The notes below the pieces were generated by a model. That model saw only the letters and a program-made list of their open reading frames with translations, ran no database searches and had not been told where the DNA came from. Position numbers and translations under genes: made by a program. From assembly GCA_000182565.2 (NCBI GenBank), contig KQ257458.1: a DNA stretch of 64,000 nucleotides; one strand, 5' to 3'. The stretch comes from Spizellomyces punctatus DAOM BR117. Its lineage: Eukaryota. Below, piece after piece: positions 1-64,000 of this stretch (position 1 is the first letter of the stretch; the number at the start of each line of letters is the position of its first letter).

Positions 1-254
1 TTGGCCCGTCCGAACCTGATCCAGACCTTGTGCCATGCGACTATTGTGGCAGACGATTCAACCACGACACAGCTGTACGACACATACCCTTCTGTCGCGA
101 CTCCAAGCAAAAATCACAACATCGCTCCAGTGCTAGGCCACACAATGCCTCAAATGCGTCGAGCCCGTCAAAGGAAGATATGCTCAAGAAACGGACGGCC
201 TATCGACCTCCCTTGCCAAAAGTTAAGGGCAAGTCTCCCATAAAAATGCAATAA
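1..254 (+). CDS. 3' end of a C2HC zinc-finger protein (ZC2HC1A/FAM164-like); truncated at the window start
   Basis: CDYCGRRFNHDTAVRHIPFC matches the zf-C2HC pattern, followed by a basic tail KKRTAYRPPLP and TAA at 252-254. Confidence 0.7.
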   Translation, partial: GPSEPDPDLVPCDYCGRRFNHDTAVRHIPFCRDSKQKSQHRSSARPHNASNASSPSKEDMLKKRTAYRPPLPKVKGKSPIKMQ

Positions 255-360
255 TCCTTCCATGTTCTGGCAACGCAGTGCTCCAAAAGGGCCCGACTGA
301 TCAATTTTAATGATAAATCGAAATAATATGCCGTTACAGGGACTGTCTAAAATTTCATAC

Positions 361-3161
361 TCATTTCTTTCCCTTCTTCTTTTTCTTATTGGACGTTGCT
401 TGTTGCGCTGGTGGTGCAGGTTTCTGTGTCACAGGGGCAAGTTGCGGGCTGTCTGGGGGCGTTTCCTTTTTTGCTCCAACACTACAATATCCAATCGTTA
501 GTTATGATGATTACAAGTACAATGTAACGACTACACCGCACCTCTTTCTTCCCTCAATGTTAGCGCTCCCGGTTCCGCCTGAATATAACCGTAGATGTTA
601 TCCATCATCTGTTCTGCTCGGCATCAAAAGAAAATAAACTTACCCAGTCCTCCACCAGCTAGTGCGGCTCCTTGCGGGCCTTTGCCGATATCCCGCTTTC
701 CCTTACCCTTCTTTGCATAGGTAGAACGATCTCTTTTAGGTAACCACCTCTCTAAATTCGTTGAGTTCATAATTAATAAAAGTCGGGGATGCTATCAGCA
801 TATTCGAATAGATACCTGGATCTGGTGCAACATTGGGATCAATGTTTTTAGGAAGTTTTGGCTTTCGCTTTCGTTTTTTGGGCTTTGATGACCCTTCAGC
901 GCCGGTTTCACGCATGCGCTTGTTGTTACCCGTACTACCGAAAGCCGACTCAATGGCGTCAACATCAATGAAGCTCTTGGGTACTTGGGCGTCTGATGGA
1001 AGGTATTGCTGATACTGCTCCGCCAGTGAGGGATCGAACTCGGAATATGCTATTATGAGTCCAGCGACCGACTCCACGTCGGTAGGATCAGCCTTAACAA
1101 GACGTTCATAGTCTTGAGCAGCATCCTGTGGCCGCTGACATTTGAGCTTATAGGAGGCTAACTGTTTGAGGATGGGCCGCTCGTTCTATACATGCCATAA
1201 ATGAGCACAACGTGTAACTTAAATTCCAATCAAGGACTTACATTTGACCCCTTCCAGAACCGTGTTGCCTCTTCCAGCAGAGAGACAGCTGTGTCCACTT
1301 CGTTTACTTGTCCGTACAACCAAACCAGCAAGGAAACCACTGCGGGTTGATACCGCTTATCCTCACTGGCACTGTCAGCAAAAGTCTTCATTAGATTGAG
1401 CGCTCCGCGAAGGTTTGACTGCTCAATCAGCAACTGAGCCAGGGCAAGATGGATGGAAAGAGAGTGTGGAAGCTTTTGCACGTATTGCTGATTTTTTTGC
1501 ATACTTAAGTTAGCCAGTTTAGCTCACATTTTACAAAAAATACAGAGACCCACCTGCAACTCTTCCAAAGCTTTGGATGGCAGCTTCTTTTCCTGCAGAG
1601 ATATACCCGCTAAAATTAGATAGGGGGTATCGTCACCCGGGTATTGATCACAAAGAGCTTTCGCTTTTTGTCGCGCATCACCAAACTGGCAAGTCACATC
1701 TATGAGATTTGCAGCAAAGAGCAGAACGCTATTTGAAGAACATTACCTTGCTCATGGAGAGAGACAACAAGGCGCCGTTAACAGCAATAATCCTCCTTTG
1801 CACACTAGTGAGTTTGTGCTCCAAACCGCTGGATGTTGCCAAGCGATACAATTTTGCGGCGTCCGGTAGATCCCGATTCTTTTTAACAGTCATTAAGTTG
1901 TTGGACGCAATGGCCGAGATAGCCGTGTCTGTGCCCCTACGAATAGTCAAGGTTCGTCAATGACGGACTTGCGTGTGAATATGATGAAATTAAGCCTACT
2001 TCAATTTTAAAACCGTTTCGTAAAGCTCAATGGCCTCTGCGGATCTTCCTTGTAGTTGGTGCACATACGCGAGTTGTACGGCGATCACTGCAAGTTCCTG
2101 CTGAATCTCCTCCTCTGAGTACTGTTCCGCTGCCAAAGACTCCCGACAAAGTCCTATATTCAAGATTTAGGATCACTATCTTTTGCAGTACCCGATAATA
2201 AGGCTGTGCAGTACCTTTCGCCTTCTCTAATAAACTGGCAGCTTGATCGAGTTCCCTTTTTGCCAGATGCATACAAGCCACATTATATGCAACTTCGTAG
2301 GAATCAGATGATACATCTATCTCCATCTTTTCGCGGCCTATTAATTCTTCATCGCCTAGCGATTACTGTCATACAGCGCGTACCTCGTCGACGAGTTTTT
2401 CGCCATTCGCCACGGCGGCCGCTTTGACAGCCAGAATGTTCGCTCGCAACTCTCCTTGCTCATACTAAGAAATGCGTCAGTCTTGGCCCCAATCTGTGAG
2501 CATAGGCAACTCAATCTACCTCTTCTGCGCTAGTACTCAATTCCTTATATATCTGATCGCAATTATCATACTTCTCGAATCGATATAGCTTCAAAGAGGC
2601 GAATCATTCAGAATCGATTTGACTTCAGTTTCCAAGCATCTGCGGGCATCGATATCTTACGACTTGCGCTTCCAGATGTCTTAAGCTTCTCTCGACATCA
2701 GAACCAAAGTTTTTGGCTGCATCTTCGCGCTGCTTGCGGACGAGATCCAAGCAATCTTGCAGTCGGTTAGCCCGATAGAGGCAGTATGCTCGCTCAAACA
2801 CAAGTTCCTCTCGCAAAAATGTCGGGATTGTCGGTGAGTCGATTAGTTTGAGAGCATTGGTATACTGCTCCAGCCGAATCAGCGCGACGATCTTTGGGGA
2901 TCCTTATTAGACGAGATGCATCTGCGTAGCTCGTAAGCTGACGAGCCCAAGGGACATACCTTGGTGTGAATGGCATCTGGGTCACTAGGCTCCGATCGAA
3001 GAACTGCATGTACAAAGTGGTTAAACACACAATGTCCTTTTTGGCTTCATTCCGCTGTTCCGGCTCATACTTTTGTCACAAGTCTCGACAATTTTATCGT
3101 AGTTACTGCCGAGACACATCGAATTCAGCTCCACAAAGAGTCCTTGTGTCGTCTCCGCCAT
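361..3161 (-). CDS. SRP72: Signal recognition particle subunit SRP72 (multi-exon)
   Basis: Start MAETTQGLFVEL; TPR-like exons (FERAYCLYRANRL, YEVAYNVAC); RNA-binding motif KKRKRKPKLPKNIDPNVAPDP|ERWLPKRDRS...GKGPQG; ends KKKKGKK-TGA. Confidence 0.93.
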
Positions 3162-3347
3162 GGCCTCACAATGGCTCCCGAGAAGTACTTCTGGATATCA
3201 CAGGTCCATGAAAGCCGAGTGTTCCGTTGTCCTGCTGTCCTCTTGTCGCTGTGCCGTCGACCTTGCACGTGACCTGCCCTTCATGGAGCCGATCAAATGA
3301 GGCTTATTACGAGATCGGTTGTGGGAAGCTGCCTGGATCTCCTCAAC

Positions 3348-3841
3348 ATGTTCCGAGCATTTCGCCATAGCGCCAGAACAATTGGGCGATATACTTGCTC
3401 TAGACTAGAATCCGGAGCGTACACGACACGATCAATGCCATCTGTGCTACAGGCAGTAGAATGTCCGCAAACACAAAGTGCTAATAGGTCTGGGTCGCAA
3501 AGACTCGGCGACCAGCATTCAAATGCGTTCGCAAACGCATTTCAATGTGCCCTTAGTGGGAAAGCTGGGGTTAGTCGTCCTGTGTCTGAAGCCGGTGTAC
3601 GAGCGGAAACATATACTCATTGAGATAACTTTAGACCACGCGAGTTCCTGCCAGTCTGGCGGCAACGTTCCTTGTTAAGGCGTCGCTGGAGACAGCATTG
3701 TTTTCTTCCTCGCTTATAGATGGTAAGGTCTATTGATCGTATTCACACGCAGTGCAGCTGGACATAGACGTAGCCTTGCATGATCTATGCAACGTTTTAT
3801 ACCTCTCACTGATGCTTTTCGCTGTTTTCGTAGATGTCTAG
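3348..3841 (+). CDS. Putative small 3-exon orphan protein (~105 aa) with a mitochondrial-presequence-like N-terminus
   Basis: Exons 3348-3569, 3635-3722, 3834-3841 joined by GTTAGT..TTTAG and GTAAGG..CGTAG introns give an open frame MFRAFRHSARTIGR...SSSLIDDV*. Confidence 0.5.
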
Positions 3842-3946
3842 AATGCCTTAGTGATGGCTCCAGGCAGCCGCGACATGATTTACTCTATATTTATACACCT
3901 CACCATTTCCGACATGTTGAATTTATATTTATTACAAGATGACAAT

Positions 3947-5164
3947 TCAGGGTTGTTCGACATTGTCTTCCAAGTCGGGCTCATCATCTTCCCACAAAAG
4001 GGGATCATTGTCATCGTCTGGACTAAGGGGCGGATTCCCTACTGGGGTGTACCGCGCCCCTCCAAATGCGCTTCGAACTTTGCTGAACAGACCTCCTCTT
4101 GATGATGCCGCCCCTCCTGTCGAGGGACTAAGGCGAGTCAGACCAGCACAGCAAGCGCAGACTTTGCAACACTACTCACAGCTCATTGGCGTTCGTTGGG
4201 AGCGCGACCCCACCTGGAGCCTCATGGTAATTACTTCTCGCTGTCAATGCAGAGAAAATTCGTGCGCTTTGCAGTGCAGCGATGAACCTTGATGGCAACA
4301 AAAGAAAATCGAGCAGGTGGTATGCATCTGGGCTTCGATGAGTTTGGTGTCCCTCCCGTTCACATTCATCCTTCGAACTCACATAGCATTCCTCCCAAAA
4401 TTCCTGATAGATGGCCAATAAATGAAGCCCATGGAGTAATGATGGCCGCTATGCCAAAGATGATCCAAGGGTACGCAACTCCTGCAATTTCCCTTCCAAA
4501 TATCCTAAGGGCAAATTGAAAGTCAGGAGCAGGTTGACCCACGCTCTTGAGGGAACTTTATCGCACCTCCGGGGAGTAAAGATACCTCTCTCCAATACAG
4601 CTTCAACCGTCAAAGCGGAAAATATGAGCCCCGAAAGACCCGCGGAACACGCTGTTCCCCAGCCCGTCAATGTGATCAGCCCCAGGATTGAGCCAAGTAA
4701 TACGTAGAGGAAACTATTGATGAAGCTCCACAGGAAAATGACGTGAAGGAATTGGAAAGTTCCAATGTCACGTTCGATAGGTGCAGCAAAGGAAGGAAAT
4801 GCAAGGATGTTGAGGACCAGGTGAAAGATACCCACGTGCAGGAATTGATTCGCAAACAGTCGGTGGACTAGGCGACCAAGAAATACCGCGATCTTCAGTT
4901 GAGCTCGTAAAGCCTGGACACTTGAACAAACTTACAGTTTGCGACGGGGGCCTTTAAATAAGCCCATGCCGCTAGACAGCCTTTACTTGTCCAAGCCAAA
5001 TCCTTTGTAAATATGTTTAGGAAATGGATTACGACGCAAGCACTGACTATAATGGCTGTTCCAAGAGGCAGGTCCGTGTACGCGGATGTGAGAAACTGTC
5101 CAACTCTTACAACGCCCTCCCGTAGCGCGTGTCGTCGGGATGTCGAGGGTGCCTGATCGGACAT
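3947..5164 (-). CDS. Rhomboid family intramembrane serine protease (Rbd2/RHBDL4-like)
   Basis: HVGIFHLVLN, ERDIG, catalytic GLSG and ASFIGHLSG motifs; several TM helices; acidic tail. Confidence 0.88.
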
Positions 5165-5472
5165 CTTTTGGAACTGGAAAGCGGCAGATAAAGGTACCAG
5201 CACCTGCCAGCCTGCTGTGCGAAACTGGTGAAGCTTTGATCTCCGTGTGGAGTGGCACTCGCGCATCATACACGTGACACTGTGGGAAGAAGCCCAAGAT
5301 GACGCGTCGCCAACAACAAAGTGCAGCAAATCCATCTGACAATCATCCTCGAACGAGAACGATAGCTTTTCGTTCATAACCACCGTTAAGAACCAACATG
5401 GACTACTTTCCGGGAAACTGGGGAAACCCTCGCACTGGCGGGGAGACGTACGGACCTGTCTCCCACAAGGCA

Positions 5473-6512
5473 ATGCCTGCTAACCACGCTACTCCCACCA
5501 CTCGCACACAGTAGGTGGTCAACGCAAATTAACCCTTGAGAAGCTTGAAACTAAAACGTGCGAATTTTTCCTTCACACTAGGCAGCCCATTGTCACGGGT
5601 ACTTCTGTACTGGGTATCAAATACAAGGATGGAGTAATGTTGGCTGCAGACACTCTCGGTACATAATTGGCTTCATTGGAGCTTTCCTCCCTCTGATAAC
5701 GCTAACAATGGACTTGTAACTGTAACAGCGTCATACGGTTCCCTTGCCCGGTTCAGGGATGTGGAGCGGCTAATAAAGGCTGGGGACTCAACAGTGGTTG
5801 GCGCGTCGGGGGATATTTCCGATTTTCAACACATCTCCCACATGCTAGAGAAAATTCTGTAAGGAGATCTTTTGATGAAGCGATACGCATAGCAAATAGT
5901 CATTGATGGCAAATCTCTTTCAATAGCATCAAAGAATATAATACTGAGGATGGACACAAACTTTACGCGCGCCACATTCACGAATACCTTTCCCGTGTGA
6001 TGTATAACAGGAGAAGCAATTTCAACCCTCTCTGGAACTCGCTAATCGTAGCTGGGGTTCGGGATCGCGATGGTGGCAAGTGAGTTTTCCGACACGAGTT
6101 TCAATCAAAGGTCAGCCGTCTCATGCGCTCGGTGAAAAGATTCTTGGGTTTTGTAGACCTTCAAGGGACCACCTATGAAGCATCTACCGTTGCGACAGGC
6201 TATGGTAGCTACATTGCTCAACCGCTCCTGCGAAAAGCTGTAGAAGGCCGTGAAGACACGCTGACAGAGGAAGAGGCTATCAAAATACTAGACGATTGCA
6301 TGCGTGTATTGTATTACCGCGATGCGCGCTCCTTGAACAAGGTTTGTCATGTTGCAGATGATTGTCTATCGCGCATCAACACATTTACCACTGTAATGTA
6401 GATACAACGTGCGACAGTAAATGCATCTGGCGTAACAATTACCGAGCCGTACGAGTTGGAATCAGAATGGGCATTTGCGGAGGGCATCCGTGGTTATGGC
6501 GCAACAGAATGA
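5473..6512 (+). CDS. PRE4: 20S proteasome subunit beta-7 (PSMB4)
   Basis: Spliced [82 protein letters not shown]. Confidence 0.96.
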
Positions 6513-6857
6513 GTTGACGCTATTTTGTTATCTAAAATTCCTGAAAAACTGTGCTTTTTGCATTGCACGCTTTGGTTGCTTTTTGCATTTTGTTGCAGAG
6601 CGTGTTCATTTGCGCAAACGCGTGGCGGATCGTTGACTATCAAAATTTGACTTTTTGACTTACGCATACAACAGAGGGGTTGATTTTTATTCATGGACAT
6701 TATTGGGTTGTACAAACGGCCGACCGTTCGAACGGCGGCGGCTTTTTGAGATGGTTTTTTTAAAAGGGGAGGTCCTCCGTCGTTCTCCTCGCTCATTGTT
6801 CAAACGATCAGAATCGAGATTTCAAGGCTTTCTCCAGCAGGATAAAACGAAGAAATC

Positions 6858-7421
6858 ATGTTCATCTTTGACGCTTGGTCACGGCACCGCGAACTCAAAC
6901 GCCTATCTAAATACGCAAACCGACGACAAACAGCGTCCAGTCCCAAGAGTTCCACCGTAGGAACCATCACTCTTCCCAGAATTCCCAAAGCCAGCTACGA
7001 CTGGGACTCACCCGATACCAAAGCCCGTCATGCGGCAGAATACCACTTTGAGGTTGAAAAAACGATACGAGAACAGCGACAGCGTGCGCAAATCATGCAG
7101 GAAAACTACAAGAGACCGAAAGAAGGTGTCTTGGTGGTTCTTGCGACCGACGAAGGTCAGCAAGGTACGACTGGTAGAATTTGCGCTGAGCCAGAACAAT
7201 ATGCCACGACGGGGCGACGTCCAGTGAGCCAGTACCCGGCAAGATATGCTTCCATGGATGCAAAGAGGCCGAACCTGCAGCAGCAGATCACACGGTCGAA
7301 AACCATACAGGAAACCAAGAGAAAGTCATCTTGGTGGGGCAAGCGAAAAATGGTGGATCCCCGTACTGTAAGATCTAGCGAGGAATACAACAGTCTTGAG
7401 CATGTTCCAACCACTAGGTGA
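6858..7421 (+). CDS. Hypothetical protein (187 aa, basic, intronless)
   Basis: ATG-initiated 187-codon ORF filling the gap between PRE4 and the convergent coiled-coil gene; no recognised domain. Confidence 0.55.
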   Translation: MFIFDAWSRHRELKRLSKYANRRQTASSPKSSTVGTITLPRIPKASYDWDSPDTKARHAAEYHFEVEKTIREQRQRAQIMQENYKRPKEGVLVVLATDEGQQGTTGRICAEPEQYATTGRRPVSQYPARYASMDAKRPNLQQQITRSKTIQETKRKSSWWGKRKMVDPRTVRSSEEYNSLEHVPTTR

Positions 7422-7498
7422 GTTTGGTCAATCCAGTCTATCGTTGTCGGCTCTCCTTTAACATTTATTTTGCTCTCAAGAATGACTGTCTAGATAAA

Positions 7499-7516
7499 CC
7501 CCCCCCCCCCCCCCCC
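7499..7516. repeat. Poly-C/poly-G tract (18 nt)
   Basis: Uninterrupted C run between two convergent 3' ends. Confidence 0.9.
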
Positions 7517-7533
7517 ACAGCTTCTGCATGTCC

Positions 7534-10500
7534 CTACCACTCTTGTTCATGACTCTTGCGGCTGGACCCGCCACCCTGCGCCTCATACTTGTTACTTGTA
7601 CCATACAAAGATAGATTAGATGCCTATGAATATATAGATTGACTTCCAACATTCCCTTCCTGGGCTTCCTCCTCATCCATGGTGCTATCGTCAATTGTAG
7701 ATTCGCCTCGTGCTGGTTTTTCTAGTGCCTCCTCCAATAGCTCTGCGGATCTCTTAACTGCTGGAAACTGTTGCAAGGCCATAGGGGACTGCTCTAGATA
7801 TGTCAAGGCATCTTCAACTCTAATTCGCCAGTCAATGTGCTAGGACGGGTCGCAAAGAATGACATTTAAGAGCCCACCAACCATAAGAACATTTGAGGCA
7901 CAACCAACCTCGGCATTATATTGCTGCTCCAACTGCGTAAGATTGGCCTTGTAATCCGTACTCCCAGATTCTTTCATAATCTCCTGCCACTTTTCTTGTT
8001 GAGCATTCAACTTTTGGTTTATTGCACTGAGGTCTTCAACCCGCTTGTTGCATCGCTCGAGTAAGGATTTCAACTCATTAATCTCGGCTTCGTGCCGGGT
8101 ACTGTCCATCTGATAGTCAAAGTCATCAAGGTTAGAGTACATTCCAATCTCGTTCAGAGCTGTAGCAGCCAGGAAACTGCTCACTACCTGGATATCATGT
8201 GCTAGTTTAGCATTAGTTCCCCTCAATTCCTCAACTAGTGAGTGCAAGCCCGCATTTTCCTGGGCAAGCACATTAATTCTCTGCGTATCTAATTGACTGT
8301 TCGAGCTAGCTGTGGCCTCGTCCAATAGTCTCTTGATGTCGTTCAGCTGCTTTCTCAAATGTGTTATTTGTTTGCGCTGCCCTGCATTCTCTTGAGCCAG
8401 AATTTCTTTCTCGTTCACCCATCTCTGTTTTTCTTTCATATAATCTTCTTTTGAACTGAGTTGCTCAGCCAAGCCGCGCATATAGTGATTTCGCTCGCTT
8501 CGTAGTCTATCCACATTAGTCGTCGCTTCCGCTAACTGTTCGCGAAGGGCCTCGATTTGATCGTTCAATGTGGCGCAAACAAACTCTGTCTCCTGCCGTT
8601 CCTTTGCTAGTGAATCTTGTGCAGCTTCTAACTGTGTACGAAGTGTGTTGCCTGCTTCGACTTGCTGACGTATTCGTGCCAATTCCGCATTCAATTCTGA
8701 CTTTTCCTGCACCAAAGAGGCTTCTGCCGCGCGTCTTCCCTGCTCCGAACTGTCATACAGCGACTGAAGACTTGCGAGGTCGGTTTCAAGTTGTGATTTG
8801 CAATCTTCGGCCGCTCTTACTTCAGCCTGCAGTGCAGAGTTTTCCTCAGATAATCGAGCCATGCAATCCTTGTTCTCTTGCGAGAGCTGTTCGTACTCGG
8901 TCTGCCACTTCAACAGGCTTGTTTCCAAGTCAGAAATTTGTAACTTGGCGGTTTCCAAATCGGATTTGAGCGCTGCCTTGTCAGCAGAAAGATGGTCATG
9001 TTCTTTCTCCGATTTCAGCTTGGATTTGTAGTCGGCAATGCTGGATTCTAGCTTTGCTATCCGTTTCTTCGCCGTCTCTTTTTCGGCCCTCAGCTCTGCA
9101 TTCTCTAGCGCTAAGCGAGATTCTGATTCTTCACGCTCGTGCTCCAGTGTCAATCGTTCCTCTTTCAGTCTCGCGACCTCTTCTCCAAGCTCGGCAATCT
9201 GCTTTCGCGCATTGTCCATATCAGATGTTGACTGTTCTGCGTTGAGCTTTGCAACTTCCTCTTCAAGCTCGGTAACCTGCTTTTGTGCATTATCTATGAC
9301 GGGAGAGTCCAAGGATTTCGCGCCTCCTTGGCTCTGAAGAATTTCCTTCTCAGCCCTCAATGTACGGATTTCCTCCGTGAGCATCTTCTCTTTATCCTAA
9401 AAGATCATTAGTGCTTGTCTTCAAAGCGATGGTTGTAGATGGCGGAACTCACCAGCAATCGACGAATGACTGTTTCTGCACAATCAAGTTCAAGCGCGTG
9501 AAACTTTTCCATCGAAGCCTATTCTCCACGGTCCGTGAGTACGGTACGACGCAGCCACTGTTCTCGATGACCTGGGTATTGTACCTGCTCCTTCTCCATC
9601 TTTGTCCTGTACCATGTGAGAATTTGATCCCGCTGATCGGCATTGTACTCCGCCTGCTCCAACTCTTCTTCTAATCTTGCAATCTCGTCCAGAAGCTGCA
9701 TGGGAAAAAGGTTTCGCTTAGTATATATGAAAGCACATTACTTGGATACAAAGCACGCGCAGACCTCTCTGGTACTAGGGATTCCGGCCTCGTCCAGTCT
9801 CAAGGAGGGAATATTATTCTCATCTGAAGCATTGACCTCAGCATCCGGAATCTGATCTAGTCTGGTATTCGGGAGTCTGTTCACAATCCGCCGAAGACGA
9901 TCTATCTAAGAACAAAATACCATTAAGTTCCTGAGTTGGTAAAGGTCAAATGCCAACTTGTAATACATTACCTCCAGCGTACTCTGAATGCCCTCTTGTT
10001 CTGCCTGTTGTTTAAGATCCTGCAATTGGCGCTCGTAATTGTGGATCTGGGCAAGGAGAGCCTGCTCACGGTCAAACCTGTGCGAGGTGAATCAGTGACA
10101 GATAATACACGGTCTTACATTGCCCAGAGCTTACCAGCCTAGCGTCTGGCTTTGTTGAGGAGACTTCCCATGGAGATGAAGGGTTGTGTCTGCCAGTACG
10201 CTGCTATTTTCAACCTGCTCCGATCTTTCCTCCATCCAGATCTCACCCGATCGCACAACGTTGGCGACAACGGATGAAATATGCTCTTCCTCTGCAAGAG
10301 CGTCGTGAAAACGGGAACATGTCGTCAGACCACCCATGTGAAAGCGATCATCGTCTATCATTCGTGTCGATGATTGGGCCCTGCCTTCGGACGTTCTCTG
10401 TAGGTGCGCTGTCACGGGAGACTGGGGTTCCGATAGCGATTCTGGGGCAAGGACGAAATTGGTATCTATATCCGAGTAAGAATTCATGAGTGTCGCTATA

Positions 10501-10827
10501 TGGTACTGTCTCCAGAGTATGCTCCTAACCTGGTGTTGCCCGAGCGTTGAAGAGCTGTCGAGGAGGAGTGATCTCTAATTGCTCCCAGTCTACAACATTT
10601 TTGACGGCCTCCCCCTCCCCCTCCTTTATAATTGATATCCCAGATTCCCAATCCTGAGAGTCTTTGAAAGGGATATCGTCCCCTTTCCGGACCGACACGG
10701 TCATAGTATATGGGGCTACGTCGAGAGCTTCCGTACTCCGTGGCGACCGTTCCAGCGCCGGCGCTGCGAATGAGCCGTTGCTCTTTGCATTCGCGCGCGG
10801 GCTTAAGGTCCCGGTTCGCTCGGACAT
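7534..10827 (-). CDS. Large coiled-coil protein with a disordered S/T/P-rich N-terminus (multi-exon; 3' end 7534 or 7624)
   Basis: Start MSERTGTLSPR; 514-codon heptad-rich E/K/L/Q ORF at 7840-9384 with an internal duplication (IDNAQKQVTELEEEVAKL / MDNARKQIAELGEEVARL); canonical introns between ORF pieces. Confidence 0.75.
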
Positions 10828-11139
10828 TCTTCTTCTACAAGTAGGCGAGAAAGAATGCGTTGCTTACTGGCGATCCTCATTGGGTGATTTACCAGCCATC
10901 TTCACAGCCGGGGTGGACGAGCACCTTCGTAACGCGTAGAGACATGTCCGAAATCAGCAGAGGGTTCGATCCTCGCTGAGAACAATTTCCTGTGATTTTT
11001 TCGGTGCTTAGGTTGATTGGCTCAATTTTTTTGAAGACTGCTCCACTTTAGCTGAAACCCGACGGTGCCAACTAAATTCCAAGATCGGAGGTCAAACTCA
11101 CCACAAACAGCCCTCCCCAGACCTATATTTGCCCTTATC

Positions 11140-13095
11140 ATGACCGAAGACAAGCCTGCAACCGGCGATGTTAACCTGCTTCTGGACGACGTGACGGGGG
11201 AAATGGTCTCCAAGTCGTGAGTATAGTAATATATAGGCAGTCAGCACATGAACCAACGTGCAACCTGTTTTGCATAACCACATTCATGATTATAACTTTT
11301 CTTTTTCTCTACCCATAGTGAGTTGAAGAGACGAAAGAAGCAGAGAGAGAAGGAGGCGGCGAAGGCAGCAAAGGAGGCCGCTGCTCCCAAGCCCGCTGCC
11401 AAAAAGGAGAAGGAAGTGGAGGAAGAGGAGCTAGACCCCCGCAAGTACTTTGAGAATCGGTCCAAGCTTGTCCAAAAGCTTCGCGAATCGAAGGAGGCAT
11501 ATCCACACAAATTCGAGGTTTCGATCTCTCTTCCCCATTATATCGAGAAATACTCGAAGCTGGAGGACGGTGCTCGACTTGACAAGGAAATTGTGACAGT
11601 GGCCGGACGTCTTCACAACTGCCGTGCTTCAGGAAAGAATCTCATCTTCTACGATTTGCATGCCGAAGGAGAAAAGATCCAGATCTTGGCATCATCCCAG
11701 GACTCTGAACGAGACTTCCATGAAGTGCACAAGAACTTGCAGCGGGGTGACATCGTCGGTGTCAAGGGGTTCCCGGGTAAATCTAAGAAGGGGGAACTGT
11801 CAATCATCCCGAAGGACATTATTCTCCTTACCCCGTGCTTGCGCATGTTGCCTAAGGCTCACTACGGTTTCAAGGATCAAGAGCTCCGATACCGGATGCG
11901 CTACCTCGATTTGATCATGAACAACAACGTGAGAAACAAGTTCACAACAAGAGCCAAAGTCATCAACTATCTTCGACGATTCCTCGACAATCTGGGATTC
12001 CTTGAAGTTGAAACCCCCATGATGAACATGATTGCTGGCGGAGCAACTGCCAAGCCGTTTATCACTCACCACAACGACCTAAAGCTAGATTTGTTCATGC
12101 GGATTGCTCCTGAACTCTACCTCAAACAATTGGTGGTGGGCGGTCTAGACCGAGTCTACGAAGTCGGAAAGCAGTTCCGTAATGAAGGAATTGATCTCAC
12201 ACACAATCCCGAATTCACAACTTGTGAATTCTATATGGCGTACGCTGATATGTACGATCTGATGGACATCACTGAAAGCTTGCTCTCTGGTATGGTCAAG
12301 ACTCTGACGGGTGGCTACAAGGTCAAGTACCACCCTAATGGACCCGAAGGGGAAGAATGGGTCCTCGATTTTACTCCCCCTTTCCGTCGTGTCCAGATGA
12401 TTCCCGAGTTGGAGCGATTGTTAAAGGTCAAGTTCCCCCCAGCTGAAACCCTAGGAAATGAAGAAGGACGTCAGTTCCTAGACGATCTCTGCAAGAAGAA
12501 CAATGTTGACTGCTCAGCTCCACGTACCAGCGCCCGTTTGTTGGATAAACTGGTTGGAGATTTCATTGAAGTGCAATGTATCAGCCCCACGTTCATTACC
12601 GAGCACCCACAAATGATGTCGCCGCTCGCCAAGGCGCATCGCTCCACTCCCGGTCTTTGCGAGCGTTTCGAGTGTTTCGTCGCCACCAAAGAGATCTGCA
12701 ATGCATACACCGAGTTGAACGATCCTTTCGATCAACGCGATCGATTCGAACAGCAAGCCGCAGACAAGGCTGCTGGTGATGAAGAAGCTCAACTGATCGA
12801 TGAGACATTCTGTAATGCGTTGGAGTACGGCTTGCCGCCTACTGGTGGTTGGGGATTGGGTCTTGACCGTCTCACGATGTTCTTGACTGATTCAAACAAC
12901 ATCAAAGAAGTTTTACTTTTCGTAAGTGTCATTTGGTCAGTGAGCACCATTACCGGTTCTAAGTATAACTCTTCTACCCAATAGCCTGCCATGAAGCCTG
13001 AAACCCAAGAACAGGAAAAGCAACGAGAGCATTTCATAGCAGAACAAATTAATCCACACGCGGTGAACACTGAGATCGGCGTTCGCTCTACCTAG
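11140..13095 (+). CDS. KRS1: Cytosolic lysyl-tRNA synthetase (class II)
   Basis: MVSKS|ELKRR; OB-fold; [63 protein letters not shown]; two introns. Confidence 0.98.
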
Positions 13096-13204
13096 AGTTT
13101 ACAGTGGATAGAGGAAGCTAAAATGTCATTGATCATGTTAATCAGACTAAATACAATCTGTATCAGGGTGATTTTCCACTATTACATCCTTGATTCCCAT
13201 AATT

Positions 13205-13961
13205 TCACTTTCTCTTGCTTTTCGTTCCACCTCCCCCAGTACCGCCTCCGGAAGCACCGCTCTTCTCGGAGCTTGAAGCTGGTTTACCTGCCGTTCTCCT
13301 ATTTCCACCTTGGGTGGCAGGCGGTTCATAAAGGCTTGTAGTGCTGGAAAAGCCCGATCCCGCTTTTGCTCCCTTACTGGTGGCAGGGCCACCGGTACCA
13401 GTAGATGTAGGTTCACCTCTCGTACCGGCTTTGGGCTTGGTGCGTTGTCGAGATGCTATTGGCAGGGTTAATGCATGAACACGGTGGGATCCAAGTTAAA
13501 AGGATTTCTTTGGCTGACCTGAAAACTTCAGCTTTTCGCCGCCTTGTTGCTCAAGTAAACTCACATATGTTGGAGCAGATTCGTCTGTTTCATCTATTAT
13601 GCATGTAGACCAGTTCGCAAATTAAATCAGCAGATAGTCACAACTTCTGCCTAACCTACCCCCAATAACTTTTACCAAAATATATGTCGCCCTTCCGTCC
13701 AGATACTTTTTTGCATATTCCTTAGATTTGCTTTGTAAATCGATCACTTCCCCTGTCTCTGATGCTAAATCGACATTTTCCAGAAGGTGTGAAAAGCCGC
13801 AACTAGTTTTTAGATGGTGCAACAGGACAGACGCTAAGGTGTTGGGATTTACAAGGCGCTCTTCATTGGCTATAAGAGAAAAATGGATCAAATCAAAGTT
13901 TAAAGAAACTGACGAGGCATGACGGACACCGACCTCCGTATTTTACAACGATGAAGGACAT
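13205..13961 (-). CDS. Small C22orf15/CXorf65-like protein (Pfam Il2rg-type N-terminal domain) with a low-complexity basic tail
   Basis: Spliced MSFIVVKYG|ANEERLVNPNTLASVLLHHLKTSCGF...VDLASETGEVIDL...YLDGRATYILVKV; tail ends GGGGTKSKRK*. Confidence 0.7.
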
Positions 13962-14119
13962 TGTCGATGAAGGTGTAAGAACTGAACGCTTTCCCGTTGC
14001 TTACATCTTGATTAGTAAGCAGTTGCTATAGCACTAAGCTTGACCTTCATGCAGATCTCGGGATAGCATTGCTTTAAGGAATTTGGGGTTGGGTTCTTGC
14101 TGAGGAACTCTTTCCAATC

Positions 14120-15944
14120 ATGTCCCACGCACAAACACGAATTTGCCGGTCCATTCTAGCCGAGCACTTTGGTCCTCTTGTCGAGGTAATCGCTGCTGCT
14201 ACCATTCACGAGAATGCCCATGCTGACCCTCATATGTAGAAAGTATGCACTGTACTCCTTCAAAGAGGTCGTAGCAACATGTCGGTCCTTGTTCGAGCCA
14301 CTGACATGCCGCCCCGGCAAATACGAGAAAGCTTGTTTGTCCTCATTCAACACAACATTGTGACATACGCGGAAGTTCCAGAAGGCACCCGCATGGTTGT
14401 TTATTATCAAGCGGACGTCCGCAACATCATACTGAGAGACCGGTTTCCTTTGTATATCCGGACTGTTCAGGCAAGATTTGGGGAGGAGGTAAGTGCACAA
14501 GTTCCGCTATCATTGGGACGAAATGATCTCTAACCGCGGTGTAGAGCGAGAGAATTCTTCGCGAAGTCTTGCGACACGGACGTATCAGTTACCTCTTCCT
14601 TTCTCAATCCAAAGCTACGAAACTCTCACGAGAACAGCTGATAAATTGGTTTGTTCGGTTGGTGGACGAAAAGGTTTTAGTGGAATGCACGCACGACGAC
14701 AGCCTTTCGATCGATGACAAGAGGATGCAGGAGGAAGCGACAGAGGTCGCCAAGCGAGGTGGTCTTCCCTTAACTGCCACGGAAATGACAAAATTACGTC
14801 GAGACCTGGCGCAGAAGCGAGAGGTCTTGTATGATGATACCCAAGACACTGGAACCAAAAGGAAGATTGTACGCGATCTCGAAGAAGTTGCACATACGAA
14901 GTTTCAAAAGTTTGCGAACGATGATGGGGAGGAGCCCATCGATGGTACTAAATATTACCGAACAAATTATGATCGGCTGCATGTATATTTACGGAATGAG
15001 GAAGTTGCTAAAGTTGCTGAGCAGCGAATAAACAAAGGAGCGGGAGAAGTAGTTCGCAAGCTGCTGGCTTCCTGCGAACACAAAATGCGTAGATGCAAAG
15101 GAGAATGGAAGTCGGACGCCGTCAGTCAGATAATGTTGGCTTCGACATTGGATCCCCAAATTCCCCTGGCAGTCGACGACAGCAGCGCCAATCCAGTGGT
15201 AGACTACTTGGAAGCCTTGGCGCAGGACGATACTCGTCTCGTCTCTAAGGAGTCGGAGGGAGGGGGAGGACAGTATGCTGTTAACTTGAAAAGAGCAGGA
15301 GAGGAATTGAAAGCCAGGTTGATGGAGTCAATCGTCCAGGAAAAGTTTGGGGACGCGGCCCGACGGATATGGAGAATTCTCCTAATGATGAATAAATTAA
15401 ATGAGATGCAGGTTGGTTGTCCGTTGGAGAGACGATTAAACTGTCATTAAATTGATTCTCTTTTGACTCTTGTACACGTATAGATTGCGAAGTTTGCCCT
15501 TATACCCGTTAAAGAAGCGCGACATTATTTATATGCTATGCTCAACTCTGGTTTGGCGTTTATTCAGGTCCGCGCCTTTTTGTTCCTTGTAAAGAACCAC
15601 AACATCATTAACGCTCCCCAACAAAACAGGACGTTCCCAAGACGTTGGACCATTCCGCCGCCCGAACATTCTTCCTTTGGTACGTTTCCGTACCACGGAG
15701 CACCACCATAATGATTGAATCCGCCTACCGAACGCTTGGCAATCTTAAACAACGAAGAACGAAGGAAGTCGCTGCACGTGCTCGCTTAATTGACAAGATG
15801 CAGCGGCTAGACGTAATCTCTGGAGAGGCTAGATTGAGTGAAGGGGAGTTGAAAGCAGTGGCCCAGCTGAATCAAGTTGTAGGGCAGTTGATATGCACTG
15901 AAGTTAGAATGTCCCAATTCCTCATGATTTTGCAGGAATTTTGA
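14120..15944 (+). CDS. RPC82: RNA polymerase III subunit RPC3/C82
   Basis: ILAEHFGPLVE, IRESLFVLIQHN, SIVQEKFGDAARRIWRILL, IQ|DVPKTLDHSAARTFFLWYV. Confidence 0.93.
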
Positions 15945-16055
15945 GATTCTGAACGGACTTTAATAGAAGGGATAAGCCACGTCTGTGCCACTGACGCGTA
16001 TTCGATCAACTTAAACGCCCAACCAAAAACTAGCCTGCATGCGAATTCCGCACAA

Positions 16056-17902
16056 ATGGACCTCGCTTGGAAGGTGATTGTGCTAGTCGGGGCACACATA
16101 CTTGCCATCTTGCTTGCTCTCTCATGGATTAGGTTGCGTGCAGCTCCGGGCAAGAAGGAGCGGGTTGTCGTCCTCGTTCTCGGCGATATAGGTCGCTCTC
16201 CTAGGATGCAGTATCACTGCCTGTCGTTAGACAAGCATGGCTTTGATATTCACTTAGTGGGCTATAAAGGAAAGGAGCCGTTGCACAGCATACAAAATTC
16301 CAAAGGCATCAGCATTCACTATATTGACGCTCCACGGAAACTTTCGGCCAGCTCGTCACCATTCCTCTACATTGGACAAGCCGCTGTACGCATTCTAAGT
16401 CAACTATGGCAATTGATAGACGTTTTATTGTTTCGCATAAAGACACCAGGCCATATACTGGTTCAGGTAGGAGTGGAATGCTCAATCGGCATTTTAATAT
16501 TGGCTCATTCATATGGCCTTTGCAGAATCCTCCTGCCATTCCCACCCTCATTATCGTGCAATTTATTCGTGCAGCTCTAGGGTCCAACCTTATAATCGAT
16601 TGGCACAACTTTGGATACTCCATAATGGCACTGACACTAGGCCAAAAGGCCAGTGTAGTAAGACTAGCTAGATGGTAGGGTCACTCATGATGGGTTCTAC
16701 GTTGTCGCGCAAAAGATGACATGAAATTGTTTGACAAAGGTACGAGCGGACGCTCGGGGCCTTTGCCACTGCTCATCTATGTGTGAGCAAAGCAATGGCG
16801 TCGGAAATTCGGGATGGTCTCCATGCACGGTATGTTATCCATTCCGCCAATTTACTACTGCTTCTTGGGGACCCAGCTCATGTCAAGGTATTGTTTTAGC
16901 GGAAAAATAGCAATACTGTACGATAGACCCCCCGAGGATTTTCGACGTCTGTCTTTAGAGGAGATCCACGAGGTTGGTGGACAAACTATGTGAATCCGTC
17001 CGATCTTCCTTTATATTTGAAACCAGTTTACCTCCCAATACGATTGGCGTGGAGACGAATTAAAGCATGGAGTAGAAGATAGGGCTGCAAGTTCTCCTTT
17101 TACCTCTTTAACAACGTCGGGATGTCAGTTTCGTGCAAATCGACCAAAGCTGGTTGTGAGCAGCACGAGCTGGACAGAAGATGAGGATTTTGGAATCTTA
17201 TTAGACGCCGTCAGTCGATACGATGAAGAGGCAAGACGATTGGAGAAATCAGCATCGGAGCGCCTGTCAAGCATCGTCATCGTCATTACCGGCCGCGGCC
17301 CTCTTCTCCATTTCTATAAAGAAAAGATCCGCAATTTAAAGCTGCAGTACGTGGAAATCAAAACTGCTTGGCTGTCAGCGGAACACTATCCGCTTCTCCT
17401 TGGTAGGACGCATAGATAATTTCCATCCATTAGTGGCATCCCGTTGAGTCCCTTTGGTTGTCAACCATCCATAGGCAGTGCTGATCTGGGAATTTCGTTA
17501 CATACATCTTCGTCTGGTGTGGACTTGCCGATGAAGATTGTGGACATGTTCGGGTGTGGTTTACCAGCTTGTGCGATTGGATATCAATGGTAAGTAGTGA
17601 GGGTCTATCAGCACATGTGAGCCGTAATTTTTGATGCTGCTTCATGTGCAGTTTAGATGAGCTAGTTGTAGACGGGCAAAATGGTCGCATCTTTTGGAGT
17701 GCCGAAGAGTTATGTGAACAAATCAAGGTGTGGTTCGTTAGTACTTTAAGATTTTCACATGGCATGACCCTTGAATCCAATGCAGGATTTACTGCACTCT
17801 CCTGAATCTCTGGAGCGTCTGCGGGCAGGGACAATTGAATTCCAGAAAAGACGGTGGCACACCGAATGGACACAGCACGCGAAATGTCTATTCGATTTGT
17901 AA
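16056..17902 (+). CDS. ALG1: Chitobiosyldiphosphodolichol beta-1,4-mannosyltransferase
   Basis: N-terminal [61 protein letters not shown]. Confidence 0.96.
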
Positions 17903-17952
17903 ATGAAATAAATAAGTTATTCAGTCTCGCCTAGGTGCAAAGAAATCGACAG

Positions 17953-20022
17953 CTAAGAGGTGGTAGCAGAGGTGGATTGTCGCATAACGACTGCGTGGTC
18001 CGGCGTTTCGGGAATATATGGACATTCTGATCCGAGTTCCCCAGTCTCTTGCGTTACTATAGGGTTCGATTGCCGAAGGATTGCAGTCTGCTTTTCTCGC
18101 TTTCGGATAGTATCATCGTAGAATTCTGCCAGACCGAGGTGGTGGCTAAAATGAACATACATACGTGAATAGTCGTTGGTAGTGTAAGAGCGGCTTATAC
18201 ATACCACAAATCTTTATAGGTTTTAGTTTTCGCTAATGTTTCTCTATATTGCTTCCCCATCGATGATGGCCACATTAGTAATAGACAATATTTTGCATTA
18301 TGAAAGGGCTGCAAGAACAACGTCAACATCTGCTGGAAACTGGTAACAGATATGATAACATGTCTCACCATATCATATTGAATAGCGGTTCGCGCGTACT
18401 CTTCCATTATAGTGCGAATGGGAAGTAGGCCCTCTCGCCTGAAAACGGATACATTGTATTGGGGTGCACGAGCGAGCATGAATGAGTGGATCGCTGGAGA
18501 ATGTGGTTTTGATTATTACTCTAGCTTCTTAGTATGAAAATACACGCAAGTTGGCTATACCTGATGATGCTTGTAATTTTCGCACGTCGGACAAACTGAA
18601 GATGTCGCCATTCGCAATGACGGGTACTTGTACAGCGTTCGCGATGGGTTCAAATATCTCCCAATGGCCTGGATCCTGCGGCCGCTCGTCCTTGAATCTG
18701 CAACGGATATGTTAGTGGGCCTATATCAAGCGGTCGGCCTGAGGTTACGCACCGACAATGAACACCAATTGCCTTTACACCGGTTTTCTCGATTCTTTTC
18801 ATGAGGTCGATCGTCCTCTCTATAGCTGTCTGCGACTCGCTTGCTGGCAACATGCGAATTTTACATGTGATTGGCAGTGAAATCTCTGCGACAAGCTTTG
18901 ACAAGATCTGTAGGCAGAGTGGATGCAAAAGTAAATAAATTGAGCCATGGCATAAAGACCTTGTAAAACGCACCGCAATCAGGCGATCTGGGTCACTGAG
19001 AAGCGCCGCTCCCATGCTCGACACTGATCGATGTTATTATTGGGTAATGAGATATAAAATTCCATCAAAGAATTCTCAGTTATCTCGTACCTAATGAAAA
19101 CCGTTTGGGACATCCGCAATTAACGTCAATTCCAGCGACATCTTTTTCCCTGTAAGCATTACCGAGACAAAGTATGACATCAGCAATTATGTCAGGTACA
19201 AGATAAGAGCATGCGTTCATGAGGAGCCTACACAAGTCTCGCTGCTTGCACCGCCAAGTCGGGATCCCCAGTTCCCAGCTGTACAACCAACCGATCCATC
19301 TCTGACGGATGAATCCGTAGCGTCAGCGTTCCACTATCAGTACTAACAAAGTCGACTGTGCCTAGAATATCTGTTAAGGGCAAAGCGAAAGAGAGATCAG
19401 ATCATTTGAAATACACAAGGTAAATTCCGGTGGGAAACTGACCGTTTACGACACGTTTGGATTTTATCAGCCGCTTGTCCACGGTCTCCGGACTGTAAAC
19501 CATATCTGTTGAGAACAGGCCATGTCAATATATGGAAGTCAAACAAGTGGTCTCTACAGTTGAAGAGCCGTCGGGGCTTGTCGGTCGTCACCGGAAGCTT
19601 TAAAGCTTTTCCAGAAAGTACCTCTCGATCACTTCCCCATACCGCCTGTCGCAAACTCAACCCGCTTTCTTCATATCCGCACACTTTGCACTATTAACTA
19701 ACCTGCACCATACTGAAGCGCCAATAGTCGCATGGGAAGAGTGCCAACTCGAACCTAAAGGTGTGGATCAGCGATACGCTGAATATACCAGACAATATAC
19801 TGATGGACCGGACCATTGGGGCTAGCACCAGCTTTCCTCGATAATCAAGCTGGGTCATGATGTCCGTTCCAGCTCCTTGGACCATGCGTCGGCGTATCTG
19901 CTAAATTTGTTGAGCGTCTTCAAACATACAATACAAACTCGACCATTACATACCAATTTCGTTGAGATCGTACGAAAGTGGATTTTAAAGTATGATGGCC
20001 ACCATACGCCCTTCACTAGCAT
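17953..20022 (-). CDS. DUS2: tRNA-dihydrouridine(20) synthase Dus2/Smm1; core starts at 19885 or 19858, with a possible upstream presequence exon from 20022
   Basis: YRGKLVLAPMVR, YGADMVYSPETVDKR, GIDVNCGCPKRFS (catalytic Cys), MGAALL, ITCKIR, VIANGD, MLARAPQYNVSVF. Confidence 0.92.
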
Positions 20023-20432
20023 CGAAGGTTCATTGAAATGCGATCCATCAAGTTTGCCAGATCAAACAACTTGCACAAAAAAAAATAATGGAAATGAATT
20101 CCATTTGGGTGCGTGCCCAGAGTTTCGAACTGATGACATGAATCACCGGGATTTACCCGGTGGACCGTATTGTCGGATCGTTCGGGTCACCTGGGACGCT
20201 CCGCCCTGTTGAGGTCATTTGCGTAAACGAGACTTTAATGGTGCTGTTGGCCAAAGGTCTCCTTCGCCAGGCGCTATGCTGAGTTCCGGTTGTTCCTCGT
20301 ATCAATGCAGGATTATTTGTGCTCACGTTCGACATCTACGTGACAAGGTGCTGGGAGGCAGACAAGGCCTCTCTCCACAAAATCCTTCTTCGGCGTGAGA
20401 GATTTCTCTCCCAGCGATATAAAACTCAAAGG

Positions 20433-21938
20433 ATGATAAAGCTGGATCCTAGCAAGCCACTCATGCCCCTGGACATATTTCTCCTCATATGTTTCTATGC
20501 AGATTCTTGTACCATATGTAAGTGTCTGCGTGGATGTAAAGAATGGAACGATGTCTTGAATGACCACGACGAACATCTTTGGAGGATGAAGGTGCTATGC
20601 TTCACGTCGTTGACCGTGCATTTCGCGTATCTAACGTCTTATGGCCCAGGTCAAGCCATTTTCCCCAGATTGTTGCCTTCCAACTCGAATGCACGGGGAG
20701 AAATGGAAGGACATCTATGCTATCTACAACATTTGGTCGCGACCCCTAGTAATAAAGTCAGTCGCCTACTTCGAAGTACCTACCATAGGCCCTCAATCAG
20801 AATTACCCTCTTCTCTGGGGCACGTGTTGGACAATCATGTTCTCACCTATCGTCTCGTTGCTGGGTTCATTGCAGCCAAAGAAGATGGCAAGGATATACT
20901 GTTGTCTAGGAAATGCGTGACCGCTAAAGATCGTGTTGTCTACATACTAAAGGGGGAACTATGGTCGACAACTTTGCACGGTCGCAAGTTTGGTCCCGAC
21001 GTGCAGATTGCCTGCCCCAGACTTGGTCCCGAAACGCGCTTAGATCCAGCGATACGATCTGACACCTATCCCGTCGCTGGCTCAGACATGGTAAAATTTC
21101 GACGACTGGACGATGATGCTATCGAAGCAGTGGTAAATGAGCGCTTGTCAGAAGAGGGCCACCTTTGCGGAACAATCTATGCAATGAACTCGTACGATGA
21201 GAATCTAATGCGAGCGTCGCTCAGTTTGATACGAGTCCCCGAGAACTTCCCGCTTGATACCTTCAAGACCTCTGGAGAATCTGATGGAGAACCAGGAACT
21301 GCCATCCCCCATGGAGAACAGATAAGCCGAATTGACCATATAGACGACTCTCTGAATGCTGTGGCATTAAATGAAAATCTTCTCGCCTATCGAACTTGTG
21401 AGTATGATTTTTTGGCTCTTCTTATAATAATCGAGCACCGCCTCATAGTCTTTGTTATTCCATAGGGAGTGGGGATAGTGTTCATCCAATTGTTTTCTTG
21501 CGAATACACGATCAATCTGAATATGCAACTCTATTACTGAACGACATGGAGGATAATTTAGTTCTGCACCTACTCATGACGCGATTTCATGTAATCGTAG
21601 TCTGCGGAGCAGGTCGAGCCGTGTATGTGCACGAACTTGCATCCATGAAGAGGTTGCATACATTCAGCTTGTCCAAATTGCTTGATAAACCAAGCAACGT
21701 TGACTGGGTGGACGTTACCATGGATGAAAACGGTTTGCTTTTTGGCATGGAAGATGGCCGGCTTGTGTTCTTGGACCTACATCATCAGAAGGCAAATATA
21801 TATTGTCGGATGGTTCCTTGTCAGCAGGAGGCATTATGGCTGATGTATCGCGAGAGCCAAATAAAAGGGGGAAGAACAGTCTCGTTGGAAGATAGAGTAG
21901 TGTGCAAAGTGCTAAGAGAGCCGCTTGTAACTATTTAA
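20433..21938 (+). CDS. F-box protein with a beta-rich C-terminal region (3 exons)
   Basis: N-terminal MPLDIFLLICFYADSCTICKCLRGCKEWNDVL..LWR fits the F-box consensus; the long ORFs 20641-21465 and 21498-21938 are joined by canonical introns. Confidence 0.7.
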
Positions 21939-21959
21939 AATTGCAAATCTAAGCAACGG

Positions 21960-24900
21960 CTATGGAACATAATCATCATCGGAGCTCAAAGCTATTCTAG
22001 CTGTAGATGCACGACTATGTAGTGTGGCGCTTGGCTTGAGGGCCACATCTGTGTCGTCAGAACCATCACTCACAATGTCAATTGGAAGGGACTTTGTTGT
22101 GCGACGTCGAGGCTTTCCAGACGGATTAGTTGTGTCTCTAGTCTGGTCGATGCCGTCGAATCTGCTGACGTCTTCCTTCTTCTCTGGTGACCTCAGCACC
22201 CTTCCTGTTCGATCCATTCCGACTTGGCTTGTCTTTCTCGGTTTGGTGACAAATGAGTTTTCCTCTAAATCGCTCTCGTCTAAGTCAATAAACTTTCGAA
22301 TTTTAGCTGATTTCTGCGACACGCTTGTCGCAATGGCGGTCGCTGTTGGGCAGGATTCACTTTTTCGCTTGACCCTGGTAGTTCCAATGCGCGTTGGTTT
22401 GTTCTCTGCGATCTAAGGTTGGATGTGTGAAGTAAGCAGAAGGTCACATCATAGATCACTGCGGCCCAGGAAAAATCGATCTTGCCTGATTGTCCGATTC
22501 TAACGGTCCTAAGTACGGTAAACCATCAGGTCATAAAAAATCCTTACGACACCGCGGTGAGAACATGGTCGCACCTTTAACGTTGGATTGAACAGGAACG
22601 CCAAATAGTTCTGTTATCTTTCTCTGCTTGCCTGGTACCGGCGGAGACCTCGGTATTATCTTTCGGCCTAGTTTACAATGTTCGACAGTCAAACCCTGTG
22701 CAAACGTAATGCGACATTCCGTACACGTACCGGAGAAATCCTCAAATGCAAACGGGTCGAGAGCTTCTTCCAGCTTCAACTTTGCACTGGTGACGGGCTG
22801 CTTAGTGTCCTTGATGCTGTGTTCGTCTTTTTCGGTTGAAATACTTCTATTTTCGGCCCCAGTCTTCCATTTGGTGCCGTTGCTAGGAGCCAATGCGGCG
22901 GTGAGCACTTTCTCTTGACCTTTTCCTCCAGGCGCGTCAAGGCTGGAGTTGGGCTCCTTCTTCGAAGTGATTTGAGTGGTCTCCTTGTCCCGCAGTGCTC
23001 GCATGTGAGGAGTGGTGTGGGGAGTGGCCGGTTTTGCCGTTTTCGGTACTACGGGTATGATGAATAAGACTGGCAGCATGCAGGCATTGCTTTATATCAA
23101 ATGTACCTTTCCGATCCATGTAATCCAGATCACGCTCATCGTCCACGTCAACATTTCCTGGTGTCGAAAAGAACAGCCTTCTTTTTTTCGACTTGCGAGC
23201 AGTATCGACACTGATGTCCTTTCGTTGAGCTTTTCTTACAGCGGACGCGCTTTTTGCAGCACCTTCTGCAATCGCCACTTCGACGCGCTGGAGGGCAGTG
23301 ATTCAGCAGAACGGACGAGTAATAGTATTGATATTGTGCACTCACATTCCATTCCTCGATGAATGCCGATAGATCCATTTTCCAGAGATCGCTAGGGGAG
23401 GTTGCGAGCAGGGTAGTAAGCTCTTTTTGCTTGTTGTCCCGATCATCAGTCATTTTTTGGACCTATGAAATATCTTAGCAAGCCATAATCTAGCGGTTTG
23501 CACAGCGGAAATCTACACAGTACCTTTTCTAGCGTCAAATTCCAAATTGGCATGGAGAGCAGGTAATTATAACCATGTCGTTCTGAATCTTCTGCCTCTT
23601 TGTCTTCAGTATCTTCTTCGTCATCGTGCTCCACCAGACTTCCCTCGTTCGTTTTGGATATAGGTGCATATTGATGCGCCTTGAGCAGTTTTATCACATT
23701 CGTCCGCCTTTTGTTCTGAATGACAAGGTTGCCACTGATCACTTCTAGCACGAAACGAACTTGATTTTCCAATTTCGTCAGCTCTCGCCGAATGCGGCCC
23801 ACTAACCAATGCTACAGGAGATGCATGGTAAGTGTGATGCCTTACAACCGAACTATCCAAAATTCTAGTATCTGCTGCAACCTTCCGCCTTTGGTAGAAC
23901 TCCAAGCGTAGCTCGTAAAATTCATTCATGATTTCCTCGATGGTATTATATTTCTTAAGTCGTCCTCCCTTGTCGAACAAAACCATGTTACTGATTGATT
24001 TCATCGTCGCCATTTTGAATTTCTTTTCCAGGCCTTCCTCTTCGGCTTTTGCCATTTGAGTTTCGGTTAGGCTGATTACAAAATGTACCGAAGTATCCGT
24101 GTGATACTCCTTGTAATCCTATACCAACAGGCATTTAGCTTCATTTGGGGACACAGAGGAACGTTCATAACAGACCTTGATGGAGGGTTGTATCTTCTCC
24201 GTGCCAGATAGAAGGCCCTCCAGAAACTCCTTGTATGATTGCGTCCAAGAGCCCAATGGCAGCTCGGTGATCTCCAAGGTAGTGCTGTCAAGTTTTTTTA
24301 TAGTTCCAGAAATTTTGTATTTATCTCCCTGCCGTTCTATTGCGCCCTTTTGAAGGCATTAGCGAGGCAAGTAGGTTTGGGCGAAGTATTAGGGTAATAC
24401 CTTAAAACCCCTATACCATGGATGCATCGGAGAGAAATCTTCGCCATCCAGTCGACGCCGCAGGTTCTCCACAATGTCGCGGGGATTGTAGTTGGGAATT
24501 GACGTGCTCCAGCCAGTTCCAATCCCCTCGGCTCCATTGACTAGTACCATAGGCAAAATAGGAACATACCTGCAGGTAGACAGATCAATGACAACTCAAC
24601 ATCGCCCCTCGCCCCATAGTCATACCATTCAGGTTCAATGCGCATGTTTTCCTCGTTCTGATATCTCAACAAATTGTCGTCGTATGAGTGATAAATCAGA
24701 CGGGCGACACTAGACAGTTTAGTAAAAATATAACGCGCATGGGCATGGTCTTTCCCACCCTAAACCATACAGGGTCAGCCTAATCCACGATCTAACCATC
24801 CCAGTCCTAAATACCTGCAGCCGGGTACCAAATTGACCCCGTGGCTCTAGCAAATTCACGTTGTTACTTCCCACAAAATCTTGAGCCAGGCCAATTATAG

Positions 24901-27900
24901 TTGATTGTAGTGAAGCTTCGCCATGATGATACGCTGAATGCTCCGAAACATAACCTGCAAGTTGAGCCACCTTTTCTCATGGTTAGCCCTCCATATCAAT
25001 TGCCAACCGTCAGTGACAGACGTACCTTGATTTCATGTTTGGTAAGGTTACGTTTGAAGCAGGAGTAGATGATTTTCCTCTGACCAGGTTTAAAACCGTC
25101 TACGAGCGAGGGGATTGATCGTACATTGTCCGCCATGGAGAACAAAATAAGCTCTTTGTTGACGAAATCTGATATTGGTATTTCATCCACTGTGTGATCC
25201 ATAAACGTTCCCGACTGTGGAATTTTAGCATACTCATGCGACACAGTAGAACAGTTCAACGTACAGTCAAGTTGCTCAACCAATCCTTACGGTCATCCGC
25301 CCGTTTTTTGCTGAACGCAAGTTCTATTTGTTGCCGATCATCATCGTTTGCCTGGGCAAACGGTTTCAAATGGTCATCCATTTTCCCAAAGTACTTCTTA
25401 GCATCGGCCGACGTGCTTGTTCCCAAACCCTATTACTCAATGACGGTTAGCGGCATATGCGAGCCATTCGTATCCCCAGCAGATTTCACCTTGTAGTACT
25501 TTATTGTCCACCCTCTTCCATCATTATTTGCTTCCTTCCATTGCTCATATTCCGGAATGTTGTAGAAGTTAATTTCGCGACTTCCCTTCGTAACCTAGCA
25601 GTGACACATTAGAGCCAACGGCATATCACCCACCCAGCAAAGTGCTGCTGACATTACCCTCACGATTGGCGTAATAAATTGCAGCAGGAAGCCGGGAGCT
25701 TTCAGCAGACTTGGCCAGAAATGGTCGAATAAGTTGATAATCAGACCTTTAATATGTGAACCGTCATGATCCTAAATAATCTTGGTTAACGAACAAGGTC
25801 CATTATTGTCCATCCTACGCAGTGTTAACCTGGTCCGTCATAATCATGACATGCCCATAACGGAGACTCTCGGTGGATGTATAGCTCTTATCTGACTTCA
25901 GCCCAAGAATCTGTTTTATGTGGTTGATCTCAGCGTTCTCCATGATCTGTTTGTGCGTAGCTTCCCGCACGTTCAATAGCTTTCCACGTAAAGGAAATAC
26001 TCCGAAGTTGTCTCGTCCTACGACACTTAGTCCGCTGATTGCCAATGCTTTCGCGGAGTCTCCTTCAGTAAGAATCAGAGTGCACTTCTGTCCAAACTTT
26101 GTGCCCGCGTTATTCGCGTCATCCAATTTCGCAATTCCTGAGAGTCGCGCTCGTTTGGTACCATCCGTTTGCTTCAATTGAACCGCCTGCTTTGCTTTGG
26201 CGAAGGCCATTATATTGTCTACTACTCCCGATTTGGACACTGATAGCGGATACACATATCAGTGGTGCGTCCATCAACGGTCAAAGCGAACGCGGACCTT
26301 TTTTGATGAAGTCTTCGCTCAGCGTACATCGCGAACCGAATTTCGTTGATTTCAAAGTCATATTTTCTTTGGTTTGGGAGTCAAAGCTAGGATTTTCGAT
26401 TAAACAATTGATGAAAAGCCACATATGACTTTTGATCTGATGCGGTTTCAGCGGCAGTCCTTTATTTTTCTTTTTGATTATCTCATTCAACTTCTGAGCA
26501 ATTTGATCCGCCACTGCGTTCACATGGGTGCCACCTTTGGATGTGCAGATGCTATTGACAAAGCTAACCTATCCCAGATGAATTTTAAGGACATGTATAT
26601 GACGGGCAAAGCATGATAGAACTAGAATACCTGTTGGAATTGCCCGTCGCTCACAGCAAAGCAGACCTCCCAGCGTTCATCGGCTTTCTCGTAAACAACC
26701 GTCGGCTTGTTCCCACACTCCCCGTAAACGCTGTCAAGGTAGAGCTTTACGTACTCTTTAAAATTCTTGATCTTTATGCGCTCATCATTCAGGAACACTT
26801 TTGCATTTCGAACCACGCCTGCTAGATCGTACACACGTCTTTTCAAGACCGCAATCAAATCATCATCCATCTCCGTCATCCCAAATTTGGAAAGATCTGG
26901 CTTGAAAGTTATCCTGGTAAAATCTACATTCGCCGCTTTTGTGATTTTGGGCGTTGTTTTCCGGCTCATATTGTTACTAAAAACCTTGATTCACGGACAG
27001 GATGAGATATCATTATACAGTACATGGCTGTTCCAACAAAGCCAGGAAAGACAGACCTGTTTGAATTTTTTTCCAGATTCCTTGTCCGAGGTCTCAACGA
27101 TGAATTCTGTACTAAATATGTTGCATAACTTAGCACCATAACCGTTTCGTCCACCCGTTACTTTCTTTTCGTCATCGTCGTAATTGGATGAAGTGAGCAG
27201 ATGCCCAAAAATAAGCTCGGGAACATACACCTGCTCCTTCGCATGCATGACAACAGGAATCCCTCGTCCATTGTTCATTACGCTAATAAGGCCCTCTTCC
27301 TTGTTTATAGTCACTTTTATAGTGTCCATTGAGGGATCTCGTATCTATTAAAAAGGCGCGTGAGTGGAAACATGGGTGAATGCGCAGCCATCGTTGGTAA
27401 AATTTCATACCTTATTGTCAGCTAGAGGGTAATACTGTAAGTGATTTGTCCCGCGTGTTCATACAGCAAACATTGTACTAACCTGCATTGACTAAGATCT
27501 CGTCGAAGATCTTATATAATCCAGGGACAAATGATACTGTTCGATTGACCATTCTTCCGTCTTCTATAACCCACATGGGTGTTGCTGTAGATTCCACAGA
27601 TCCGATGTAGGTATCAGGGCGCAAGAGAATGTGCTCAAGCTGGGATTTTCGCTGGTAAATATCCTTGGAGCACGCAAATAAGATAGGGAAGAAACAATAA
27701 ATTCTCCTATTTTATTGCAACCGAAAGCCCATACCTCTACAGCCTTCCCCTTTCCTGTCTGGCTTGTCATTTTTGACCCGATGTTGTAGTGCAATGGTTC
27801 CTCTACAGTGAAGGGAAGCGTATCTTGCTTGGATTTAGCAGCACTGCTAACTTTACTGGAAGCTGGCCGACGGGGTGTCGTAGCCTTTTGAAAAGCAACT

Positions 27901-28142
27901 TAAAATCCTCGAACATTGAAGAAAAGCTTGAAAAATAACTTTACTTTGGGCACGGCTACATAGTCATCACCGGATGATCCATCGTCAAGTGAGTAGTCTT
28001 CGTCGTCATCTGACATAATAAGTGCCGTTGGACGGGAAGTGGGGGAAGCTGCGTTCTTGGGCAGAAAAGTGGTGGAAGCTCCCTGCACTTCACCTCGTGG
28101 GAGTCGTCGAAGTCCGACAAGTCCAACGGGTGAGTCATTCAT
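21960..28142 (-). CDS. TOP2: DNA topoisomerase II (many exons; start may be 28016, 28138 or 28142)
   Basis: [71 protein letters not shown], catalytic ARYIF, long disordered CTD. Confidence 0.98.
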
Positions 28143-28289
28143 TTAGTCCATTTTGGACATAATGTCGCTTACGCAATTCTAAAATTTTTTTGGAGGCACG
28201 GACAGGCACAGTCATAGAATCTTTCTAAAGCTCAAAAACCAGGCAGGCTCGATTGGAATTTGCAGAGATCTCCGTTGGACTCCTTCACC

Positions 28290-30364
28290 ATGTCGGACTA
28301 TCGAAAGGTTCCCATTAAGAAATTCTCTAAGCCGGCTGGGCGGAAGACAGCAGAAGCCACTTATTGGCGAAAGTTCAAGGTAAAGTACCCTTGTGAACAG
28401 CCTGTCAAGTGTGAACATCTGCTAAAAGACTTTCGTTGGCAGTCGCCTGTGCTGTTGAAAGAATATGCCGCCGTCAGCTCCATCCACTTCTCCCCAGTTG
28501 CCCCTTACGACTTTGCTGTGACGAGTTCGACCCGCATACAAATATATAGTACTAGCACACAGTCTGTCAAGAAGACAATATCCCGTTTCCAGGACACTGC
28601 GTACAGTGGACATATAAGAGGAGATGGGAAGCTTTTGGTTGCTGGTGATGCTTCAGGGTTGGTTCAGGTTGGTTGGACCTTTTTGATATTCTTGAGCAGG
28701 AAATAGAGCTAATGGAGCCATACGCAGTTGTTTGACCTTAACAGTCGGGCCATTCTGCGGACCATGCGAGGTCATGACGGGTAAACATTTGCTTTCTTTA
28801 TGACTAATTAAGTGTGAGGATTTGAAGTTGATTTTCGTTGCCAATATATCGCAGCCCAGTGCACATGACACGGTTTTCGCCTGATCATCAACAAATCCTT
28901 TCGGGCTCGGATGATAATACTGTCCGAGTGTGGGACGTAGCAACTGAAACACCTTTGGCTGTTTTTGAAGACCACGAGGTGCGTTCGAAACATTATGATT
29001 ATCAAAGGTCCTTGTACTGACCTCTCAGCTCAGGATTACGTTAGGACCGGTCTCGTCAGTACCGAGAATCCGCACCTTGTGCTATCCGGTTCTTACGACC
29101 ACACCGTGAAATTGTGGGATTTGCGCTCGAAAGTGTGTACAATGACGATGAGACACGGATTTCCAGTAGAGTCTCTTTTATTATTCCCAGGAAGCGGCCT
29201 AGTGGCCTCGGCAGGTATGACATTTGTAGTTTGTTTGTATATGTTCCTGGCTTAACAACGTTGGGTGCAGGTGGCAATCAGATTAGGATCTGGGACATAT
29301 TAGGTGGCGGCCGGCATCTCCAGACGCTTGCAAATCATCAGAAAACGATAACATGCATGACTTTTGACGGGTCGGGGACGAGGATTCTGACAGGATCGCT
29401 GGATCACCATGTCAAAGTCTACAGCGCGAGAGATTACAAAGTCGTGCACAACATCAAATACCCAGCACCGATTCAAAGTATAGGGGTCTCGGTATGTTTA
29501 CAGTGGTGAATTATCCTACCAGGAATTGTTGTCTAACGCATCATGTTTGCAGCCGAATGATACCCACCTGGTCGTGGGAATGAATAATGGTCTACTCTCC
29601 ATACGACAACGTATGGTAAAGACTGCCGATTTAGTCAACCCGGCAAAAGATGACTTTAGGAGAGGTAGCCAGAAGTACTGGAATCGTGGTGGGGATTATG
29701 TTCCTGAAGGGGTAAGATTTAAAGATCTTGGTGACCCAGTGTTTGGTCTCGGCTGATGCTTGTATGCTGTGTGCATTTTCTCTTACTTAGCACGACATCC
29801 AAGTTGAGGCGCATAAGGGGAAGCAGCTCAAGAGCTACGACAAGCTGATGAGAAGATTTCGCTACGCTGATGCACTGGACGCGTCACTGTCTGGGGTATA
29901 TTGTCCAGTTACTTCGCAATCTCAAAATTGTTGAGCGCCTAATCTATTCCGTTTCACGTTACACAGAACCATCGATCGGTTATTGTAATAAGTGTGCTTG
30001 AGGAATTACGACACCGAGGAGGGCTTCGGGCCGCATTGGGCGGGAGAGACGATAAATCTTTGGAGCCGGTGCTACGCTTTATAATGAAGCATATCTCGAA
30101 TCCTCGATACTCAAATTTTTTGATAGATATTGCAAACATTATTTTAGGTAAGAACATGATCACGTCGATCAAAGTTCTCTCATGTTCGTGGGATAACTTT
30201 ACCCACCTTCTCTAGATATGTACGAAGGAGTATTGGGACAAGCTCCGTTGATTGATGAGCTGATCGCGCGAATCCGGAAAAAAGTCGCACAAGAGATCCA
30301 GCTACAGGAACGACTGAACGAGGTCATGGGGTTCATGATGACACTGCTCTCAGCAGCAACATAA
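28290..30364 (+). CDS. UTP15: U3 snoRNP-associated WD40 protein Utp15
   Basis: YWRKFK|SPVLLKE, TISRFQD, WD repeats (SGSDDNTVRVWD, SGSYDHTVKLWD), C-terminal EELRHRGGLRAALGGRD. Confidence 0.95.
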
Positions 30365-30409
30365 TGTAAATTATCATTGCATATAGTACAATTCGCACCC
30401 TTATAAAAC

Positions 30410-30889
30410 TTAGTCAGAACGTATACGCCACGGTCGCCGGTCCATAGGACATTGTTCTTTGGAGTGTTCTTTGGCTATCCACTTTTCTATACAGTGCATG
30501 TGAAACACATGCTTACATTCGCCCCATACTTGGGAGTGAAACCATTGAGTACGTGATCCAAGTGCATAAGCGTGGGTAAGCAGCAGGTACCTAGTGGACA
30601 ATCGTCACCTGGAACCTTGCAGTCTGGACAACAACCGTCAAAGGGATTATAGCAGATTCCACATGTTTCATCGTCCCCGACTTCACCAACATCCCACTTC
30701 CACACAGCAGCAGCTTTCCAGCTGTGAAGCAAAGCAGAAAGAATTTGTCAAGCCGTCGTGTGCTGAGAACCAAAAGCTTCACTGTACCCTGACGAAATAT
30801 ATCCATTCAAAAAGAATATAGAAGTCCTCATTAGATTGGACAGGTCTGCATGCCTTGGAAATATACGTACTTTTAATGACCACTTTCAT
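30410..30889 (-). CDS. APC11: Anaphase-promoting complex RING-H2 subunit 11
   Basis: MKVVIK|SWKAAAVWKW...CGICYNPFDGCCPDCKVPGDDCPL|VWGECKHVFHMHCIEKW...CPMDRRPW. Confidence 0.96.
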
Positions 30890-31126
30890 TGGTCAACTCC
30901 CAGGTCGCTGGAAGCGACTTCGTGTGAACTGCTAGCAGTTCAAGATGCCATGTCTAAGCCCCTTCCAAAGGCGCAGCGTCGCGTCGCGTTCAACGTCCGA
31001 AACTTGTCGTCCAAGGTGTTCCAAGTGTTTGCATCGTTCGTTTTTTGCCCACTCGCGCCACTGGAAAGAAGCTGGAAACCTTTGTTACTGCTCAACGCGG
31101 TGACAAGGTAGTGGCTTGTGTGCAGT

Positions 31127-32494
31127 ATGCTTTCTTCAACTATTCAGACATCCCCGGCTCCACCCGTTAGCGCGGAAAGAGGCAGCGTTGGTGTCCACCA
31201 GCCAGTACATCATGCGGACGTTCCGCCTAATATGAAAAGAATATTAACTCCTTCGAAGGTAGAGGCTGGTGAGTAAGCTGAAGGTCTTCTACAGTGTTTC
31301 AAGATCCACAAGTACTTAGAAGCATGTTACCCGATCGCAAGTGATTTCCAAAATCACCCCTACACGTCTCCGCCAACCTCCTGTCCGCACGCCAGTCTCT
31401 GGCAAGAGGAGCGGACCTTCGCCTGTTCTCCATAGTCCTCCTTGTAATGGTAAACCCAGCCCTCTGGAGGATCGCCCACCGTGGGATCCTGACTTCCACG
31501 TGAACCGTCCCGACCTCCGAAAACCAAAGCCAGGTCGTCCAATATCTGCCACCTCCCCAGGCATAGCCCGTCCTGTGAGTCATTCAGAAGATGGGAAGTC
31601 ACCGAGCTTTCGCGTCTCCCCGTACTCGAAGCTACCAAGAGCAACGAATGACATGTAAATGTACAGAGGCTTTCGGTGCAGTAAGAGGACAGTGCTAACA
31701 AGCGTCCACAGATCGGGGAAAGATTTCTCGGAGCAGTCGAGTCATAGCCTCCTACGCTCGAGATCAGTGGACTTTAGAACAGCCACCGGACAAGGTATAT
31801 CTAAATCTTTCATGGACTTGGGCGCCGTTCCTTGATTTATAACAAATCTTTTTCTGCAGTCAGTGTCATGGCTGAACTAGAGGAGCTGCAGAAAACGTGC
31901 GATATTCAAAAGCAGCGCATTGCGCTTCTAGAAGGGGAACTTGAAGTGAAAACTGGACAAATCAACGATCTTGGTATGGCAGTATGGAAGCATTCTATGA
32001 GATTTCGGGTGACATTCCATATAAACATTGATACGTATCTTGCTAGAGAGGAAGGTACTCTCGGAGCGCAAGAATCGGGAAAATATGGAAGCCGACTTTG
32101 CTCATCGGGAGGCGGAAATTCTTCAGGTTTGGGAAAAGGAATTCGAGCAAGGGTTAGTCCAAACTGCTGGCTACAATTATTTTACCAATCTAACTGAATT
32201 CACACCATTAGACGAAGTATGGCACGAGAACTTGCGATGTACAAGGAGTTTCACACAGAAGCGCGGGAGGAGCTTACTGGGGAGGTTGCGGGATTGAAAG
32301 GGGAGCTAGACCGATTGAAGGGCATAATGAATGAGAGGCATGACGAGACATGGGGACAGAAGCAGGGTCGTATAGGAAAGGAAAACGAGATGGAAGAGAG
32401 GACGAACTCCCTTCGCCAGCGTATCTTGGAAATTGAAAGGAAGCTTGCAACGCAGAAACTAGGCCAGTCCTCGGTCGTGGCTGAAAAGAGCTGA
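31127..32494 (+). CDS. Hypothetical protein: SP/TP-rich disordered N-terminus plus C-terminal coiled coil
   Basis: ATG at 31127 (MLSSTIQTSPAPP); canonical introns link ORFs 31341, 31832, 32028 and 32219; heptad-rich exons. Confidence 0.65.
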
Positions 32495-32707
32495 GCAGCG
32501 CAGAATACTTTAGGGTTTGATAGGTAGTATAAGGTACAGGGATATCTTGTGGAGTCTTTAACTCTCACAAGTAATAAAAGAGCGGGATGTCACCAAAATG
32601 TGAGACCACAATGCTTTGTAACGTGACCAGCGAAGATCGAACTCGGCAAAAGGTTCAAGAGAAGCATCCCATTTGCTCATGACTAGTTCAGACTACTGTC
32701 TCTGCAA

Positions 32708-33712
32708 ATGGTTGTTCCACCTGATAAAGCTTCCGCTGACTTTGACTTGCTGCACCGCAACGAATATACGTTCTGTCTTGTTTCGACCACTTACACATGT
32801 CCTTTCAGTCCTGGAGATGTTGTTTACGTGAAGCTGCGATCTCAGAAGGATACAGGTCGAGCAACAATCCTTGCCGACGCGGACCCATCTGGGAGAATTC
32901 TTGTCCAGTATCATGCCGACAAAAGCATGCTGTATCATGTCAATCCCCAGCGGCTTGTTAATGTGTATCCCACTGACACGCCCCTTATTCTCTTGTGCGA
33001 GAATACAACCGATTATCGTACACTAGCACGTTCGCAAATCGACCGAAACGACGTTGTTGCGGAGATAGGATCCTCTTACGGAGTGTGCACAAATATTTTA
33101 TCACAGCACGCCAAGCAAGTCTTTGGGATTGAAGTATCCCAGCAGCTTGTTGACGAGGCCCGAAAACGATATCCGCACTTGGTATTTCACAACATCAACA
33201 TTCTGGAGCATAAATCTAGGGCTGCAACTATTATGCAGGATGTGAACAAGGTGTTTGTGGACATTGGCGGTAACAGGGAGATTGGCGTCGTCGTTAGAGC
33301 ATTAGCCTTTCTGATCGACAGAATTAAACCTAGCCTAATTGTCGTGAAGAGCGAGGAGCTATTTGAGAGTGCCCAGCGACATCTTGACAAATCCTCGTCA
33401 AATAACGAGAGTGGGAGGATACCAGACGGTCCGTGCTGGTTTGAAACCTTGTGCAAAGATCATGCCATTTGCGATGGTCAAACAAGTTCAGCTGAGAGTT
33501 GGTTTCTCCGAGCCAGACGGGATGGGTTCACCAAGAACCCGTTGCGGTATCCGATACGAATGACTTCCGATGGCGTGGCAATCTGCAAGTTGCAAAACTA
33601 CCGAGAGGAAGGCTGCCAGAAACTCAGTCTTTGTCGATTTGATCATATTCATTGTCACCATTGTGGTCATGCAGGCCATAAAGCACTTCACTGCCCGCTT
33701 GTCAATACATGA
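32708..33712 (+). CDS. Intronless SAM-dependent methyltransferase with an N-terminal SH3/KOW-like barrel and C-terminal CCCH + CCHC zinc fingers
   Basis: Motif I VAEIGSSYG, motif II FGIE, FVDIGG, IVVKSEE; C-x9-C-x5-C-x3-H followed by C-x2-C-x4-H-x4-C. Confidence 0.85.
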   Translation: MVVPPDKASADFDLLHRNEYTFCLVSTTYTCPFSPGDVVYVKLRSQKDTGRATILADADPSGRILVQYHADKSMLYHVNPQRLVNVYPTDTPLILLCENTTDYRTLARSQIDRNDVVAEIGSSYGVCTNILSQHAKQVFGIEVSQQLVDEARKRYPHLVFHNINILEHKSRAATIMQDVNKVFVDIGGNREIGVVVRALAFLIDRIKPSLIVVKSEELFESAQRHLDKSSSNNESGRIPDGPCWFETLCKDHAICDGQTSSAESWFLRARRDGFTKNPLRYPIRMTSDGVAICKLQNYREEGCQKLSLCRFDHIHCHHCGHAGHKALHCPLVNT

Positions 33713-33879
33713 GTACCAGCGAGAGCCAACCCTTTCATGCTGATGGAATCATTGGCACCCTATGTATTTATGATCGCGCGGTATCTGAAGTCATTCACCT
33801 GTGGCCGCTACCTCCCCGGCCGAGTACCATAGAAGAGCATTGGTATCCAATGAGTATAAATTCAAGATTTCTACAATAA

Positions 33880-34559
33880 TTAAGCTGATGGTGCACCCTT
33901 TTCCTCCTCGCGCTTCTTGATTTCCGCCCATCTCTCAGCAAAAGGATCCCGCTTTGGCCATTGGAAGAAACCTTCGTCCCGTTTCTGTTGTTTTTGTTCA
34001 TAACTGAGATCTTTCGTCTCACTAGAAGTGAAGGCTGCCCACTCCGTAAAGGCAACAACGACGGGAAGGAGAGCCCCATGTGCAACCACTCTGCTCATCT
34101 TGCCCGCTGGAAGATACGAAGTCCCTAAGTGTATGGACGAAGACATATACTTAAACACTCACAAAAAACTTACATCTTAAGCCCAGCATCACACCGGCAA
34201 CCAAAGCTCCAGCGGGGGCGTTCCACATATCATCTCGGTGCCGAATCTGGGCCACCGTACACTTGGTTCCGTAAAAGGCGGCTCCTGCCGCGGCTGTTAT
34301 CGAGGGAGTAAACAAAATTTAGCCAAATATTCCACCGAAACCTCGCATGCCTTTTTAGCTTACCGAAGAACAGTGACGAACTGGCGGCTTCTTTCAGGAT
34401 TTGCTGACCGGGCATTGCTACCCACCAGCCGAACGCGCTTCCACCCAACGCTCCCGCAACAGCACCGACACCGCCGGCTTTGAAAGCCTCCGCCCCGCAT
34501 GAGGCATCCAGAATATGATTTTCAAAGACAGACTTTGAGGAAATCGGAATCCAGCTCAT
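33880..34559 (-). CDS. Tim17-family membrane protein, probably complex I subunit NDUFA11 (B14.7)
   Basis: Gly/Ala-rich TM helices; FYGTKCTVAQIRHRDDMWNAPAGALVAGVMLGLR matches the Tim17/NDUFA11 R.kdD.wN..GG signature. Confidence 0.7.
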
Positions 34560-34717
34560 TTTGATATTTAGTGGACGGCAGAATGATGGACGAATGCACT
34601 TTCCTCTCCAAATTCTGAACTTGCCCGATGTGTGGCGCAGCTGAACACGTGCCCGTGGCACAGTTGTCTGGACATTACACCCCGATCTTGCTGCCGTCTC
34701 GAGCATAGTTCTGCATC

Positions 34718-35674
34718 ATGTCTACGATTGACACAAATAACTTGCGAACAAGTCCCGATCCTTTGACGGCATCACCAAGAGAGCTGTCTGAAATGCAGAA
34801 GAGGGCTAAAAGAAGAGACAGACGCGCCTCGAACGCAGAACCTGATGAGGAGCTGCCCGTTCAGTGGACACCTGAATTGGAGATTGTGCTGTTCCATGCT
34901 TTAGCGAGATTTAGACCAGTGGGTATGCCGCTGCGGCTTTTCATTTGTCCTTGTTCAAGTGCTTAGCCAGTTATGGCTCTCCTGATTGTCGTAGGTGTCC
35001 ACAAACATTTTCGCATGTTGAGTGTTCAACGATATTTCAACAAGGAAACAGGGTTGGACCTGACGGTGAACCAACTTTGGGCGCATCTGTCAAACTACTA
35101 CGATCTTGATGCTTTGGATGCTATGGTTAGCCTATCTGTTGTATACGTTGTGAAATCAGAGAGGACAAGCATCTTACGGAGCCACTCTACCCTTTAGGCT
35201 GATGAGACAGATGACGATATAACATTTGAAGCCAGACGAAAGAGAAGCGGATATCCATTCAAGGTTGTTGCTGAGTTTAGTCTACCAACGGATGATTTTG
35301 AAAGCATCATTGCGGAACACCGGAAAGCGGTCTCCCCTGTCCCTGATCGCGGAGCATCCACGAGACGTGGAGGTCGAGCCTCATCGCCAGCAACTGAATC
35401 GACTAGATCAACACCAGAACCACAAGCGGAACCGGAGAGTAAGTACCTTTTTTCATATCTGGCAGCGTCACATGCACTCCTTACGCCAATATTCATTCCA
35501 GCACCTGCAACAGCGCCAGGAAAGAGAGGTGTAGGTCGACCGCGAAAATCAGCAAAGAAAGATATCGTACAGCCAATTTCAGAGCCTTCACTGCGGCGAA
35601 CACGCGCAGCGTCCGCGTCAAGTGCTGCAGCAACCCCTACCCCGACTACCAAGAGGCCAAGAAGAAATGTGTAG
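34718..35674 (+). CDS. EAF7: NuA4 histone acetyltransferase subunit Eaf7/MRGBP
   Basis: WTPELEIVLFHALARFRPVG|VHKHFRM...LWAHLSNYYDLDALD...EFSLP; AT-hook-like GRPRK in the tail. Confidence 0.9.
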
Positions 35675-35766
35675 GGTCATATTTCTCATAAATGTATAAT
35701 ATCTTGTAGCTGTCATTGAAATTGTGAATTTTTTGGTTTGTATTGACTCTCGCCTCGTTTTGCTGA

Positions 35767-36744
35767 TCATAAGGTCTCATAGAGGCCCTCCTGATCAATG
35801 AGCGCCATCACTTGTTCTGGGACAAGATTCCTCAGCTCTGCTCTGATTCGGGTAGCGTCCTCCACTTGGCCCGCATGTTTGCATTTCCAGAACTCTTTCA
35901 GCATGACTCGTGCCTTCGTGCTGGAAGCCTGTGCTGTTCCTCGTGGGTCTTCCAGCCAACCTTGCATCGTGACGATATGAGCTTCGAATCTTCCTACAAT
36001 TGGACTCCGTTTACGGGCTTCCTCCAGCCAATCGCCTAATGTGTCATGGCTTTCCGACGAAGCCCCTTCCATCACGCGATCAGCACATATGATCCGGCTG
36101 CTACGGAAAAATACTTCCATGTCTGTATCCATATTGGAATTCTTGTAATACTTGGGGTCAAAAAACCGTATTATAGTATCGTAACCCATTATAAAGTGTA
36201 GGAACACGGGGGCTATGCCATCCGACGATAACAGGGAGTGTAGGGCGTGGGCTTTGTCGAGGAATATGCCACGAGTGGTGATGGCAATACCGATTCTATC
36301 ATCCGGTACATCACACTTTGGGGCAACCGTCTGAACAAGTGCCTCCATCATGAGAAGGCGGTCGGTGACAGACGTACCAGACAAGGCTTTATCGGCGTTC
36401 TTGGTTGCAAAGAGCAAAAGATATGCATCAAAGTGTTCCGAGACTTCGGTGCCCTGATTCGTATGCCTCGATGTCAGGTCTGTAGCTGATTTGGGGTAGC
36501 GGTTTAAAAGATTCAGCTTCATTGTGTTCTCAAGTAACTTTGCGTGCGCGACAGTTGGTGGGTTGAAGGAAGAGTCCAGAATTGCAACATGTGCTGGACG
36601 TGTCTTCCTGATTTTTGATAGGATCTTTGACCACCCATAATTGGCAGGGATGAGTTGTACGCCCGGCGTATCAGAGAGAGAAGACTCTTGGAAGGATTGG
36701 GAAAAGTCATTGAGCTCTTGTCGGGAGCTCGTCGAGATCGGCAT
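35767..36744 (-). CDS. POF1: Pof1-like nucleotidyltransferase (NMN adenylyltransferase/cytidylyltransferase fold), intronless
   Basis: ILDSSFNPPTVAH, LLFATKNADK, FLDKA, FIMGYDTIIRFFDPKYY, SSTKAR, LIDQEGLY. Confidence 0.88.
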   Translation of the reverse strand: MPISTSSRQELNDFSQSFQESSLSDTPGVQLIPANYGWSKILSKIRKTRPAHVAILDSSFNPPTVAHAKLLENTMKLNLLNRYPKSATDLTSRHTNQGTEVSEHFDAYLLLFATKNADKALSGTSVTDRLLMMEALVQTVAPKCDVPDDRIGIAITTRGIFLDKAHALHSLLSSDGIAPVFLHFIMGYDTIIRFFDPKYYKNSNMDTDMEVFFRSSRIICADRVMEGASSESHDTLGDWLEEARKRSPIVGRFEAHIVTMQGWLEDPRGTAQASSTKARVMLKEFWKCKHAGQVEDATRIRAELRNLVPEQVMALIDQEGLYETL

Positions 36745-36958
36745 TGGTGGAGGGTCTAATTAGCAAAGCAAGGCAAGATCGCAGTACCTCCAGATATGGT
36801 TAAATGAATGACAGCGCCCCTCCCGCTGCTCCAGTTCCAACTTGCTGCTTGGCACAAGAAGGTAATGACTTTTCGCTTAAGCCTTCTGGACACCTTGTGG
36901 CCAGAAGCAATCCCCAACAACAGATTGGTCTCACGCGTCTGCAGCTACTAGAAATCCT

Positions 36959-39900
36959 ATGTCAGTAGTGGGTTCCAGGGACATTACCCCTTATGTATGT
37001 GCCGTCTGGATGTTTTGGTCGACTTCGGGTTTTGTCCCGGAGATGTACCGCATTACTTCCCATTACGTACCGTTATTGTATACAAACGTGTTCATTGGCC
37101 AAAATGGAACCATTTATCTAGGTTCTGCGATGCATTTTGTGTCCCCTCGAATATTCCTCCACTCCAGGCCCGAGCCCTTCCCCTTCTATTTCAAACCTGC
37201 ACTCTGATGCTGAATCGATCAGAAGCGAGAATAGCAACTCCACAGCACGCTCGAATGCCAGTAGATCCCAAAAAGCCAGAAAGTTTGGCCGGCTTCTCGG
37301 ATCTTCTGCCGGAAAGGGGAACTCTGTAGAGGCAGTAGAACCGCCAGGACCTCGGCGACCACCTCCAACAGGTGCCCTAGAATTAGCTGCGGACATCAGA
37401 GAGCCGCTTGGATTGAGAGTTGAAGATGTGGACAGATTGCGAAGAGAAGTGATAGAAACATTCGGTTCAGAGGTAAAAAATAAATGAGCGTCCAATGGCT
37501 GCCTTCTGGACGCGATATTGATTTTGGAATCAGCACATTGCAGCCGATCTGATGATTTACCTCCAACTGCTCATCCGTGACATGGGTATACTATCTCCAA
37601 CAGACTTCCATGATGTTGATGTGTATCAGGCATGGAAGCGATTTGAGCGAGAAGCGGTCGAGAAGCTGATTAGTTCCACTGGCCATGGAGCCGTCTCAGC
37701 AGTCGTCGAGGGTCCAATCGCGGATTTGTCTGGTGAAGATGATGCTCTGATTTCTTTTGCCGTACAGAGTGCAACCGGTCTGTACGCGAAAGATCAGAAC
37801 GGTCTCAGCAATCCATATTGTGTCATCACGTTCAATGGAATCAGTTTTGTTAGCCAAACAGTGGAGAAGAATTTAAACCCACGTTGGAACTTCAACGTGC
37901 CATTGTATGTTGGCGTGTCATTCAGCTTATTTGGACTTCCGTACATTGAAACTGAGCGCATGGTAGAAAGGTCAAGGCAGCATCCGATCCACTCCTCTTG
38001 ACAATATGGAATCGTTCCACGGACCGGCCTCGCGATCGTCGTGGCGACGCATTTTTGGGGATGTGCACTATAACCTCCGGACAATTACGTCAAAGTAGAT
38101 TCGACCAACATTACAACCTTGACAAGCGCTCTAATCGAAGTCACATCAGTGGACAAGTACATGTTGTCGCTGAACGGATCACAATCGATAAGGATAAAGC
38201 AAACGTGTGGAGGAACGCACTGAGAGCTCTACACCCTGATCCTCGGGCCGCATATGCGACATTAGTGAAGAAGTTTTTGAGTTTTGCAGTAGCGAAGTAT
38301 GAGGGAGATTCGCTGCTACCGGAAGGATACCAGAAAGTTTTAGACTGCGTTGCCTCTATTTGGCGAGTTGGTCTTCCATACAGGGCCATGATGTGAGTTA
38401 ACCGTGTCGAAAATTGGGTTTATCGCCCTTTCTTCAACACTTGATCATTAACCATCGTCTCTTACAGTTATTTTGATACCCTGACTTCAATGTTTTCTCA
38501 AGCGATCATTCCTGCGAGCGTTCTACAACGGGAGGCGTTTACTAAAGCGGATAAGCTCTCCACCAACCACTTTGTTACTCTTTCTGATGTGCGTCACACC
38601 AACTCTGAAGGCAGTTCTGACTGACATGTACTCATACCCTTATCGGATCAAGCTTGATATTTTTCGGCAAGCTTGTGCAAAACTTTCGTCTCTCCTAAGC
38701 CATCAGCTCAGCACATTCTTCAATCACCCTCTGACCACCCAGAGAGCGCGCGAGTTGGATGCAATTGCCGGCATGTTGGCCGCAATGCAAGCAAATAAAT
38801 CATTGGGCATGGCTGATGTTGATGTCTCTAAAGTGGCTAAGAAGTTACTCACGGTGAGTGATGCGATTTGAACGTTATTGTCGCAGGCCTGTACTCACTG
38901 AATGGATTACCAGGATGCGCTTGAGGCCAGATACCATGGGTTGCATGCCATAGCTCACGCCTCGCGAGAATCTCTAGACGACGGGCTCATTAATCTGGTG
39001 AAAGCGGTGAGACACGAGCTGGAGCTTTATCACGCACACCTCGATACGGCGCTATACTTTGGGTATTCCGGTTTCCCTGCACATGCATCCATAAGACTGA
39101 TATTGATCAAGTTATGCTGGCGTTTAGATATGTCCATATACCAGATCTGGCTGCCAAAGTCTTTTCTGATCGGCTTATACCAGAGCTTGATCGATATGCG
39201 AATGCATATTTGGCTTCTCCGGATTTAGCTAATGCATTTGAGCTGTATCATGAAGTGCAGGCGATGCGGGGTGTATACGAAACAGTGGATTATAAGTATG
39301 TTTCCATTACTCTCTTGGGTTGGTGCCATGATTGATCGGTGTGGAGGATTTTGCAGGCTTGCGGAAAAATTCCCCACACAGACTTGGTTTACTCCATTCC
39401 TACGGGAATGGATAAGTGTCTCAGGTACCTGAATAAGCGCTTTTAGGCTAAACGGTCTCATCAGTCGTGTTTTCCGTAATGCATTTTCGTCCTTCAGAAA
39501 AGAAGTTCATCGAATGGATGCAAAATGGTATTGATGTGGATGAGGTATGTCCTATCTCTTTCGTCTATTGTGTCCTCGGGCGCATGATGTGATAATGCTA
39601 CATCCGTTTCTGGCAGTTTTGCCCGTCATCTACCACAGTCCTCTACTCCTCCTCCGTGTTGGATATGTTCACCTCATTCCAACAACAAGTCGACTTTGTC
39701 GTCAATCTAAAGTGGCCAGATCCTGACGAAGAGCGTGCAGTGATCTTCAGATTGGCACAGGTGAGTCTCGGCTCATGCACCATATGATTACGTCGCAGCT
39801 AATGTCAGCTCGACAAGGCGGTTACCGAGACACTTCGGTCTTACTGCGATATTATGCTACACCGAGTGGGCGGAGATTTTCGACATTTTACTACAAGCGC

Positions 39901-41486
39901 CGCGGCTTCAACAGTACCTACCAGCGGAAAGAAGAAGAAGCTTAAACTTCAGTTTGGCAAGTTTAAAAAGACGCGGCAAATTAATCCGGACGAAATTCGA
40001 ATACCTTCCAAGGTGAGTCTGGGAGGTGTTCAACGCACCAGTTATTTAAGTATGCAGCAAGCTGTCTCTTTAATATAAACGAAGGCTTGCGTCAGAATCA
40101 ACAATATGGATGCACTTCCTGTTCGATTTGACGATTTCTGCCACAGAATATTCCCACTTTCCCCGCAAGCTCCAAACGTGTCCAACGCTGACCCTGACGT
40201 TCCTCCACCACTCCCACCAAAACCTTCACCTGGCTCCATCCTTCGAAACACCCCATCGCTGATCCGTCTCACGATTCTCCACGGCCAGCGTCTAACGGCG
40301 ACACGGCCATACAATATCCAATTCTCCCTGCGCCTCCGTATGGGAAAGCGTGAAATTGGAGAGACCCGGTCAGTGCCTCAGTCCGCGAGTGCTGTCTGGA
40401 ATGAAGTCTTCTACTTGTCATTGGGTGCGGCGGATTTGAACGCTCCGCTGGAGGTTTGTCTTATGCATCGGGTTCCACCAGAAAAGGCTGGTGAATCAGA
40501 GAAGCTGTACATGTTCGCGAGGGGGACTTTGGGACTAAACCCCGCCGCAGCAGAAATGGAAATCGCAGTGGATCTTGGCGGGAGTGGAAAAGTCCTGGTG
40601 CAAACAAAGGTTGAAAGCGATGTAGCTTCTTTGAAAAACCGAGTAGTATCGGATGTCGAGAGGGCACTAGAGAAAGCTGTGAATATTTTCGCAGAGAAGG
40701 TGAGTAGTTACTGATATTGCTGGAACAGCATGTTAGTGATACTTGCGAAACTTTCGACAGGTTTGCTACGACATGAAAGATAGGCTGAAAACAGTTTCTC
40801 GCAAACACAAAGTCAGCGGATACAAGAACCTTATCACAAAACTGAACCAAAAAGATTCAGCTTCTTCGCTGTCTTCTCATACCTTCTCGCCGACTCAGGT
40901 TTCCGATGAGGAAATTGAGAACGATTTGGAGTTGTTACTGGGCTACATCAATGTGAACCTCGAGGTACTTACCGAGTCCATGGAGCACTCGTTAGCGTTA
41001 CGAGTTGTCAAAGGTGTCTGGGTAAAGGTGGTGAATCATGTGGAGGCATTGGTAGTTGGAGAGGTTGGCGATGAAGGGAAAGACAAGAGGGAATGGGACG
41101 CGAAAAGGATTGGGTTCATAAGACGAAGTATAGAGGTAAGGTTTAAGAAACGTTCAGCATCGAGGTTGCTCCCTGAATTCTTGTTCTGTGTCATGCAGTT
41201 CCTGGCAGCATTTTTTCACAGCGATGGCGAAGGACTACCTAAAGAAGAATTGGAAACGGAAAGATTCAAACAATTATGTCAGCTTCTAAATATGTACCAC
41301 ACCTCAAAGAAGGATTTACAGCGACTGTACCTTGCCCAGCAACAAAGTGCAAAAACAGTGGCCGGCGAGGACGTGCAGGGGGGAGATTGGATTCTGAAGC
41401 TGATTCGCGTCAAAGGAGGAAAGGACTTTGTGGATGAAATTGTCGCTAGAAGAGTGCGGTGGGGTGGGGAGGCGACCACGATGTGA
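36959..41486 (+). CDS. Munc13/BAIAP3-like C2-MUN-C2 vesicle tethering/priming protein
   Basis: First C2 (ATGLYAKDQNGLSNPYC, KNLNPRWN, DAFLG); MHD1-like LYSSSVLDMFTSF and WPD; second C2 (AVWNEVF); MHD2-like FFHSDGEGLP..L. Confidence 0.8.
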
Positions 41487-41704
41487 AGCTCGGCATTTTT
41501 ATTCTTGGTCAACTTTTATTAAACCTTACCTCTACAGTGCTTACCAAAAATGACCTACTAGAAGCTCTTACGTAGATATAATCCGACTACATTTCTTCGC
41601 TAGCAATAATATAGTTTTGTGTAATATTCGCCAAATATGGAAATTAGCTGCGCATGGCAATGTAAGCTCATTTGTACAAATACGGCAAGATGACAAGTGG
41701 GACC

Positions 41705-41827
41705 CAGCCAATAGCCGCGCGACATGTGCAGCCAATCAGCGGACGACAGCAGTTCGCAGCAACCAAACGCGTAAAGGTGCCCCGAAACTGCGAGAAACGG
41801 CTGAAGGCCGCCGTCTGGCTTATAAAA
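41705..41827 (+). promoter_or_regulatory. BiP promoter: two CCAAT boxes in ERSE-like repeats plus a TATA box
   Basis: CAGCCAAT-N8-GACA occurs twice, 24 bp apart (CCAAT at 41708 and 41732); TATAAAA at 41821, followed by a pyrimidine-rich leader. Confidence 0.6.
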
Positions 41828-42002
41828 GGAGGGTCAACCTGCGTCCTTCCTCCCCCCCAAAACTTGCTTTTTCCTATCCTCTCTCCCCTCCCCTTCCTGC
41901 GTGGTTGTCTAGTTTCTCGAAAGAGAGGTATGCAGTCCCCCATCTATTTCACTGTGCTTGGAACCGTTCCCAACTCACCTTGTTTTCGCTATAGCATCCA
42001 CT

Positions 42003-44061
42003 ATGAAATCACGAACATCTTCAGCACTGCGCTGGATAGCGCTTTGGCTGGCCATTGTGGCAGCCTGCTGTGTAGCGAACGTCTCAGCAGCGTCTGAGGA
42101 TGCTGCTGCAGGACCTATTATCGGTATTGACTTGGGTACAACGTACAGGTTCGTAGTCAGGCTGTCTTGTGCAGGCGTGTTGACTACAATGTTAAAGTAT
42201 ATATCCCACTAGTTGTGTCGGTGTTTACAAGAACGGCCGTGTTGAGATCATCGCGAACGACCAAGGAAACCGTATCACACCATCATACGTCGCCTTCACC
42301 GATGAAGAACGTCTGGTCGGAGATGCCGCGAAAAACCAAGCACCAATGAACCCCCATGATACCATCTTCGACGCCAAACGACTTGTTGGTCGCCATTTTA
42401 CCGACAAAGAAGTTCAGCAGGACATGAAGCACTGGCCCTTCACTGTCGTCAACAAGAACGGCAAACCTATCATCAAGGTCAATGTGAAGGGAGAGGAGAA
42501 GACTCTGACTCCCGAAGAAGTTTCCGCTATGGTTCTTCAAAAAATGAAGGAAATTGCGGAAGGATACCTCGGGGAGAAGATTACACGCGCTGTGGTTACC
42601 GTTCCCGCCTACTTTAACGATGCTCAGCGTCAGGGCCCCAAAGATGCTGGTATTATTGCTGGTCTCAAAGTCGAACGTATCATCAACGAACCAACCGCCG
42701 CTGCGATCGCTTACGGCTTGGACAAAAAGGGCGGCGAGCGCAACATTCTTGTATACGATCTTGGTGGTGGTACATTCGATGTGTCGCTTTTGACCATTGA
42801 CGATGGTGTCTTTGAGGTACTTGCGACCAGCGGTGACACCCATCTCGGTGGTGAGGACTTTGACAACCGTGTCATTGAGCACTTTGTCAAGTTGTGGAAA
42901 AAGAAGACTGGCAAGGATGTCACCAAGGATCCCAAAGCCATGGGCAAGTTGAAGCGCGAAGTAGAGAAGGCCAAGCGTGCTTTGTCCTCCCAAATGTCTG
43001 TCCGTGTCGAAATCGAATCCTTCCACGATGGCCAAGACCTTTCTGAGACTCTTACTCGGGCCAAATTCGAAGAACTCAACATGGATCTGTTCAAAAAGAC
43101 CATGAAGCCCGTCGAGAAGGTATTGAAGGACGCTGGATTGTCCAAGAACGACATCCAAGATATCGTCTTGGTTGGAGGTTCTACTCGTATTCCCAAGGTT
43201 GTTCAGCTTTTGGAGGATTTCTTCAACGGCAAGAAGGCCAGTAAGGGTATTAACCCTGACGAAGCCGTCGCCTATGGTGCCGCAGTTCAGGCTGGTATTC
43301 TTCTCGGTGACAGCCCTGAACTCAACGATGTACTCCTCGTTGACGTGAACCCTCTCACCTTGGGTATCGAAACTACTGGTGGCGTGATGACGAAACTGAT
43401 TCCTCGTAACACTGCCGTGCCCAACAAGAAATCTCAAATCTTCTCTACTGCTGCGGACAACCAGCCTACCGTCTTGATCCAAGTGTTCGAGGGCGAGCGT
43501 CCATTGACCAAGGACAACAATCTTCTCGGCAAATTTGAACTTAACGGCATTCCTCCAGCTCCTCGAGGGGTTCCTCAGATTGAAGTTACTTTCGCACTTG
43601 ACGCGAACGGTCTCCTTACAGTCTCAGCCGTGGATAAGGGCACAGGCAAGAGTGAATCCATTACAATCAAGAACGACAAGGATCGCCTGAGTCAGGAAGA
43701 GATTGACCGCATGGTACAAGAGGCCGAGAAGTTTGCCGAAGAGGACCGTCTCACCAAGGAGAAAATCGAAGCCAAGAACGCTTTTGACAGCTATGTGTAC
43801 TCTTTGAAGAACCAGCTCTCTGACGACTCCCAGCTCGGTGGTAAACTTGAGGGTGACGACAAGAAGCAAATCCAGGATGCATTGAAGAAGGCGCAAGACT
43901 GGTTGGAGGCCAACGGTGCCACCGCTACGAAGGAGGACCTCGAAGAGCAGAAGAGCGAACTCGAGGCTGTGGTGAACCCCATCACTGCCAAACTCTACCA
44001 GCAGACTGGTGAAGAAGGTGGTGCATCGGAGGAAGAAGCCCACGACCACGACGAATTGTAA
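42003..44061 (+). CDS. KAR2: ER Hsp70 chaperone BiP
   Basis: Signal peptide, [40 protein letters not shown]-terminal HDEL; one intron. Confidence 0.98.
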
Positions 44062-44493
44062 GACTGTCGAGTCTTTGGGAATGGGTGTTGGAATTTGGGG
44101 GCACACTGCATGTTATTTGATTAGACGTCCTCATGTGAGCCGCAGAGCACTGTGTAGTGATTCTCTGAAAATCTGCTTGGATTTCATATAGCTCTATTAT
44201 GCTTCCAACGTGTATAAATGGGGATGGTTGGCTATTTTCTTTTGCTTGTTACATAGAACACGTTTTCACGTTTCTCCTTTTTCATTCTTTTGGATTGACT
44301 GTCTTTTTATTTTACCATTGTATTGTATTGTTATCTGGTTGCAAATCACAATGTTTCATGGTAGCCTTTAGTGTAGAGGTGACAGAAAATGGCACTAGCT
44401 ACTACACCAGGGAATAAACCGGCGACAACCGGTTCGGAAAAGCTAACTAAGCTACTACTAGGCAATTATACACGCAATACGTAACGGTTGGTT

Positions 44494-44834
44494 CTAACCG
44501 GATAATTGTCCACCACCACACGCGGTCCCTACTAGGCCTTGATCTGGAATTCTTGATGGCACTGAAGCCAGACTCTTGCATCCAGGAGCGAATCGACTGG
44601 GCAGCGTCACAAGCCAGAGGATGTTCAGTGACAAGACTTGGAGACTAAAACTGCATGTCAGCGACAGAACAATATGAAAAGAGATGATGCCATTGGTACT
44701 TACCAACCAAGCTCAACAAGTGTAGCAGCATAATAGTAGGCTTTGTTATCGGATCCAATTGGTTGCCGCTGGTTCTGATCACGATTGCTGTCGGGCGGTC
44801 GAGGTCCTCGGCACCACCACATCGGCGTTCTCAT
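44494..44834 (-). other. Candidate TATA-driven spliced transcript (95-aa orphan ORF or lncRNA)
   Basis: TATAAAA at 44914-44908, CT-rich leader, ATG at 44834, intron 44703-44651 (GTAAGT...CTGAC...CAG) that keeps the frame open to TAG at 44494. Confidence 0.35.
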
Positions 44835-45319
44835 GACTGATGAGAGTTGGGCAGATGCTTTGAGTCGAGGGATAAAGAAACAAGAGGAAAGAGACAGAAG
44901 GTCCCCCTTTTATAGACCTTTGGCATGCGCCTCACCGCAGTTTAAAAAAAAAAACATTACATGCATGCCACACCGTTTTGAGCGATAGAGGGGGTGCTGA
45001 TTATGCGATATGATTAACCGGAGTGAGCCGGATAATAATGAATCCTAGTGCCATTTTCAATCACCTCCACACTATGTGATGTGAATCTTGACACAAGTGT
45101 CAGGGTACGTGCCGAATATCGTTAGTACTGTTGGCCATGGAGCTTGCGTGATGAGAACGATGGTTGTACGTAACGATCAGTTGCGGGCTTGCCGATTGTG
45201 ACGCCCATCGACTCAACAATGAGCCAAATAAGCGCCTTAATAACTATGATAATACCATTTACGACTAGCAACTTTCAGCTTGAACAAAAGTTCAGAAGCG
45301 TCATACAAACCAAGTTAAA

Positions 45320-45738
45320 ATGAGTCTCCATCCATCAACGGCTACGATTCCCGCTGAGGCAGACGATCCCGAAGGTCGTCGAGAGCGTTCCTACAAGGTT
45401 CCAATGCAGTGTTTAGTTGCTTTAAATATAACGAGTGGAAGATTCAATCAGGTTTTGTGTCTTGTAGGCCGCAGCCCATAATCAAGGCAACTATCCGAAA
45501 GGCCGGCTTCATGCTGCAGAGAAATTTGCCGAGGTTTGCAGTTCAACCATCTTGTAAGAGTCCGCTCAGTGATACCCTCAACTAAATCGACCGTACTTGC
45601 ATTCACAAGCTCCACGAAAAGCGTACGGGCGAAAAGGTCGATCCCAAGCTTGAGGCAGAAATTGCGGATGAAGAGTTTGATCCGGAAAGGCCGGATATCA
45701 AAAATGATGAAGAATTGAAAGAAATACTGGAAGAATAG
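45320..45738 (+). CDS. Small acidic hydrophilic protein (90 aa), Con-6/conidiation-protein-like
   Basis: Exons 45320-45397, 45468-45533, 45610-45738 (both introns phase 0) give ...GRRERSYK|AAAHNQGNYPKGRLHAAEKFAE|LHEKRTGEKVDP...EILEE*. Confidence 0.7.
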
Positions 45739-46169
45739 TCGGGGTTGTTTAATGTCAATCATTGGAACTGAGCTGTCATGAAAAGTGTTTTTAAATGTTT
45801 TTGGAAGATTTCAAACAGAATCTGCAGTCTGCCGCAACTTTTAATGCATTGATTATACACCCCTTGAGCACTGCATCGGTTCTCAACACCAGAGATAGTT
45901 TAAACAACAACCAACGAGATCAGATACGAAATACGACGTGAGCAAGAAAGCACTGCATGGCCATGGCGAATGGCGAAGACCGAAGCCTTCGGACAACAAT
46001 TACCTTCCGCGCGTGTGATTGGCTGCACCTTACATCACGTGGTTAATTTTCTATCACACCAAACCCGCTTTCAAAACCTTTTTCAGTGTTGCCCCCTCTC
46101 CATCTGTTTGTCCCATTTCCATCTCTTGGAAATCATTTTTGTTTTCACAGCTGTCGCATTCTCTTGACA

Positions 46170-47122
46170 ATGAGCCACAGACGCACGACTCTCTTTGTTG
46201 CTGGCATTGGCTCTCGTACACGTGCCAGGGATCTCGCCTTTGAATTCGAGAGGTAACGGTTCCGCGCTTCCCCGATCGTCGTTCCATACTCTTCCGCGCT
46301 CACAGCTTCCACTTGCCGTAATTCCAGGTATGGCAGGCTTGTCCGTTGTGACATTCCCGCTCCAAGGGGAGCTGCGGCCAAGCCGTAAGTATCGATATTG
46401 ATATGTAGTATGCTCATATCCACCGTCAGTCTTTCTTTTGAAAGAAGTATCGCTCGTGCGGACGAGGACGATTCACAATAGTCGAGTCCTTTGCGCGGCG
46501 GGCGATCGTATCGATTTCTTACGTTGCAAGTTGTCTAATCTATACCCTCCCTTCCCTTCCCTCTCACCTTCGCGTTTCTCTCTCGCCTTGATGACCGGAT
46601 TGGCTTAGCAGTTATGCGTTTGTTGAGTTCGAGGACCCCAGGGATGCTGAAGATGCTTACTACGAGATGCAGGGCCGCAAGGTTGACGGTTACATGCTGA
46701 ACATTCAGGTTTGTCTCATTCCTTTTCCTCCCTCCATAAAGATTCGGTGTTCACAGTTATGGTTTGCAGTGGGCTAAGAATGCCCCTAGCCGCAACTGGC
46801 GCTATGACGATCGTCGGGACCGCTCCCGGTCTCCTCCTCGTCGTCGGAGGGTGTCTCGTTCAAGATCCCGCTCTCCTCGTCGTCGCTCCAGGTCTCCTCG
46901 TTCGCCACGGAAGACCGCCGCCGCTCCCGATCACCCCGTGAAGATAGGCGCGACGACCGCGACGACAGACGTGAGGCCCACATTGAAGCGGAGGTCAAGG
47001 ATGACCGCTCCCCTGTCAAGCGCTCCCCTAGCCCGGAGCGTAACGGGCATCGCAGCCCTTCTCCTGACCGTCGTCGTGAAGATGACGAAGATCGCGGTCG
47101 CTCACCTTCCCCACGCGACTAA
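46170..47122 (+). CDS. SR splicing factor (single RRM + RS domain, Srp1-like); apparent frameshift near 46901-46911
   Basis: [63 protein letters not shown] then RSRSP repeats; the RS/RD sequence continues in a shifted frame to TAA at 47120-47122. Confidence 0.92.
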
Positions 47123-48042
47123 GCAGGTCATGGTTTTTCCGAGTATGTAACGGGATCTCAATTATGAATGTTCATACGTTGCCTGGATGCCATGGTTTGT
47201 GGACGATGTTAGTGCGCGTGATAATAGGGTTCTGGGATTGCTATTGTTGCGCTTAGTGTAGTTTTTTGCCTTTTTTGCCTTTTTCTTTTGGACACGCAGT
47301 GTCGGATCTTTGTGTAGTTGCCCACTGTCCGTGAGTGGGTAACTTGCCTGTGAGGGGCCAAAATAGCGGAATTTTCTTCCATATACGGTACGCTTCCCTT
47401 CCTTTCGACATTTCGTCGGTTTCCGGCTTTGAAAACGGTCGGGGGCTTTACTTTACCGTCGGCGGTGTTTCTTCCACGACGATGCTTCACCTGCCTGTCG
47501 ATTGCGATTCCGCTTTTCGTATCTAGGCGCATCTATTGTCCCCTCCTCACATGTCCCGCGAGCGGTCAGCTTACATTCCAGCTCTCTAATCAACGCATTA
47601 CGTCTTTGCAATCGTCGTCCATCTACAGGGCTGCGTGCCTAAAGTCCCGACCACGAGCGTATTTTAAGGTCAGTGTCTTTGTTGCTTTCTGTATTGCATG
47701 TCATTTCGCTCTAGCGCAATATATTGTAAGTGCCTGGGATTGCATTCTTGTTCATTCTGTACCCGTGTGTGTAACCGGGCAATAGTATCGGAAACAAATG
47801 ATGCACGAAAGTGGATATCAGTGTCGTTCATCACCATTCATCACCATCCAAGGATAACACTGCAAGATGACAGTATTTATCAGGTCTCAGGTCTGACTGT
47901 GTTCGACCCAAACGCGTCTTTTTTTGTAGTTCCAAACCCACCGTAACTGTGGATATTTGAACGGGATCTGTTTAATATGTGTAATATTGCAATGGGAGCC
48001 AGACACCGGAACTATGCAGGATCATATGCACTATGTACAATT

Positions 48043-49514
48043 TCAGATCGCAGTGTGGAAGAGATATGATATGGACTCCCCATTGTGAGTCCGTCGGATC
48101 GCTTCGGCCAAGACGCCGCTGATATCGATAAAGTGGAGCTTCTTGGATGCTGCTTGTTTCCAGTCCGGAAATGGATACGTGTTTGTGACAATGACCTAAG
48201 GATTTTGCAAGAACGTTCCACGTTAGGATCAAGATGAACAAACTAACAGGACTGAAAGACTAACCTCATCTACTGCTTCGCACTCTTCGATTTCTTGGAC
48301 CGCATTTCCTGAGAGGATACCATGGGTTGCAATGATATAAACTTTATAGGCACCACACCGCTTCAAGTGCTCTGAAGAGTCCAAGAACGAATGTGTTCCA
48401 TCAATAATATCGTCCTTTTAGAGAATATATGAACGATAATCTTCATGTCAACCCAATGCAGTCATAGCGTACCAGCATGAAACAAATTTTATCCTTGACG
48501 TCTCCAACGAGGGTTAATCGGGTTTCGATGCCTTCCAGTCCGTCATCCTTACTATGAGCCGGTTGGTTAATGTGATACCGCTCCCGGTGAATCAGTGCAA
48601 AGTCTATTCCAAGTTTGTCTGCTAATGACGTTACTCTGTATACAACGTTAGAGTATCGATCAAAGCGCAAGCAAACGATAAAGATTGTACCTTTTGGCTC
48701 CGCCGGCATTCTTGGAAATGACTACACCATTTTGGTAATTTGGAAATCTCTCGCGAATGTATCTTGCAATGCAGGGCTCGGCAACTAGATTGTCTACGGG
48801 GCTTTTGAAGAAGCCTTGAATTTGTGACGAGTGGAGGTCCATTGTAATGATATGGTCGACTCCTGCGGTTGCAAGCATGTTTGCCACAACTACAAGAACG
48901 ACAGCATGTAAGTTTGGCGTTTGATCATTTTCAGCAATTTAAAAGAACTTGCGTTTTGCAGTGATGGCGCCTCTTGCCTTCTTCTTCTTTGACTGCTTAT
49001 TGTAAGGAAAATATGGTAATCTGCAATGCATGACCGTCTGATCAGTTCCACTGCCGTTTGACCGTTTCTTGACCATCCATGTTCGTTCGTCAACCTACAC
49101 AGCAGTGATCCTCCTCGCACTAGCAATCTTGCAAGCATTGATCATAATCAACAATTCCATCAGATGATCATTGATAGCCATCGAACCCGACTGAATAATA
49201 TAAACGTCTTCATTTCGCACCGAGACGCCAATCTCCACGGCTGTTTCTGCGTTTGAAAATCGTTTCATGGTTGCCGGTGCTGCAGGAATGCCTAGTCGAT
49301 CTATGATAAGCGCGGACAGCTCAGGATGGGACGACCCCGTAAAGATTTTAACCTGTGAAAACAAAAAGAGGTTTACAATTCGTGCTCATTTAACTGGGAG
49401 AGGACGTAAAAGAAAGGGAACGGGACGTTTTGCACAATAATCTATAGCTCCATAGGTACGGACGGACCAATGTTCCCAACAATTGTTTGACTCTGTCCAA
49501 CTGACCCTTCGCAT
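48043..49514 (-). CDS. PRS1: Ribose-phosphate pyrophosphokinase, fungal Prs1-type subunit (possible N-terminal extension from 49724)
   Basis: [94 protein letters not shown]. Confidence 0.92.
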
Positions 49515-49665
49515 ATCTTTTCTTCTTTGGCCTTCAACAACAGTGGGTACGGTCTCTACGTTTGCTATCGCAGCAGCAGGTGTATCCTCGCAATCGGACG
49601 GCGTGGTCAGGTCCACCTTGAGGAAGCAAGGTCTTGAAGAGGATGGGAATTCGCTTCGTTTTTTT

Positions 49666-49683
49666 CACACACACACACACACA
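49666..49683. repeat. (CA)9 microsatellite
   Basis: Perfect CA run. Confidence 0.9.
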
Positions 49684-50394
49684 TGTATGGGTTCCCAACA
49701 CTTGCAATCTTCAATCTGTGTCATGTGACTAGCTGATTTGCTTTCCGGATGGAGCCGTAATGATTCCAATGGCAAAAAGCCAAATCATTGATCTCCTTTG
49801 TCTTTTATCGCTTACCATCGAACAAATAATCCACATGGCAAGTTTGAAAGAGTCCAATATCTGGTAGCTCATCAAAAGGCAAGCAGGGCGGAGGGTAAAG
49901 GCGGGGGGAGGATTGGCCCGCAAAAGGAGAATCCCCAACCGGAGGCCCAACAAAGTCCCATTTTGGCGTTTGTTTTGTGAAGGGGCCGAACGGTTGAAAA
50001 TTCCACCCGACTCGGCGACTCCTTCTTTTTACGATCAGCACGACGGAAGAATTCCAAAAAGTGCTATCGAAATGACCTTGAACCCCAAAAGGAAGAAAAA
50101 AAACCTTCTGCATTGCAGTTCGATTTCTTTGGTAGTGACTCACGGCTGAGGACTTTAAAAAAAAAAAAAAAGGTTTCTACGCTCGGAGAACAGCGCAAAA
50201 AAAACGAACAAGACAAAAAAGAAGGCTGTTTGTTAAAAGTGCCGGTTGGGAGGCACGTTGACTTTATGAAGAGGTCAAAAAAAAATATCAAGTTGATATG
50301 CAGGGTCAACCCTTGCCTTTGGAATTGTCTTCCATCTCGTAGACCATAGCCCTTTAGCAACCTAGCAAAGTCCAAGCAACTGGCAAAGAGTCAA

Positions 50395-51316
50395 ATGCAT
50401 TTTGGACTCGGCCACCGCAAAAGCCAAGCACCAGAACCTGATGCTCAGCGCGCTCACTCACTACCTCGACGCCTCAGGTCATTTCTACCCAAAGTCCCAT
50501 CACCTCTTCACTTTGAAATAAAACCCAAACACTGCCAAAGACGGAGTTCTGTACACTCTACAGACTCGAAAACGTCTGATAAACGCTTACGCGAACCACG
50601 GAGGTCCTTGTCTGACGGACAACTTATCGTTCCAAAAGCAGCGAGCAATAGAGCAGATGACCAGCGACGCACCACAAAGTCTTTACCACGGAAAGTGGCG
50701 CCCCAAACAACAAGGTCCATTCCTTCTTCCTACCAGCTCAAGGGTTTTGCGGCCTTGTTCGCTGGCTTGGAGCTGCTAAGTGACTCTATGGACCCTACCG
50801 GGAAGACGTTGGAAAGCTTGCTGGAAAGCGGAAACATTGTCGGGTTGTACCTAGCGGGCGGTATGTAATGGGATGAGAAATGTTGACTCTCGGCGAACAC
50901 TAACAAAATATTTCGTGGTCCTTTCAGGCTGGAGCGAACCATGTCGGCATTTCACCCAACAATTGACATCCTTTTTCAGCAACAATAATCAAAACTTTAC
51001 CGTCGTATATGGTTCACTAGACCGCACACCAAGTGAACACGCCAACCACCTCTATGACACGGGATTCCTTTCATTACCTCATGAACCGCCATCGTCAGTA
51101 TCACCTCAAGGTACCTTATCCAAAACAGAAAAAGTGCTACGATCGCTAAATATTGAAGGAATTCCGAAACTGTTAATACTGGGTAAACATGGAGAGATGA
51201 TTACGATGCATGGGCGTTGTGTCGTGCAGTGGGGTGGGGAGGGTGCCGTAGATGCTTGGCGGAGGGGTGAAACCGGCCTGTACTCTTGTTTCGTCAAGAC
51301 GTTCAAGTTTTGGTGA
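50395..51316 (+). CDS. Nucleoredoxin/tryparedoxin-like thioredoxin-fold protein with an SxxC site and a disordered basic N-terminus
   Basis: IVGLYLAG|GWSEPCRHFTQQL, FTVVYGSLDR, LSLPH, IEGIPKLLILGKHGEMITMHGR. Confidence 0.8.
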
Positions 51317-51437
51317 TGTATTTCCATATTACTGTACAAATATTATTTAATGATTTAGCGCGAAGCGTTTTAATACACCCTGAAAGATATTTGGTTTTGA
51401 CAACTATATACAAGACAATGTTCCGGCCTTAACCGTG

Positions 51438-52614
51438 TTACGCTTTTCGCCGCTTCGTCGTGCCTTTTGTTGGAACCTTCCTTTGGGCGCCGGATTCCTG
51501 CGTTGTGACCTTTGCCTTCTCCTTAAAAAGCTTCTTTTGGAAGGCTTCAAAATCCTCATCGGCCAGCTCTGGCCCACCATTGGAACTAATGTCGTCCTTG
51601 TTCTCCTCTCCATCGTCATCCATTGACCTCTTCTTTCGCTTGCTTCCAGCCTTCTTTCCCTTTGTGTCGGCTTTCTTGGCATATTTTGCTTCCAAGTTCT
51701 GCACCAAAGCATCCATACGACTCTGGCCCCGTTGTTGTATCAGCATGCGAAGGCCATCTTCTCCTTCATCCTCTATAGATGCCACTCCGCGTCTTCGCGG
51801 GCCCTTTGCTTCCTTGTCTTCATACTTCCCTTTGATTTCTTGCCACAATTTCTCGGCCTCCCGTGCCTCCTTTTCCGATTCCCTTTTCCTCTTTGCAAGC
51901 TCCTTTTGGTCGATTTTGGTGAATTTTTTGTATGCTTTAACATCCCCACCGCTGATGGCCGCTGTCACGATTTCACGGACGCGATCGAGATCGTCAAATG
52001 TCATGAGGGGGACCGTTTCCAGAATATAGAAAACGTCGCCTTTGGAAGATTGATATGCTTCCAATATCTCTTGCCGTTCCTCTTCAGAGCCTGAAGACGG
52101 AATCAGTCAAATCTCCTCAGCCTTTCCTCATGGCTCTGTCCTCAACTCACCTTTGTATTTTTTCTCAAACTCCTCGATACTCTCCTTCGTCAGACCAACC
52201 CATAGCTGCCTAAAAAACTCCTCCCAAGTGGCATCGCCTTTATCTCCAAAGAAGCCGTCAGATTCACCTAGTTCCCCAGTCTGGTCGTAGTGTTTGCGTT
52301 TGACAGGATCTGATAAAACTTGGTACCATACGGCGATCTCTTGGAACTTTGCTGTTGCGGCGGCTTTCTCTTCTTCACTCGCCTTACTGAGTTTGTCTGG
52401 GTGATACTTCAGCGCCAGTTTACGGTATGCTTTCTTGACTTGTTCCTGCAGATAAAGTCGTTTACGGGGTTGTTAAAAAGCTCCTTTGCGCCTGACCAGA
52501 GGCTACCTCTGAAGCGTCTCGGGAAATATTAAACTCTGCATACAGGTCAATTGCCGGTTCGTCCATATCATTGTCGTCGCCCTGTGCCGTCTTTGATGTC
52601 TTTGTTCGAGTCAT
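51438..52614 (-). CDS. DNAJC9: J-domain protein, DNAJC9 type
   Basis: [56 protein letters not shown]-terminal EAREAE and acidic/basic tail. Confidence 0.88.
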
Positions 52615-52755
52615 GCGTGCTGCTCTGGTTTAGATTTCAATACAGATTGGACAGAGTTACCAGCACAGAGATGTCCCGGCAGCTGGACACTCGCAGATAA
52701 TTTATCCCAGAAAAGCAAGTATGACTCAGTGAAGGCCCAGCACTTTCAAGCGATG

Positions 52756-52770
52756 TTTCTGGAGAATTCG
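52756..52770. promoter_or_regulatory. Heat-shock-element-like motif in the DNAJC9/AHA1 divergent promoter
   Basis: tTTCtgGAGaaTTCg fits nTTCnnGAAnnTTCn with one mismatch. Confidence 0.4.
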
Positions 52771-52909
52771 GTCGAGTTCGTGTTTTGCTTGCAAACGCTG
52801 GCAGCTCTTACTTAACAACCATCCCGCCCGATCCTTCTCTCCTTTGAGACCGTTTCGGTCATCGCTGTGGTGCTCCCATATTTTGTTTCTCGTCAACGCA
52901 TAATACACA

Positions 52910-54219
52910 ATGACACAAACCCAGAACGGTACCGGGACGAACTGGAAGAATGTTAACAACTGGTAAGAAAATCCTAGCGATCGCGGCATTTTTCTTATGC
53001 CATTTGTTCACGTTGTACCGCTTTATGATAGGCATTGGGTTGAAAAAAACTGCATGCCTTGGGCCAAAGAATATCTTACAAAAGAGTTAACTGGTACCGC
53101 GGTGGAGAGTGGAGATTGTAAGGTTTCTGTCGAGGAAGTCCGGGATGTGACGGGGGATGTGGATATCAATCAGCGGAAGGGAAAGGTCATCACGATATTT
53201 GATATTGCGCTGACCCTCGGATGGACTGGTGTGTGAAAGTAGAAGAGCAATTGACTATCTGTCGATTCAATTTCTTATAAATTCTAATTACAGGTGAGGG
53301 ATACGGTACGACCGCATCTGGGAAAATCGTCATCCCAGAGTACATGCACGACACGGACTTGGATGATATAGTTGTATGTATCGTTCTGGAGATACATATT
53401 ATGGCGATAGGCTGACACCGTTCGGCTACAGTTTGATATATCATTGGATTCTCCAAATGCCGATCGGGAAAAGATTAAGGAAGTAGTGCGAAAAGATCTG
53501 ACCAAAGTTGTACGAGAAAAGCTTGGAAAGTTTGCAAAGGATCTTGTGGAAGGTTAGTTTAGATCGCCGCGCTATAGTTTGAAGGTTTCGATATTTACGA
53601 GCATATTCATAGCGCATCTCAAGGACGTGTACATTGCACCGGACGAAATGAAGGGCCACCCGGTATTGCAGGCCTATCAGCCCAAACCACCGGCCCCCGG
53701 TGACGCAAAACCCACTGCATCGAAGGGGAAGGAAGGTGTGCTCGGCGGCTTGACAACCATTAAACAAACGATCGAGTTTGTAGCCTCATCACAAGATATC
53801 TATGAAACGCTCTTGGACAAACAGCGGGTTCAAGCTTGGACACGAGGCAAAGCAGATATCTCCCGCGAAATTGGATCTGTGTTCAATTTCTTTGATGGCA
53901 ATATCAGTGGTACCATCGCCGAGCTGGTGCCTAACAAAAAGATTGTACAAAAGTGGCGATTGAAGACTTGGCCGGCTGGTCATTACTCAACGGTCACTTT
54001 GGATCTGAACGAGGGACGTGACAATACGATTCTGAAGCTCACCCAAAGCGATGTTCCGGTTGGTGAGAAGGATATTACAGAGAATAACTGGAAAAACTAC
54101 TACTGGAACCCCATTAAGGCGGCGTTTGGGTAAGTCTTTGTAAAAGCCAAACAAACTGTGCCGTTGCTGGCCGAGGCTAATACGAACTCTATGTATTCAG
54201 ATACGGAGGTCTTCTGTAG
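52910..54219 (+). CDS. AHA1: Hsp90 co-chaperone Aha1
   Basis: NVNNW|HWVEKNC (NxNNWHW motif), NQRKGKVITIFD, C-terminal AHSA1/START domain ending NWKNYYWNPIKAAFG|YGGLL*. Confidence 0.96.
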
Positions 54220-54515
54220 GGGAGCACTTTTACATATGAGGATTGGAATCAGGCTGTATAGATTGGGCTTAACTTTTGCAGAGAGCCAGCAGAAATACAT
54301 TGTACTTATTCAAAACGGTTAGAGAAGAAAAGATGTTGGTTGGGTGTGTGCTGATCGACTTGCACGTGATACAGATTGCGCGTTGACCTTTGCAATGCGT
54401 GAAACCTTGCTGGACAACGTCCTTTAACAACAATTATCCAAGTCGACTCCATATAAGTTCTATAGGAGCTTCCAATCACTGGCATCTTCCAATCTTCTTT
54501 ACAAGCGCTACGATC

Positions 54516-55284
54516 ATGTTGGTTTTAATTTATGCGCCCGAGGTCAAAGAGAGCAGGAAAAGACCATATTCATGTTCATAATTCTGTAGGGTCAAAGCAT
54601 CCAGAGCGTCAAGCGCCAAAGCAAAAGGATCACCAGCTCCACCCACAAAGAAGCAAAGGGTTGTGAATCCCCTGAATGTTACTTTTGAGTAGACGTTCCC
54701 GTTGACATTCCGCCACACCATTATTCGTTGTAGTTGGACGAAAATGCTGCAGACACACCCGGCTCGAGCCCGCCCTCGACGCCTGTCCAAACCGGAAAGG
54801 CTTCAGCAGCGGAGATCCAGGCAATGGACGTCAACTCTTTCCATAAACCGTTCAAAAACCCGCGTTATGCAGCACCGAAATCAGTCAAAAAGTTGAAACA
54901 GCTTGCGTCTGCGGATAAAGCTTTGGATATCCCGATGGATGTGCCTACGTGTAAGTAGCTGTCGAGACCCGCAATATATGACTCAAACTCATAGTCGATT
55001 ATGTTTTGCTTGTAGACTGGAACATTGAAGCACCACCCTCTTTCCTTCCTCAAAAAAAGTATTGTGATGTTACGGGATTGGAGGTAAAATATTACTTTCA
55101 TGCTCCTTGTATGCACTAATAGTCAACGCATTGACGATCATTCTTTGTCCAGGCACCGTATACGGATCCGAAAACGAGATTACGATACCATAATGCGGAC
55201 GTATACCAGTTCATACGAAGCTTACAACCACATCACATACAAACATACCTTGAGCTTCGCAACGCCGCTGTAAATCTACGATGA
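54516..55284 (+). CDS. IES6: INO80 complex subunit Ies6/INO80C (YL1-C domain)
   Basis: KPFKNP..KKLKQL, TYWNIEAPPSFLPQKKYCDVTGLE|APYTDPKTRLRYHN..YLELRNA. Confidence 0.92.
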
Positions 55285-55404
55285 AGATCAACACTGATAG
55301 TTTTTGTTTCTGTAATTATTATTAATAGGATTTGTATATAAAGTGGTGGCAGACCGACAGTATGCAAATATACAGCAGTATGGTCATATCCCGCGCACGC
55401 CAAT

Positions 55405-57723
55405 TCAAAATGGTCTCCCGCCACGACTGGCGCCACGCCACTGACCCCGCCCACCTCCATCGTAACCTCTCCCGCGCCCCCTTCCCCTTCCTCGAGGATG
55501 ACCAAATCCACGTCCCCGTCCCCATCCGCGTCCACGACCTCGTTCCCAGCCGTCACCAAACTTCTCACGTGAGGGGCCATGTAGGTCAATTGACGGTGTT
55601 TGTCGGCTCACCCTCTCGAGTACAGACTCTGCACCTGGAATCCCGCGAAGTAAATCTACATCTACATCCTCTATCCGGAATTCGGTTGGCCCAACTGTCG
55701 GTTCCTCGATCATAGAACTGGGAGCGGATGCGACAGGCGGGGTATTCACGGCCGCCGGGAACAGGGTATTTAGATTCGGTGCTGGTGGTAAATTGAAGGC
55801 ACGTTTTCGTGGCTCCGCTGGTAGATCTGAAGGAGGGGTTGAGGATGACAGGCGCGGATCACCGAGTTTCGGGTAGGAGGGTTGTTCTGTCTGAAACGGA
55901 TCTACTCGAGAGTTTGCAAACAAGTTAAAAGTGGCAGGTATTGTCGAGTCGTTGGATGGCAATTCAGGAGGTTGTCGAGGGCTGCTTTTAGCGCTACTCG
56001 AGCGGGATTCTGGTGTGAGCGCGATAGTATTTGGGATACCCAATGACGCTCGATATATGCCCACCCAATCAACGGCCCGAGGGGCTTCCTCTCCACCCTG
56101 CCCATACCCTTTCCTCTTTCGGCTGCTCCATCGCTGCTCTTCGTGTACTAGCCGTTGTACTTGTTCCTCTGTCAATTGGTCGTGCGAAAAGGGACACGAT
56201 GGCCCTTTGGCACAACCTCCTCTGGCATGAAAATAGACACAAGGCTCCAGTTTCAGATCGTGCGACCATGGGCATTCGTTCCCGCGGACGCATTGGCCTG
56301 ATTTGAAGAAACGACACGGAAGGCGTTCGCTAGGTACATATGGCTTGCCTTCCCCGGCGTGAGAGAAAGGGCAGTGGTTGCCCATGAAGCACCGGCCTGA
56401 GGCCCAGTATTCGCAAGGGGTTGTGGCAGCTCTTTCGCGGTGTTTGCGTTCCCGTTCCGCAGCGGCATGGCGGACTTGGGCTTCTTTTTGGGACTCGGAC
56501 GTAGGCACTCTTGCTTGTAATCGTGGAGAAGATGGGGCGGCCTCGGCTAGCAGGATGGGGTTGGTAACTGTGGTGCCAAATAGCAGCTCGAGTCTTTGGT
56601 GTCCTTGGAGTTTGGGTTCTGTTTCGATGTCATCCGTTTCCGGAAGAGATGAGTTGTCGGAAGCTCCATACGGTAAGTTTGGGGTGGTTACTCCCTTCTT
56701 TTTCCGTTTCTTCGACTTCTTCTTTGTCGTCTTGACCCGCTTCGCTTCCGGTCCGTCGTATGGGACATCATCAGCCTCTGATTTCCGCTTCATCAGCCGA
56801 TCCTGATCCATCCCCTGCCATTGGAGTGGGAGATGCGCTCCATTTCCATTTTGTAGCATCCAGGACATCGCAATAGGGTCAATCGCGAAAGGTCGATTCA
56901 CGTCGTCGCTCTCCGATTCTTCATTCGATGACCAATCATCGCCTTCGTCTTTAGAATCCTCCTCCAGACCTGTTTGACCTCCTTCATCGTCTGTTGATTG
57001 TTTCACTTCTGTGGTTGGCGGTTCCCACGAATCGGAAACTTCCCCTTCCTCAAGCTCACTATCTTCCGCAGAGGTTGATTGGGTAGGTAGGGCCCCGACA
57101 ATGGGTAATGCAAAAGGAGAACCAGATGACGATCTACTGCCGTTGGAAAGGAGGGAATTGATCTTTGGGGCTACAGGCCGAGTCTCCGGCGACTGTTGGA
57201 TGGGAAGTGCAAACGGCTTGAAAAATGATTGTGGTAGGGATGCGGAAGACTTCCCTCCCCTGTTATCTCCGGTGACATTGACATGATTTTTGTCAAGGTC
57301 TGGATTATGGTGCTCTTTGCCGCTTTTGTCCTTGAGCTCCAGCGGCGAGTTGGGCGATGTAGGCAAGACTGGAAGGCTAAACATATCTGATGATATAACT
57401 TCCACTTTGATCGGGCCCGCTTCATCCCGCTTTGGTGGCTCCTCTTCAATGTTGGTCGACGAGTCGGTTGAGACAACTGTATCAACAGCATGTTCCTCAA
57501 AGCCTTCTTTCAGCCCCTCACCCCAACGACCTTGAGGAATGGTAGTAGACGGAACCTCGAGAAGAGGCACCGTAATAGAGCTGCTACCCACTTGAGAAGA
57601 ATTTGGGTTTATGTATATACCACTATCAGACTGCGTTGGCAAGGGTGACGGTAGCGTACCCATAATGGCTCGACGACTCTCTGTGGTCGAGGTTTGTTGG
57701 TCTGTGTTGGGTACGTCAGACAT
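55405..57723 (-). CDS. Intronless triple-CCCH zinc-finger protein (ZC3H4/6/8, Su(s)-like) with an acidic patch, DPR motif and RGG tail
   Basis: CEYWASGRCFMGNHCPFSH, CRFFKSGQCVRGNECPWSH, PCVYFHARGGCAKGPSCPFSHDQLTEE; ELEEGEV; GDPRL; C-terminal RGRG/RGG. Confidence 0.85.
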   Translation of the reverse strand: MSDVPNTDQQTSTTESRRAIMGTLPSPLPTQSDSGIYINPNSSQVGSSSITVPLLEVPSTTIPQGRWGEGLKEGFEEHAVDTVVSTDSSTNIEEEPPKRDEAGPIKVEVISSDMFSLPVLPTSPNSPLELKDKSGKEHHNPDLDKNHVNVTGDNRGGKSSASLPQSFFKPFALPIQQSPETRPVAPKINSLLSNGSRSSSGSPFALPIVGALPTQSTSAEDSELEEGEVSDSWEPPTTEVKQSTDDEGGQTGLEEDSKDEGDDWSSNEESESDDVNRPFAIDPIAMSWMLQNGNGAHLPLQWQGMDQDRLMKRKSEADDVPYDGPEAKRVKTTKKKSKKRKKKGVTTPNLPYGASDNSSLPETDDIETEPKLQGHQRLELLFGTTVTNPILLAEAAPSSPRLQARVPTSESQKEAQVRHAAAERERKHRERAATTPCEYWASGRCFMGNHCPFSHAGEGKPYVPSERLPCRFFKSGQCVRGNECPWSHDLKLEPCVYFHARGGCAKGPSCPFSHDQLTEEQVQRLVHEEQRWSSRKRKGYGQGGEEAPRAVDWVGIYRASLGIPNTIALTPESRSSSAKSSPRQPPELPSNDSTIPATFNLFANSRVDPFQTEQPSYPKLGDPRLSSSTPPSDLPAEPRKRAFNLPPAPNLNTLFPAAVNTPPVASAPSSMIEEPTVGPTEFRIEDVDVDLLRGIPGAESVLERVSRQTPSIDLHGPSREKFGDGWERGRGRGWGRGRGFGHPRGRGRGRGRGYDGGGRGQWRGASRGGRPF

Positions 57724-58317
57724 GTGGTGTCCGGGGCGGTATAGAAACCACTCAAGTACTAGTTTCTTTCTTCCTTTTTTTTAATAACGATTCGAAGGTT
57801 GGCAATATGGCCGCCAGCAACGAGACGATCCGCGCATCAAGCAAGTGACCAGTACTGTTGTTACCATGGTACCCGCTGGGTCAGTCGCTGGCAGGAAATG
57901 AGACGAATGCCCAGTACAAAGATGAACTTTACGACTTTTGACACAGCACGCAGCCAACAATACGGACGGACAGAGCTGCAATATATCGATACTCTTATCA
58001 ACCTGACTGACCCATCAGTAAACGGGTGATCTTTTAGATAGATCATCCTTTTGCTTGCATGTTCAAGCACATAAAGTTCTTTCATCTACTCAACCACTAT
58101 CAGAAAAGTCAACAGTCTATTTTCCTGCTCGGAGAGTCCTTACTAGGTGATTTCGTGAAGGATTACTTGGACGAGACCGAGACTACCTCCAACTACGACA
58201 AAGCGCATCATTACGCATGTGTGACTACAAAGCACAGTCACTAAACACTCCAGTCAGCAACTCATTATCAACGTTCACTTCACTCCATCTTCCTCACATT
58301 GAAACCAAATCTCAGCT

Positions 58318-59833
58318 ATGGCTACCGCAATGGAGACCGACGAAGTTCCCTTCCAGACTACAAAAGTAGTTAGCGATGCTGCATCAGCATCTGGTCTCAT
58401 CATTACCTTGTAAGTTTTGTGAGCGAGGTGTGATTGCCCTTCAATATGAACACTTTTCTCTGAGCCGAGGCCTTCCCCGATGGATAGACATGCTCTCGTC
58501 ATTATAAATATATCGGATCAGTGGACACGAACGAAGATGCAGCAGGGCGACGTGAACCCAATAGGTCAGCTTTAAAGCAGTTGGCAAAATTATTACACGC
58601 TTGCACGCCAAGCTGACGACCTGCTTCCGTTCCTCCAGTCATTGGCGCCCTGCTCGGCACACAATCAGGGCGTGAGATTGAAATATTCGATTCGTATGAG
58701 CTACCATTTACAATAGTAGACGAGAAGCCTGTAATGGATAAAGTGTATTTTGTCAGCAAACAGGAGCAGCGTAAGTTGCCTCACTGGAGAGATTGAGACT
58801 GAGGATAAAGTATTGAATGTGGCTACTGACCATGATCACAGTTAGGCAAGTATTCCCTACATACGACTTTCTCGGATGGTATTCAACAGGAGCACAACCA
58901 TCTGCAACCGAATTGCATCTTCATCAACAAGTGAGTCCCACCTTGAGGAGAATTGGCCAAAGCGAGATCTGACCATCTTACGGCTTGAATCAAAAGATGA
59001 TTGGATATAACGAAAGCCCTTTATTTCTGCAACTTAACCCTCTCGTATCACCAACTGCAAAAGACTTCCCAATCTCAGTATATGAATCTATAATTGATCT
59101 CGTCGGGGGACAGGCCCAGCTCCTCTTTCTCAAATCGCAGTATAAGATTGAGACAGGAGAAGCGGAACGAATTGCCGTCGATCATGTGGCGCACGTTACA
59201 AATGCATCGACAGATAAAGGATCAACATGTAAGTATTAGAATGAGCAGAGGTACTGAAATGTGGAGGAGCTAACGTGTGCGCTGTTGTCCTGAATCAAGT
59301 AATCACACATCTTGTCGGTCAACGAAATGCAATCAAGATGCTCCATGCCCGAATCCGACTCATACATGAATATGTGTCTGATGTTGAGAGTGGTGAGTGT
59401 GCAAGGACAGGTGATCGGATGACCAGGATGACCAATACACCGCTTCTCCTCAGGTAAAATTCCAAGAGATCACAATATTATGCGCCAAATTGCAAGCCTG
59501 GCGAATAGGTTACCGACGATAGATAGTCCTGAATTTCAAGAAGAGTTTCTCGTTGTGGGTATTCACGTTACAAACTGCTTTGTTCATGGACAGTCTCTGA
59601 TGATTGGGAGCTTAGGATTATAATGACGTACTTCTCATGACGTATCTTGCAACGATAACGAAAGGGACAAGTGCTATTTCTGAGGTAAGAACTATTTACA
59701 AATGCGGGACACTGTCCAGGAAACGATGAGATTTATATACTGTCCCGATTTATAGCTGGTGGAGAAGTTCAACATGGTTGGGCCCAAACGTCCGGGAGGG
59801 TTTCCTCGTGGGCCGGCTGCGTATCTTGGGTAG
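58318..59833 (+). CDS. CSN6: COP9 signalosome subunit 6 (MPN-)
   Basis: L|HALVIINISDQWTR, IGALLGTQSGREIEIFDSYEL, QVFPTYDFLGWYSTG, NESPLFLQLNP, IETGEAERIAVDHVA, NAIKMLHARI, YNDVLLMTYLATITKG. Confidence 0.95.
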
Positions 59834-59839
59834 ATCCCG

Positions 59840-59863
59840 GCACGCAACGTCGCACGCAACGTC
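59840..59863. repeat. 12-bp tandem duplication (GCACGCAACGTC x2) just after the CSN6 stop
   Basis: Direct repeat seen in the sequence. Confidence 0.85.
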
Positions 59864-59906
59864 ATTCTCTCCAAAAATACATCTTTGGAACAGATCTTTC
59901 GCTGTC

Positions 59907-62900
59907 CTATCCATTTGGACTGAGCATTGCTTCCATATCGGCTAGCTGTTCTTTCAAGTCCTTTGAAAAAATAAGCTAATGAGAAGGCGAGGATCCAGAC
60001 ACGTGAATATTCTCACCAACCTTATATCGCGCGTATTCCCTAGCAATGGGCGCGCGATCTTCGGCGGTCTTCAATGCCCTTCCATGTTCCCTCATGAAAT
60101 CTTCCTGGAACTTGTGTAAGCGCATTTGCAGGAGCTTTTTCTCGTAACGGAGCTTTTTATATCTTCCAGAAAGGAGAGAGTGAGTTCCTTGATAGTCCGT
60201 AATAAAAGCAATGTGGTTAGCGTACTGTTTGAGGTTGTCTGACATTGGCGGATTTGGCGACATGGCTTGCTGAGTTCTGCTTGCGTCAGGTTTGGATGAG
60301 CTCTAGACAGCATTAAGGAATGACGGGCATCAACGCTCCATTCATACAGGAACGCAACAATGTGCCAGAGACATCACATTTCTCACCTCACCCTCGAGCA
60401 TAACTTTCAATGCACAATATCTTTGATACATATCCCTCATCTCCTCCCGGTCTTTCTTAGTCGGTTCAGAGTGTTTGTATAACTCCTTCAGATTAACAAG
60501 TTCCCTCTTTATAAGTGCTTTCTCAGCTGCTGCTTCTGTTTGGGAAAGGCTTGAAACGGGCCGGGATGATGAAGGTCGTGCGGGGGTTGTTGGCGTAGGG
60601 GACGTCAGCGTAGCGGCTGCATTGATTGTTCGACTCCATGAGATTTGACACAGAATGACTGGTACAAAAGCAGGCAAACGAACCTTGCAACAAAGTTTTC
60701 AACTCCTTGTACCGTGCCATGTTAGGACGTAGATCTGGTCCAGCAGTTCCACTGTCCTTGGCTTCTTTAATCTTTTTGTAGAGAGATTTCACCTCAGTTT
60801 GCATGCTTTCTGTACTGCTGGTGATGGTCGTTGATCTACTGCGCGGTTGTGGAGGGGGCTTCTCATGAGCATGAGATATTGTTCGACTGAGGGGGACGAC
60901 CATTATAATGAGCATACCGCATACGCTGTTGCCTAATGTAACCAGTTTTTTGTTTACCTTCGTTCTCGTCCCTGTGCATTGGCGTTCAGTTCAAGATCTC
61001 GCTTGACTTCGTGGCGTAATCCGGAAGGTTGTATCACAATATGGTCCAGCCTTCCACTTCGGCCCCCGGGTGAGAACGGTGTGATGGGTGTAATGGGTGT
61101 CATCCCAGTATCTCCGCGACGTCCCTCTGGTTTTCGTCGAGACAACTCTGGAGATGGAAGCGAAGTTCGTGAGGTGGCTGGCTTGAAGATACTGGTGTCC
61201 GACGAGTGCGCGGTATCTATGGATAGCGCTGGGACATGGCGGCGAGTTGAACGGGGGCTGGTTGATGCGTCTTTGAGGAGATTTGGGTCGGAGCTGTGGG
61301 AAGGACGATCCGCGCTGCGGTGCGGAGATGGAGATGAGGGATGGTGAACTTGACGTAGAAACAAAAACACTTACCTTGTTGAATGTTCAGCGGGTTCTGA
61401 TGTCTGTAAGTCTAGCTAATAATGAAGGGTTAGAACCCATATTCCGATGAATAAACAGCTATAGAGACAAACTAACGTCATTCAGACTTAGGCTTAACTT
61501 TCTCGCATTCTTTTCAACAGCCTGCCGATCCTGAGGTGGATGCGCCATCTCCCGAGTGGGACTCTTCTGCATCACCAATGCCGCTGGCGGTGGAGGGGCA
61601 GGCCTTCCTGGTGCCCGTCGCGCCTTTGGCTGACGTTGCTCGTCCGTATCGTCTTCCTCGCTTGCATGCTCGCTTTGATCCTCACTTTCTTCACTTGCGC
61701 TGTCCGTTGTTTCTGTTTCATAGGTATTTCCTTCCGTATCCCATGTTTGCATATCATTTGAAGACACGTCGTCACTGATAGGGAGTTGGAAGGAGACAGA
61801 TTTACGTTTGTTGTAAGGAGCAGCGGGACGTGCAGCGGGTGCTTGTGCAGAGCGGGATTCGGGTAGCTTTGCGCCGGCTTTATAGGAGGACTCAGAGCTT
61901 TCTGAGGAGGATTCAGAGTGGGAGGATGCGGAGTCAGAAGGGAGCTTCCGAGAGATTTTCTGCACTGGCGGACGCCGTGTAGGAGGTTTTGGTCGACTTT
62001 TTGTGGGCTTTCGGTGATGGTCAATATATTAAATTGCGCCATTTCGAACACAGTTAAACATACCAATACTAACTGCTTCTTCTCAGGAAGGGTTGCTGTT
62101 CCGCTATTCGATCTAGTCAGGAGCACGTATTTCGTTTAGTTTCTGTGTGGGCCCTTAAAGAGAGCCAGAAAATATTTCATATACCCATAAGTCCTATTTC
62201 TGCTAGCCAACTCTCCACTGCTTCGTAGAAAATCATTAGATCTTAGTTCTGAAGCACTGGAGGTCTCTTCCGGTTCGGAAACACTTGATGCGTCTGAATT
62301 AGTCGCAGAGTCATCTTTTGCATTCTCTTCGTCCTCTTCATCCGTATCCATTTTCTTGGATGCAATAGGAAATGGCCCGGATGATGCTGCCGAGTTTGCA
62401 AGCCGGCTCTGAGCCACACGAAGAGATTAGGGACATCATCAAGCTCGTAGTAAAGGTAGCATGCCAAGTAAAACCTTGAGCTCGCGAATCAACGCCTTTT
62501 GAGAAACTTTGACCTGCCCCTCGCTTCCAATGGGATCGGAGGACGATCTTGGACGTTTTGTTGACACTTGATCCACTGGTTTGACGATCTCGTCGGATTT
62601 CGTCTCAGTTAGGGTTGCGCCGCGCTTTCGGGTCTTGCTCAGGAGCTTACTGAAAACATTTCGTTGAGACGGCTGTGGATTCTCGCCTTGGATCGAGGGC
62701 ATTGGGACACTGAAGACAATTGAGACGGTTGAGAAGCTTTCTGACAGAGAGCAAATGGGATGGAGACTGCTACCTGTCGTTTCCTATTATATTTGACGTA
62801 TTGGAATCCTCAGTATTGTCATCAAGAGGGTCCTGAAATAAATCGGGTGCCTCGCTCGACTTCAAAATAATTCGGGGCTGAGTCTTGGATTTGCCATCTC

Positions 62901-63980
62901 CCGAAGTATCCTCTTGTTTCTTTATGCTCGCATTTTTAATGTCTTCTTTGAACAAAAGATCTTCATCGGTTTCCTCCTGTAATTTGAGATTGCGCGAATT
63001 AGTACCTTCACTGCCTCGCATCTCGAAGCAGAAAGGAAGGAAATGATCCCAAACACACCCACGTACCAGGCACCTACCGCCCCAAACACCTCCCCAAAAT
63101 GATCCAAAACGAACGCCAAAACCTTTGAAACCACCAAGCTTTCTGCAAAGTAGGAAGTCTGATCGGTCCCTCCTCCGTATGTTGTGGAACTTCCCGGTTT
63201 GTTTGGCTCCGATGGACACCGAAAGATATTCGGAGCAAAGACGACTGAGATGTTTGATGTGGTCATTTTGTTTTCGGAAGAGTAGAATGCTACGCGGAGG
63301 AGGTATAGTAGAAGGTACTTGAACGCGGAGCGGTTTTGTGGAGGGAGTGTTTGCAGCACCATTTGCATGTCTTCAGCGGACCCTAGGTGGTTCATGAGCT
63401 TGTTAACAACGTGTCCGCTAAGAATATCAGAGAAGGAAATCTACGTATAGGATCATCTTACCTGCAGCATCTTGTAGCTCTTGGAAATATCGCTCAGGCA
63501 CCAGAGCTTCGGGCAACTCTCGTATCCATTGTTTGAAAAGGGAGGCAACAGAGGGTATGTCCTGCTCGGGCACGTCATAAAAGTCCACGGCACCCGCTGA
63601 GACGAGTATCGTTGTTTAGGGGTCCGTGAATTTGCATGCCTAAGTTTGGCTCACTACTTACTCTTCTCTATACGCTCCCTCAGATCCTTGACAACCTTGG
63701 TAGATCCTGCAACCCTAAAGATCCCTTCTGTTCGTAGAGCTATAGATCACAAGAATAATCAGCACGCTTGCAGCCATTGTGCCTGGTTTGGGCATGAGAT
63801 TATAGAATATGCACCCTGCTCTGAGCTTAAGAATGTAACAAATTTTCGTAGCACTGTCGGAACTTTAACTTCTTCACCGTCCTTTGCTAGCGCCTGGTCT
63901 CGTGCAGTCAGTACCTCCAGAGGAGAAGCGAAAACAGCTGGCGCAGCAGCCGCTGAAAAACGACGCAGGAATTTTTTCAT
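59907..63980 (-). CDS. FAM13-like RhoGAP protein (N-terminal RhoGAP, long disordered middle, FAM13 C-terminal coiled coils)
   Basis: EGIFRVAGS (arginine finger), VASLFKQWIRELPEALVP, ENKMTTSNISVVFAPNIFR; C-terminal EKKLLQMRLHKFQEDFMREHGR..EDRAPIAREYARYK. Confidence 0.88.
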
Positions 63981-64000
63981 CTCAATCGATGGTCTCGAAA

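What the first reader, a model, noticed from the sequence alone, without database searches (positions are those of the whole stretch)
32708..33712. Intronless SH3/KOW-SAM methyltransferase-CCCH-zinc knuckle fusion: candidate uncharacterised RNA 2'-O-methyltransferase
Seen in the sequence: a 334-aa gene without introns in an intron-rich neighbourhood. It has a small beta-barrel-like N-terminus (FSPGDVVYVK...GRATIL...RILVQY...HVNPQRL), SAM motifs (EIGSSYG, FGIE), FVDIGG and IVVKSEE, then an adjacent CCCH finger and CCHC knuckle. Established: RrmJ/FtsJ and flavivirus NS5 ribose methyltransferases use a K-D-K-E tetrad, with D after strand 4 (NS5 CDIGE) and K on strand 5, and CCCH and CCHC fingers bind ssRNA. 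Inference: FVDIGG and IVVK supply the D and K, so this may be an RNA-targeted 2'-O-methyltransferase. I do not recognise this architecture from model fungi or animals, and the lack of introns would fit horizontal acquisition or retroposition.
Basis: partly seen in the sequence, partly recalled or inferred. Interest (0 to 1): 0.75.

Follow-up and report, generated by a model that had tools for sequence, protein, structure and literature searches.

The report
Orphan eukaryotic zinc-finger methyltransferase gene
This is a real, expressed chytrid gene from an old, widespread and unstudied eukaryotic family of methyl-transferring enzymes that probably act on RNA, but it is not a standard ribose methylase and was not acquired recently by gene transfer.

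Summary
Sense-strand RNA-seq reads cover it and show no splice junction inside it. AlphaFold2 (pLDDT 90.2) gives a Tudor/KOW-like SH3 barrel, a class I SAM-methyltransferase Rossmann core that ends after strand 5, a helical linker, and adjacent canonical CCCH and CCHC zinc fingers.

The family is large: 939 cluster representatives at E<=1e-3. It spans chytrids, Basidiobolus, Bifiguratus, Amoebozoa, an ichthyosporean, a choanoflagellate, green algae, stramenopiles and a diplonemid. Ten of 11 fungal sequences form one clade (SH-aLRT 98). Descent is therefore old and vertical with patchy loss, not transfer or retroposition.

T100, R104, D185, G188 and K214 are invariant. D185 and K214 occupy the motif IV and motif VI positions of RrmJ's D124 and K164. 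The first Lys and the Glu/His of the K-D-K-E/H tetrad are absent. Profile and fold comparisons match FtsJ no better than KsgA, PCMT or PrmA controls.

Best reading: an uncharacterised SAM-dependent RNA methyltransferase. Ribose 2'-O chemistry is possible but unproven. Interest is moderate.

The parts
32708..33712 (+). Whole intronless coding sequence, 334 aa plus stop
   Evidence: Sense-strand RNA-seq reads with no joint inside.
32765..32788 (+). N-terminal conserved strand and motif (res 20-27). Family consensus is aromatic-x-L-aromatic-P-P.
   Evidence: Predicted strand 21-24. Position 22 is aromatic in 81% and position 25 in 91% of members; P26 is 65/90.
32804..32968 (+). Five-stranded SH3-like (Tudor/PWWP/KOW-like) barrel, res 33-87. 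It is basic and has no aromatic cage.
   Evidence: AF2. VIA Z 8.5-6.8. Foldseek top rows are nearly all Tudor or PWWP. Conservation.
32984..33391 (+). Class I SAM-methyltransferase Rossmann core, res 93-228: strand 0, helix Z, strands 1-5 and helix E
   Evidence: AF2. VIA Z up to 11.1 over res 98-252. Pfam and PDB profile hits.
33005..33037 (+). Motif X helix (T100-Q110) with invariant T100 and R104. Q110 sits where RrmJ has K38 in the ungapped register.
33062..33082 (+). Motif I, the SAM-binding Gly-rich loop E119-G125 (EIGSSYG)
   Evidence: G121 173/174, G125 175/175
33125..33139 (+). Motif II (G140-S144). The acidic residue 142 should bind the SAM ribose.
   Evidence: D/E142 175/175
33260..33277 (+). 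Motif IV D185-I-G-G-N-R190 at the end of strand 4. It holds the invariant Asp.
   Evidence: D185 180/180, G188 180/180, R190 177/180. Aligned to RlmE D124..N128.
33335..33352 (+). Strand 5 / motif VI (L210-S215) ending in the invariant K214
   Evidence: K214 178/178. Placed on RlmE K164 only in the low-confidence extension.
33392..33571 (+). Helical linker (res 229-288) that replaces the canonical strand 6-7 hairpin. It ends in the conserved P-L-x-Y-P-x-R motif.
   Evidence: AF2 helices 241-253 and 264-271. P278 137/149.
33584..33646 (+). CCCH zinc finger C293-x9-C303-x5-C309-x3-H313
   Evidence: C293 146/146, C309 143/143, H313 142/142. R294, N297, Y298 and D312 are nearly invariant.
33653..33694 (+). 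CCHC zinc knuckle C316-x2-C319-x4-H324-x4-C329
   Evidence: Ligands 141-142 of 142. Pfam zf-CCHC in 15 of 51 members. HIV-1 nucleocapsid hits at E 2.4e-4.
33713..33947 (+). Probable 3' UTR, overlapping the 3' end of the convergent minus-strand gene
   Evidence: Plus-strand depth 12.1 and 8.42, falling to 0.71 after 33947. The end point is approximate because bins are 134 nt.

Best explanation
The gene encodes a SAM-dependent methyltransferase from an old, uncharacterised eukaryotic family, and it most probably methylates RNA.

Inferred mechanism:
- The reduced Rossmann core binds SAM through motifs I-III.
- The invariant Asp185 (end of strand 4) and Lys214 (end of strand 5), together with Thr100/Arg104 on the motif X helix and Arg190, form the active site next to the SAM methyl group.
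- The tightly conserved CCCH finger and CCHC knuckle, and probably the basic Tudor-like barrel, hold a single-stranded RNA segment.

Shown here:
- The fold, the SAM-binding motifs, the invariant residues and the zinc-ligand patterns.
- Expression of the gene, the wide eukaryotic distribution of the family, and a fungal clade.

Inferred:
- RNA as the substrate.
- The chemistry. My estimates are ribose 2'-O about 0.3, base methylation about 0.15, and protein or another substrate about 0.2.
- The gene descended vertically within fungi and was lost in Dikarya.
For: Fold and SAM binding:
- AF2 gives pLDDT 90.2 and pTM 0.81.
- Class I methyltransferase folds score Z 9.7-11.1 over res 98-252.
- SAM-binding residues are kept: G121 173/174, G125 175/175, D/E142 175/175, D/N164 169/169.
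- 47 of 51 members hit Pfam Methyltransf_25.

Active site:
- T100 166/166, R104 167/167, D185 180/180, R190 177/180, K214 178/178.
- D185 aligns to RlmE D124 (hhalign Prob 93.1).

RNA binding:
- The CCCH and CCHC ligand patterns are canonical and invariant.
- zf-CCHC is found in 15 of 51 members, and HIV-1 nucleocapsid matches at E 2.4e-4.
- The barrel is basic: K/R in 73-87% of members at positions 44, 47, 63 and 82.
- Compact Foldseek matches are mainly RNA methyltransferases (KsgA, ErmE, MnmM), alongside CbiT.

Expression:
- Sense-strand reads rise toward the 3' end.

Descent:
- 939, 452 and 43 representatives at E<=1e-3, 1e-10 and 1e-30.
- Named members come from Opisthokonta, Amoebozoa, Archaeplastida, Stramenopiles and Discoba.
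- 10 of 11 fungal rows fall in one SH-aLRT 98 clade.
Against: - There is no biochemical or genetic data for any member. Three literature searches found nothing on this architecture.
- No specific methyltransferase family is matched. All Pfam and NCBIfam hits of the window protein are below their curated cut-offs.
- The core lacks the canonical strand 6-7 hairpin. NAD-binding Rossmann domains (TrkA, KtrA) score as well as methyltransferases.
- I had no model coordinates, so the position of D185 and K214 relative to SAM rests on topology and was not measured.
- Several members add protein-interaction domains. Kelch occurs in 5 of the 10 long members scanned, which would also fit a protein substrate.
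- PrmA (a protein methyltransferase) tops the fold list and PCMT gives the best hhalign E-value.
- The conservation counts include near-duplicate cluster members, so they are not 180 independent observations.
Confidence: 0.55

Rival explanations
1. One reading: it is an RrmJ/FtsJ- or NS5-like ribose 2'-O-methyltransferase that uses a K-D-K-E tetrad, with D185 and K214 as the Asp and second Lys.
For: - D185 aligns to RlmE D124 and N189 to N128.
- The motifs resemble each other: D-I-G-G-N here and D-M-A-P-N in RlmE, V-V-K in both at strand 5, and Y-R-x-x-A in motif X.
- K214 is invariant at the end of strand 5. In 2'-O-methyltransferases the second Lys there is thought to act as the general base (PMC3488215, passages read).
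- 21 of 51 members hit Pfam FtsJ at E<0.01, best 4.4e-7.
Against: - K38 (31/31 in RlmE) has no lysine counterpart. The equivalent is Gln110 (117/165) in the ungapped register, or a 10-residue deletion in hhalign.
- No Glu or His is conserved in res 215-277 (E216 82/178, E217 87/178, H277 82/149), and no strand 6-7 is predicted.
- FtsJ is not preferred over the KsgA, PCMT and PrmA controls.
- FtsJ2 scores Z 9.7 and fibrillarin Z 10.1, tied with many other families.
- The window protein's FtsJ score of 20.4 bits is below the 24.1 cut-off.
Confidence: 0.25
2. It is an RNA base methyltransferase, for example N6-adenine like KsgA/Dim1/Erm, and not a ribose methyltransferase.
For: - Archaeal Dim1 is the best single-sequence PDB hit (8x4o, E 2.2e-5).
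- hhalign to a KsgA profile covers the whole core (150 columns, res 95-252, Prob 95.5).
- Compact Foldseek hits include KsgA and ErmE (rmsd 3.9-5.1 over about 145-152 columns).
Against: - Motif IV lacks the N-L/I-P-Y signature. hhalign has to delete D185-G187 to match 'GN', and no Pro-Tyr follows.
- K214 aligns to a Leu in KsgA.
- RrnaAD scores 20 bits against a cut-off of 24.
Confidence: 0.15
3. It is a protein or small-molecule methyltransferase, and the zinc fingers, barrel and (in some lineages) Kelch propellers are structural or protein-binding adaptors.
For: - Kelch repeats occur in 5 of the 10 long members scanned, plus SRR1, GDSL-lipase and LRR fusions.
- The Kelch forms recur in clusters of 77 and 71 members, one of which includes Micromonas pusilla.
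- PrmA chains top the VIA list (Z 11.1 and 11.0).
- PCMT gives the best hhalign E-value (1.9e-9).
Against: - Of the five Kelch-fused members, the three whose match runs to query residue 329-330 (P0096, P0111, P0144) keep the zinc-finger module. The best matched stretches of P0077 and P0093 end at residues 221 and 233.
- Both fingers have canonical ssRNA-binding patterns, with R-aromatic after the first Cys and G-H-x-A in the knuckle.
- The PrmA and PCMT matches cover only the generic SAM-binding region (41 and 56 columns) and are tied with RNA enzymes.
Confidence: 0.2
4. The gene reached this chytrid recently, by horizontal transfer or retroposition, which would explain why it has no introns.
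For: - The ORF has no intron while at least one neighbour does.
- The family is patchy among fungi.
Against: - The window protein groups with Gaertneriomyces, Powellomyces and Geranomyces in taxonomic order. These sit inside a fungal clade with Basidiobolus and Bifiguratus (SH-aLRT 98).
- GC content around the gene (0.472) matches the rest of the window (0.44-0.52).
- The family occurs in five supergroups.
Confidence: 0.05

Closest known systems
RrmJ/RlmE (FtsJ family) and other K-D-K-E/H ribose 2'-O-methyltransferases
   Same: - Class I fold.
- Invariant Asp at the end of strand 4 in a D-h-x-x-N context.
- Invariant Lys at the end of strand 5 in an h-V-V-K context.
- A Y-R-x-x-A motif X helix.
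   Different: - No motif X Lys and no motif VIII Glu/His.
- No strand 6-7 hairpin.
- No preferential profile or fold similarity.
- Extra Tudor-like barrel and CCCH/CCHC module.
KsgA/Dim1/Erm rRNA adenine dimethylases
   Same: The longest and best sequence and profile alignment of the Rossmann core, and compact Foldseek matches.
   Different: The motif IV N-L-P-Y is replaced by D-I-G-G-N-R. The C-terminal domain differs.
Minimal prokaryotic class I methyltransferases (150-180 aa), such as CbiT/MT0146, MnmM and archaeal 171-179 aa clusters in the ESM Atlas
   Same: - A small core of similar size.
- Atlas TM 0.71-0.86, normalised by the small protein.
- CbiT profile and PDB hits extend through the I-G-G segment.
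   Different: These are stand-alone proteins with no barrel and no zinc fingers. Most have unknown function. The relationship is a structural lead only.
Methyltransferases joined to RNA-binding zinc fingers or barrels: METTL3 (CCCH), ZCCHC4 (CCHC), Trm13 (CCCH), RumA/TrmA (TRAM barrel). These architectures are recalled from memory and were not tested here, except that RumA appeared as a Foldseek hit.
   Same: The same design logic: a class I catalytic core aimed at RNA by small zinc fingers or a beta-barrel.
   Different: Different catalytic families and motif IV signatures, and a different domain order. None matched specifically.
Tudor/PWWP/chromo-barrel/KOW small beta-barrels
   Same: Five-stranded SH3-like barrel. 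VIA Z 8.5-6.8, and Foldseek top rows nearly all Tudor or PWWP.
   Different: No aromatic cage: only positions 40, 68 and 87 are mostly aromatic. The surface is strongly basic. The Foldseek E-values are weak (3e-3 and above).

Membership tests
RrmJ/FtsJ-fibrillarin type ribose 2'-O-methyltransferases (K-D-K-E/H) | Class I Rossmann fold with SAM-binding motifs I-III | tested here: met
   AF2, VIA. G121, G125, D/E142 and D/N164 are conserved.
RrmJ/FtsJ-fibrillarin type ribose 2'-O-methyltransferases (K-D-K-E/H) | Motif X catalytic Lys (RlmE K38). The tetrad is defined in PMC3488215 (passages read). | tested here: not met
   K38 is 31/31 in RlmE. Here the ungapped motif X register gives Gln110 (117/165, with no Lys among the six commonest residues). 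hhalign puts K38 in a segment this family lacks. T100 and R104 are invariant instead.
RrmJ/FtsJ-fibrillarin type ribose 2'-O-methyltransferases (K-D-K-E/H) | Motif IV catalytic Asp at the end of strand 4 | tested here: met
   D185 is 180/180, lies at the end of predicted strand 181-185, and aligns to D124.
RrmJ/FtsJ-fibrillarin type ribose 2'-O-methyltransferases (K-D-K-E/H) | Motif VI catalytic Lys on strand 5 | tested here: inconclusive
   K214 is 178/178 at the end of predicted strand 210-214. It aligns to K164 only in the low-confidence extension. No coordinates were available to measure the geometry.
RrmJ/FtsJ-fibrillarin type ribose 2'-O-methyltransferases (K-D-K-E/H) | Motif VIII Glu or His | tested here: not met
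   No conserved Glu or His in res 215-277 (E216 82/178, E217 87/178, E263 23/86, H277 82/149). No strand 6-7 hairpin is predicted.
RrmJ/FtsJ-fibrillarin type ribose 2'-O-methyltransferases (K-D-K-E/H) | Closer to FtsJ than to other class I families by profile or fold | tested here: not met
   hhalign: FtsJ 93.1% over 77 columns, KsgA 95.5% over 150, PCMT 96.3% over 56, PrmA 91.5% over 41. VIA scores are tied at Z 9.7-11.1. Pfam FtsJ scores 20.4 bits, below 24.1.
KsgA/Dim1/Erm rRNA adenine dimethylases | Motif IV N-(L/I)-P-Y after strand 4. The signature is visible as GNLPYN in the KsgA profile. | tested here: not met
   The family has D-I-G-G-N-R with no Pro-Tyr.
KsgA/Dim1/Erm rRNA adenine dimethylases | Pfam RrnaAD score above the gathering threshold | tested here: not met
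   20 bits against 24. 12 of 51 members hit at E<0.01.
Tudor-type methyl-lysine/arginine readers | SH3-like five-stranded barrel | tested here: met
Tudor-type methyl-lysine/arginine readers | Aromatic cage of 3-5 residues. The feature is recalled from memory. | tested here: not met
   Only positions 40, 68 and 87 are mostly aromatic. The strand 1-2 loop is basic and not aromatic.
CCCH (C-x7-10-C-x5-C-x3-H) zinc finger | Four ligands at canonical spacing with an aromatic residue between the third Cys and His | tested here: met
   C293 146/146, C303 91/105, C309 143/143, H313 142/142, F/Y311 104/142. The Pfam zf-CCCH HMM hits only 1 of 51 members, so this rests on the pattern.
CCHC zinc knuckle (C-x2-C-x4-H-x4-C) | Ligand spacing and the G-H core | tested here: met
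   C316, C319 and C329 are 142/142, H324 141/142, G323 138/142. PF00098 hits 15 of 51 members. Retroviral nucleocapsid hits at E 2.4e-4.

The most novel reading that the evidence does not exclude
This is the first examined member of an orphan RNA-methyltransferase family that probably dates to the last eukaryotic common ancestor. It would combine a minimal Rossmann core without strands 6-7, a reduced Thr/Arg-Asp-Lys active site that arose independently of the RrmJ tetrad, and a rigidly integrated CCCH-CCHC module. It would write a specific RNA mark that animals, Dikarya and land plants have lost. In Mamiellophyceae the enzyme is further coupled to a Kelch propeller.
Probability: 0.3. Interest if true: 0.65.

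Novelty: new variant of a known kind. Interest (0 to 1): 0.42.

Why it matters
If the family really methylates RNA, it adds an unassigned writer enzyme to the eukaryotic RNA-modification repertoire. The family is abundant in ecologically important protists such as diatoms and prasinophytes like Micromonas, and in early-diverging fungi. No named animal, Dikarya or land-plant homologue turned up, which could explain why nobody has studied it. The invariant T100/R104/D185/R190/K214 set gives clear mutagenesis targets. The reduced core is also a natural test of how much of the class I methyltransferase fold and of the K-D-K-E tetrad catalysis actually needs. For genome annotation, the practical result is that 'FtsJ-like 2'-O-methyltransferase' would be an over-annotation.

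Tried and rejected
- Own-genome searches for FtsJ genes and for paralogues failed because no genome is held for this window. Whether the genome has paralogues is unknown.
- hhalign against a single RlmE sequence was too weak to use (Prob 4%).
- The search for related loci returned only RlmE sequences at least 87% identical, useless for a profile. I replaced it with phylum-wide sampling.
- NCBIfam gave only sub-threshold generic hits.
- The profile search of the word-indexed database gave just 34 hits, and the 'longer' search just 3. Both were limited by the word index.
- Neighbouring ORFs had no Pfam hits apart from a WD40 fragment, so gene context says nothing about function.
- No listed RNA holder was indexed for the stretch. 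Expression evidence comes only from laying run X9.
- Earlier notes of this scan held nothing by place, sequence or words.
- Literature searches found nothing on this architecture.
- I looked by eye for an in-frame intron behind the N-terminal 'insertion' and rejected it. The only good acceptor (ending at 32808) would break the frame or need a 39-nt intron.
- I did not run complex prediction, because the report makes no binding claim.
- Supplementary files were not consulted.
Full report
**Observation**

The window holds an ATG-to-stop ORF at 32708..33712 on the + strand that encodes 334 aa. GC content around it (0.472) is typical of the window (0.44-0.52).

There is an N-terminal beta-rich segment. 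The motifs are EIGSSYG (res 119-125), FGIE (139-142), FVDIGG (183-188) and IVVKSEE (211-217). There is a CCCH finger (C293-x9-C303-x5-C309-x3-H313), followed two residues later by a CCHC knuckle (C316-x2-C319-x4-H324-x4-C329).

The apparent N-terminal insertion in alignment A1 is a MAFFT artefact. I found no usable in-frame intron by eye in the DNA.

**Expression and gene structure**

One RNA-seq run with the same species label (X9) was laid on 31000-35000. About 6% of the run was read and 1943 reads were laid.

In this library the first mate has the sense of the RNA, for three reasons:
- A T-run loose end before 33840 (29 reads) marks the poly(A) site of the minus-strand neighbour, whose reads lie on the minus strand.
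- That neighbour's intron joint (34106 to 34174, CT..AC on +) is carried by 9 minus-strand reads.
- The upstream plus-strand gene is covered by plus-strand reads.

Over the ORF, plus-strand depth rises from 0.44 (32742-32875) to 14.7 (33546-33679). It continues to about 33947, as expected for a 3'-biased library. No joint lies inside the ORF. Coverage of the 5' half is thin, so a rare intron cannot be excluded.

The downstream gene has a confirmed 67-nt intron. The upstream gene and a WD40 gene at 28.2-29.5 kb are split across reading frames. The statement 'intronless among intron-bearing genes' therefore holds as far as I tested it.

**Family and distribution**

The window protein matches only generic class I methyltransferase models, all below their curated cut-offs: Methyltransf_4 22.3 bits against 24, RrnaAD 20 against 24, FtsJ 20.4 against 24.1. 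NCBIfam gives the same picture.

The protein is not an orphan. The word-indexed search found 32 proteins at E<=1e-3. The exhaustive search of 1.84 billion cluster representatives found 939 at E<=1e-3, 452 at E<=1e-10 and 43 at E<=1e-30.

Named members:
- Spizellomycetales chytrids: Powellomyces, Geranomyces, Gaertneriomyces, Phlyctochytrium.
- Other early-diverging fungi: Olpidium, Basidiobolus, Bifiguratus.
- Amoebozoa: Planoprotostelium, Phalansterium.
- Holozoa: the ichthyosporean Sphaerothecum and the choanoflagellate Salpingoeca.
- Green algae: Pyramimonas, Micromonas, Monoraphidium, Tetradesmus, Mesostigma.
- The stramenopile Chrysoparadoxa and the diplonemid Lacrimia.

The ESM Atlas lists Bacillariophyta as the commonest phylum of the nearest clusters. 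No named hit came from animals, Dikarya or land plants.

**Phylogeny**

I built a quick IQ-TREE tree (LG+C20, SH-aLRT) from 47 rows chosen from the 185 proteins fetched: 20 named rows plus 27 unnamed near-full-length rows. The partial Tetradesmus sequence and the remaining unnamed representatives were left out.

Ten of the 11 fungal rows fall in one clade with SH-aLRT 98, together with Planoprotostelium and two unnamed sequences. Inside that clade the window protein groups with Gaertneriomyces, Powellomyces and Geranomyces. Olpidium, which has a long and poorly modelled sequence, falls outside.

This pattern is what vertical descent with loss predicts. It gives no support to recent horizontal transfer or retroposition.

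**Structure**

AlphaFold2 on a 51-row alignment gave mean pLDDT 90.2 and pTM 0.81. The 51 rows were the near-full-length matches picked from the roughly 165 proteins then in hand (A2).

Predicted elements, in order:
- A strand at 21-24.
- A five-stranded barrel (38-41, 51-58, 64-68, 75-78, 83-85).
- A strand at 93-97 and helix Z (100-109).
- The alternating strands 1-5 and helices of a Rossmann fold (116-228).
- Helices at 241-253 and 264-271, and then the zinc fingers.

After strand 5 no strand 6-7 hairpin is predicted. The core is therefore a reduced version of the seven-stranded class I fold.

**Fold comparison**

Foldseek against the PDB gave 44 matches at E<=1e-3. The compact ones (rmsd 3.6-5.3 Å over about 120-150 columns) are KsgA, ErmE, CbiT, MnmM and Abd1.

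The Foldseek-independent VIA search gave 229 chains at Z>=8. The top 50 are tied at Z 9.7-11.1 over res 98-252. They include PrmA, DIMT1, ErmE, RlmI, TrmN, HemK, METTL5, fibrillarin (10.1), FtsJ2 (9.7) and the NAD-binding TrkA/KtrA. The fold is generic class I and no family stands out.

The barrel was folded alone (res 28-92, pLDDT 83.2). It matches PWWP, Tudor, KOW, chromo-barrel and SH3 domains at Z 8.5-6.8. Foldseek's top rows are nearly all Tudor or PWWP domains, at weak E-values of 3e-3 and above.

The barrel has no aromatic cage and is strongly basic, with K/R in 73-87% of members at positions 44, 47, 63 and 82. It is a Tudor/KOW-like barrel, but it is unlikely to read methyl-lysine or methyl-arginine.

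**Conservation**

All 185 fetched family proteins were aligned to a profile in P0001 numbering. This gave 266 domain hits at E<=1e-5, and counts are per column. The set includes near-duplicate cluster members, so the counts overstate independence.

- Invariant or nearly so: T100 166/166, R104 167/167, G121 173/174, G125 175/175, D185 180/180, G188 180/180, R190 177/180, K214 178/178.
- SAM-binding positions: D/E142 175/175 and D/N164 169/169.
- Zinc ligands: C293 146/146, C309 143/143, H313 142/142, C316, C319 and C329 142/142, H324 141/142.
- Non-ligand finger residues are also almost fixed: R294 140/146, N297 143/146, Y298 135/145, D312 128/142, G323 138/142, A326 136/142.

The fixed non-ligand residues, together with the high pTM, suggest the finger module is a fixed part of the enzyme and not a flexible tail.

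**Testing the K-D-K-E claim**

The tetrad is defined by motifs X, IV, VI and VIII, with the second Lys thought to act as the general base on the 2'-OH (PMC3488215, passages read).

I took E. coli RlmE from NC_000913.3 and 30 diverse proteobacterial RlmE sequences. In that alignment K38, D124, K164 and E199 are each 31/31.

hhalign of the family profile against this RlmE profile gives Prob 93.1 and E 3.1e-7 over res 110-192. It places D185 on D124 and N189 on N128.

A greedy extension (mact 0.01), which is low confidence, gives three further placements:
- K214 falls on K164.
- R104 falls on the conserved R32 of the Y-R-S-R-A motif.
- K38 falls in a 10-residue segment that this family lacks.

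In the ungapped motif X register K38 would correspond to Gln110 (117/165). No Glu or His is conserved between residues 215 and 277.

So two of the four tetrad positions are present: the Asp, and a Lys that is topologically equivalent to the second Lys.

**Controls**

Profiles of KsgA, PCMT and PrmA, built the same way from the same genomes, match the family as well as FtsJ does or better:
- KsgA: Prob 95.5, E 1.5e-8, 150 columns covering res 95-252.
- PCMT: Prob 96.3, E 1.9e-9, 56 columns.
- PrmA: Prob 91.5, E 8.4e-7, 41 columns.

The FtsJ match therefore reflects the shared SAM-binding half and not a specific relationship.

The KsgA alignment does not transfer KsgA's active site either. D185-G187 are deleted to match 'GN' of GNLPY, no Pro-Tyr follows, and K214 falls on a Leu. 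The D185/K214 signature belongs to this family.

**Fusions**

Of the 10 longer members scanned, 5 carry C-terminal Kelch repeats, one an N-terminal SRR1 domain and one a GDSL lipase. One member has LRRs and one has a HAD phosphatase domain.

The Kelch forms are real. Their clusters have 77 and 71 members on contigs up to 303 kb, and one cluster includes Micromonas pusilla. Three of the five (P0096, P0111, P0144) match through query residue 329-330, so they keep the zinc fingers.

**Interpretation**

Most likely (0.55) this is an active SAM-dependent methyltransferase that acts on RNA. The canonical CCCH and CCHC fingers, and perhaps the basic barrel, would hold single-stranded RNA. D185 and K214, with T100, R104 and R190, would form the catalytic and substrate-binding site.

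In every class I methyltransferase strands 4 and 5 are neighbours in the sheet and their C-terminal ends face the SAM methyl group. That is established knowledge applied to this model, not something I measured.

Ribose 2'-O-methylation is the single most likely chemistry (about 0.3), because an invariant strand 5 Lys paired with a motif IV Asp is what 2'-O-methyltransferases use. RrmJ mutagenesis, as I recall it and did not check here, found K38 essential. This family has no such lysine.

The alternatives remain open: base methylation (about 0.15), a protein or other substrate (about 0.2), and recent horizontal origin (about 0.05).

**Novelty**

The family has no dedicated Pfam or NCBIfam model. 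Three full-text searches found no paper on the architecture. Supplementary files were not consulted.

It is a new variant of a known kind: a class I methyltransferase with its own active-site signature, a reduced core and an unusual Tudor-like/CCCH/CCHC architecture. It is moderately interesting as an unassigned and probably ancient RNA-modification enzyme. It is not the horizontally acquired K-D-K-E ribose methylase that was proposed.

Noticed in passing
window 33700-33950: The 3' ends of two convergent transcripts overlap. Plus-strand reads of this gene run to about 33947. The minus-strand neighbour has a poly(A) site at 33840 (29 reads with a T-run), and some of its reads reach down to about 33550, which is inside this ORF's 3' end.
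   Followed up: partly
window 34107-34173 (minus strand): A 67-nt GT..AG intron in the downstream gene, confirmed by 9 RNA-seq reads and one older contig (X1). That gene's ORF pieces (33795-34715) have no Pfam match.
   Followed up: partly
P0011 (Planoprotostelium fungivorum homologue): This amoebozoan homologue sits inside the fungal clade in the tree. Its gene model is fused to an RNA polymerase M/15 kDa subunit domain (PF02150). Possible causes are transfer from fungal prey, contamination, or a merged gene model.
   Followed up: no
P0077, P0093, P0096, P0111, P0144 (relatives): Recurrent methyltransferase-Kelch fusions. Three (P0096, P0111, P0144) also match through the zinc fingers. Two clusters have 77 and 71 members, and one includes Micromonas pusilla. 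The Kelch propeller hints at a protein partner or substrate in Mamiellophyceae.
   Followed up: partly
P0003 (Powellomyces hirtus homologue): Its C-terminus diverges after the CCCH region and lacks the CCHC knuckle, although its neighbours on the tree keep it. This is probably a gene-model or frameshift error in that record.
   Followed up: no
window 28218-29509 (+): A WD40-repeat gene split over at least three reading frames, consistent with several short introns. Only the 29045-29506 piece hits the WD40 models.
   Followed up: no
window 32481-32482: Minor-allele or error signal in the upstream gene's 3' region: C>G in 5 of 29 and T>G in 4 of 29 plus-strand RNA reads.
   Followed up: no
ESM Atlas structural neighbours of P0001 res 93-265: Archaeal (Methanobacteriota) stand-alone methyltransferases of 171-179 aa align over the whole reduced core including the post-strand-5 helices (TM 0.71-0.72 by the small protein). 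They are a possible prokaryotic ancestor of the catalytic module.
   Followed up: no
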